A stretch of DNA of 64,000 nucleotides, from NCBI GenBank assembly GCA_951406725.2, contig OX597837.1, positions 37,882,001-37,946,000 on the forward strand, in the 5' to 3' direction. The position numbers and the translations under genes were made by a program. Each line of letters opens with the position of its first letter. The first letter of the stretch is position 1. Source of the stretch: Octopus vulgaris (Eukaryota). Below, piece by piece: positions 1 to 64,000 of this stretch. The notes below the pieces were generated by a model, which made no database searches, was not told where the DNA came from, and worked only from the letters and a program-made list of their open reading frames with translations.

Positions 1-388
1 GATGCGTGTATGTATGTGCATATGTATGTACGTGTGTACGAGTGCATATATGTACGTATATTTTTGTATGTTTGTGCGTATATACTTATATATGCATGTT
101 TGTACACACGTGGTTTTGCACAGAGTATTATTCTAGCGAATGTCAGTCAAAACATAACAAAATTAGAAGTTTGTTTCAAAAGTAATTTGGTGATAAGATG
201 ATAGTGTGGCCTTAAGATGGCAATAAAAGCTGTTTGCTGTTATGTACATTTAAAGGTACCTTTGACAATATTTACGGATTAAAATGTTTTTGGCATTACA
301 TAGACAATATTTTCCCGTAGGATATGAGCAGTTCCCCCTGAACACTATTTTTTGAATTTCTTCCATTTTTGGATTTTTCTGTTCCTGG

Positions 389-714
<326 letters not shown>

Positions 715-715
715 T

Positions 716-779
716 TTCTGTCATTGGACCAAAACTTTGCGAGTGGATTTGGTTGACGGAAACCGAAAGAAGCCTGTCA

Positions 780-818
<39 letters not shown>

Positions 819-1025
819 CTTTGTTTCTGTGTTTGTCGACCACCATCACCTGACAACCAGTATTGGTTTATTTACGTCCCCGTAACTTAAGGTTTCGGCA
901 AAAGTGACTGATAGAATAAATCCTAGGTTTTGAAAAAATAATTCCTGTGATCGATTTCTTCGACTAAAACCCCTTCAAGACGGTGCCTCAGCATGGCCAC
1001 AGTCAAACGACCGAAACAAGTAGAA
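716..1025 (+). mobile_element. SINE-A, 5'-truncated copy
   Basis: Matches body and 3' end of the full copy at 35798-36209 (gagtggatttgg..gacggaaac..; ggtgcctcagcatggccacagtcaaa). Confidence 0.85.
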
Positions 1026-1501
1026 GGTATCCTAACACACCTATATTCTCGAACGTACTTACGGCCATCCTTAGAGTTAATTACCCAACATCTTTAAAGA
1101 AATTACTATATATCGTGCACCAGTTGTGTTCATTAGCAATAGAACGACCGACATATTCCTTAACAACCATAATATTCTTTTGTGATTCAACAGCCGGGGA
1201 TTGTGTTATCCATTAGCTTTGCTTATCGCTCGTTTCTGTACGATAGTATAATCATTCGTTAATACTATACGGATAATTAGCAGATCGTTGTCGTATTTTA
1301 GTCATGGTAAGTAATGTCGAGCGTATTATGTACGGTCTGGTGATCAAGAAATTTGTCTCGCTACTAAAGTACTGCGATATCTTATATATGGTTATTTGGT
1401 ACACAGACGGTGGGGTGCGCAGACTGAAGGAGTAATGAAAAGATTTTTATTAATGCAGTTGAAATTGGATAATTAGGCGTAAATTAGATCAGGTTGAGTA
1501 A

Positions 1502-1572
<71 letters not shown>

Positions 1573-1922
1573 GATAGATAGATAGATAGATAGATCTGGG
1601 CGGGTGGATGGGTGGGTGGATGGGTGGGTGGATGGGTGGGTGGATGGGTGGGTGGATGGGTGGGTGGATGGGTGGGTGGATGGGTTTGGGTGGGTGTATG
1701 GATAGATAGATGGATAGTCTTTACAGATTGTGCAGCAAGAAATTGCAGAACTCTCATCTGTCGTCTACAACCGGAGAGACAGTGATATATGCACACACAC
1801 ACACACACACACACACGCACATATACACATACACACACGCAAACATTATATAACTGTGTATATGTACACATTCGTATTTAACACGCTCGTGTACACTCAG
1901 ACGGGGAAAAACTGTCGCTGGC

Positions 1923-1960
1923 ACCAACTGACGAAGTTGACTACACTGAAACCGGTGGGT
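1923..1960 (+). ncRNA. Degenerate minimal hammerhead ribozyme motif
   Basis: CTGACGA, stem II agt/act, GAAA, palindromic ACCGGT; cleavage position is G and stem I is poor. Confidence 0.4.
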
Positions 1961-1968
1961 CAAAAGAA

Positions 1969-2130
1969 TACAGTAATCTCTCTTCATATCGCGGTTCACT
2001 TATCGTGGTTCACTTATCGCGGTTCACTTATCGCGGTTTATCATTTAAGTTTACGTCGATTCCTCCGTGGTATCGGATTTAAAATAAAATAAATATATAC
2101 AAATTATAAAAATGACAAAAAAAATATACA
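1969..2130 (+). mobile_element. pogo/Tigger-like terminus with 14-bp subterminal tandem repeats
   Basis: TA-CAGTAATCTCTC..TATCGCGG start; about 4x tatcgcggttcact. Confidence 0.55.
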
Positions 2131-2390
2131 GTCGGCCCGAGGCTGTAGTAGAAGATACTTGCTCAATGTGCCACGCAGTGGGACTGAACGCGGAACTATG
2201 TGGTTGGAAAGCAAGCTTTTTACCAGACAGCCACTACTGCAAGTATTACTAGAGTTGGCTCAGACAACATTCTTTAGTCTTGGATAGTCTTCGGTAGGTT
2301 TTCTAAGATAAGGAACCAAATTCCCTTTCAAGGAGGGAAAGCCTTCCATTTCATAAATCATGAAATAATATAAAACAGACATATTCCCTC

Positions 2391-2484
2391 AAGGAATACA
2401 AGAGAAGGCATGACAATGTCGGCAGAATGGTTCATTGGGAACAATGTATCAAGTATAGATTGAAAAAAAAGCGAGAATATGGTA

Positions 2485-2488
<4 letters not shown>
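2391..2488 (+). mobile_element. R4/Dong-like RLE LINE fragment
   Basis: Translates KEYKRRHDNVGRMVHWEQCIKY..WYE (RHD..VHW motif). Confidence 0.75.
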
Positions 2489-2545
<57 letters not shown>

Positions 2546-2796
2546 TGAAGCTTTACTATAGCGTCGTATATTATCGACTGCTATTTCCAGTAAATATTGT
2601 TGTATCACTATTCTATATATATATATTTGTATATATATAAGTTTTATCATGGCTTACCGAATAATTGTCACATATTACATTTACAGATAAATTCCTCTAT
2701 TTACAATAATATCGAGGTCTCTTTCATTCTTTTGTTGTCTTACCATTTTTATCAATAGATATATATAGACCGCTAACTCCACAAGTTTTTTTTAAT

Positions 2797-2950
2797 TCTC
2801 TCTCTGTTTATTTCCTTGTGTTCCTTTCTGTTGAAGAGCGTAGGTTCGAAACGTAAAAGACTTTCTCTCCTTCTCGAGTGTCAAACTAATACACCAGCTT
2901 TTTGTTTATACACCTGTCTTCGTCTTTTGTTTTTCTGTAAATTTCCACAA
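2797..2950 (+). mobile_element. Family E short element with hammerhead-like motif (2824-2859)
   Basis: cttt-CTGTTGA-A-gagc gtag gttc-GAAA-cg-TA-aaag; five related copies in window. Confidence 0.65.
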
Positions 2951-3170
2951 TATATATATATATGTATCTATGTGTGTGTGTTTGTATCTGTGTTTGTCCC
3001 CCCCCTCAACCACCGCTTGACAACCGGTGTTGGTGTATTTACGTCCCCGGAATCTAGCGCTTTGGTAAAAGACGCCGATACGTAGCAATAAGTAACAGGT
3101 TTAATAAAAAAAAAATAGTACTGAGGTCCGTTAGTTCGGCTAAAGATTCTCCAAGGCGGTACCCCAAATA

Positions 3171-3744
<574 letters not shown>

Positions 3745-3967
3745 TAGGTTAATCCTTTATACCATAGGCACAAGGCCTGAAATTTGGTGGGGGATAAATT
3801 ATATTGATCCCAGTATTCAAATGGTACGTATTTCATTGACCCTGAAATTATGCTAACCTTGGCAGAATTTGAACTCTGCTAAGAATTTTGCCCTACATGC
3901 TAATGGTTCTGTTAGCTCACTGCTTATAATAATAATAATAATAATCAATAATAATCATAATAGTGTA

Positions 3968-4512
3968 ATACCAGGCAGTGGCTCTCATGACTTCTGATCT
4001 TAACTGATTGGAAGTGTTATCATGTACATTGTTTTGTCTTGGTATAAAAGATAGGCTGCAGCAAATATTCTGCTCAATACCACAGATTTGCTTGCCAGTT
4101 GTTTGACCATGACCAGTTGAGCATGTCCCTTAGTGGTTGACGATATGTGCATCTCTGATCACGAGCAGAAGTAGTGGGGGAGCATCATAGCCATGTGTTG
4201 AGAGGGATTCTTTGGAGTTTGAATAATTCTCCTTTGGAAACATGGGTGTTTCGTTCAACATCTCCAAAAAACCCTTATTCAAGGATCTTTTGAGCGTGAT
4301 GGGCTACTCAAACTGAAGAAAATCCTAACTGGGCCCCACGTGCAAGGTCATGTGCTGTTTATCTTGATATGAGATTACCATTTCGAGCACATATGGTTGT
4401 GATGCATGTGCCTGATGTACCCTTATCAGACGAGTAGTCATGATGGATATACCGGGCTTCGTATATTTTACCCCAGTGTCACTTTGATGGCATGCATTGC
4501 TCTCTCACCCAA
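3968..4512 (+). mobile_element. (TAA)n-associated dispersed retroposon-like repeat
   Basis: 3' part is shared with the inverted copy at 40340-40678; common 3' end, different 5' truncation, (TAA)n flanks. Confidence 0.7.
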
Positions 4513-5545
4513 TAATAATAATTCCTTCTAATTTTGGCACGAGGCCAATAATTTTGGGAGGAGGGGATAGATCGATTACATCGACCCGGTGTTGGTGTGT
4601 TTATGTCCACGGAACCTAGCGCTTTGGTAAAAGACGCCGATATAATAAGTAACAGGTTTAATAAAGAAAAAAGTACTGAGGTTAAAAATTTCTCAAGGCG
4701 GTACTCCAGCCAGGCCGCAGTCTAATGACCGCAACAAGTAAAAGATAAGAGAAGTGAAGTCGATGATACAGTCCTCTTGATACAAAGGGATCTGTTCTGG
4801 AGTCGAACCAGGAACCCCATCCCCCCCCCGGTTTGAACGCCAAGGGTAAGTTAACCCATCAAGTGTAAGGTTTTTTAAACTGACGTTTCGAACAGCGTTG
4901 ACTTATTCTCAAGTTAGGTTACCGCATGGATATCATTTCCCGCCGACATTTTGGTTTGATGTTTAGGTATTATATCGAGTGATGTCACGTGAATGTTCGT
5001 GTGTTTGTACGTTTGTGCGTGCCTGCGTGTGAGTGTATGTGTGCGCGTCTGTGTGTGTGCGTGTGTGTGTATGTGTGTATAGCTAGGCAAACTAAAACAG
5101 TTGGACGTAGTGTCATGATATTAACACTTCACTCGCACACGTTATACACAATTTCACACACACATACACACATACACACACACACACACTCTGTTTCTTC
5201 TTTTCTTTCTTTTATCCCCCTCCCTTTCTTTTATTTATTCTCTCTCTGTCTAGCTATCTATCTAATACACACACACACACACACACACGCATGTACACAC
5301 ATAGTTGTGTTTTTGTGTTATTTTTTCTTCAGCCATTGGGCACCGGCCATGCTTTGGCACCGCCTTGAAGGGTTTCGCCGCGCAAATTGACTCACAGTTC
5401 TTACGTCAAGTCTGCTACCATTAAGCTACGGGAACGTAAACTAACCAACACCAGTTGTCAAGTCGTGGAACGAGAAGCACAAAGACGCATTCAAGCGTAA
5501 AAACACGTTCGTTAACACATACAAACACACACATAAACACAAATA

Positions 5546-5582
<37 letters not shown>

Positions 5583-5606
5583 TGTAAGTATGTATGTATG
5601 TATGGT

Positions 5607-5910
5607 GTAAAGATTGTTTGCCAACATAATATGGCAGTCCTGGTTTAGGACGAATGTTGCTGTAATTTAGCCCCAGGAGACATCGTCTCCAGCTGGTTAT
5701 AAGGCATGATCTGTATCCTTACATTTTTTTTAGAAAATATAAGGACACTGATCATGTCGTATAGCCAGCTGGAGACGATGTGTCCTCGGGCTAAATTACA
5801 GCAACATTCGTCCTAAACCAGGACTGCCATGTTATGTTGGCAATCTTTACTCCAAAGTACTGTTGCTGAATATCTCTCGTTGTGAGATTCACAACTAGTA
5901 ATTTTCTAAA
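5607..5910. mobile_element. Approx. 245-bp palindrome (5607-5850) plus one-sided tail, within (TATG)n
   Basis: Arms gtaaagattg..tcctta / taagga..caatctttac are near-perfect reverse complements; related to 18846-18965 and 49617-49742. Confidence 0.8.
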
Positions 5911-5939
5911 GTATGTATGTATGTATGTATGTATGTTCT

Positions 5940-6306
5940 TTTCTGTTTTCAATTATTTAAATTCTTCCTCGCAGGAAGGAGCTGGTTTCTAAAATACGAT
6001 ACAAAGCTCCATCGTTTTAATGTAGATACCAAAAGCAAATTCACATTTTAAACTTAACGAAAGTGTTGCATATTTTTATTGTTCCACTTACAGACTATTT
6101 GCAATGTGCGAGTTAGTCTGTTGAAATTTTTTTCCGAAAACCCTAATTTATCCAGAGATTTACTTAGGCATTTATTTACCCAGAAAACCAAGCGGACCAA
6201 TTATAATTGGTATAAACGAGAATTTATAATCTGGATACAGAAACTGGAGGTTTTGAAGCAGTTGTCCATAATTCTCCCCTTCCTCTTAGATTTTCAAAGA
6301 GATCAA

Positions 6307-6308
<2 letters not shown>
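5940..6308 (-). mobile_element. RLE LINE 3' end, (TACA)n-associated family
   Basis: ENYGQLLQNLQFLYPDYKFSFIPIIIGPLG..LDKLGF..SGTIKICNTFVKFKM*; (TATG)n on both sides. Confidence 0.85.
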
Positions 6309-6337
<29 letters not shown>

Positions 6338-6766
6338 TGTATGTATGTATGTATGTATGTATGTATGTATGTATGTATGTATGTATGCATGCATGTATGT
6401 ATTTATGTATGTATGAATGTATGCATGTATGTATGTATACATACGTACGCACACAAACACACACACATACATATTCATACATACATGTATGCATGCATGT
6501 ATGTGTGTATGTATGTGTTTATGTGTGTGTATGCATGTATGTATATGCTTGCATATTTGTTTGGATATATGTATGTACTACGCCTGTATGAATGAATGCT
6601 TGCACGTATATCTATGTATGTAGGTATGTATGTGTGTATGTATGTATGTATGTATGTATGTATGTATGTATGTATGTATGTATGTATGTATGTATGTATG
6701 TATGTATGTATGTATGCATGTATGTATGTATGTATGTATGTATGCATGTATGTATGTATATATGTA

Positions 6767-6802
<36 letters not shown>

Positions 6803-6950
6803 TGTATGTATGTATGTATGTATGTATGTATGTATGTATGTATGTATGTATGTATGTATGTATGTATGTAGGCATGAATATATGTGTGTGTGATTGTGTG
6901 TATGTGTATATATGTGTGTGTGTGTAAGTGTGTGTGTCTGTGCGTGTGTT
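6309..6950. repeat. Long (TATG)n microsatellite
   Basis: Direct reading. Confidence 0.95.
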
Positions 6951-7319
6951 TTTAGTGTGTTTTCAGTGGCGGGTTCATAGAAATGAGTTTAGAGAGAGAG
7001 AGTAGCGCAACCGTTTGAAGTGTTAAAAGTCCGATGGGTATATTAAGGGTGGCGGGTGGTCGGTGGTGGTGGAACACCCACTACCTCCCATACCGACTCT
7101 CTCACGCACTTTCCACTATCTTCAATCTCAATGCCTCTCCACCCCCACCTATATCTTCCTCCTCTTCCCCCTCTTCCTCTTCTGACCACCCCCGCTCCCT
7201 CCACCTCCTGCTGCTCCTCTTTCCTCTCCATCTGATATCACACTAGGCCAGATCAGATTCTGATTAGCTCGGGAAAGTGTCATCATAGTCGCCGCCGCCG
7301 CGAACCAACTCCCCCACCT

Positions 7320-7453
7320 TATTATCATCACCGTCGTCACCTCCCTTCTCTTCACCGTCAACGTCGTCGTCGTCGTAGACATCATCATCGTCATCATCAT
7401 CGTCGTCATCATCATCATCATCATCATCATCATCGTCATCATCATCGTCGTCG

Positions 7454-7492
<39 letters not shown>

Positions 7493-7665
7493 CCATCATC
7501 GACGTCGTTGTAGTCGTCATCATCATGAACACCACCATGATGATTATCATCTCACGATCTTCGTTGTCATCATCATCATCATCATCACCATCGCCATCAC
7601 AGAAGCTGATGCTGTCCACGTCAGCCTCCCCCCTCCTCCTCCTCATCGTCGTCGTCGTCGTCAAC
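7320..7665. repeat. (CAT/CGT)n low-complexity tract
   Basis: Direct reading. Confidence 0.9.
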
Positions 7666-7832
7666 ATGATTTGCTCAATCATTGAAGTGCAAGCTTGTCA
7701 TGTGACATAGAAACTGAGTGAGTGAGATACGTGTTTCAATCCAAACACAGGTTTTATGACGTCAACATTTCTTGCGCACGCACACGTACAAACATACATG
7801 CATATACGTACATCCATATCTACATACACACT

Positions 7833-7915
<83 letters not shown>

Positions 7916-7962
7916 GTATGTATATATATATATAAATATATACATATATATATATATACATA

Positions 7963-8073
7963 TTGGCCCTGCTCGCTTAGCCAGCGGGGTGGCGTCATTT
8001 GAAGGCTAAAGCAATGCGAAGCGCATTGTGACCAGCGATGTGTAGCAACATCTGATAACCTGGTCAGTCACGG
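7963..8073. mobile_element. Family G approx. 110-bp structured repeat in (TA)n
   Basis: Inverted near-identical copy at 18689-18810; hairpins aatgcg-aag-cgcatt, gatgt..acatc, gaccag..ctggtc. Confidence 0.7.
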
Positions 8074-8120
8074 ATATATATAGACATATACATATACACA
8101 CACATACATATATACATACA

Positions 8121-8174
<54 letters not shown>

Positions 8175-9472
8175 CATGTATATATATATATGCATATATA
8201 CTCATTCTCAGATCCATATTCACACATATCTACAAACACATACATATGACACACATACAAACATGCTTACATACACCCACATATGCATGCATGCATCAAT
8301 CTGCACGATACCTAGGGCGAGTGTCCTTTACTATAGTCCCAGGCCGATCAATGCTTTGTGAAGGAATTTGGAGGACGGAAACTGTGTGGAAGCTCTTCGT
8401 ATGTGTATGTGTGTGTGTGTGTGTGTGTCGTGGGGGACGTATTCGTGCTTGTGCTGCGTTTGTCCCTCTCTACCTACTGACAACCGGTGTTTGTTTGTTT
8501 TCGTCTCTGTAACCTAGCGTTTCGGCATGGGCTTGATTCGTTCGACTAAGCTAAGTCCTTCAAGGCCCCAACATGTGAAAACCAAAAGATAAGAAGATAA
8601 AAGTTGATAGATGGAAGGACATTGCTGGTGATCATTGTCCAATGGAGCTTGGCACGGGAGGAGAGCTTGAAGAGACGAAATAAGGGAGTATGAGGGTTGC
8701 TGTTAAAGGAAAAACAAATTTTATCCTTCCATCCAACCATCCATCCATCCACTTTCTCCGTCCACTATTCTTGGGTGGGTCGTTGAGGTGGAGTCCACAG
8801 GCACCTTCTATACGGGGTCCTGTCAGAAGCACAGAAGCAACCGGCATTAGACCTTCCTGTTTTATTTCCATGTATGTTCGACTGAAATTTATTAACACCG
8901 TTAACATCCTAACACTCAATGATTTTTGTTGTGTCTGGGAGGGTCATAATGCCTCAAAACAACACACGCACCGGTTCAATTTCCACTCATTTATTTATTT
9001 ATTCATTCATTTATTTATTTATCGATTTATTCCCTTTTTTAAAACAAACAACATACAACAAACAAACAAACAAAAAGAATAAAAAAGGAGCGCAGCTTTA
9101 ATAACGGACGGTCAGAGTCAAAATGAATTGATACAGTTGCAAAAGCAGTGACAAAAAAGCTTTCTGGAATAAATAAATAAACGAGTAGAAATCGAACCGG
9201 TGCGTGTGTTATATTAAGGCAATGACCCTCCCGAGACACTACAAAATTTGTTTCAACACACGAATTCACATAAGGCATCTTGCAAACCAGATACAAAAAC
9301 TCAATGACTTATTATTTTGTTAATAAATAACCAACCAAAATTATACTAATCCTGACTCATCGATTCCTACAACCAACCTAAAAAAATCTACGAATAAAAA
9401 TCAAACAGTTGATTGATAAAACAAATTATATTAATACCCCCATGAAAATGTTTAACATTAATACCCCCTTCT

Positions 9473-10085
9473 TATTTCTTTATTGCCCACAAGGGACTAA
9501 AAATAGAGGGAACAAACAAGGACAAAGGGGTTAAGTCGATTATATCGACCTCAGTGCGCAACTGGTACTTAATTTATCGACCCCCGAAAGAATGAATGGC
9601 AAAGTCGATCTCGGTGGAATTTGAACTCAGAGCGTAACGGCAGACGAAATACCTATTTCTATTTCTTTACTACCCACAAGGGGCTAAACACAGAGAGGAC
9701 AAACAAAGACAGACAGAGGGGTTAAGTCGATTACATCGACCCCAGTACGCAACTGGTACTTAATTTATTGACCCCCGAAAAGTAGAAAGGCAAAGTCGAC
9801 CTCGGTGGAATTTGAACTCAGAACGTAACGGCAGACGAAATACCTACTTCTATTTCTTTACAACCCACAAGAGGCTAAACACAGAGGGGACAAACAAGGA
9901 CAGACAAACGGTTTAAGTCGATTATATCGAGCCCAGTGCGCAACTGGTACTTAATTTATCGACCCCCCGAAAAGATGAAAGTCAAAGTCAACCTCGGCGG
10001 AATTTGAACTCAGAACGTAACGGCAGATGAAGTACGGCTACGCATTTCGCCCGGCGTGCTAACGTTTCTGCCAGCTCGCCGCCTT
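9473..10085 (-). mobile_element. SINE-B trimer with 12-bp TSD
   Basis: tRNA-like head (ggcggcgagctggcagaa..gagttcaaattcc) plus two more approx. 197-bp units; TSD atacccccttct at 9461-9472 and 10087-10098. Confidence 0.9.
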
Positions 10086-10108
10086 GATACCCCCTTCTGT
10101 GTACCTAA

Positions 10109-10500
10109 GAAAAACGACGACACCGTGGTGATCTCATTCTTGCTCACAACATCATAAGCGGAAAGTGTAACCTCTCGAAAGAGCTGTTCTTCACTCCTGC
10201 TCCAGAACGTCGGCTGCGGGGTCATTCCGAAAAGCTCTATCTACGACGATTTCATCTCAATCGAAGGAGAGAGGCTTTCTCCGTCCGGGTTGCGGATCCG
10301 TGGAATAAGCTGCCGGACGAGATAGTGAAGATGCCGACGACCCCTCGGTTCAAAGTCTCTCTTGACCGGAAATGGCCTGAACTCTTTGCATGAACACCCT
10401 CCCTGTACATAACTCCATGTCCCCCTACATGGCCTTGCTTTTGCTTTTTGAACCAATAAAAATTAAATTAAATTAGATTAAATTAAATTAAATTAAATAA
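10109..10500 (+). mobile_element. CR1-type LINE 3' end (ORF2 C-terminus 10109-10393, 3'UTR, (AATTA)n tail)
   Basis: Open frame EKRRHRGDLILAHNI..LFF..RLRGHSEKL..AFSVRVADPWNKLPDEIV..FKVSLDRKW. Confidence 0.9.
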
Positions 10501-10960
10501 CTGCCCAACTCTAAAACTGCATACTGATTTCGATATTAAACAAACTAATCTTCTAAATCCACAACTTACTGAATCAAATAAAATATCTAATTTAACAAAC
10601 AGCTTTATAAACATCTCGTTCTTGATCAACCTATAAGTGGATCGGCTTCAAGAATTCCTTTTGACATCCTAATTAAATATCTGTTGTGTTGGAGTTGTGA
10701 CCTCTCAATGGTACAACTGCGAGAGACTCCCTGATATCCAAGCTACACTTTCCCTTGAGTAACGTTACTCCAGAAATTCTTCGGAGGAACTTGGCGTAAA
10801 AAAACAAAAAAACCCTAGGAAAAAGCGGCACAAAGGTAAGACTGACAGACTGTAGGTTCAAGTACAATCCTTGCAGTTGGGACTATCATTCACCTATGGG
10901 TATCTATAATCACAATTGACGTTGATCGGTGGCGTAGCGTGGTGATTATAGACTGTACAG

Positions 10961-11229
10961 GGAGGCGCGTGGCTTAGTGGTTAGGGTGTAGGACTCATGA
11001 TTGTAAGACAGTGGTTTCAATTCCTGGACCCCATGACGTGTTGTGTTCTTGAGCAAAACACTTCGTTTCACGCTGCTCCAGTCCACTCAGCCGCCAAAAA
11101 TGTGTAATCTTGCAACAGACCGGCGTCCTGTCCAGGTGGGGAATTTACACGCCGTGAAACCGGGAAACCGGGAAACCGGCCCTTATGAGCCTGGCATGGC
11201 CCGAGAAGGTAACTTTACTTTACCTTTAC
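10961..11229 (+). mobile_element. SINE-C, tRNA-derived
   Basis: A box tggcttagtgg, B-box-like ggtttcaattcc, CORE-like gtgttcttgagcaaaacact; probable TSD gtacagg at 10955 and 11230. Confidence 0.8.
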
Positions 11230-11324
11230 GTACAGGGTATCGACCATTTTATGAAGCTGTGTTTGGTGGAGTCAACGTTTGTGATACATTTAGGGACTAT
11301 AAGCAACCAATATGGATACCGCAC

Positions 11325-11530
11325 AAGAAGGTAACAAGGCTGGCCCCTTTGAAATAGAGGTACAGCAGAAACAGGAAGGAAGAGTGAGGAAAAGTTGTGG
11401 TGAAAGAGTACAGCAGGGGTCACCACCACCCCCTGTCAGAGCAACGTGGAGTTTTAAGTATTTTCGCTCAATAAACACTCACAACGACCGGTCTGGGAAT
11501 CGAAACCGCGATCCTACGACTGCGAGTCTA
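11325..11530 (-). mobile_element. SINE-D-like partial copy
   Basis: Shares sequence with 34060-34230. Confidence 0.7.
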
Positions 11531-11574
11531 TAACAAATATAAACTCAACGCGGAGAGTAATTTTGTTTCTTTTT

Positions 11575-12018
11575 GTTCTTTTACTTGTTTCAGTCGTTTG
11601 AGTGCGGCCATGATGGAGCACCGCCTTGAAGGGTTTTAGTTGAGTAAATCGCTCCCAGGACTTATTTTTTTTTAAGCCTTAGTGCTTCTTATTCTATCAG
11701 TCTCTTCCGCCGAACCGCTAATGTTACGGGGACGTAAACACACCAGCACCGGTTGTCAAGCGATGGTGGGAGCGCACAAACACAGACCAATCATACACAC
11801 ACACACACACACACACATACACACATACACACGTATATATTTTTATATATATATATATATATAATAACAACGGGCTTCTTTCAGTTTCCGTCTACCAAAT
11901 CTATTGTCAAAGCTTTGGTCAGTCCGAGGCTATAGTAGAAGACACTTGCCCAAGATGCCACACGTGGGACTGAACCCGGAACGATGTGATTGGGAAGCAA
12001 GCTTCTTACCACACGGCC
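11575..12018 (-). mobile_element. SINE-A with internal microsatellite
   Basis: Reverse complement of the 35798-36209 copy. Confidence 0.9.
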
Positions 12019-12252
12019 AATGTTTTAATTTTACTTCAAGATAATCTTTTATTCTTTACCGTTTATCTTTTCCTTGTTTCAGTCTGCGACCATTTAGGGG
12101 AACCTTCTGGAAGGGATTTTTGGGAATTCGAACGAATCGGCCCCAGTACTTACTTTAGTTTTTTAAACATTTTTATTTTCTTTTGAAAAATTAATATTCA
12201 CTTTATCATTTTGTATAAACATCAAGAAATTATATATATATATATATATATA

Positions 12253-12441
12253 AGTTTCACGTTCCCGTTCGTCGGACAGTTTTTTTTTTAACAAAACTGT
12301 CCGACGAAAGAGAACGTGAAACTCCGAGTAACAGCTTTTGTTAAATTTCTGTTGCTTTTAAATAAAGCATATTACTCTACCTCTGGTATTTGAGTACTCT
12401 TTTTTCCACCTTGTTTCACACATTTATGTGTTTACTCCGGT
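12253..12441 (+). mobile_element. Family F palindrome-plus-tail element with hammerhead (12288-12344)
   Basis: ctgt-CCGACGA-stem II-GAAA-ctccgag-TA-acag; partial inverted copy upstream; (TA)n flanks. Confidence 0.75.
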
Positions 12442-12470
12442 ATATATATATATATATATATCATACATAT

Positions 12471-12598
12471 AATTTTTTTTCGTAATGAAATAAAAAAAAA
12501 CCAAGGTTGTGTAGATTTTAGAATATTTATAGATATCCATAAATGTTCTAAAATCTATACAGCCTTGTTTTTTTTTATCTCATTACGAAAAAAAAATT
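12471..12598. repeat. AT-rich approx. 128-bp palindrome
   Basis: ttttcgtaatga..aaggttgtgtagattttagaa / ttctaaaatctatacagcctt..tcattacgaaaa. Confidence 0.85.
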
Positions 12599-12746
12599 TT
12601 ATATACACACGCTGACGTAGAACCAACGATGAACCCTTTATTCGCAATATTACCGAATCTGGAACTTAACTATGGTCTATCTATAGCACTTATTCAGCAT
12701 TACCTGATACCTTTGGGTCTCAATGACACCTTTACCGCTCATAACC

Positions 12747-13155
<409 letters not shown>

Positions 13156-13184
13156 TTGATAAATATTTAAATTATAGTTATTCT

Positions 13185-13611
13185 TTTCTACTCTAGGTAC
13201 AAGGCCCGATATTTTTGGGGAGGGGGCCAGTCGATTAGATCGACCCCGGTACGCAACTGGTACTTGATTTATCGACCTCGGTACGCAACTGGTACTTAAT
13301 TTATCGACCTCGAAAGAACGAAGGGCAAAGTCGACCTCGGTGGAATTTGAACTTAGACCGTAAAGAAAGACGAAATACCTATTTCTTTACTACCACACAA
13401 GGGGCTAAACACAGAGAGGACAAACAAGGACAGCCAAACGGATTAAGTCGATTATATCGACCCCAGTGAGTAACTGGTACTTATTTAATCGACCCCGAAA
13501 GGATGAAAGGCAAAGTCGACCTCGGCGGAATTTGAACTCAGACCGTAAAGACAGACGAAATACCGCTAAACTTTTCGCCCGGCGTGCTAACCATTGTGCC
13601 AGCTCGCCGCC
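13185..13611 (-). mobile_element. SINE-B dimer
   Basis: Head plus second headless unit. Confidence 0.9.
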
Positions 13612-13629
13612 TAGGGCAATAATAAGTAA

Positions 13630-14490
13630 GTGGAAGTACGACTATACATTACGTGTGTTTATTTGGCAAGGAAAAAATATGACCGTCCTGAAATATAACA
13701 AAGTCTGTTTCAACTCACGATTTTACACCAGGAATCTTGCGAAACGAATTCATACACGTAAAAATTAAAATTATAATTATCGCACGTAATCTATATTTTC
13801 TGATATTAGCTATGATGGCACAACTATATTTTCAAAATTAGCCATCATGTGATGGGTAACACTTTAGTGTATGTATAATACCTTTTTGATGACTAAACAG
13901 AAGAGGGGGATGCACGTGGGATAGAAGGGTCGCTGAAGAGGTCACAGGTGTCAGACGAAAGATTTCCAGACAATGGACATGAGATAAAATGAGAATAATA
14001 ATATATATTTCTTTACTACCCACAAGGGGCTAAACACAGAGGGGACAAACAAGGACAGACAAAGCGATTAAGTTGATTCCATCGACCCCAGTGCGTAACT
14101 GGTACTTAATTTATCGACACCGAAAGGATGAAAGGCAAAGTCGACCTCGGCGGAATTTGAACTCAGAATGTAACGGCAGACGAAATACGGCTTCGCATTT
14201 CGCCCGGCGTGCCAACGTTTCTGCCAGTGAAACTACGACTATACAGTGCGTGTGTTTATTTGGCAAGGAAAAAATATGACCGTCCCGAAATATAACAAAA
14301 TGTGTTTCAACACACGATTTCACATCAATAATCTTGCAAGACAAATTCATACACGTCACAATTTAAATTATAACCATTGTATGTAATCTGTATTTGCTGA
14401 GATTAGCCATGATGGTACAAGTATGCTTCTAGACTTATCCATCACACGAAAAGTACAAATTTAGTATGTGTATAATACCATTTTGGTAAA
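13630..14490. repeat. Diverged local duplication (13630-13890 vs 14230-14490), each copy preceded by SINE-B (second at 14005-14227)
   Basis: cgtgtgtttatttggcaaggaaaaaatatgaccgtcc occurs twice; weaker relative at 9200-9300. Confidence 0.8.
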
Positions 14491-14619
14491 AATCAAATTA
14501 TAACTTGTGTAGGAATGCCATATTTCTTGATATTACGCAAGGCGATGGAAATATATTTCCATAATAATCAATCATCTGACAGGCCACACTTTAATCTACA
14601 GACATACCTACTTACATAC

Positions 14620-14816
14620 TCTTACTCTTTTACTCTTTTACTTGTTTCAGTCATTTGACTGCGGCCATGCTGGAGCACCACCTTTTTAGTCGAGCAAATC
14701 GACCCCGGGACTTATTCTTTTGTAAGCCCAGTACTTATTCTATCGGTCTCTTTTTGCCTAACCGCTTAGTGACGGGGACGTAAACACACCAGCATCGGTT
14801 GTCAAGCAATGCTAGG

Positions 14817-14863
<47 letters not shown>

Positions 14864-14866
14864 ACA

Positions 14867-14918
<52 letters not shown>

Positions 14919-14973
14919 CATATATATATATACATATATATATATATACATATATATATACATATATATATAT

Positions 14974-15004
<31 letters not shown>

Positions 15005-15190
15005 TACATATATATATACATATATACGACAGGCTTCTTTCAGTTTCCGTCTATCAAATCCACTCAGAAGGCATTGGTCGGCCCGGGGCTATAGTAGAAG
15101 GCACTTGCCCAAGATGCCACACAGTGGGACTGAATCCGCAACCATGTGGTTGGTTAGCAAGCTACTTACCACACAGCCACTCCTCCGCCT
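14620..15190 (-). mobile_element. SINE-A, full length, expanded internal (TA)n(TG)n
   Basis: Reverse complement of the 35798-36209 copy. Confidence 0.92.
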
Positions 15191-15202
15191 ATATGTGCAT
15201 AT

Positions 15203-15849
<647 letters not shown>

Positions 15850-15928
15850 TTACATACATATATACATTTCTATGTGTGTATATGTCTCACTCTCTCTCAT
15901 ATGCACAGATACATACATACATGCAATG

Positions 15929-15975
<47 letters not shown>

Positions 15976-16087
15976 ATGTATATATAGATATATATGTATA
16001 CATATATATATGTATATAAATACATACATACATGCATACACACACATTCATACATACACAAGCATGTATATTTGTCCACTCTCTCTC

Positions 16088-16142
<55 letters not shown>

Positions 16143-16263
16143 TATATATATCTACATATATATATCTACAAAAATAGATATATGTATGTATATGTATGTA
16201 TGTATGTATATATATGTATGTATTAAACGTGTGTGTCTGTATATATATATGTATGTATATATA

Positions 16264-16344
<81 letters not shown>

Positions 16345-16486
16345 TATGTATGTTTATATATGTATGTATGAATGTATGTATAAGATGCCTGTATGTGTTA
16401 CAATGTTTGTCGGCGGATGCTGGGATGCTGGTAGACATTACCGCCCTTTACAACCAACACCAGATGTCTGTTTCAGCGCCAGAAGT

Positions 16487-16505
16487 ATGGCACCAGGGGG
16501 CAGCC
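16487..16505 (+). promoter_or_regulatory. Candidate CTCF site
   Basis: tggCACCAGGGGGCAGC is close to the CCASYAGRKGGCRS consensus; lies in a unique GC-richer island. Confidence 0.45.
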
Positions 16506-16726
16506 ATAGTCATTGGGTTAAATCAGGCAGCAACACCATGAAAAGGAAGAAAGAGGGCGGGAAAAATAAGGGTGTGACCGAGGCAACAGAACAATGTGCA
16601 GATTGTGGGGTAGCTGCGGTCGGCAGAGCGGCAGAATGGCGGACTGGCAGAACCGATGGGCAGATGGATCGGTGCAGTGTTACTTCGGAGATTGGGTGGG
16701 GTGGGGGATATGTGTGTATGTATGTA

Positions 16727-16759
<33 letters not shown>

Positions 16760-17048
16760 ATATGTGTGTGTGTATGTATGTATGTATGTATGTATATATG
16801 TGTGTGTGTATGTATGTATGTATGTATGTATATATGTGTGTGTGTATGTATGTATGTATGTATGTATGTGTGTGTGTATGTATGTATGTATGTATGTATG
16901 TGTGTATGTATGTGTGTATGTATGTATGTATGTATGTGTGTATGTGTGTATGTATGTATGTATGTATGTATGCATATGTGTGTATGTATGTTTGTATGTG
17001 TATGTACGTATTTATCTCTATGTATGCATCTATGTATGTATGTATGTG

Positions 17049-17080
<32 letters not shown>

Positions 17081-18501
17081 TGTATGTATGTATGTGTGTG
17101 TGTGTAAGTATGTATGTTTGTGTATGTATGTGTGTATGTGCGTGTGTATAAATGTATATATTTATGTATATATATATATATTTATGTTTATGTATGTATG
17201 TATATATGTATGTATGGTTGTGTATATATGTAAATATGTATGCAGATAGAAATATGCGCGCGAGCGTATATATATATGTGTGTATGCGTATTTATATATG
17301 TATATATATATATATATATGTAAAGAGAGAGAGAGAGAGAGAAAGAAAGAGAGAGGGACAGAGGGATACATTTATATATATATTGTATATACGTATGTAT
17401 ACATGTATTTATGTATGTACAAATATATGTTTATATATGTATATACACTCCATATATAATGTACGTAGGTATATATGTATGCATGCATATATATATAGAC
17501 ATGTATGTAATATATATATGTGAAATACGGATATATATACATATATATATGTGTTTCTGTGTGTGTGTGTGTGCATGTGTTTGTATGTGTATGCGCGTGC
17601 GTATACACACCCAGTATATACAGGGTGTAAATATTCCTGTATATACAGCTAGGGTCACGTAAATCCAGTATTGTATCGTCCGGCAACTCGCGTGGTCCGG
17701 TGCTCCCTCAGTTGTCAGTTTTTGTCTGTACATCAGACGAAACAACTGAATCCTTGTTTGCAAATCTTATTATTGGAATTGTTCCTTGTTTCAAACTCCC
17801 TTCTAGCTTTGGTAAGGCATCAGTTTGTATGTGGATTGACTTGGTAAGAATGTGTTTTCATGAAGGTTCGTCTTAGGAGTCTCTACTTAGTTGGCATTTT
17901 CCCACCTTTGCAAATGTTTCGACATTGCCATATTTAAGCGGTTCACACACACACACAAACACACACACACACAAACACACACATACATGTATATACATGA
18001 ATAAACTCATATACTCACACACATAATTGATAAAATATTACGGGGCAGTGAAAAGACAAATAAACGAATCGTACAAGTTACTGAAAAAAAAGGAGTAGAA
18101 ATATAAAGCGAGAAAACAACACTCGCAGAAGTGAACAAGGGAGCCTTGTACGCCAAAAGGAAAAAAAGAATCGGCAGCTAAACGTTTCTTGGGACACCTT
18201 ATAGAGGTGATGGACAAGAACTAAGAGATGCAAGAGAAAGACGGAAAATATACGATACCGAATTTACACAGCAAGTCTACAGCAGAGGACAGCCAGACAC
18301 ACACATGCACTTGCATGCATACACAAGCACACCATACACAAGCACACCATACACAAGCACACATGTATGTACTCACATTCACACGTTTGTATGTTTTTAT
18401 CTCTTTATATAATAATTCTCTAAGGTTTTTCTGTGGCTTTGCAAAGGCAGTCTACTGCATATAGGGGCAAGTTTGAAGACATTCATGTATTTCGCTTAAA
18501 G

Positions 18502-18565
18502 TGACTGAAGAAAAGAGTTGCCTGTGTAAAAACTTCTTACGCAACTATCTGAAACGTGCGTATTG
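18502..18565 (+). ncRNA. Degenerate type I hammerhead motif
   Basis: CTGAAGA, stem II agttgc/gcaact, GAAA-cgtgcg-TA; weak stem I. Confidence 0.5.
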
Positions 18566-18688
18566 AATGGATTGGAAATATCAATAATGAGTTTTTGTTA
18601 CACATACACACATATGTATATGTACGCGTATATTGTATGATATGTATATGTATGCCTGTATATACATACATACGGACATATGTATATA

Positions 18689-18809
18689 TCACCGTGATCA
18701 CCGTGATCGACCATGCTATCAGATGTTGCTACACATCGCTAGTCACAATGCGCTTCGCGTTGTTTTAGCCTTCAGATGACGCCACCCCGCTGGCTAAGCG
18801 AGCAGGCCA

Positions 18810-18810
<1 letters not shown>
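18689..18810. mobile_element. Family G structured repeat (inverse of 7963-8073)
   Basis: Reverse-complement near identity. Confidence 0.7.
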
Positions 18811-18845
<35 letters not shown>

Positions 18846-18848
<3 letters not shown>

Positions 18849-19160
18849 TGTGAAGTATATTTGCCATCTAAATATGGCTAACCACTAAGGGTGGATGTTA
18901 CTGTAGCTTGTAGCCCCAGGAGAACGTCTTCTCCAGCTGGGTATTGACACACTTTCTGTGCCCTATCGGTATTTGCAAAGGGAGGTCATCCTTCCCTAGT
19001 CAACCTAAGTGATACGCACGGATTGCAGTTTCTGGGTATTGACCCGTCATCAGCGCACGACAATCACCGGTTTTCGATGGAAGGGTCCCAATGCAAATAC
19101 ATATATCCTTTTCCCAGTGACTTTTCGTCACTGATCTTGAAAAAGTGTCAACAAACAATA
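18846..19160 (-). mobile_element. pLTR-like element: hammerhead (19016-19058) followed by four-hairpin module, in (TA)n
   Basis: Minus strand gtgcg-CTGATGA-c gggt caat accc a-GAAA-ctgcaa-TC-cgtgc; enclosed by gtatttgca/tgcaaatac. Confidence 0.7.
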
Positions 19161-19207
19161 TATAAACGTATAGGTGTGTATACATACAGGTATGTATACA
19201 TTCACGT

Positions 19208-19238
<31 letters not shown>

Positions 19239-19382
19239 CGTGTATGTATACACACCTATACGTTTATATATACATATATGTGTAAATATATGATGATGAT
19301 GATGATGATGATAATAATAAATATTATTATTAATAATAATAGCTTATACATACATACATTTATATATATATATGTATGTATT

Positions 19383-19462
<80 letters not shown>

Positions 19463-19579
19463 CATATATTCTATGTACCTATTTCCTACATACCGTCTTA
19501 CCTACCTACCTACCTACCTACCTACCATCTACGTGTGTATGCATGTATGTATGTATGTATCTATCTTTCTCTATAAATA

Positions 19580-19770
19580 TATAGCTGTGACGTAATCCAC
19601 ACACACCTGTGATGTATGCCACATGCACATGTGATGTAAGCCTCATACAGTTGTGACGTAATCTACACATTGTACTAATACGTCTATATATAGTGTGTGA
19701 CGTAATCTATAATTGTGCTACAATCTATATATAGTAGTGGGGCGCCTACATACAGTGACAAAATGACACA
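19580..19770. repeat. Degenerate approx. 21-bp minisatellite (tgtgacgtaatc..)
   Basis: Repeated tgtga(c/t)gta. Confidence 0.7.
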
Positions 19771-20159
19771 TATTAAAATATAATGTGTATATATATAACA
19801 ACGAATCTATGCATAGAGTGTATTGACTATAGACACACAAAATGTCGATGTACGTACACTCACAGGGGAAGTGGTTTCGTTTTTCTGTTCTAGTTTTATA
19901 GAAGAGATACATTTTAACATCGTTAAACAGCGCCAATTTGATAATGTGTGTCTCGGTTTAACTGAATATGTGTATGGGCAATGTCTATATAGATTGTCTG
20001 TGTAATTATGTGTCTGTTTAATGTGGAGAAGTCCGTAGAAGTGGGGGAAATAAATAGATATTTGTGCCTACTTAATTGTGAATTCGGTGTCTACATGTTA
20101 AACGCGCCATTGACGAACACTGTAAAGATATTAATGAAAGCCACATACGCTCGCGCGCA

Positions 20160-30660
<10,501 letters not shown>

Positions 30661-30673
30661 TGAACCGCTGAAC

Positions 30674-31417
30674 CAGGGGTTCTCAACCATTTTTTACCTA
30701 TGGACCCCTTCCATTACTATTTTATCAAGGTGGACCCGTTTAGTCATTCAAGGCTGCAAAAATAGTTTCATAGAAACCTTTTTCAGAATCCCTATTTCGT
30801 TTTCCCCACATTCCCTTCTGTAGGTTGAACTATGTAACACATTAGAAAAAGAAACCTCGCTGTTTCTTGAAATACATACCAATACATACATCTAAAACAG
30901 GGACTCTCAAACCACTTTTTTTATCTAATGACCCCTTTGTTCACTATCTTATTCTAGTGAACCCCTATAGCCAATCGATGTTTAAAAAATAGTTTTATAG
31001 ACATTTTTTTCAAAATCCCTACTTTGTTTTTCACACATTAACTTATATAGGTTGAACTGTGTAAACTATTAGCGAAAGAAACCTCGCTGTTTCTTGAAAT
31101 ACATACCAATACATACATCTAAAACTGGGACTCTCAAACCATTTTTTAAAAATCTATGGACCCCTTTGATCACTCTCTTATTCTAGTGCACCCCTATAGC
31201 CATTCGATGTTTAAAAAATAGTTTTATAGGGATTTTTTTCAAAATCCCTAGTTTGTTCTTCAAACATTAACTTATATAGGTTGAACTGTGTAAACCTATA
31301 TACATCTAAATCAAAGGATTTTTCAAGGGCCCTTAGAATACTATCGTGGATCCCCAATTTACTTTTTTGTTGCCTGGGCCCCAAAAGTCTTATATGGACC
31401 CTGTTTCAGAACCACTC
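30674..31417. mobile_element. hAT (Charlie-like) non-autonomous element with triplicated left end
   Basis: CAGGGGTTCTCAAC start, degenerate complement (..tcagaaccactc) at end; approx. 225-bp units start at 30674, 30898, 31125. Confidence 0.7.
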
Positions 31418-31750
31418 GCATAAGTGATAAAAGTGGCAACTGAAAAGGAAATGAGAAGAATACTGAGTTTAAAACGGATATTCATTCAGTCATATATATA
31501 GACGTATATACACAAAATCATATACACGCACGTCCTCACACATACATATATATATATAAATATACATATATGTGTATATATATATATGTGTGTCTATATG
31601 TGAGAGAGAAATAGAAAAAATACGCATGTGACAAGCGTAATAGAGTGGATATCATTTGAATACGATATTTTAAAATGGAAAATCGACTTGTAGCTAGCGA
31701 AGTTATACATGCATGCATCCATCTATCCATGCATCCATCCATCTATTCAT

Positions 31751-31899
<149 letters not shown>

Positions 31900-31979
31900 C
31901 ATACACATTCAAATATATATATCTATACGAATGGTATATATGGCTGATTTAGCGAACATGTACATACATACATACATGC

Positions 31980-32043
<64 letters not shown>

Positions 32044-32376
32044 GTGATATATATGGATGACTTAGCGAATACATACATACATAATCTCATACATGTATGT
32101 ATATTTATTACAAATGTATATGATCATATGCGTTAAATAAGTGTGTGTGTGTATCTGCACATTCACACGCACACATACACGTATCTGTGTCTCCTTTAGT
32201 AGGCCCTGTACTTGTAATGATTTGTGACAGCGCTCTGGTGACAAAGAATATATCATGGGCTTCTAAAATCTGGCAGAAGGTGACCCTAAGTTGAACTGAC
32301 GGCGACCGATTTCGCGACAGAGTACGCGTGAGATATATAAATAGAGAGACAGATAGATAAATAGATAGATAGATAG

Positions 32377-32434
<58 letters not shown>

Positions 32435-32774
32435 TGTGTGTGTGAGAAGGAGGGATGTGAGAGAGCATGGTATGGGTGGTGAGAGGATGTATCGATCCGT
32501 GCATTCCAATTGCTGTAGTTATTTGCTGTGAAAGAATGAAATGCATACGATGTCTGCGGCGGTATTTGAACTCACGGCACAGTGGACCGCAACAGATACC
32601 AAAACATTATGTCAAAAGTTCTAAGGAGTTTACTCTTTTATCCCACCTCTGTCTTTGCATGTATGTATGTATGCATGTATGCATGCACGCCTGCATGTAT
32701 GTATGTATGTATGTATGTATGTATGTATGTATGTATGTATGTATGTATGTATGTATGTATGTATGTATGAATGT

Positions 32775-33132
32775 ATGTATGTATCCTATTTTTATATTAT
32801 TATAAATCATCCACTGTGGAGGGAGCCGGTTTCCAACAAAGATACAAGGCTCCCTCTTTGGGTTGTAGTTAACACAAATTCACATTTGGAACTTGAGAAA
32901 AGTTTTGCATATTTTTACTGTTCCACTTACTGATTGGACTTGTAATATACGAATCAGCCGGTCGATTTCTCTTTCTGAAAATCCCAGTTTATCTAGATTC
33001 TCCTTTTAGCATTTACTAACAAAACCTAGTGTTCCAATTATTATTGGTATGAATATGAATTCATAGTCTGGATAGAGAAGCTGGAGGTTTCGAAGCTATT
33101 GTCCATAGGTATCCTCTTTTTCTTTGATTTTC
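32775..33132 (-). mobile_element. RLE LINE 3' end, (TACA)n-associated family
   Basis: LRNLQLLYPDYEFIFIPIIIG..; homologous to 5940-6308. Confidence 0.85.
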
Positions 33133-33149
33133 ATATATATATATATATA

Positions 33150-33312
33150 CACGCGTTTTTCTCTCTCCTTGTTTTTTGTCTGTGTCCTTTTCTGTCGAAG
33201 AGCGTAGGCTCGAAACGTTAAAGACTTTTTCTATTCCTGAGCGCTATACTAATACATTTGTTTGTTTGTACTCTACCTGCCTTCGTCTTTTGTTTATTTT
33301 TGTAAACTTTCC

Positions 33313-33316
<4 letters not shown>
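33150..33316 (+). mobile_element. Family E element with hammerhead-like motif (33188-33223)
   Basis: ttt-CTGTCGA-A-gagc gtag gctc-GAAA-cg-TT-aaag. Confidence 0.65.
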
Positions 33317-33343
<27 letters not shown>

Positions 33344-33346
<3 letters not shown>

Positions 33347-33488
33347 GGTGTTCAAAAATTCTCCGCAGTAAGTATTTTTATTGCAAAATAAAATATTTAT
33401 AAGATGGTGTAAGACTACAAAAGAATATATTAGACTTTACAAGATTTTAAAAAACTTTATAAGATGTGTTGAAAGTGTCGTCCTTTCA
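33344..33488 (-). mobile_element. Tc1/mariner right end
   Basis: TA-CAGGGTG terminus; minus strand encodes KGRHFQHIL*, a typical transposase C-terminus. Confidence 0.6.
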
Positions 33489-33830
33489 AAAAAGGTCTCA
33501 AGTATTTTAGCATCAGCTGGGAAGATTTAAGTGACTATGTTAATGGGAAGCACCAGAGGGATGAAGGAAGGGAAGGAGACCCAAGAATACATGGCGTGAT
33601 GCTTTCAAAGATCTTAAGCATATCAGCATCACCTGGGAAGATGTAATCGATTTCGTGAATGGGAAGCACCAGAGAGGTGAAGGAAGAGAGGGAAACCCAA
33701 AAAGACATGGCGCACCAATCTTCAACGAAGATCTGAAGCAACTTAGCATTATTTGGGAAGATGCAGATAACTATGAACAAAGCTGGGATTATTGGAGACG
33801 TCTGCCTGTCCAATGTATACGCCATCTTTA
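33489..33830 (+). mobile_element. RTE LINE C-terminal fragment with internal approx. 119-bp tandem duplication
   Basis: WEAP..GRPKNTWR..KDLKHISITWED repeated. Confidence 0.75.
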
Positions 33831-33894
33831 AGAGAGGAACTAAGATTAATTATAGCTGCTGTTGCTGCTGCTGTTGCTTGTTTGTTTGTTTGTT

Positions 33895-34258
33895 TGTTGA
33901 GCGAAGCGGTCTTCGTCCGTAGAGGGAGAAGTCCGAAACGTGGTCCTTTGCTATTCGTAAGACCCGCAGAAGAGAAAGCAGGTCAACCCCCGACACCGGC
34001 AGCATCGACAGATGGATGAATGCGCATCAGGGCTCAGCGGTTGCGTAGGAAGTCGGGGACAAGAAACAGGAAGAAAGAGTGAGAGAAAGTTGGAGCGAAA
34101 GAGTACAAAAGGGGTCGCCTCCCCCACCGCTGCCGGAGCCTCGTGGAGCCTTTAGGTGTTTTCGCTCAATAAACACACACAACGCCCGGTCTGGGAATCG
34201 AAACCGCGATCCTCCGACCGCGAGTCCGCTGCCCTAACCACTGGGCCATTGCGCCTCC
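33895..34258 (-). mobile_element. SINE-D, tRNA-derived, full length
   Basis: ggaggcgcaatggcccagtggttagg..ggtttcgattcc head; (CAAA)n tail. Confidence 0.85.
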
Positions 34259-34639
34259 ACTGCTGCTGCTGTTGTTGTTGTTGTTTAACCATAGGTAAAC
34301 TCTGAATGAGAATGAGTAGGTGTATGATCCAGGAGAGCATTCCAGTCGTGGCTATCATGTTAAGATATAAAGAACTGTTTAATCAGAATTCACGCCCCTG
34401 GTCTTTGTCATATTGGTGTGACAATATGATGTAAGTTGTTACGGGTACATAGCAGGAGGGGACGGGGTGTAGAAGGGCAAGAATAAAAGGGTAAAAAAGG
34501 GTGGCGGTGGAATGGGGTAGATGGTATTTTCCTACAGTCAGAATCGGTGGGAGTCGGCAACAGATTGACACGTTGGTAAAATATGGAAATTTTTCTATTT
34601 GCCGACACTATATATATATATATAGACATATACACAAAC

Positions 34640-34680
<41 letters not shown>

Positions 34681-34682
34681 CG

Positions 34683-35090
34683 TGGATGTGTGTTAAGTAG
34701 CTTGCTTACCAACCACATGGTTCCGGGTTCAGTCTCTCTGCGTGGCACCTTGGGCAAGTGTCTTCTACTATAGCCTCGAGCCGACCAAATACTTGTGAGT
34801 GGATTTGGTAGATGGAAACTGAAAAGAAGCCGTCGTATATATGTATATGTATATATGTATGTGTGTGTATATGTTTGTGTGTCTGTGTTTGTCCCCCCTC
34901 CCATCATCACTTGACAACCGATGCTGGTGTGTTTACGTCCCCCCGTAATTTAGCGGTTCGGCAAAAGCGCCCGATAGAATAAGTACTAGGCTTACAAAGA
35001 ATAAGTCCTGGGGGTCGATTTGCTCGACTACAGGCGGCGCTCCAGCATGGCCGCAGTCAAATGACTGAAACTAGTAAAAAAGTAAAGAGT
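34683..35090 (+). mobile_element. SINE-A
   Basis: Matches the reference copy. Confidence 0.92.
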
Positions 35091-35394
35091 ATACATACAT
35101 ACATATACATATATATATAAATAAATAAATATATATCTGTATATATATATATGTATGTATATACACATATATATATAATTATTACTATAACTAAAAGGAG
35201 AAAAAATATTGTGGATACTTATTTTATTTGTTTCACAATAGGAATATAGCAAATAGTTTAATACAAATAAAATTTAAATAAATTAAATTAAATTAAATTA
35301 AATTTAATGTAAAATTTTGAACCAACGATCATTCATTCATTATTGTAATAATTGCATGAGAAAGCGAAATGTTTTCATTTCTGTCAGTATACAA

Positions 35395-35459
35395 GCGGCC
35401 CTCAATAAACTTTTTGTGATTAAAGTGGCCCACATTGTAATTCGAGTTGGCCAGGCCTG
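35395..35459. mobile_element. Probable hAT terminus
   Basis: Ends gttggccaggcctg, with gcggccc/gtggccc subterminal motifs. Confidence 0.4.
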
Positions 35460-35797
35460 CTTTGAACCATTCCTGGTTTGATTAAAATAAAAGTACCGGT
35501 TGAGTACTGCGGGTGATGTAATCGACTTACCTACACCTGGTGAAGAATAAAAACAATCTGCATCTATCTGGCGAGTCAGTGTGACAGAGTAAGTTCATCA
35601 GACCAGTATGATCTCAAGTTCAAATTCATGGAGAGAACATGCTATGGCCTTCATCCTGGAGTGGATTGAAGCTGGGCAACCCAATTCAACCCATAAGAAT
35701 TTTATATACTTTCGATTGAGCGTGAAATGATTCTCTTTTAGAATAGTGGGTCTCGAATCACACATAAAGCTATACATAGACGCCAGAGTTATACATA

Positions 35798-36209
35798 GGC
35801 ACAGGGGTGGCTGTGTGGTAAGTAGCTTGTTTACCAACCACATGGTTCCGGGTTCAGTCCCACTGCGTGGCACCTTGGGCAAGTGTCTTCTACTATAGCC
35901 TCGGGCCGACCAAAGCCTTGTGAGTGGATTTGGTAGACGGAAACTGAAAGAAGCCCGTCGTATATATGTATATATATATATGCGTGTGTGTGTTTGTGTG
36001 TCTGTGTTTGTCCCCCTAGCATTGCTTGACAACCGATGCTGGTGTGTTTATGTCCCCGTTACTTAGCGGTTCGGCAAAAGAGACCGATAGAATAAGTACT
36101 GGGGTTACAAAAGAATAAGTCCCGGGGTCGAGTTGCTCAATTAAAGGCGGTGCTCCAGCATGGCCGCAGTCAAATGACTGAAACAAGTAAAAGAGAGAGA
36201 GTAAAGAGT
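35798..36209 (+). mobile_element. SINE-A full length (reference copy), CORE-like tRNA SINE
   Basis: A box tggctgtgtgg, B box ggttcagtccc, CORE-like accttgggcaagtg, internal (TA)(TG) tract, (AAAGAG) tail. Confidence 0.93.
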
Positions 36210-36949
36210 ATAGAAGTTTGAAAAAATGAGTTGGAAAACCCTTTTAGACTGAAAAATTTGAAGGCTGTCCGTGTCACACGAAATCACATCTCCAAAAATG
36301 AATCAAATAGATAAATAGAAGGACTGAACATGACCATCCAATCTGATTCAGAGCGTTCTGCGAATAGCTCTTATATTTGGCTCCGTGATACAAATGTAGC
36401 CAATGCCCTATTTTCTTGTACTACATTATTCTGCAGTTCCTGAAATATTTAGGTTTGTTTATGTAAGTTCTTTTTTTTATAAGGACCCACCACCAATGGA
36501 ACTCGCTCCCTCCATCGTGAAATCGGGAGCGGGTAAATATAAAGATTAACTTTTACGCTGCCCCTATCCATATAGTTACTTGTTTCGGGTTGTCATGGGC
36601 ATGTTTAGGGAAGTGAAATAGGTACTTCTTTGATGAGGTCAGAATAAGACCAAAATATGATCAAAATAGTCTCCAGAACCTACCCCCCCAAATAAAAGAA
36701 TTATATATTAGTTATTGTAATGTATGTATATATGTCATTTTTCAGTTTTATTTCAAGGTTTCTTGACAAGAGAGAAAGAACCGGTTTCTAACCTAGATCC
36801 AAGGCTCCTTCATTGGAATTTCAACATCAACAACGAGTTTTTTTTTGTATGTATGTATGTATGTATGTATGGATGTATGGATGGATGGATGAATGGATGG
36901 ATGGATGGATGGATATATGGATGTACATATATGTACACATCTATCGACC

Positions 36950-37165
36950 TACTCTTGCTACGAAAGAAGTATCCACAGAATCTCAGACTTCGTCCCTTTG
37001 GGGTGGAGGTTATTCTTAGAAGATTACCATAAAAAAATCTGGTTTGCTTTATAAAACTGCCATTTGATGTTAAGTGCTACTTTCAGAATTCTTGCGTATG
37101 TTCTTCCATCTAGTTTGCTTTCCGGTGCCTTCGTCAGAGACGATGTAGTGCAGCCGTATAGGGCA
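36950..37165 (-). mobile_element. RTE-type LINE fragment
   Basis: LYGCTTSSLTKAPESKLDG..ARILKVALNIKW..YGNL..LRFCG. Confidence 0.8.
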
Positions 37166-37361
37166 GGGAGTTAATCCTGGGGTGAGCTTGTGTCCTATCC
37201 AGGTGTGAGTTTTGTGCTGTTAGTTTTTCGAATCTTCGTAGAAATCCTGATAAACTTCGAACCCATGATCTTGTTACTTCGAAGAAGACTTAACATATCT
37301 AAGTCTACCCTGCATTAATTAAATTATTTTTAAAAATTAATTTAATAATTTAATAATCTTA

Positions 37362-37730
37362 GGCGGCGAGCTGGTAGAATCGTTAGCACGCCGGGCGAAA
37401 TGCTTATCGGTATTTCGTCTGCCGCTACGTTCTGAGTTCAAATTCCGCCGAGGTCGACTTTGCTTTTCATCCTTTCGGGGTCGATTAAATAAGTACCAGG
37501 TACTGGGGTCGATCTAATCGACTTAATCCCTTTGTCTGTCCTTGTTTGTTCCCTCTATGTTTAGCCCCTTGTGGGTAGTAACAGAAATAGGTATTTCATC
37601 CGTCTATACGTTGTGAGTTCAAATTCCGCGGAGGTTGTCTTTGCCTTTCATCCTTTCGAGGTCAATAACCCAAGTACGTGTTAACCCTTCCCCTGAACTG
37701 ACTGGCCTTGGGCCAAAATTTGCAATCAAT
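37362..37730 (+). mobile_element. SINE-B dimer
   Basis: Head plus headless second unit. Confidence 0.9.
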
Positions 37731-38189
37731 GAATTAATAATCTAAAATTATTAAATTAGATTATTTCTAAAATATTGAAACTCCCAATTGTCACTGTATA
37801 CTTTATTCAGATTTGCATCTAAGCCACAGCATCACAATATGTTTCCACCATCACAGTAAACAATAGCAATACTCATGATGTCGGTGTGTAACTTCCGGTT
37901 AAGATAGCAACGGTGTTGTTATTTTCTTTAGTTTTCTGGAGTCAATCCCTCTAAGGTATTTTAGGGTATTATTCATGTACATTCTACCGTGTGTGTGTAT
38001 GTGTGTGTGTGTGTATGTGTGTGTGTATGTATGTGTGTGTATGTGTGTGTGTGCGTGTGTGTTGGCGTTCATATATTTATATATACATACGTATATACTC
38101 ATACGTACATATATACATACATACGTATATACTCATACACACACAAATATATATATATGCAAATATAAGTATATCTATCTATCTATCTA

Positions 38190-38720
38190 ATTTATCTCGA
38201 ACAACTGCTGTCACGTGTGGGACGAGTCGGTTTATCAGCCGAGTCTATCGTCAATATTGTCACGCCTCCTTCCTTCAAACGGGAAGGAAGAGCTATTTTC
38301 ATCATCCTTGTGGCTATGGCGACGGAATGTATCTGGTGGACGCGTCTGAAAGGATTGGAGACAAACACTTTCCTCTCTGGTCAATCTCTCATCAACTTCT
38401 TCAAGTACCACTTGAAAAGGAAAGTGAGAGTAGAGAGGCAAGTTTTGTCTAGCGAACGTTTAAAAAAAAGATGGGTGAATGTAGCAAGGATGGCACGTAT
38501 GAATGACGAAGCCACCTTGAGCATAATCCTATGAACCCAGAAATTGAAAACAGAGGGTTACCCACTTGCAAACAAATGTGGTAACATATAACAATATTGA
38601 CCGAGGTTACCGTGGTCTTTTTCGTAGGCTTTTCTTCCCACGAATAAACCTTATCTGCTTTCCCCTTTACACCGTACATCATGACACTGTGATACACGAT
38701 CCCTATTGATCGATTTTTTT
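38190..38720 (+). mobile_element. Tx1/L1-like LINE 3' end (ORF 38217-38534)
   Basis: LVAMATECIWWTR..FFKYHLKRKVRVER..KRW resembles a Tx1 ORF2 C-terminus; abuts (CTAT)n. Confidence 0.6.
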
Positions 38721-38724
38721 TCCT

Positions 38725-39065
38725 CTCCCTAAATGTTTAGCGGCATTTCATCCATCCTTATGTCCCGAGTTCAAATTCCACCGGAGTCGACTTTGCCTTT
38801 CATCCTTTCGGGGTCGGTAAAATAAGTACCAGTTGTGTACTGGGGTCTGTGTAATCGGTTTATCCTCTCCCACGAAATTGTCGTCCCTGTGCCAAAATTC
38901 GAAACCCTTATTATTATTATTATGGACGAAGGCAGGTGGTAGAAGCGTTAGCATGCCGGACAAAATGCTTGGTTGAATTTCGTCCGTTTTTACGTTCTGG
39001 GTTCAAGTTCCGCCGAGGTCGACTTTGCCTGTCATCCTTTAAGGGTCGATGAAAGAAGTACCAGT
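38725..39065 (+). mobile_element. Two diverged SINE-B copies
   Basis: gagttcaaattcc..gtcgactttgcctttcatcc. Confidence 0.8.
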
Positions 39066-39074
39066 TGATCTCTA

Positions 39075-39298
39075 GGCCGATGTTATTGATTTCTCCCTTC
39101 GATAATCATACATGTTCTTTCTTTTTCATTCACCACAACAATGTCCAGTTTCCTATCTCTGGTCAGGTGATCACACTGGACCATTGCATCCCACAGGATT
39201 TTGCAGTTCTCATTTTCGGTGACCCTTTCTGGGGTTTTGTTCAAACCACGTCTTTGCTCTTTCTAGGCCGTCATTTCCACAGAGCTCCCAAATGGATC
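39075..39298 (-). mobile_element. R4/Dong-like RLE LINE fragment next to (TAA)n
   Basis: WELC..WFEQ..PERVTENENCKILWD..QCDH..RKLDIVVVNEKERTCMII. Confidence 0.85.
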
Positions 39299-39610
<312 letters not shown>

Positions 39611-39777
39611 ATATTTGACTTTTGCTTTACATTTGTACAAGTTGGTTCCAAGTCTCACCCAGAGACCTCAAGAGACAACAGGTTGGAAGTTCATGTTGTT
39701 GTTATGCCTAGTGTGCCATAAATTTGGTTTTGTATTTGGTGTTGTACTAGCGAATGTCTAAAATAAAACATACGAAA

Positions 39778-39809
<32 letters not shown>

Positions 39810-39919
39810 GTACCAGTAACACACTGGGGTCGATGTAATCGACTAGTCTCCTCCCTCAAAATTTCAGGCCATGTGTCTATCTTAGAAAGGATTATTATTA
39901 TTATTATTATTATTATTAT

Positions 39920-40259
39920 GAAAACTCACAGCTTATTTTGCTGGGTATGACGGAAAGTGTCAGCTGTCCACAACCAGCAGACTAAGGTGACACTTGTTTA
40001 CTGGTCATGCTTCAAGAACTTTGTGAAGAATTCTTGCAGCTCCAAGCAATGCTGATTTTTGTAGGTGTTCTACCTTCACCCTTGCACCAATCTTTTCCAG
40101 CCAAGTTGGTAGTTGAGTGCTGATACTTCCAAGTGCTCCAATTACTAAAGGTATCACGTCTGCTCTCTTCATTGACCACAACCTTCGTATTTCACTCTTT
40201 ATGTTGTCATAGTTGTTTATTTTTTCCTTCTTCTTTCACATTGATTCTGTTGCCATCAG

Positions 40260-40260
<1 letters not shown>
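39920..40260 (-). mobile_element. R4/Dong-like RLE LINE 3' end flanked by (TAA)n
   Basis: EIRRLWSMKRADVIPLVIGALGSI..WLEKIG..LQKSALLGAARILHKVLEA*. Confidence 0.9.
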
Positions 40261-40339
<79 letters not shown>

Positions 40340-40340
<1 letters not shown>

Positions 40341-40677
40341 GAGTGAGAGAGCAGTTCATGCCATCAAAGTGACACTGGGGTAAAATATACGAAGCCCAAT
40401 ATACCCCTCATGACTACCCGTCTGATAAAGGTACACCAGGCACATGCATCACAACCATATGTGCGTGACATGGTGATCTCATATCAAGATAAACAGCGCA
40501 TGACCTTGCAGGTGGGGCCCAGTTAGAATTTTCTTCTGGTTGAGTAGCCCATCCCGCTCAAAAGGTCCCTGAATAAGGGTTGTTTAAGGATGTTGAAAGA
40601 ACCACCCATGTTTCCAACGGTGAATTATTCAAACCCCAAAGAATCCCTCTCAACACATGGCTATGATGCTCCCCCAC

Positions 40678-40678
<1 letters not shown>
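40340..40678 (-). mobile_element. (TAA)n-associated repeat, same family as 3968-4512
   Basis: Reverse-complement similarity. Confidence 0.75.
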
Positions 40679-40736
<58 letters not shown>

Positions 40737-40927
40737 GTCATTTACTTTTAATCTGCGTGTTTGATGCAATCACTTGCCGGGGCACACCCAGCGCCCTAGG
40801 GCAAGTGAAGGTTAAGAGTTGTTGAAAATATAGCTGAAAGCTTGGGAGGGGAAGTAGAGAAATATCTTCATGTAATACAACACAAATATTTACATTGATA
40901 GGCTTTTTCTAAGGATGTGGGCAGTAC

Positions 40928-40930
<3 letters not shown>
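40737..40930 (-). mobile_element. R4/Dong-like extreme 3' end and UTR in (TAA)n
   Basis: STAHILRKSLSM*. Confidence 0.65.
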
Positions 40931-41001
<71 letters not shown>

Positions 41002-41003
<2 letters not shown>

Positions 41004-41228
41004 GGTGGTCAGTTGGCAGAATTGTTAGCACACCGAGAAAAATTCTTAACGGTCCTTCGTCCGTTTTAACGCTCCGATTTCAAATTCCGCCGAGGCCGAC
41101 TTTGCATTTCATCCTTTTGGGGTCGATAAAATAAGTACCAGTCGAACACTGGGGTCGATGTAATCGACTATCCCCCTTCCCAAATTTCAGGTCCTTGTGT
41201 CTATATTAGAAAGGATTATTATTATTAC

Positions 41229-41300
<72 letters not shown>

Positions 41301-41520
41301 CATAAGGCAGCGAACTGGTAGAATCGTCCGCACATCTCACAAAATGCTTACCGGTTTTTCTTCAGGCATTACGTTCTCAGTTCATATGCCGCCAAGATCG
41401 ACTTTACTGTTAATCCGTTCGAGGTCGATAAAATATGTACCAATTGAGAACTGGGGTCGATATAATCGGCTTTCTCCTCTCCTTAAAATTGTTGACCTTG
41501 TGGCAAAATTAGAAAGGTAT
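41002..41520 (+). mobile_element. Two diverged SINE-B copies separated by (TTA)n
   Basis: Heads at 41002 and 41304. Confidence 0.8.
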
Positions 41521-41529
41521 TATGAACGG

Positions 41530-41972
41530 CTGTTTACTGTAGTTGATATTCCGTATAGTGAATCTCATACCGCCAAAGGCGCATTCAAGCGCCAGTTGAT
41601 GTATACCTCGTGAGCTTCATGGAGCTTCATGGATCATTTCACACTCTCTCAAGATCGAAATGAGACAACCAGTGTAACATGAGGTGGTTTTGCATGTTGT
41701 GACGATACCTCACTTGCTGAATATATAGGGGATCGGCAATAAGGTCACTGATGTAGGTCGTCCAGTGTTTCTCTTCCGTTGTGTCCCGTTTTTTGTCAAT
41801 TTGCCTATGGCCTATGTATTTAGGTAGATAATAAAAATCGGAGTGCACTTCGTCGGTGCCCAGCTGGGGAGAGTGTTTCCTCCATTCATCTTTTGATGTT
41901 TTATTTCGCTGGTTTATAGAAAGGCCTTCTTGAGTTTAGCTGATGATGCATTGGTTTTAACTCAATATAAAT
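41530..41972 (-). pseudogene. Penelope-like element reverse transcriptase remnant
   Basis: Across frameshifts: SKDEW..FYYLPK(IH)..GRP(I)ISD..DSLY, matching the PLE motif order FYxLPKIHK / GRPIIS / DxxSLY. Confidence 0.65.
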
Positions 41973-41975
41973 ATA

Positions 41976-42015
41976 CTATACTGATGAGGTCTACTAGACC
42001 GAAACAGGTCCATAA
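41976..42015 (+). ncRNA. Hammerhead motif in probable inverted pLTR
   Basis: CTGATGA-ggtct act agacc-GAAA-cagg-TC; stem I degenerate. Confidence 0.65.
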
Positions 42016-42584
42016 TTGTCCCCTATGCCTGAATACAAAAGTCAAGCTGTTTCATAATCTTGTAAATTAACTGATAAATTTTTAATTTTTAGAAATTATC
42101 TCCCCTGTTCTGTTTCTAACAACTGTTGTTAGGGTTTCATTTGTTCTTTGCGTTTTTTTTTCTACAACTAAAACGTACATATCAATTAATTTATCGACAC
42201 CAAAAGGATGAAAGGCAAAGTCGACCTCAGCGATATACATATTATATAATACATGATATATATAATAACATCAGGCTAGCATACCAGGGGATAGTATATA
42301 TATTCCTATACTTTAAGTACTTAAATATTCATTTAACTGTAGGTACTTTACTCACATATACACCGACACATAGAAAACTACGCGCATATACACAGAGATG
42401 TACACACACACACACATATACATATATATGCACATATATACACTCATATATTTTTTATACATACATATATATATATATATAAGGCATATATTTATGAACA
42501 CACGTATATATATATTCACATATAATCATATATATATATATATACACACATATATACATGTATATGTATATATATGTATGCATG

Positions 42585-42618
<34 letters not shown>

Positions 42619-43110
42619 TAAGCATATATATATATACATGTATATATATGTATGTAATATTATATATACATACATACATATATATATATATGTTTATATG
42701 TATGTAAGCATATATATATATACATGTATATATATGTATGTAATATTATATATACATACATACATATATATATATATGTTTATATGTATGTGTGCGTAAA
42801 TAAATATATATAATAAACACACACACGCACGCATTCATGCATTCGAACATACACACACACAGAAGGTACAACCACCACCACCACCACCACCACCACCACC
42901 GCCACCGCCACCGTCACCGCTATCGCCGCCATCTTAACACTGTTACTCGCCATTATTTGTCTTTCTGCGGTGAGAATTAATAAATAGTGATTCGTCTCAG
43001 TCAACGCAGTCATGTGATTTACTTCCTTTTGGCGATATACAGCAGCTTCCACAGAATTGGTTTTTACTTTCCGTCATGCGCACTTGAATATATGTGTGTG
43101 TGTGTGTATG

Positions 43111-43181
<71 letters not shown>

Positions 43182-43619
43182 GTGTGTGTGTGTGTGTGCG
43201 TGTATATATATATATATATTTATACACACATATGCATACGCACTCTCACACATACGTGCTTGCATGCATACTTATAGTTATATATATACATAGACATACA
43301 TATATACCCATACACGCACGCGCACACATACACACACTTGAATACACTATACATGTCCATGTGTGTGAGTGTGTATGCGCATGATGCGTATATATATATA
43401 TGTGTCTATATATATATATATATATAAATATATACATATATATACTCATATATGTGTGTGTGTGTGTGTCTGTACGTATCTATGTACATATGTATGTATG
43501 AGTGTGTGTGTGTATGTATGTATATATTGAAGCATGTATATAGAATGTACATATGTATATATGCATGAGTGTATGCATGTGTGTATACGTAAACGCACAC
43601 ACACAGACACACATATATG

Positions 43620-43840
43620 GTTCAAAATTGCACAAAACGAACAATATAAAGCAAAATACAATCCACAGGTGAAGGAACGAAAACAAGGTGTTAATTGTCT
43701 GACACTTAGGAAAAATGGGAGAAATGTTTGACGTTTCGAGCCTAAGCTCTTCAGCAGAAAGGAATGAGGAAAGGAAACGGATGGAGGAAGAGGGCGGTGG
43801 GGGAAGAAACGGAATGAAAACGTTTTTGGAGTAACAGCTG
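43620..43840 (-). mobile_element. Family E diverged copy with hammerhead-like motif (43726-43761)
   Basis: ttt-CTGCTGA-A-gagc ttag gctc-GAAA-cg-TC-aaa. Confidence 0.65.
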
Positions 43841-43875
43841 CATATATATGTATATATGTGCGTGTGTATGTATGT

Positions 43876-43949
<74 letters not shown>

Positions 43950-44488
43950 GTATATATATATATGTATATATATGTATATATATGTATATATATATGCATA
44001 TATGTGGACATATATATATATATATAAATGCGTGTGTATCGTGTGTATATGCATATGTGTGTGCAGAAAGTTGTAATAATTGTAATAATAATGAAGATGA
44101 TATTGATAATGATGATGATGATATTATTATTATGATCAATAATGTTAGATTGACCATCTTCATAACAGTATATCTATCTATCTATATACATACACACATA
44201 CATACATACACGCATACATACATACATACATACATATACGCACACACACATACATACACACTCATTCATACATACATACATACATACATACATACATACA
44301 TACGTACATACATACATACATACATACATACATACATACGTACATACATACATACATACATACATACATACATACATACATACATACGTACGTACATACA
44401 TACATACATACATACATACGTACATACATACATACATACATACATACATACAGACGTACATACATACATACATACATACATACATACA

Positions 44489-44522
<34 letters not shown>

Positions 44523-44672
44523 CATAGTTATACACACATATATTTCCAATTCACTGATATAACTTTCGTATAAGTTTATGCTGTTGTACTTTATATATCT
44601 ACATATATAAACCACACGTACATATAAACATACATATACGCATATGTACACATACATATATACGTACACACA

Positions 44673-44715
<43 letters not shown>

Positions 44716-44874
44716 ATGTGTGATTTCTTGGCGTTCTTTTCAGTTTTTTAGCCTCTCCCCATGATTTATATATGTATATATATGTTTGTGTGTGTGTATA
44801 TATACATATCTATAGATGTATGTATGTATCTATTTGTCTGTCTGTTTGTCTGCATAAATTTAAATGTAAAAATA

Positions 44875-45073
44875 TATTCTTTTATTCTTTTACTTCAGTC
44901 ATTTGACTGCGGCCATGCTGGAGCATCGCCTTTAGTCGAACAAATCGACTCCAAAACTTATTATTTGTAAGCGCAGTACTTATTCTATCGGTCTCCTTTG
45001 CCGAACCGCTAATTTACAGGGACGTGATCACACCAACATCGGTTGTCAAGCGATGGTGGGAACACAAACATAG

Positions 45074-45108
<35 letters not shown>

Positions 45109-45296
45109 CACACACACACACATATATATGATGGGCTTCTTTCAGTTTCCGTCTACCAAATCCACTCACAAAGCTTTGGTCGTCGGCTCGAGGTTATAGT
45201 GCAAGACACTTGCCCAAGATGACACGCAGTGGGACTGAACCCGGTACCATGTGGTTGGTAAACAAGCTACTTACCACCCAGCTACTCCTGCGCCTA
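44875..45296 (-). mobile_element. SINE-A full length
   Basis: Reverse complement of the reference copy. Confidence 0.92.
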
Positions 45297-45388
45297 TAGC
45301 CACTTATATAATTTTATATAAGTATACATATATATATTCATACATACATATATACATACATACACACACACACACGCATATATATATG

Positions 45389-45451
<63 letters not shown>

Positions 45452-45889
45452 GTATAATATACATACATATATATATATCATACATACATACATATGTACA
45501 TACATACATATTACACACACACAGCACACATACATATATATGATAGTGTGTTCCATAGACGGTAACCGAAAATCACGTGCCATTCAATAACGTCATGAAC
45601 TCTCACCCCGCCTCTTCCCCCTCGCTCCCATGTTGCTGCTCTACACCTCTCTCGCTCTATCTTCACTTTCTCTCTCTCTCTATTTCTGTAATTCCTCCTC
45701 CTCCTTCCTCCTCCTTCCTCTTTCCTCTTCCTCTGACTCTCACAGGAGCTGATAATAATATCACAAATGAAGTCTTATGACCAGAACTGTTTGCAGGTTT
45801 CCAGGTACGACGATTGGCATATTAGCTTTCAAACCTCTATTCACCCCCTCAATAATGCAGAATCTGATATAAGCACGCACGCACACACA

Positions 45890-45926
<37 letters not shown>

Positions 45927-45981
45927 ACACACACACACACACACACACACGTACATACACACACACGCACACACGTACATA

Positions 45982-46041
<60 letters not shown>

Positions 46042-46911
46042 CGCACAAACACACACACACACACACGTACATACAAATACACGCGCACACACAAACACAC
46101 ACGTACATACACTCATACACACAAACACGCAGACACGCATACACGCACACACACGTATATACAAATACAGGAGCACACGCACACACTCATGCAATCATAC
46201 ATACACACGCGCAGATAGGCAAAACACACACACACAAACAGTCATGTATATATATATACACACACACTCGCACACACAAACAAGCTCACAAACACACACG
46301 CGCACGTAGACACACACACACACACACATGAAGACAAACTCACGCGCACACACACATGCAAACACACGCGCACAGGCGCATACACATACGCACACACACA
46401 AATACAAACACACACAAACATGCACAAACACACACATACAAAAGCACACACCCATAGGCGCACACAGATACATGTTATCTTATATATGTTTTATGATTTT
46501 ACCTGCTTCACTCTTTGGTTATTGGAACTGTGAGCGGCCATGCTGGGGCACCACCTAGAAGGATTCTTAATCGCATAAACTGACCCGAATTTTATAAGAT
46601 CTGGCCCTTATTCTGTCACGGGGACTGAAACCACCAGTTGTCAAGCGGTCGTAAGGATAGCACAAAAACACACACACACACACAAACATGTGTATACACA
46701 TACACACATAAATGTGCGCGCGAGCGCGTGTGATTTTTGTGCCGGCGTTTGTTCCACACCAACGCTTGACAACCAGTTTTGGTGTGTTTAGGTCCTCCCG
46801 TGAGATTGCGGTTCGGCAAGGGAAACCGATGGAATAACTATTAGGCCTTAACAAAAGTGCCCCAGCATGGCCACAGCTTAATGACTGAAACAAACAAAAG
46901 AAATATATACA

Positions 46912-46980
<69 letters not shown>

Positions 46981-46983
<3 letters not shown>

Positions 46984-47112
46984 AGAGTTTACGAAAAAAG
47001 CAAAAGACGAAGACAGGTGGTGCACAAAACAAACAGATGTATTAGTATAACGCTCAGGAATAGAAAAAGGTTTTTACGTTTCGAGCCTACGCTCTTCTAC
47101 AGAAAGGGACAC
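46981..47112 (-). mobile_element. Family E element with hammerhead-like motif (47071-47106)
   Basis: ttt-CTGTAGA-A-gagc gtag gctc-GAAA-cg-TA-aaa. Confidence 0.65.
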
Positions 47113-47479
47113 ATGCAGTCACTTGTGTGCGCAATTTAGCAATGCATAGTGAAGCGGTTAAAAGTTTGGCTTCGCAGTCACGAGGTAGCCGGGTTCGATA
47201 CCATCGCCTCGTACCTTAGGCAAATGCGTTTTACCATTAGCCCCCGGATAAGTAAATTTCATAAGTGAAATTGGGGAAACGAAAATCTACCTCCAAAGCT
47301 CGTTGGAACGATTGTATCTGCAATTCAAATACCCAGCATTGCCATGGGTTTTATGAAGATGATTCCACGGGAGAGTTACATTAATGGTACTCATGTCTAT
47401 GGAATATTCAACCACTTAGGTGGCGCTTAGATCAAACGTTGAGTGTTTTGTCATAGCTGAGAGTTAAGCGGCTTAGCTA

Positions 47480-48290
47480 AAATTTTGGGTTAAAAGCCAT
47501 AGGGTTAAATGTCCCCATTGCAATTTAGAATTTGCTGTCTTGCTCACAAGTGAAGGTTAAGTGACTTGGTCACGATTTAGGTTTAAGTGCCTGGGACAGC
47601 GCCGAGGGTTAAATGATTTCGTCACGTTTTAAGGCTAACCGGTCACAAATTATGGTTAACTGTCAATTCTGGGTTATGGTATTTGATCACGGAGTAGGGT
47701 TTAATGTCTTGGACACAATTGAGGGTCAAATGTCTTGGTGACCCTTTAGGGTTTACTGTCTAGGTTGCAATTTAGAATTAGATGTCTTTATAATAATTTA
47801 GGGTGAATGTCTTGGCCACAATTAGATGTCATCATGATAATTTAGGGTTAACTGTTTTAGACATAATTTAAGGTTGAAGGTGTAGGTCACTATTTAGGGT
47901 TAAATATTTTTGTGACAATTTAGGGTTAAGGTCTTGGTGGCAATTTAGGATTAAGGGATTTGGGAACAATTTAGGCTTAAATGACTTGATTAACATTTGT
48001 GGTTAAACTTGGGGACAAGTTAGGGTTAACTGTTTAAGTATAATTTGGGTTAAAAGTTTTGGTTACCATTTAGAGGTAAGTGTCTTGGGGTCAAAAGTAA
48101 GGTTAAATGTCATGGTTAAAATTTAGAGTCAAGTACCTTGGTCATTAAAAAATAGGTTTGAGAATTTTGGCCATTGTTGAGAGTTATGTCTTGGTCACAC
48201 TTGGCGGCTTAGTGTTTTGGCCCTAATTGAGGGCTTATTGTCTTGATTCAGGATTAAATTTATTGGGTACAGCAAGAGGTTGAATACTTT
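47480..48290 (+). repeat. Degenerate 26-bp minisatellite with TTAGGG core
   Basis: Consensus approx. aatttagggttaaatgtcttggtcac, about 30 units. Confidence 0.85.
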
Positions 48291-48977
48291 ATTAAAAGTT
48301 GATATGATGTTGTTTTAGTCATCATCGAATCTTAAACGTTTTTCGAAACAGACAACTTGTTTCTGGCTTCTCTCAAGCCATCAAATTCATTATGCGGTAG
48401 CATATTTTCGTATTTCCTAGGCCCCTAAGCCATTGAGCCATTGCAAGACTCCTCCCTCAAACGGACGTCTGTCCGCCGTAGGATCAAAACCTCCAACTAT
48501 TAGTGCTACACATTGTCAACTGAGCGGACTAATGCAGTGAGGAACGAAGTGTCTTGCTCAAGAACACGTCACTCGTTGCAAGAACTTGACTGACGGCCGA
48601 ACGATCGCAAGCTTAACACACTAACCGCTAGGCACCCGATGTTCGCTGTTTAGGGTACACAATTAAGATACAGACTTGTATTGTTAGGGAGCCCCATGGT
48701 CCATATTCAAACATTAAAAAATGCTTTAAAAACTCTTCCGATTAAAGAATAAGTCCAAATTTGGTAAAATAAATGTATTATAATTATATACGTATGAGTG
48801 TATAAGTGTATGGGGTGGTTAACTCCCGTATCAGTACATAGACTTGTGCTATGTTTGTGGCTACAAGGGTCTTTGACTCTTATTTCTAGCAATGTAGGTG
48901 CTACAATGCACACTCAGTCTCTGTTAGTGACGACTGAATTCTTCGTTTTTGGTTTTATATTACATTCAGCCATCTTC

Positions 48978-49018
<41 letters not shown>

Positions 49019-49068
49019 CTGTATTGGTGTATGAGTATGTATATGTACAATATATGTATATATGTGTG

Positions 49069-49166
<98 letters not shown>

Positions 49167-49254
49167 TCTGTCTATGTATGTATGTATGTATGTATGTATG
49201 TATGTATGTATCTATCTATCTATCTATCTATCTATCTGTCTATGTATGTATGTA

Positions 49255-49299
<45 letters not shown>

Positions 49300-49338
49300 G
49301 TCTATGTATGTATGTATGTATGTATGTATGTATGTATG

Positions 49339-49394
<56 letters not shown>

Positions 49395-49576
49395 GATCTA
49401 TCTTTCTCTGGGGTCGGTCAAATCGATACAGACACCTCTGATTAGAACCTAATGAGGTTCGAAAATCGATTTATGATGTTTATCATTTTCCAATTTACGA
49501 AGAAATGGTTAACCATGTTTGTATATCTACCACTTAAGTTTACACGCGCACACGCATTTACACGCGCGCGCGCACA

Positions 49577-49616
<40 letters not shown>

Positions 49617-49622
<6 letters not shown>

Positions 49623-49742
49623 GTTGTATACTGTCAATCTAACACGAACGTGACAGTAGGGGGTACACCACCGCTGTTTAGCCCTAGGAAGCATCGACGC
49701 CTCCTGATGGCTTTGACACACTTTTCCTGTGTCCATGTGTCC
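49617..49742 (-). mobile_element. Four-hairpin module element in (TA)n
   Basis: Shares gctgt..tagccc..ggag/ctcc..ggct..gacaca layout with 18860-18965. Confidence 0.6.
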
Positions 49743-49999
49743 ATATATATATATATATATATATGTATGTGTATGTATATATGCATGTACCTGCATATAA
49801 GCATACTCGCATAGCACAAACTCCTACATTTGGAGTAATCATACCCGAATATCCACAGGTACACATTTACATACGTACAGCTTCATACACACACTTCTAT
49901 CTTCATAGATTACAAACCTTCATGCATTCATGCAAACACACACACACACTCACACGCAAGCAAATGTACACATACAGATCTAAGGAAAAAATTGGCGGT

Positions 50000-51230
50000 A
50001 ATTTAAAAGCATTTAAAAATTTCAACATAATTTAGAAATTTCAACTCCTCAGAACCCCGGAAAATAAAATAAAAAAAACTTGCGAGAAGGGCTTAAATTT
50101 CAGTTGGGACAGCATTTGAAGGTTTTAGTATAATATAGAATATTAAATGCCCAGGAAACTTCAAAAGCAGTTATTGGGAATGGCTTTAAATTTAATTTAT
50201 ATTCAAAGCGTTTGAGAAACCCAACATTATATAGAAAATTAACTGCTTAGAGAACCCGAAAAAGAACTTCTTTGAAGGGTTCAATTTGGGTTGGGGAAGC
50301 ATCTAAGGGTCTTAACATGATATCGAAAATTAACTGCTCAGAGTACCCTAAAAGAAACTTCTGTGCAGTGATTAAATCTAGATTAGGGTAGTTAAGTATG
50401 TCCGCTGGACCTTAATGTTTCGAGATCTACTATTCATAGGACCAATGGGGGGGGGGGACACAGACACACATACACACGCACACATACACACAGACATATA
50501 TACGATGGGCTCCTTTCAGTTTTACTCTACCAAATCCACTCAGAAGGCTTTGGTCGGCCCGAGGCTATAATACAAGACACTTGCCCAAGATGTCACGTAG
50601 TGAGACTCACCCCAGAACCATGTGGTTTCCCTGGTGTATAGGTGACCGAGACAATATTTCCCCCTAAACGGGGTATCAGTCGATTGCAGGGATACTCGTC
50701 TACAGCTGAGAAAAGAGTAGCAACGGGAAATGAAGTGTTTTGCGCAAGAACACAACGCACTATCCGGTCCGGAAATCAAAACCACAAACCCCTGGGCCAC
50801 GCACCTTCACCAGCTGTTAAAATTCTCAAAATAATATAGAAATCTCGCCTCTCAAAGAATCCCCAAAGGAACCTCTGTGAAGGGCTTAACCCATATATGC
50901 CCATAAAAAAAGCGAGATCTTCATATTTCACTGTATTTATATTAAACATGGTAAACTTTCATAATCTGGAAGAGAAGGACAGTGTGCAACTGTTAGCTGC
51001 GGGTATCGACTACCTACTAAGCATTTCGTATGCGCAGTCAGATGTTTCTCGGCGAGTTCATGTCCAAACAAGTAGGAGCAGGTTTCGCGTTGCGAAAACA
51101 CAACCAGGGGTATATATATATGGGTTTTATATCTGAGTCGAGGTAACATTTATGTCCCAAAATACAATAAAAACCTCGCCCTTCAGACAACCCTAAAAGG
51201 GGATTCTGCGCAGTGTTTTAAACTGGTTTC
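50000..51230. repeat. Degenerate approx. 91-103-bp tandem array interrupted by SINE-A/C fragments
   Basis: Units begin near 50008, 50111, 50207, 50298; further units near 50812 and 51160. Confidence 0.7.
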
Positions 51231-51283
51231 CTTTATGATCCCTAATGTCAGATGTATGGGCATCTTAATGCTTGCTGATTCCT

Positions 51284-51355
<72 letters not shown>

Positions 51356-51649
51356 AGCTTACAATATTCTTGAATGGATTTACAGCTTTTTTTTTTTTAC
51401 CAAAATTCCAGACAATGATGTGATTTTACCTTCCAGGTTGTATTCAAAGAATTCTTCTATGATATGATACGTAGAAGATATGGCTGCTATTGCTCATAGA
51501 TCGAATGGTTGCGTTGAGGTTCCCTTGTTTATTCGAACCCTTGTTTTCGATCCATGTTAGAGATTACCGGTTTTGCTCTATGTATGTACGTGCGTATGTA
51601 TGTATGTATGTATGTATGTATGTATGTATGTATGTATGTATGTATGTAT

Positions 51650-51846
51650 GTTTCAAGAGACATTTTAAGATCCACAAAGTGCAGAATTTATCTCCGGCTC
51701 TTGGTGGTCCAAATCGGAGGTGCAATCTATGTGGGTGTCTTTTCAGGACATTGTCTGGTTTAAAAATATACACTAGTTGCCACGATGGTGCTAAGGTGCA
51801 GGTGCAGGAGGTGGTCAAACTCTGCATGAGGAGTAGACAATCATCA
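51650..51846 (+). mobile_element. RTE-like LINE 3' end with C2H2-like finger, inside (TATG)n
   Basis: CNLCGCLFRTLSGLKIYTSCH. Confidence 0.55.
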
Positions 51847-51949
51847 TGTATGTATGTATGTATGTATATATGTATGTATATATGTATATATGTATGTATG
51901 TATGTATGCTAATTTTGGGTTCCACGGCCTATGATTATGTTTCATCTGT

Positions 51950-52240
51950 CAGCCCCCCCACCATGTATGTCCCTCAAGTTTGTGCTCCATGTCTGTTGTC
52001 CGTCCTTACACCCATGTGTGAGTGTTTATATTCGTGTATGTACACTCCATGTTTTGCGCTTCATGTTTGAGGCCCGTCCATACATTTGCTCTACGCATGT
52101 ATTATTATTCCTGTATACCTTTCAAATTTATGATCCATGTCTGTTGTCCGTCTTTACACCTGTTCCCTGTGTGATTGTTATTATTCATGTATATTCTCCA
52201 TGTTATTTTATTCATGTTTGTGCTTTCTGTTTCCATGTAG
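51950..52240. repeat. Degenerate minisatellite (ccatgt..tgctcc)
   Basis: Recurring ccatgt; ccatgtctgttgtccgtc occurs twice. Confidence 0.6.
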
Positions 52241-52490
52241 CCATTTGTTGGTCGTTGATAAACGGTAAATCTAAAAATTCGTGGAATCTGCTTTAATCTG
52301 CTTATAAACTACTCATAAAAGGAGTGCGTTTGGAGTGATTAATTGGGTAATTAAGATTAACAGCTTCAGTGGCATTACAAGGACGAGAAATAAATTTCTC
52401 CCTGAAGAGGGCGCCAGTTGGTTCGCAAGTAACTTCCCTTTAACAGTTAGACAGGCTAATATTAAATTCGGTATTCGCTACCACTACCAC

Positions 52491-52534
<44 letters not shown>

Positions 52535-52573
52535 GGGGGGGAGATAAATAGGCAGACAGATATATATATATAT

Positions 52574-52790
52574 GGCAGAAACGTTAGCGCGCCGGGCCAA
52601 ATGCTTAGCGGTATTTCGTCTGCCGTTACGTTGTGAGTTCAAATTCCACCGAGGTTAACTTTGCCTTTCATCCTTTCGGGGTCGATAAATTAAGTACCAG
52701 TTACGCACTGGGGGTCTATGTAATCGACTTAATCCGTTTGTCTGTCCTTGTTTGTCCCCTCTGTGTTTAGCACTTTGTGGGTAGTAAAGA
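52574..52790 (+). mobile_element. SINE-B monomer
   Basis: Family match. Confidence 0.9.
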
Positions 52791-52816
52791 AAAAAAAATA
52801 TATATGTGTATATGTG

Positions 52817-52907
<91 letters not shown>

Positions 52908-53932
52908 ATATATATATATACAAAGGGAGAGAGAGAGAGAGAGAGAGTTGTCGGTATAGGCCAGCAGAACTTCCGAAGAGTAATAGGTTTTATTTTAGAT
53001 GTTCCAGTTTTGGGCAACCCTCTGTGCTGCTAAATCTGCCATGAAGGTGAAGAACAACTGCGTGACTAAAACGTTTGTCTTCCAAGCACGATGTTATTTA
53101 AGTCGATCTCACTACGCGGCATCTTGGATAAGTGTCTTTCTTATAGAACTTCGGGGACCAACGAAGCCCCCCCACCTCATGAAGGAAATTTCAGTAGAAT
53201 GAGGCTCATCGAAAGAAAGAAGGAAGGAAAATTGAGATCGTCCCGGTTACTATTAATCCGTCGTCTCTATAAATACCACCACCGCTAGTGCTCGATCGCA
53301 AGGTGCCTTTAGTGAAATTTACACTATTGCAGACATTTGACTTTGTTCTTTAGGACTTCCATCTTGAAAGAGATGGTGTTGTTGTTGTTTCGCCCTAGGT
53401 TAATCCAATTAGAGCAGATCTATAACCACAGGTGTTCCGTCATTTTCTTATGCGTGAAAATAAATTAAATAAACCGGCAGCACACTATGCGATATTTACT
53501 TTCCTTCTTGTTTTTTGTTAAGGCGATGGCTTATGAATAATTTGAAGATTATTTGGTTGCTATGTCTAGCAGATCGTGCTATAGGCTCCCTTTTGGGTTT
53601 GATACCGTGTTGCTGTTGAGCAGATTTTGATGAAAGGCACTTTGAACCGTGGCCATTTTGTAAATTTCTTCAGTGCAGGGAATATAAGATATCAGTAGCC
53701 ATCTTCTACATTTGTATACTAGTAGTGGGGTTCCTCCAAAGCACCTCTGCAGGCGCGTTAAATGATAGGCTGCGTATCTCGAAGATCAGAGAGTCTCTTC
53801 CGGGCTATAAGAAATGTTTTGCCGTATGAAAATTCGAGTAAGAAATTTCGTTTTAAATTACTCACTCACATTTTTTCCTTAGATATTTGACACTGAAAAA
53901 AACCCCCTGCTTATTTAACGCTTTTATAAACC

Positions 53933-54289
53933 ACTAGCAGTATCGCCCAGCGTTGCTCGGGTTTGTTTCGTCCCTTTAGAATTGGAATTTTTGAAAAGTA
54001 AAAATGTTGCATTATGTAGCTTGTTATTCTCTTTACGTGAACATTTTTCTGGTTGAAATACACCGAAAAATGGTGACACAGCAGTAAAATAAAAATCGTA
54101 AAAAATAGGGATTTTCATAGAAAAAAAGCACCTTTTTGATGTAAATAATTTTTGACCTTAATAAGCCTTCTTCTATCATACTCTCAATTTTGGTCAACTT
54201 GCGCCGCAGGGTCTCGGAGGAGAAACTGTTAGTTGAAGGCTACCAAACCTGCCATACACAGACAACTTCAGCTTTATATATAGAGAGAT
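53933..54289 (+). mobile_element. Helentron/HINE-like non-autonomous element inserted in a local tandem duplication
   Basis: 5' ACTAGCAG..gcccagcgttgctcgggt hairpin; 3' acagac..ctttatatatagagagat; flanks resemble 54455-54610. Confidence 0.65.
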
Positions 54290-54674
54290 TTTATCAACCG
54301 TTTTTCTTATTACTTTAAAAAAATACCGACATTATACACTTTATCATTGCCCATACGGCAAATTTTCTGGAATCATCTGTTACCTAAGCCCCTTGCTTGT
54401 CCAGACTTCTTGCTCTCTTCAGCTGATTATAGGTAATTTCATTGTAAACATCTTTGCCATATGAAAATTCGTCCTAAGAAATTTTGTTTTAAGTGACCTC
54501 ATCACTTATTTTTTAATGTTTGACGTTGAATAAAGACTTATTTATTTAAAAAAAAATTGTTGATAAAATATGCTTTATCGTTGTCTATACGGTGAATTTT
54601 CCGGACATGTGTCCCCAAATCGAACCCCTATTTTCTGCATTGGAAGGTCACAGATCTGGTACTACGGGCATATT

Positions 54675-54840
54675 TTATTCTTTTATTCTTTTACTTGTTT
54701 CAGTCATTTGACTGCGGCCATGCTGTAGCACCGCCTTTAGTTGAACAAATCAACGACAGGACTTATTCTTTGCAAGCCTAGTACTTATTCTATTGGTCTC
54801 TTTTGCCGAACCGCTATGTAACGAGGAGATAACCACACTT
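54675..54840 (-). mobile_element. SINE-A 3' part
   Basis: Family match. Confidence 0.85.
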
Positions 54841-54955
54841 GTCTCTCGGAGGCATCATTGCGCATTGGCCCCCATCCCTACCCTCATGGAAATTAGGTCC
54901 CACTTGCTAGATCAACTGGTTATTAGGTTTTGCTCAATATTCTTTCAGCCATTAA

Positions 54956-55545
54956 GGCGGCGAACTGGCAGAAACGTTAGCACGCTGGGCGAAATGCTTA
55001 GCGGTATTTCGGCTTCCGTTACGTTCTGAGTTCAAATTCCGTCGAGGTCGACTTTGCCTTTCATCCTTTCGGGGTCGATTAAATAAGTACCAGTTACGAA
55101 CTGGGGTCGATATAATCGACTTAATCCGTTTCTCTGTCCTTGTTTGTCCCCTCTGTGTTTAGCCCTTTGTGGGTAGTAAAGAAATAGGTATTTCGTCTGT
55201 CGTTAACTTCTGAGATCAAATTCCGCCGAGGTCGACTTTGCTTTTCATCCTTTCGGGGTCGATAAATTAAGTACCAGTTACGCACTTATGTAATCGACTT
55301 AATCCGTTTGTCCTTGTTTAGCCCCTTGTGGGCAATAAAGAAATAAGAATCGTTAGCACGCCGGGTGAAATGCTTAGCCGTATTTCGTCTGCCGCTACGT
55401 TCTGAGTTCAAATTCCGCCGTGGTCGACTTTGCCTTTCATCCTTTCGGGGTCGATAAATTAAGTACCAATTGCGTACTGGGTCGATGTAATCGACTGGCC
55501 CCCACCTCCTCCAAAATTTCGGGCGTTGTGCCTAGAGTAGAAAAG
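54956..55545 (+). mobile_element. SINE-B trimer
   Basis: Three gtcgactttgc(c/t)tttcatcctttcggggtcgat units. Confidence 0.9.
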
Positions 55546-55551
55546 AAAAGA

Positions 55552-55845
55552 ATATTCTTCTAGCCATTGTTTGTCGTCCCTTTTTAACCAATTCCAGTGG
55601 TTTGCCTTCTCCACTGTAGTCTGGGCGTCACTCATGGTGGAATTTGTTTTCCAATGAGTTGGGCCTAACGATAACAAACAGTCGCCTCACACTGTGTCTC
55701 CAACGATTCCTCTACATCCAACATCGACTGGAAATTCCCCTGCTTTCCAGCCTGCGTCTTCACATTCCTCGGGGAGGTTTTTCATAACGGTCAACGTTTC
55801 GAGCCCGAACGGCGTCCTTGTTATCGCAAGACAAATTCTTCAAGC
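55552..55845 (-). mobile_element. HERO-like RLE LINE C-terminal fragment
   Basis: ECEDAGWKAGEFPVDVGCRG..LLSLG..VEKANHWNWLKRDDKQW. Confidence 0.75.
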
Positions 55846-56410
55846 TAAAACAAGCAGCAGGAGACGGAGAGGCGGGGGTTGGGGGGGGGTAAACCAAGAA
55901 CGAAGTGGTTAGAAAATATCCGTAGTCGCAGTGGGTCACGCTTGGAAGTCCAGTCAGAGGGTGTAATAATGATTGCATGAGGCAAGATCTTGTGCCTGAG
56001 GACTCTGCCTTCACGACTTTCTCAGAAACAGTGGAAGGTGAAGTAGAAGGCTGCTATTTCTTGATGGTCAAGTGACCTCATTGGTTCCAGGTATAGTTGT
56101 TGTTGTGGTTGTGGAGTATGGATTAATAGAGTGATATTGTTGTTTCGCCCTAGGTCAGCCCGGATCAAGCAGAACAACGATCAAAAGAGTTCCAGTCATG
56201 ACCAACACGCCCTTTTAGACATACTTATCACACCAATGTGTCATTTCGATATTTAAGGTTTTTGGCTGTTATTTCTGGCAATACGAGCGTCCATGTGAAA
56301 GCACATTCAACACTCTGTCGATATCTCATAGTGGTTGCTTAAACAGTTTTCAAATCCCGTCGTTTCAGGATCGCGCCTAGTGTACCGCTACACTCGATAT
56401 GTAGTCTTCC

Positions 56411-56529
<119 letters not shown>

Positions 56530-57036
56530 TGTGTCCCCACTCTCTCTCTCTCTCTCTCTCTCACTCTCTCTCTCACTCTCTCTCTCACTCTATCAATCTC
56601 TCAGTCTGTCTATATATATGTATATGTATCTATACACACACACATATATGATATAAATACATTTATAAATATATACACACTTACAAACGTACATACATAC
56701 ATGTACATATGTATATATGTAATTATAAAGACACACGTATACACTAATATATGAGTGCTGATATGTGTGTGTGTGTGTGTGTGTATGCACATATACATGT
56801 ATATTCACACACATTGATATGTGTGTGTAGTATATTTATATACTATATATATAGTATACACACAAATATACACCGACATATATATATATATATATATATA
56901 CATACATATATATATATATTTATACATACATACCTACATACACACACACACACAAGCACACTCACAAGCACACGCACACACACACACACACATTCACACA
57001 CACATTCACACACACACACACACACATTCACACACA

Positions 57037-57113
<77 letters not shown>

Positions 57114-57600
57114 TCAATCTCTCTTGCAATCTGTATGTTGCCGGCAGTTATTCAGTACTGTTTTATTGGTTTGACTCACTGGAGAACGGCCACGCTGGAG
57201 CAGAAGATTAAAATGCTTAATTGGTAAGAGGGAACCGCAGTCTTTAGTTTTTTTTTTGATGCCAGCATTACTTTATCGATTTCTCAGGTCGGACAGCTGA
57301 GTCACGGGGGCATAAAGATAAACATTGGTTTATTAGACCGTGAAGATATTACACAGTCCCACCCCTCCGACACATACATGCATACATTATTCATACGTAG
57401 ATATATACATATATGCATACATACATTCACATACATACATACATACATATATGCAAATATCTACATACACACACACACACACACGCACATATATACACAT
57501 ATACATACAACAAATATGTATATAGATATATGTGTATATATATATAGATGGGTGTATGCATATATGCATACACATATCTTCATATGTATATATACATACA

Positions 57601-57658
<58 letters not shown>

Positions 57659-57675
57659 CATACATATATATACAT

Positions 57676-57718
<43 letters not shown>

Positions 57719-57840
57719 GTATACACACATACATATATATACATACATACATATATATATGCATGTATATATGCACTTAAAAATATATTTATAGATACAT
57801 ATACATATGTATATACCTATATATATATATATACATATAC

Positions 57841-57887
<47 letters not shown>

Positions 57888-58307
57888 CGTGTACACATAC
57901 ACACACACACACACACACACATATACATATAAACAAACACATACATATACATACACATTCACATACACAAACGCACACATATATAAATATATAGATAGAT
58001 AGCTGTCTCTGCCTATCTATACGTACGTTTATATATAGCAATGTATTCCAGTTTCCCAATAATTTCTGGAGATCAATATTCGATCTAAGAGCATCGGTGA
58101 ACCTCTCAGTGGTTGAGACGATGCATACTTAAGGCGCCATCTACAGGGATCAGATCCGGGATTACTTATTTGCTCAGGTAGATTCCTGGCAATGTATACC
58201 TATGTATATATATATATGTATGTGGCTCTGGGCGTGCATGTCAGGCCCTGTGTATAGTGACAGGTGTTTATATGTTCACATATATGTATGTATGTATACA
58301 TACATGC

Positions 58308-58384
<77 letters not shown>

Positions 58385-58551
58385 TACAACGGGCTTCTTT
58401 CAGTTTCCGTCTACCAAATCCACTCACAAGGCTTTGGTTGGCCCGAGGCTATAGTAGAAGGCACTTGCCCAAGGTGCCACGCAGTGGGACTGAACCCGGA
58501 ACCATGTGGTCGGTAAGAAAGCTACGTACCACACAGCCACTCCTGTGCCTA
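58385..58551 (-). mobile_element. SINE-A 5' half
   Basis: Family match. Confidence 0.9.
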
Positions 58552-58598
<47 letters not shown>

Positions 58599-58606
<8 letters not shown>

Positions 58607-59082
58607 AAAAACAGAACACAAATGATGTCGCGGTACACATGTTTCGAGCTTTATAAAACAACTTATTCTTACATCAATGTATAATCGACATAACAGATTG
58701 TATAAATCCCTCTTCAGCCGCATGCAATTGCTACACCAAAGACTTGTATCACATTATGAAAGGTTTGAGAAAGAACATTTGGTATTATTTCTAATGGTAG
58801 GTAAACCGAGTATCACTTAGAAAGTATGTTTGTAAATCTTCATAATCAAATAGGTGTACAGGGTATTATTAAACTCCAAAAACCCGTCCATACCGTTTTC
58901 TCACTCAATATAGACTCTATATTGTAAAATAAGTTATTTTATAAAAGCTCGAAACATGTGTACCGCGACATCCTTTGTGTCCTGTTCTTCATTTTATTTC
59001 ATTTGATACATATGTCCTCTCACCTATGCTACTAGCTGGCTTATACAGGTGCTTACATTTATCAAGTATTCACCCTGAATTT
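58599..59082. mobile_element. Inverted-repeat-plus-tail element in (TA)n (pLTR-like)
   Basis: Arms approx. 58599-58675 and 58922-59002; approx. 80-bp one-sided tail. Confidence 0.75.
58630..58721 (-). ncRNA. Type I hammerhead ribozyme, canonical core
   Basis: gcgg-CUGAAGA-gggauuuaua..uauaaagcuc-GAAA-caugug-UA-ccgc. Confidence 0.8.
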
Positions 59083-59136
59083 ATATATATATATATATAT
59101 GTACATACCCCGCTACACATATATATGTATATATAT

Positions 59137-59400
59137 ACTTTATTTAAAAGCAGCAGAAATTTAACAAAAGTTGTTACTCGGAGTTTCACGTTCCCATTCG
59201 TCGGACAGTTTTGTTAAAGTAGAACTGAGATGACAATTCGATCAAGATCTCGGTTCTATTTTAACAAAACTGTCCGACGAATGGGAGCGTGAAACTCCGA
59301 GTAACAGCTTTTGTTAAATTAAATAAAGCATATTACTCTACCTCTGGTATTTGAGTACTCTTTTTTCCATCTTGTTTCACATTTATGTGTTTACTCCGGT
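59137..59400. mobile_element. Family F element with two divergent hammerheads (59161-59217 minus, 59261-59317 plus)
   Basis: ttaacaaaactgt-CCGACGA-atg ggag cgt-GAAA-ctccgag-TA-acag(c)ttttgttaa on the plus arm, near-identical motif on the minus arm. Confidence 0.8.
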
Positions 59401-59413
59401 ATATATGTGTGTG

Positions 59414-59454
<41 letters not shown>

Positions 59455-59460
59455 ATTATT

Positions 59461-59882
59461 TGGTTGTGTGGTAAGAAGCTTGCTTACCAACCACATGCTC
59501 CCGGGTTCAGTCCCACTACGTGGCACCTTGGGCAGCTGTCTTCTGGTATAGCTTCGGGCTGACCAAAGCCTTGTGAGCAGATTTGGTAGAAGAAAACTGA
59601 AAGAAGCCCGTCGTATATATATATATATATATACAAAAACATATGTGTGTGTATATATTTGTGTGTCTGTGTTTACTGTGTTCTTCCCCCCCCCCGCAAC
59701 ATCGCTTGACAACCGATGTTGGTGCGTTTATGTCTCCGTAACTTAGCCGTTCGGCAAAAGAGCCCGATAGAATAAGTACTAGACTTACAAAGAATAAGTC
59801 CTAGGGTCGATTCGCTCGACTAAAGATAGTGCTCCAGCATGGCCGCAGCCAAATGACTGACACAAATAAAAGAATAAAAGAA
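59461..59882 (+). mobile_element. SINE-A
   Basis: Family match. Confidence 0.92.
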
Positions 59883-60021
59883 TATATATACATATATATA
59901 TATATATTTGTGTGTGTGTGTGTGTATGTTTGTGTACACAGATATAAATTTTCAGTCATTTATAAAGCATACATATACATAGACACATATATTACGAAAT
60001 AAGTGTATATACATGCATGCA

Positions 60022-60082
<61 letters not shown>

Positions 60083-60390
60083 ACATGTATGGATATTCAC
60101 ACACATATATATATACATCGATGAATATATTTAAGAGATTAAGTGGATATGTAGATTTGGCTATACACACATTTTATATAGGGCATATACATAAATATAT
60201 ACAAATACAAAGTAAGATGGGGGTTATGGGATATCATTTATCAAATATACTGTTGGTAAAGTACCCAAATTCTTAATAAATAAATGTTCTTAATTGCAAT
60301 ACAATTAATTTATTTATTGTATTAAACGGGCGAAGGTAAAGAAATATTTTTTATAATACAAATATGAAAATGGAGAAACAAATTTAGTTC

Positions 60391-60435
<45 letters not shown>

Positions 60436-60529
60436 AAGATATATATGCAATAATACGTATATAGTTACAAGCATATACAACTATGCGTAGATACATACAT
60501 ACATACATACATACATACATACATACATA

Positions 60530-60693
60530 ACACAAATTCTTGATTCCTTCACTACATATGATCACAATATCTGGCACTATAAAAATCTGCAAGACTTTCT
60601 TAAGGTTTAAAGGATGACGGACAAACAAGAGGCTTTCCTTCACAACCTAGAGGGCCGGTCGAAATTTACTCTAAACTAAAAAGAGAAAAATAA
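60530..60693 (+). mobile_element. RLE LINE 3' end inside (CATA)n
   Basis: ITISGTIKICKTFLRFKG*. Confidence 0.7.
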
Positions 60694-60720
60694 CATACAT
60701 ACATACATACATATACATAC

Positions 60721-60775
<55 letters not shown>

Positions 60776-60940
60776 GGCGCAGGAGTGGGTGTGTGGTAAG
60801 TAGCTGGCTTCCCAATCACATGGTTACGGGTTCAGTCCCACTACGTGGCACCTTGGGCAAGTTTCTTCTACTATAGCCTCGGGCCGATCAAAGCTTTGTG
60901 AGTGGATTTGGTAGTCGGAAACTGAAAGAAGCCTGTCGTA

Positions 60941-61009
<69 letters not shown>

Positions 61010-61136
61010 TTTATTTTATTTTAAGCAGCAGAAAAGAATTTTCTGCTGCTTAAAATAAAATAAAGCATATTACTCTACCACTGGTATTTGAGTACTCTTT
61101 TTTCCACCTTGTTTCACATTTATGTGTTTACCCCGG

Positions 61137-61174
<38 letters not shown>

Positions 61175-61204
61175 GATAGATAGATAGATATGTATGTATG
61201 TATG

Positions 61205-61241
<37 letters not shown>

Positions 61242-61430
61242 TTGTGTTTGTCCCCCTACTATCGCTTGACAACCGATGCTGGTGGGTTTACGTCCCCGTA
61301 ACTTAGCGGCTCGGCATAAGAGACCGATAAGAACTAGGCTTATAAAGAGCAAGTCCTGGGTCGATTTGTTCGACTAAAGGCGGTGCTCCAGCATGGCCTC
61401 AGTCAAATTACTGAAACAAGTAAAAGTATA
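60776..61430 (+). mobile_element. SINE-A split by a nested family F element (61008-61137)
   Basis: 5' half 60776-60940, 3' half 61240-61430; short palindrome plus family F tail lies in the internal (TA)n. Confidence 0.85.
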
Positions 61431-61455
61431 TAAGAATAATACATACATACATACA

Positions 61456-61489
<34 letters not shown>

Positions 61490-61849
61490 CACTCACTTAT
61501 ATGCATACTTCTAAATATAGATACATATAGAGAAAGGTGAACACGCACATACGAGTACAAAGTACATATATTCACGTATATAGAAGCACTATATGCGTAC
61601 ACATGACTTACGAAACAGTTCGAGTGGTTTTGAGTTCGATCCCAGGGCGCAGCTTCGTGGGCCAATGTAGTGACAGTGTTTGGTTAACCAAACTGTTCCC
61701 AGTGGAAACGTGGTAAATGGCTTGGGTGATCTAGGGGAGTTCATTCTCTGGCAGTAGGTCTTGGTTGCAGGGGGAAAATGGGAAGACAAATTTTCATGGG
61801 AAACAACCCCATCTCCAACACCTTTTCTCGGGATTCCAACTTCAATCGT

Positions 61850-61891
61850 CCCCCTTTCTTTCTTCCTTCCTTTCCTTCCTTCCTTCTTTTT

Positions 61892-61967
<76 letters not shown>

Positions 61968-62044
61968 TCCTTCCTTCCTTCCTTCCTTCCTTTCTTTCTT
62001 TCATTCTTTCTTTCTTTCCCCCTTTCTTTCTTCCTTCCTTTCCT

Positions 62045-62084
<40 letters not shown>

Positions 62085-62110
62085 TCGTTCTTTCTTTCGT
62101 TCTTTCTTTT
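61850..62110. repeat. (TTTC/TTCC)n polypyrimidine tract
   Basis: Direct reading. Confidence 0.95.
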
Positions 62111-62157
62111 TTATGCATGTGTATATGCGTATGTGTGCGTGTGTATATATATATATG

Positions 62158-62197
<40 letters not shown>

Positions 62198-62211
62198 CGT
62201 ATATCTATCTC

Positions 62212-62284
<73 letters not shown>

Positions 62285-62344
62285 GTATGTATGTATGTAT
62301 GTATGTATGTATGTATGTATGTATGTATGTATGTATGTATGTAT

Positions 62345-62530
62345 AGGGAGAGTTTATGAAAAAAGCAAAAGACGAAGACAGGTGGTGTACAAAACAAACA
62401 GATGTATTAGTATAACGCTCAGGAATAGAAAAAAATTCTTTTACATTTCGAGCCTACGCTCTTCTACAGAAAGCGACACAGAAAAAAAACAAATATGTGT
62501 GTGGTGGCTAACGATCTATCATGGCGATAC
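62345..62530 (-). mobile_element. Family E element with hammerhead-like motif (62438-62473)
   Basis: cttt-CTGTAGA-A-gagc gtag gctc-GAAA-tg-TA-aaag. Confidence 0.65.
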
Positions 62531-62604
<74 letters not shown>

Positions 62605-62657
62605 AAAATATAAAATAGTGTACATTTAAACAGAAGAGAAACTATAAAGTATGCATA

Positions 62658-62705
<48 letters not shown>

Positions 62706-63293
62706 TATATAATTCTACACACACATATATATATACATAAATGCATACCTATGTATATCTGTAGACGTCTGTATATATATATATATATATGTATATACAA
62801 TTTTTCATTTGTATTATATTTCATTCGTATTTCATTCCAATTTTGGCTGCGATCATCAGACAAATATCGGCCAGAACACTGCACACACGCGCACACACAC
62901 ACATACGCGCGTGCGCACACACACGTACACACACACACACACTGACAACTACTTACATATATTTAATTCAGGATTCCCCAATGCGTCATCTTTTCCTTTT
63001 TTTATTCCTCTGACTCACACCTTCTTACACACACACACACGCGCACACACACACACACTTACAAGCACACACACGCACCTTGGCACGCGCGTGCGCACAC
63101 ACAGACACACATACACACGTACGTACACACGCGCATACGCAGATACGCGCATTTCTGTACTTCTGGAAGGAGCAAACAGGGACCGGAGAGAAAGGAGAAA
63201 AGCGACCGGAGAGTAAGGTGCAAAGAGGATATGTTTGGAGAGGCTGGTGATGGCAGAAATAATAGGGAAATTAATATGCATCGCTGCATCCCA

Positions 63294-63324
<31 letters not shown>

Positions 63325-63326
63325 CA

Positions 63327-63362
<36 letters not shown>

Positions 63363-63583
63363 GTCTCCCCCTCTCTATCTGTCTATCTCTCCCTCTCTCT
63401 TTCTATCTATCTGTCTCTCCCCCTCTCTCTATCTATATATCTTTCTATCTATCAATCCACATGTGTGTATCTCTCCCCCGCACACATACATGTATATAAA
63501 TGTATTTATATAGGTATATATATATATGTACACACACATACACGCACACATATATATGAGTAAATATATGTGTGTATATATTC

Positions 63584-63629
<46 letters not shown>

Positions 63630-63701
63630 GTGTGTGTGTGTGTGTATTTGTGTTTGTGTGCGTGTAATTTCTTTTAATATTTATATATATACATACATAC
63701 A

Positions 63702-63752
<51 letters not shown>

Positions 63753-64000
63753 CTTAACTGGGACTTCGAAGTTTTGTCGATGAGGAATTTTTGAGACCAT
63801 TTCCTTCTCCGTCGATTCCTCTCGGTCGTTGATGTCTGGTTTTCATAATAATAATGCTCTCAAATTTTGGCACGATGCCAGCAATTTCGGGGGCAAGGTT
63901 CAAGTCGATTAGATGGGTCTCAGTGTCCAACTGATACTTATTTTGCTGAACCCAGTGGATTTTGAACCCAGAACACAGGGGGCCTACGAAATTTTGATAT

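Follow-up and report, generated by a model that had tools for sequence, protein, structure and literature searches.

A hairpin series behind a hammerhead in Octopus vulgaris repeats, a probable reverse transcription signal of Penelope-like elements

Results

The analysed stretch of Octopus vulgaris DNA (64 kb, hereafter the window) consists of microsatellite-rich animal DNA and contains four copies of a short repeat built around a module of hairpins (Table 1). The elements read, from 5' to 3' on the minus strand, hammerhead, H5, H4, H3, H2, H1 and tail. The module is probably the 3' part of the pseudo-LTR (pLTR) of a Penelope-like element (PLE), where it would, by analogy with a purified PLE system, act as the binding and start signal of the reverse transcriptase (RT). 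The likely sources are PLEs or short derivatives borrowing their enzyme. The original prediction had proposed a conserved RNA structure with a role in RT recognition or priming and had not recognised the arrangement, which as a whole is that of a typical Penelope-like terminal repeat. An RT role is supported by the context (hammerhead polarity, the G-U state of H4 on the minus strand, compensatory variants, microsatellites at the 3' ends and the results on the Poseidon element), from which we infer the role itself. The class is known and the element ordinary, and the conserved fold is apparently undescribed.

Table 1. Coordinates of the copies, their parts and related elements in the window.
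Feature	Position	Strand	Description
Copy 1a	5604-5730	minus	module only; 3' end passes into (TACA)n, then (TA)n
Copy 1b	5733-5853	plus	head-to-head inverted partner of copy 1a
One-sided 57-bp extension	5854-5910	plus	between copy 1b and a (GTAT)n tract
(TA)n tract	18810-18846	none	adjoins 3' end of copy 2
Copy 2	18847-19160	minus	longest, 314 bp; TA-rich simple repeats flank both sides
3' stretch of copy 2	18847-18862	minus	G-free, A/C/U-rich
H1	18863-18878	minus	5 bp; last hairpin
H2	18882-18894	minus	4 bp; other copies have a positional counterpart without sequence identity
H3	18912-18942	minus	two-tier: outer stem of 4 bp and inner stem of 5-7 bp, separated by a 4x3 internal loop
H4	18946-18962	minus	6 bp; second pair G-U in copy 2, G-C or A-U in family variants
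H5, extra hairpin	18980-18996	minus	between hammerhead and module; copy 2 only
Type I hammerhead	19009-19067	minus	core 19053-19047 and 19032-19029; copy 2 only
Hammerhead motif	41700-42110	plus	core 41981-42004
Second hammerhead-bearing stub	43330-43860	minus	core 43754-43734; TA-rich repeats on both sides
Copy 3	49619-49742	minus	module only, the most diverged of the copies; each side flanked by (TA)n

Copies and their ends

All three elements of the original prediction were present, and a fourth, copy 1b, had been missed. Copies 1a and 1b form a palindrome of 87.5% likeness across 256 columns, and a head-to-head inverted, 5'-truncated partner of this kind was present at one of the three loci. 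The extension behind copy 1b is possibly a PLE tail, possibly plain flank. Three of the four copies are module-only stubs lacking the hammerhead.

At all three loci the copies stop 13-19 nt past H1, directly at (TA)n or (TACA)n. The 3' ends of all three independent loci adjoin such an array, as against 3.6% of non-array positions, and three of the four copies end at TA-type microsatellites. The copies lack poly(A), and an AT-rich or microsatellite target was confirmed. The 3' stretch had no G in copies 2, 1a and 3 (0 of 16, 19 and 13 nt, respectively) and one in copy 1b (1 of 15); in copy 2, reverse transcription is presumed to start here.

No ORF of 90 aa was present on the sense strand of copy 2, none of the four copies (each at most 314 bp) contained an ORF, and by eye no ORF continued through the module. 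None of the copies is associated with an RT or endonuclease ORF, so that the case for PLE parentage is built on non-coding hallmarks.

Hairpin series

The stems were found where the original prediction had located them, and 76 of the 85 tabulated pairs of the three copies were Watson-Crick (the 85 including six of H5 in copy 2). The best conserved part of the module is H3. Its outer stem, carrying private mismatches, had a pairing probability of 0.00-0.02 in copies 2 and 1a. H4 had been described by a gaca/tgtc form, which belongs to copy 1b; in copy 1a (5615-5722), to which it was ascribed, H4 is broken, with two of four pairs Watson-Crick and a pairing probability of 0.00. H2, as anticipated, was weak in the third element (probability 0.02 on the minus strand of copy 3). 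All of its pairs differ between the copies, and it is possibly a positional analogue.

Two-sided changes between the copies outside H2 were only three, at positions 5 and 6 of the inner H3 stem and at one H1 pair. What RNAalifold recovered from the unadjusted alignment was limited to H3, part of H1 and an alternative stem of 3 bp, and two-sided changes affected 2 of the 13 pairs. H1, H3 and H4 are mostly conserved in sequence rather than covarying, and the covariation claimed originally was in this respect overstated, although compensatory changes do exist in the public contigs described below. The hairpin loops vary between the copies in length and sequence, while the H3 internal loop and the ACAG linker, both unpaired, are kept in all of them. 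No loop-loop pseudoknot was seen by eye. At 18896-18914 and its counterparts, the 3' arm of the outer H3 stem is able to pair instead with the linker behind it in all four copies, possibly a two-state fold.

Homology of the copies

Homology is clear between copies 1a (5604-5730) and 2 (18847-18972), which share 72% across about 100 columns (BLAST E 5e-8 to 2e-7). It is weaker for copy 3, which has 74% in common with copy 2 across 57 columns (BLAST E 0.08-0.2), though the flank context is shared; the common descent on which the original prediction depended was upheld to this extent. Pairwise local scores of four copy pairs, picked after the fact, were equalled or exceeded by dinucleotide shuffles in 0, 0, 0 and 4 of 5000 cases; for copy 3, the score against copy 2 was above all 5000 shuffles and the score against copy 1a above 4996 of them. 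A profile of copies 1a and 2 did not recover copy 3 at E ≤ 10; profiles of 1a and 3 and of 2 and 3 recovered copies 2 and 1a at E 8.6e-10 and 1.1e-5, respectively.

A four-stem descriptor based on structure only gave, in 128 kb comprising both strands, four matches on the minus strand (copies 1a, 2 and 3 and the head of an unrelated repeat at 14176-14208) and none on the plus strand. It had no matches in 1000 shuffles of each copy, and copy 1b failed it. Because the descriptor was modelled on these copies, it demonstrates non-chance stems, not homology. The repeat whose head meets the descriptor is abundant, and we take it to be SINE-like.

Because covariance model R1 took its structure from a misregistered alignment, it is mostly a sequence model; it detected no further copy in the window, where the four training copies scored 100-137 bits and the next match 10.8. 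Short repeat ends at 53386-53399 and 56141-56154 have 14 nt in common that resemble the H3 exit of copy 3 and precede A/C-rich runs; neither end is matched by the covariance model. The exact H3 pattern had no matches in viral and metagenome contigs. A looser pattern, with no viral, three metagenome and four prokaryote genome matches, was dismissed as chance; six of these seven lay inside ORFs of at least 150 aa, none was near (TA)n, the best model score was 19 bits and Rfam gave none. Bacterial promoters and terminators were scanned for and none were found.

The family in public contigs

Contigs of four public runs (X1, X2, X4 and X6) were aligned to 18847-19160 at 80% likeness. The contigs fitted numbered 4951, 126, 2786 and 3436 in the four runs, which indicates a very abundant family, depth not being a copy number. 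The summed depth peaks over H1-H2, is about 10- to 25-fold lower at the hammerhead core (from 1.17e6 to 1.04e5 in X1, 1.58e6 to 1.14e5 in X6, 3.6e5 to 1.5e4 in X4 and 2767 to 120 in X2) and lower still beyond it. Such a gradient is as expected from copying that begins at the 18847 end and stops early, and it is confounded by divergence under the 80% filter, which contributes to it.

The outer H3 stem is complete with the letter that most of the family carries at 18941 (99%), as are stem III and the GUC cleavage site of the hammerhead with the majority letter at 19023 (94-99.8%), which makes copy 2 a decayed member of the family. The H3 pair 18923/18930 changes from A-U to G-C, the two sides at equal depth in X2 (322 and 322 of 584); the side whose change by itself would leave G-U on the minus strand is at least as common in all four runs. 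Both changes stand on one stretch in a loose-end consensus of X4 (14 contigs). The H4 pair 18947/18961 occurs as G-U, G-C (12-20%) and A-U (6-27%). In H5, variants at 18984 and 18992 each create a Watson-Crick pair, and one pair is seen both as A-U and as G-C.

Among the 40 of 80 variants listed, 24 were at unpaired and 16 at paired sites. Ten of the latter keep or make the pair alone (expected 3.7-6.8), with P between 1e-4 and 0.03 depending on the transition bias, which is not an R-scape test; counting listed partner changes, the number rises to 12. The four that break the pair even with listed partners are at 18924, 18929, 18995 and 19058, the first two being the loop-closing pair of H3, and two of the 16 are merely private mutations of copy 2. 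H1 and H2, with 18 stem positions between them, were free of listed variants at these positions. Three adjacent variants (18965-18967), located in the linker that separates H4 from H5, shift together at equal depth (10-21%).

Loose ends past 18848 were common to 47-55 contigs of three runs, with an agreement of about 0.5. Before 18848, about 13 letters common to X1, X4 and X6 extend the 3' end, and the junction together with these letters repeats 10 letters of the 5' arm of hammerhead stem I (19055-19064); this end may be a tail, a tandem continuation or a consensus artefact. A record of roughly 1270 nt has the module at one end in X1, X4 and X6. Behind 18909, H1-H2 is joined to other sequence in all four runs (70, 3, 33 and 42 contigs). 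By eye this sequence resembles the abundant SINE-like repeat of the window (14130-14210 and 37400-37470), and the joint is possibly that of a chimeric family.

Strand of the structure

The nine pairs outside the Watson-Crick class comprise four G-U and five mismatches on the minus strand and three G-U and six mismatches on the plus strand, so that the three copies alone show almost no strand asymmetry. The original observation that A-C on plus becomes G-U on minus holds for the majority state of H4 and for two inner H3 pairs of copy 3, but is near-absent overall among the 85 pairs. Nor does the single-side pairing test fix the strand, since the plus strand passes it as well (12 of 16). The minus assignment comes from the polarity of the hammerhead, the wobbles of H4 and stem I, the two inner H3 pairs of copy 3 and the lower folding z-scores of the minus strand (minus/plus in the three copies -3.35/-2.29, -1.48/-0.69 and -2.31/-0.88).

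Hammerheads

The hammerhead that had been reported at 19016-19058 is real and lies on the minus strand, although copy 2 is mutant at 19023 against 94-99.8% of the contig depth. It has a 4-bp stem II with a mismatch at the base and a 2-bp stem III with a palindromic loop, and the predicted cut is after 19021, 174 nt from the 3' end. Paired changes at 19025/19026 keep the loop palindromic, with depths that match in three runs (31995/32013 in X1, 2575/2590 in X4 and 15964/16208 in X6; 30/58 in X2). A type I hammerhead with a palindromic loop III, here within the terminal repeat of copy 2, is a hallmark of PLEs. Upstream of it, a perfect 7-8-bp hairpin is present at 19117-19136 on the minus strand.

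The stub at 43330-43860 has a U-rich downstream part without the module and represents a different PLE-like family. Upstream of the 41981-42004 core there is what looks like an inverted, decayed coding remnant. Further matches resembling hammerhead cores are at 1928-1951 and 13933-13960 on the plus and 37137-37119 on the minus strand, the first of these having a palindromic stretch like stem III and being followed by a 14-bp tandem repeat at 1987-2038.

Discussion

Relation to known Penelope-like elements

Endonuclease-bearing PLEs are diagnosed by an ORF for a telomerase-like RT with a GIY-YIG endonuclease, flanked by direct pLTRs. Hallmarks of PLEs include the inverted 5'-truncated partner and an optional one-sided tail of 30-40 bp (available text of PMC8557442). 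Their hammerheads sit in the pLTR and need dimers (PMC4209133, in part), and pLTRs suffice in cis (PMC3846280, in part). The only purified PLE system is Poseidon of Anolis carolinensis, for which the consulted parts of PMC11167929 (Frangieh et al. 2024) report that the RT needs RNA from +20 to +172, that the hammerhead cuts at +26 and its cleavage is dispensable, and that reverse transcription begins within the RNA, at +111-118 in an AC-rich stem-loop, the genomic ends coinciding with these starts. Like Poseidon as described there, the octopus element has a hammerhead followed by about 150-175 nt ending in an AC-rich region that marks the insertion ends, AT-rich targets and possibly an optional tail. 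The module fills the same slot as the RNA required by the Poseidon RT, and from this position we infer an RT binding and start signal. In the same source the Poseidon segment is coding (the first 172 nt of the ORF) with one stem-loop named, whereas the octopus module is a non-coding series of four to five hairpins, found across diverged families at (TA)n tracts.

The following course of events is proposed. A transcript would carry the hammerhead, H5 and the module. Two hammerheads would dimerise by way of their palindromic loops and cut 174 nt before the 3' end; by the Poseidon result, this presumed cleavage would not be needed for insertion. The RT-endonuclease would then, by analogy, bind the hairpins, most likely H3, and nick a (TA)n tract, with cDNA beginning in the G-free stretch 13-19 nt past H1. 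Synthesis would usually stop after 120-150 nt, leaving module-only stubs and sometimes a head-to-head pair; the stubs, the pair and the depth gradient are observed, and this is their presumed cause. The fold would be selected in a few source elements and not in dead copies, and compensatory changes would for that reason show up as subfamily variants.

For the driver, the Hydra clade of PLEs with a C-terminal endonuclease is our best guess, given its (TA)n targets and similar hammerhead build. The clade is delimited by RT phylogeny, DKT/RWK motifs and the lack of CCHH. Insertion into (TA)n with a canonical hammerhead agrees with this clade, though the trait is not unique to it. The available text of PMC8557442 (Craig et al. 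2021) gives for the clade (TA)n targets with hammerheads, presence in octopus, and a hammerhead near the 3' end with a 4-bp stem II often mismatched at the base. Four Hydra consensuses (a coral, two sea cucumbers and a copepod) have, as judged by eye from the accessible portion, a two-tier hairpin with a changing inner stem close to one end. In contrast, the octopus consensus Hydra-1_Obim ends about 30 nt after the hammerhead, without the module (PMC8557442, in part). This consensus and the hammerhead element of the window with its core at 43754 both lack the module, which is consequently not general to PLEs. No sequence match was found between the motifs of the module and the Hydra and Naiad termini in the part of the PMC8557442 supplement at hand. 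The Naiad PLEs of cephalopods resemble the octopus repeats in (TA)n preference and inverted partners but are without canonical hammerheads, and by eye four cephalopod 3' ends (Obim, Ovul, Adux and the record preceding Adux) are without the module (PMC8557442, in part). The 3' arm of H3 resembles the 5' ends of two Naiad consensuses, a similarity that was rejected, one match per 10-mer in 584,000 characters being near chance and the stretch in Naiad being protein-coding.

A bolder proposal sees in the module an RNA element that has been deeply conserved among the (TA)n-targeting PLEs of marine invertebrates, as their counterpart of the RT-binding domains of telomerase RNA. The two-tier hairpin would dock the enzyme, the terminal hairpin would position the G-free A/C-rich template, and even a circular RNA without ends could be copied into microsatellites, possibly extending these by repeated template copying. 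This proposal is considered decidedly unlikely.

Alternative explanations

It is conceivable, though rather unlikely, that the repeats stem from a non-LTR retrozyme, with a unit of about 325 nt whose circular, hammerhead-processed RNA would be copied in trans by a PLE enzyme, the hairpins mainly stabilising the circle or helping to ligate it instead of binding the RT. The size and the lack of an ORF fit, since non-LTR retrozymes are PLE-derived units of about 300 nt without an ORF (PMC7229834 and bioRxiv 10.64898/2026.07.22.740005, both in part), in the latter source derived from pLTRs, and the canonical metazoan type I hammerhead with a 4-bp stem II, short stem III and palindromic loop is typical of them (PMC4209133 and PMC7229834, in part). 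In X4 and X6 the loose ends also run on, by eye, into 8 AT-rich letters identical to those at the 5' start of copy 2. The agreement of these loose ends is, however, only about 0.5, and among the 15 of 17 joints listed none links the 3' end to the 5' start. Retrozymes are defined by tandem units and circular RNAs (PMC7229834, in part), whereas the octopus repeats are dispersed, mostly 5'-truncated stubs; no tandem unit is present in the 64-kb window, and three of the four copies are without the hammerhead. The explanation overlaps with a Penelope-type RT signal, as a circle would also need an internal RT start.

RTs of LINEs recognise 3' stem-loops and yield 5'-truncated copies, and some LINEs target microsatellites, such as Tx1, R4/Dong and RTE. 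That the module is the stem-loop tail of such a LINE, or of a SINE using one, with the hammerhead as a passenger, is judged improbable. The joining of H1-H2 to other sequence behind 18909 in four of four runs and the descriptor match at 14176-14208 would agree with it, but poly(A), tRNA similarity and Pol III A and B boxes on either strand are lacking, and a palindromic-loop hammerhead 174 nt from the end together with a head-to-head partner are PLE traits. Less probable again is that the stems serve another step, either as 5' UTR or promoter for the tandem ORF that follows or, at the DNA level, as hairpins that the endonuclease reads. pLTRs do include the 5' UTR and promoter, the Penelope endonuclease needed tail sequence (as cited in the part of PMC11167929 available), and most pairs are Watson-Crick on both strands. 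Pairs that are A-C on plus and G-U on minus nevertheless suit a single-stranded RNA of one polarity and not a cruciform, and the insertion ends lie at a fixed short distance after H1. The second catalytic RNA suggested by the original prediction, self-cleaving or ligating, is very improbable. Such a ribozyme would fit a compact structure adjoining the hammerhead with its H3 internal loop and ACAG linker kept in all copies, but the loops vary freely, the stems form a simple linear series without a pseudoknot discernible by eye, and no Rfam family reached gathering score in the whole window. Rfam matches of the whole window at E ≤ 5 were dominated by microsatellites against miRNA models, and 18845-19165 gave only one E = 3 lncRNA fragment at E ≤ 10; the sensitivity of this negative is limited, as Rfam also missed the hammerhead itself.

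Significance

The literature covered, to which subscription papers mostly do not belong, contained no description of a fold of several hairpins that is conserved downstream of the hammerhead in PLEs. Repbase, Dfam or the repeat library of O. vulgaris may well list the family already, under PLE, SINE or unknown repeats.

The RTs of PLEs are the closest relatives of telomerase. On the RNA feature that they recognise, the one in vitro study yielded a region of 150 nt and an AC-rich start, without a conserved fold. With its natural compensatory variants, a fold shared by three diverged families points to the pairs that could be broken and rescued in such an assay. PLEs are reported at 6.83% in O. 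vulgaris (available part of the PMC13282606 supplement), and a Penelope-type RT signal would, if true, account for one class of the very abundant short repeats in this type of genome.

What the first reader, a model, noticed from the sequence alone, without database searches (positions are those of the whole stretch)
59137..59400. Family F: back-to-back U4C hammerheads and a nested series of inversion lengths
Consensus ttaacaaaactgt-CCGACGA-ACG GGAA CGT-GAAA-CTC C GAG-TA-acag(c)ttttgttaa gives a 13-bp stem I, a GNRA-capped stem II and a one-nucleotide stem III loop that would need dimerisation. CCGACGA is in all four arms seen, so U4C is a family trait. Copies at 12253, 59137 and 61008 share the same approx. 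75-bp tail but have different palindrome centres, consistent with variable truncation plus fold-back during reverse transcription.
Basis: partly seen in the sequence, partly recalled or inferred. Interest (0 to 1): 0.7.

Follow-up and report, generated by a model that had tools for sequence, protein, structure and literature searches.

The report
Penelope retrotransposon stubs with altered hammerhead
These palindromes match the ribozyme-bearing end of Hydra-type Penelope retrotransposons and are likely truncated insertions whose mirror half forms during integration, a known pattern; the one unusual feature is a family-wide U-to-C change in the hammerhead core that would likely weaken self-cleavage.

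Summary
Three copies (12253, 59138, 61009) sit in (TA)n, share a 73-75-nt tail and have different palindrome centres. All four arms that reach the core read CCGACGA. Contigs from four public runs show no C-to-T change at core position 4 at the 2% threshold, and nine different strand-switch joints. The family is most likely a Hydra-clade Penelope-like element (PLE). A model built only from metagenome relatives finds the three full hammerheads (E 6e-10 to 6e-6). Some of those relatives adjoin Hydra-type RT-endonuclease ORFs and show the same layout: one tailed arm, one tail-less arm, variable centre. Inverted ends, tails, (TA)n targets, 1-nt loop III and dimer-dependent hammerheads are all published. 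The two hammerheads lie on opposite strands, so they cannot form an active pair. Priming at two fixed RNA sites fits the asymmetry better than simple fold-back, but this is inferred. New: a fixed C4 with a 3-bp stem II. U4 was found in 110 of 110 relative hammerheads and 26 of 26 published Hydra rows. Cleavage is untested and the family's own ORF was not found.

The parts
59138..59246 (-). Inverted, tail-less arm of the main copy; outer end at the tail boundary, inner end 42 nt upstream of C3
   Evidence: loose-end consensus before 59247 in run X1 (12 contigs, agreement 0.75) resembles the reverse complement of 59232-59246
59161..59217 (-). Hammerhead motif in the inverted arm (C3 at 59204, C4 at 59203)
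   Evidence: model R1 E 5.7e-6
59232..59246 (-). 15-nt unpaired centre, belonging to the inverted arm
59247..59328 (+). Direct arm, 5'-truncated 27 nt upstream of C3, with a 12-nt deletion after 59318
59261..59317 (+). Type I minimal hammerhead motif: 13-bp bulged stem I, core CCGACGA (C4 at 59275), 3-bp stem II, 4-bp stem III with 1-nt loop, GUA triplet; predicted cut between 59303 and 59304
   Evidence: model R1 E 2.9e-8; cut site inferred from hammerhead numbering
59329..59401 (+). 73-nt single-copy tail with a small hairpin that aligns with the tails of Hydra-type relatives
12253..12442 (+). Second copy: partial inverted arm 12253-12283, centre in a 10-T run, direct arm from 12286 with hammerhead 12288-12344, tail 12368-12442
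   Evidence: model R1 E 6.1e-10
61009..61138 (+). Third copy, no hammerhead: arms 61009-61035 and 61039-61065 around a 3-nt centre, tail 61066-61138; lies in the (TA)n between the two halves of a SINE-like repeat
59119..59137 (.). TA-rich target flank on the left; (TA)n resumes after 59401

Best explanation
These are likely 5'-truncated insertions of the 3' pseudo-LTR of a Hydra-clade Penelope-like retrotransposon, in which a tail-less inverted arm and a tailed direct arm lie head to head in (TA)n and were probably made during integration. Most likely mechanism: the element's RT-endonuclease nicks both strands of a (TA)n target and starts cDNA at two fixed sites on the element RNA, about 73 nt apart (the tail). 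Each cDNA stops after a variable length, and the two truncated ends are joined. Shown here: the layout, one of two fixed outer ends, variable centres, (TA)n flanks, homology of hammerhead and tail to Hydra-type ends, and fixed C4. Inferred: that this family has its own Hydra ORF; two-site priming, by analogy with the Anolis PLE in vitro; and that C4 plus the short stem II leaves a weak ribozyme that would need a second RNA and probably the protein to cleave.
For: Model R1, built from 13 metagenome loci and no window sequence, ranks the three full window hammerheads first (49.8, 43.0, 33.8 bits; next hit 17.6). The same hammerhead lies just upstream of full ORFs in L023 and L069 and just downstream of ORF ends in L058, L001 and L036. 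The three full ORFs carry RWK/RWR, DKT, CxCx5C, CxxC and CxH, the Hydra diagnostics (PMC8557442 section 11). The published Hydra-2_Ajap end shares a 22-nt stretch across stem III and stem I with the window copies (by eye). Penelope-13_HM is listed with a 5' inverted copy and a hammerhead on both strands. In relatives, outer ends fall in two groups with none between: family A 40 of 60 at +61..77 and 20 of 60 at +133..137; family B 14 of 24 at +65..75 and 10 of 24 at +137..138. Of 24 head-to-head pairs, 19 have one tailed and one tail-less arm. In the window family, loose ends stop at the same tail boundary and 9 of 12 listed joints switch strand at different places. PMC11167929 (parts 1-2) shows both strands cleaved and extended, two RT start sites that delimit the tail, and insertion unaffected by hammerhead mutants.
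Against: No ORF of this family was found: tblastn of the window gave one hit at E 0.72, no genome is held, and the tail pattern had no match in viral or prokaryote collections. Membership therefore rests on about 120 nt of non-coding homology. The inverted arm at 12253 does not end at the fixed site. Of the 7 pairs where the tail-less arm is longer, 5 differ by only 2-5 nt, and L062 and L108 share one junction. Later deletion at a palindrome centre could also make asymmetry. The two arms at 59137 share a minority base (T at 59282), as fold-back would predict. The test of arm-to-arm likeness in relatives was not significant (P 0.17 with 6 loci, 0.24 with 4).
Confidence: 0.85

Rival explanations
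1. Same element, but the palindrome forms by fold-back or self-priming of one cDNA or RNA, as the first reader proposed and as Arkhipova et al. 2013 suggested for an antisense template.
For: The arms share private variants at 59137 (T at 59282, at most 3-7% of depth) and at 61009 (an extra A/T block in both arms). Relatives often join at a short A/T near-palindrome with 7-nt overlap. PMC3846280 argues for self-priming (passages).
Against: It does not explain a fixed tail-less outer end. The loop belongs to the tail-less arm at 59137. L120 and L034 have non-overlapping arms, and L027 a 23-nt longer tail-less arm. Shared variants also follow if both cDNAs copy one RNA or RNAs of one donor.
Confidence: 0.25
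2. A non-autonomous short element (retrozyme-like or SINE-like) with no ORF of its own, moved in trans by another Hydra PLE; the C4 hammerhead is a relic.
For: Summed contig depth falls more than tenfold within 25 nt upstream of the hammerhead. Loose ends show other upstream sequences joined to the same tail. The 2026 preprint 10.64898/2026.07.22.740005 derives animal retrozymes from PLE ends (abstract and part 1).
Against: The copies are dispersed and inverted, not tandem. The depth drop is partly an edge effect of the stretch laid. Relatives with the same layout have ORFs, and their stubs are equally short.
Confidence: 0.2
3. A fold-back DNA transposon or MITE with terminal inverted repeats, or an assembly artefact.
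For: Long inverted repeats in TA targets. One relative, L033, is a whole-contig perfect palindrome.
Against: The tail lies outside the repeat, the centres vary and the arms at 59137 differ by 4 substitutions and a 12-nt deletion. Strand-switch joints occur in independent runs. The sequence is homologous to PLE ends.
Confidence: 0.03

Closest known systems
Hydra clade of Penelope-like elements (Craig et al. 2021, PMC8557442), especially Hydra-2_Ajap and Hydra-2_Amil
   Same: 3' type I hammerhead with ACTC-N-GAGT stem III and CTGT/ACAG stem I, then a tail hairpin; (TA)n targets; 5' inverted truncated copy with a hammerhead on both strands (Penelope-13_HM)
   Different: Core is CCGA here and CTGA in 26 of 26 Hydra rows of File S2. 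Only 10 nt lie between core and GAA, against 12 in the close relatives. Stem I is extended by 9 bp. The family's ORF was not seen. It does not resemble the 3' end of the published Hydra-1_Obim (by eye).
PLE inverted pLTR plus optional tail (Arkhipova et al. 2013, PMC3846280; Frangieh et al. 2024, PMC11167929)
   Same: Head-to-head inverted pLTR with a palindrome at the junction; tail on one arm only; A/T-rich target
   Different: The tail is 73-75 nt here and about 68 nt in relatives, against the 30-40 bp cited in print. The whole insertion is reduced to 130-265 bp.
Minimal PLE hammerheads (Cervera and De la Pena 2014, PMC4209133)
   Same: Type I motif with a tiny palindromic helix III, predicted to need dimers; low activity in vitro
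   Different: The core variant described in the parts read is U3-A8, not C4. The G10.1-C11.1 pair they call highly conserved is A-U here.
Viroid U4C hammerhead (cited in Perreault et al. 2011, PMC3088659)
   Same: Same core change; said to lower activity considerably in vitro yet permit viroid infectivity (passage)
   Different: There it is a variant of a viroid RNA; here it is fixed in a high-copy animal retroelement family under at least two organism labels.

Membership tests
Hydra-clade PLE | Single ORF with RT and C-terminal GIY-YIG bearing RWK, DKT, CxCx5C, CxxC and CxH | not testable with these tools
   No ORF in the window and no genome. Met in relatives L023, L058 and L069.
Hydra-clade PLE | Hammerhead and downstream tail homologous to Hydra 3' ends | tested here: met
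   Model from 13 non-window loci: E 6e-10, 3e-8, 6e-6 (E-values rough); alignment
Hydra-clade PLE | Canonical hammerhead core (CUGANGA) | tested here: not met
   C at position 4 in 4 of 4 arms; no T at 2% in 4 runs. A single-base departure from an otherwise matching motif.
Hydra-clade PLE | Insertion into (TA)n | tested here: met
   3 of 3 copies
EN+ PLE insertion structure | 5' truncation with an inverted truncated copy at the 5' end, and a tail on one arm only | tested here: met
   3 of 3 window copies; 19 of 24 pairs in relatives
Hammerhead ribozyme, type I | C3, G5, A6, G8, A9, G12-A13-A14, A15.1-U16.1, NUH triplet, three stems | tested here: met
   stem III closes only as a dimer or with an opened loop; no Rfam match
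Hammerhead ribozyme, type I | U4 | tested here: not met
Hammerhead ribozyme, type I | Self-cleavage | not testable with these tools
   Folding only: the double-hammerhead form is 4-12 kcal/mol above the dimer minimum for the three arms, against 2 and 17 for two U4 relatives
Non-LTR retrozyme | Head-to-tail tandem units, each with a hammerhead | tested here: not met
   Copies are single, dispersed and head-to-head; definition
MITE or fold-back DNA transposon | Inverted repeats at both termini with a constant interior | tested here: not met
   Tail outside the repeat; centre differs in every copy

The most novel reading that the evidence does not exclude
A Penelope family spread to very high copy number in more than one species after its hammerhead fixed U4C and lost a stem II pair: a natural knock-down showing that PLE hammerhead cleavage is dispensable in vivo, with the motif kept as a binding or priming signal for the element's protein.
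Probability: 0.3. Interest if true: 0.55.

Novelty: new variant of a known kind. Interest (0 to 1): 0.3.

Why it matters
The layout is ordinary for Penelope-like elements and needs no new system. Two points have value. First, the role of PLE hammerheads is open (PMC8557442 calls it unclear; PMC11167929 found it dispensable in vitro), and a high-copy family fixed for C4 is a ready natural test. Second, many short copies with two fixed outer ends and variable centres would let a host-genome breakpoint map decide between two-site priming and fold-back.

Tried and rejected
No whole genome is held, so no direct genome-wide map was possible. Rfam: the whole-window scan listed only microsatellite-driven miRNA matches among its best 150 of 593, and no hammerhead family matched 59140-59400. 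No coding gene was evident among 170 long frames; Hydra and Neptune ORFs found nothing in the window by tblastn. Pfam gave no family for the four Hydra-type proteins scanned and RVT_1 plus GIY-YIG for the second L058 ORF. The tail pattern had no match in viral contigs or prokaryote genomes, nor a C4 hammerhead pattern in viral contigs; the 10 viral matches lack hammerhead context. Sequencing runs: no RNA holder listed; X15 is only guessed to be RNA, so nothing is claimed on expression. The arm-likeness permutation was not significant. L033 was left out of arm comparisons as a whole-contig palindrome. Folding energies do not separate active from inactive forms. The protein search showed a large family (2842 hits among 7999 scored) but no link to this DNA. 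Literature: U4C with hammerhead ribozyme gave 1 paper; CCGACGA with hammerhead gave 13 papers, of which the 10 listed are unrelated by title; Hydra clade gave 2 listed. Lunse et al. on dimeric PLE hammerhead variants is not held, and it, Repbase or Dfam may already list this family or a C4 variant. The supplements of Cervera 2014 and of the Octopus vulgaris repeat annotation were not read.

Full report
Setting. The window is A/T-rich DNA full of microsatellites, with a two-part SINE-like repeat that has 12 hits for each half. From recall it looks like an octopus genome; this was not tested. No genome is held.

Observation. Three copies of the family are present, at 12253-12442, 59138-59401 and 61009-61138, each between (TA)n runs. 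The main copy is an inverted arm (59138-59246), a direct arm (59247-59328) and a single 73-nt tail (59329-59401). Its arms differ by 4 substitutions and a 12-nt deletion. CCGACGA occurs in four arms. Three arms hold a whole type I motif: 13-bp bulged stem I (12 pairs in the inverted arm), 3-bp stem II, 4-bp stem III with one loop base, and a GUA triplet. The pattern has 3 matches against 0 in 100 shuffles. The inverted 12253 arm is partial and the 61009 copy has no hammerhead.

Family-wide view. I laid contigs of 4 of the 24 listed runs (X1, X9 and X15 of organism A, X2 of organism B) on 59226-59400 at 80% likeness and a 2% threshold. Loop III varies (T in 9%, 90%, 37% and 52% of depth) while C4 does not. 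Summed depth in X1 rises from 4e4 (59250) to 5e5 (core) to 3e6 (tail), against 28-55 for single contigs. The tool warns that this is no copy number, so I take it only as a sign of a very abundant, 3'-biased family. Nine of the 12 listed joints switch strand, each at a different place and each in one contig per run. The loose end before 59247 resembles the reverse complement of the 15-nt centre, so that centre belongs to the tail-less arm. Loose ends at 59322 and 59325 show other upstream sequences on the same tail; their cores were not seen, so 'fixed C4' applies to the subfamilies that aligned.

Identity. A pattern that allowed C or T at position 4 returned 120 metagenome loci (scan stopped at 36 of 64 parts) and 10 viral loci. 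Of 143 matches in these 130 loci, 110 (97 loci) have hammerhead context and all 110 have U4; the 22 C4 matches and 11 further U4 matches lack it. The hammerhead lies just upstream of full ORFs in L023 and L069 and downstream of ORF ends in L058, L001 and L036; in L056 an inverted RT fragment is joined head to head with a tail-less end. The three full ORFs have the Hydra-clade motifs. A covariance model from 13 of these loci, with no window sequence, ranks the three window hammerheads first at 49.8, 43.0 and 33.8 bits, and the next hit scores 17.6. The match covers both the hammerhead and the tail hairpin. In the supplement of PMC8557442, the Hydra-2_Amil end matches one relative family and the Hydra-2_Ajap end shares 22 nt with the window copies, both by eye. 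All 26 Hydra rows of its hammerhead table have CTGA, and Penelope-13_HM has a 5' inverted copy with the motif on both strands. The window family's own ORF was not found.

Mechanism. In two relative families the outer ends are bimodal (family A 40 and 20 of 60; family B 14 and 10 of 24). The upper group is capped by the reference length, but a longer family A reference gave mostly +133 to +139. Of 24 head-to-head pairs, 19 have one tailed and one tail-less arm, 4 are cut by a contig edge and 1 is an artefact. Among the 19, the tail-less arm is longer in 7, the tailed arm in 6, and 6 are equal. Only 2 of the 7 differ by more than 5 nt, two share one junction, and the search pattern biased centres to lie near the hammerhead. 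PMC11167929 (parts 1-2 read) reports cleavage and extension of both target strands and two RT start sites that delimit the tail. Two cDNAs started at those sites, cut short and joined head to head, would give all these features; this is my inference. Fold-back, proposed in PMC3846280 (passages read), explains shared arm variants but not the fixed tail-less end or non-overlapping arms. My test of arm likeness was not significant, and later deletions could blur the centres. I put about 85% on Hydra-type PLE stubs, and within that about 70:30 for two-site priming over fold-back.

The ribozyme. The two motifs are antisense to each other, and a read-through RNA folds into one hairpin, so the arrangement is a by-product of insertion. 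Dimer dependence of such motifs is published (PMC4209133, parts 1-2 read; PMC6765202, passages). U4C is known from a viroid, where it lowers activity in vitro but permits infection (PMC3088659, passages and section 8). With the A-U pair at 10.1-11.1 and a 3-bp stem II, the motif is likely weak. Activity was not testable.

Verdict. The structure is already known for PLEs, including this clade. The fixed C4 core and the 73-nt tail make it a new variant of a known kind. I found no C4 PLE family in print, but Lunse et al. was not available and repeat databases were not searched. PMC13282606 (passages only) has no mention of ribozymes in its main text. An earlier scan note on a shark window (e1-7858806) reached a similar reading; it is unchecked and not used as support. 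Interest 0.3.

Noticed in passing
window 41975-42016 (+): A second hammerhead-like motif with canonical U4 core after a TA-rich stretch; weak Rfam Hammerhead_1 match (16 bits, E 0.27, below the gathering score). Possibly the end of another PLE family.
   Followed up: partly
window about 43725-43754 (-): Another minimal hammerhead-like core with U4 and a short stem II, near a (TA)n run.
   Followed up: no
window 60776-60940 and 61251-61425, and 11 further hits of each half: Two-part SINE-like repeat with a (TA)n-rich middle; the 61009 copy is inserted into that middle and the 59137 copy lies just upstream of another copy.
   Followed up: partly
L058:3107-5605 (-) and 403-2565 (-): Two different PLE ORFs in tandem: an 833-codon frame with RVT_1 and GIY-YIG Pfam hits upstream of a Hydra-type ORF that Pfam misses.
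   Followed up: no
L023, L058, L069, between hammerhead and ORF start: The tail hairpin motif occurs twice before the start codon in these Hydra-type elements, which might mark the two priming sites.
   Followed up: no
Alignment A2, columns 11-15 with 36-40: In U4 relatives the core can pair with the stem III strand to form an alternative helix, kept in 13 of 13 sequences; C4 opposite the C or T loop base of the window family would break the middle pair.
   Followed up: partly
L033:1-10244: The contig is a perfect palindrome centred on a back-to-back pair, an assembly artefact that such insertions can cause.
   Followed up: yes
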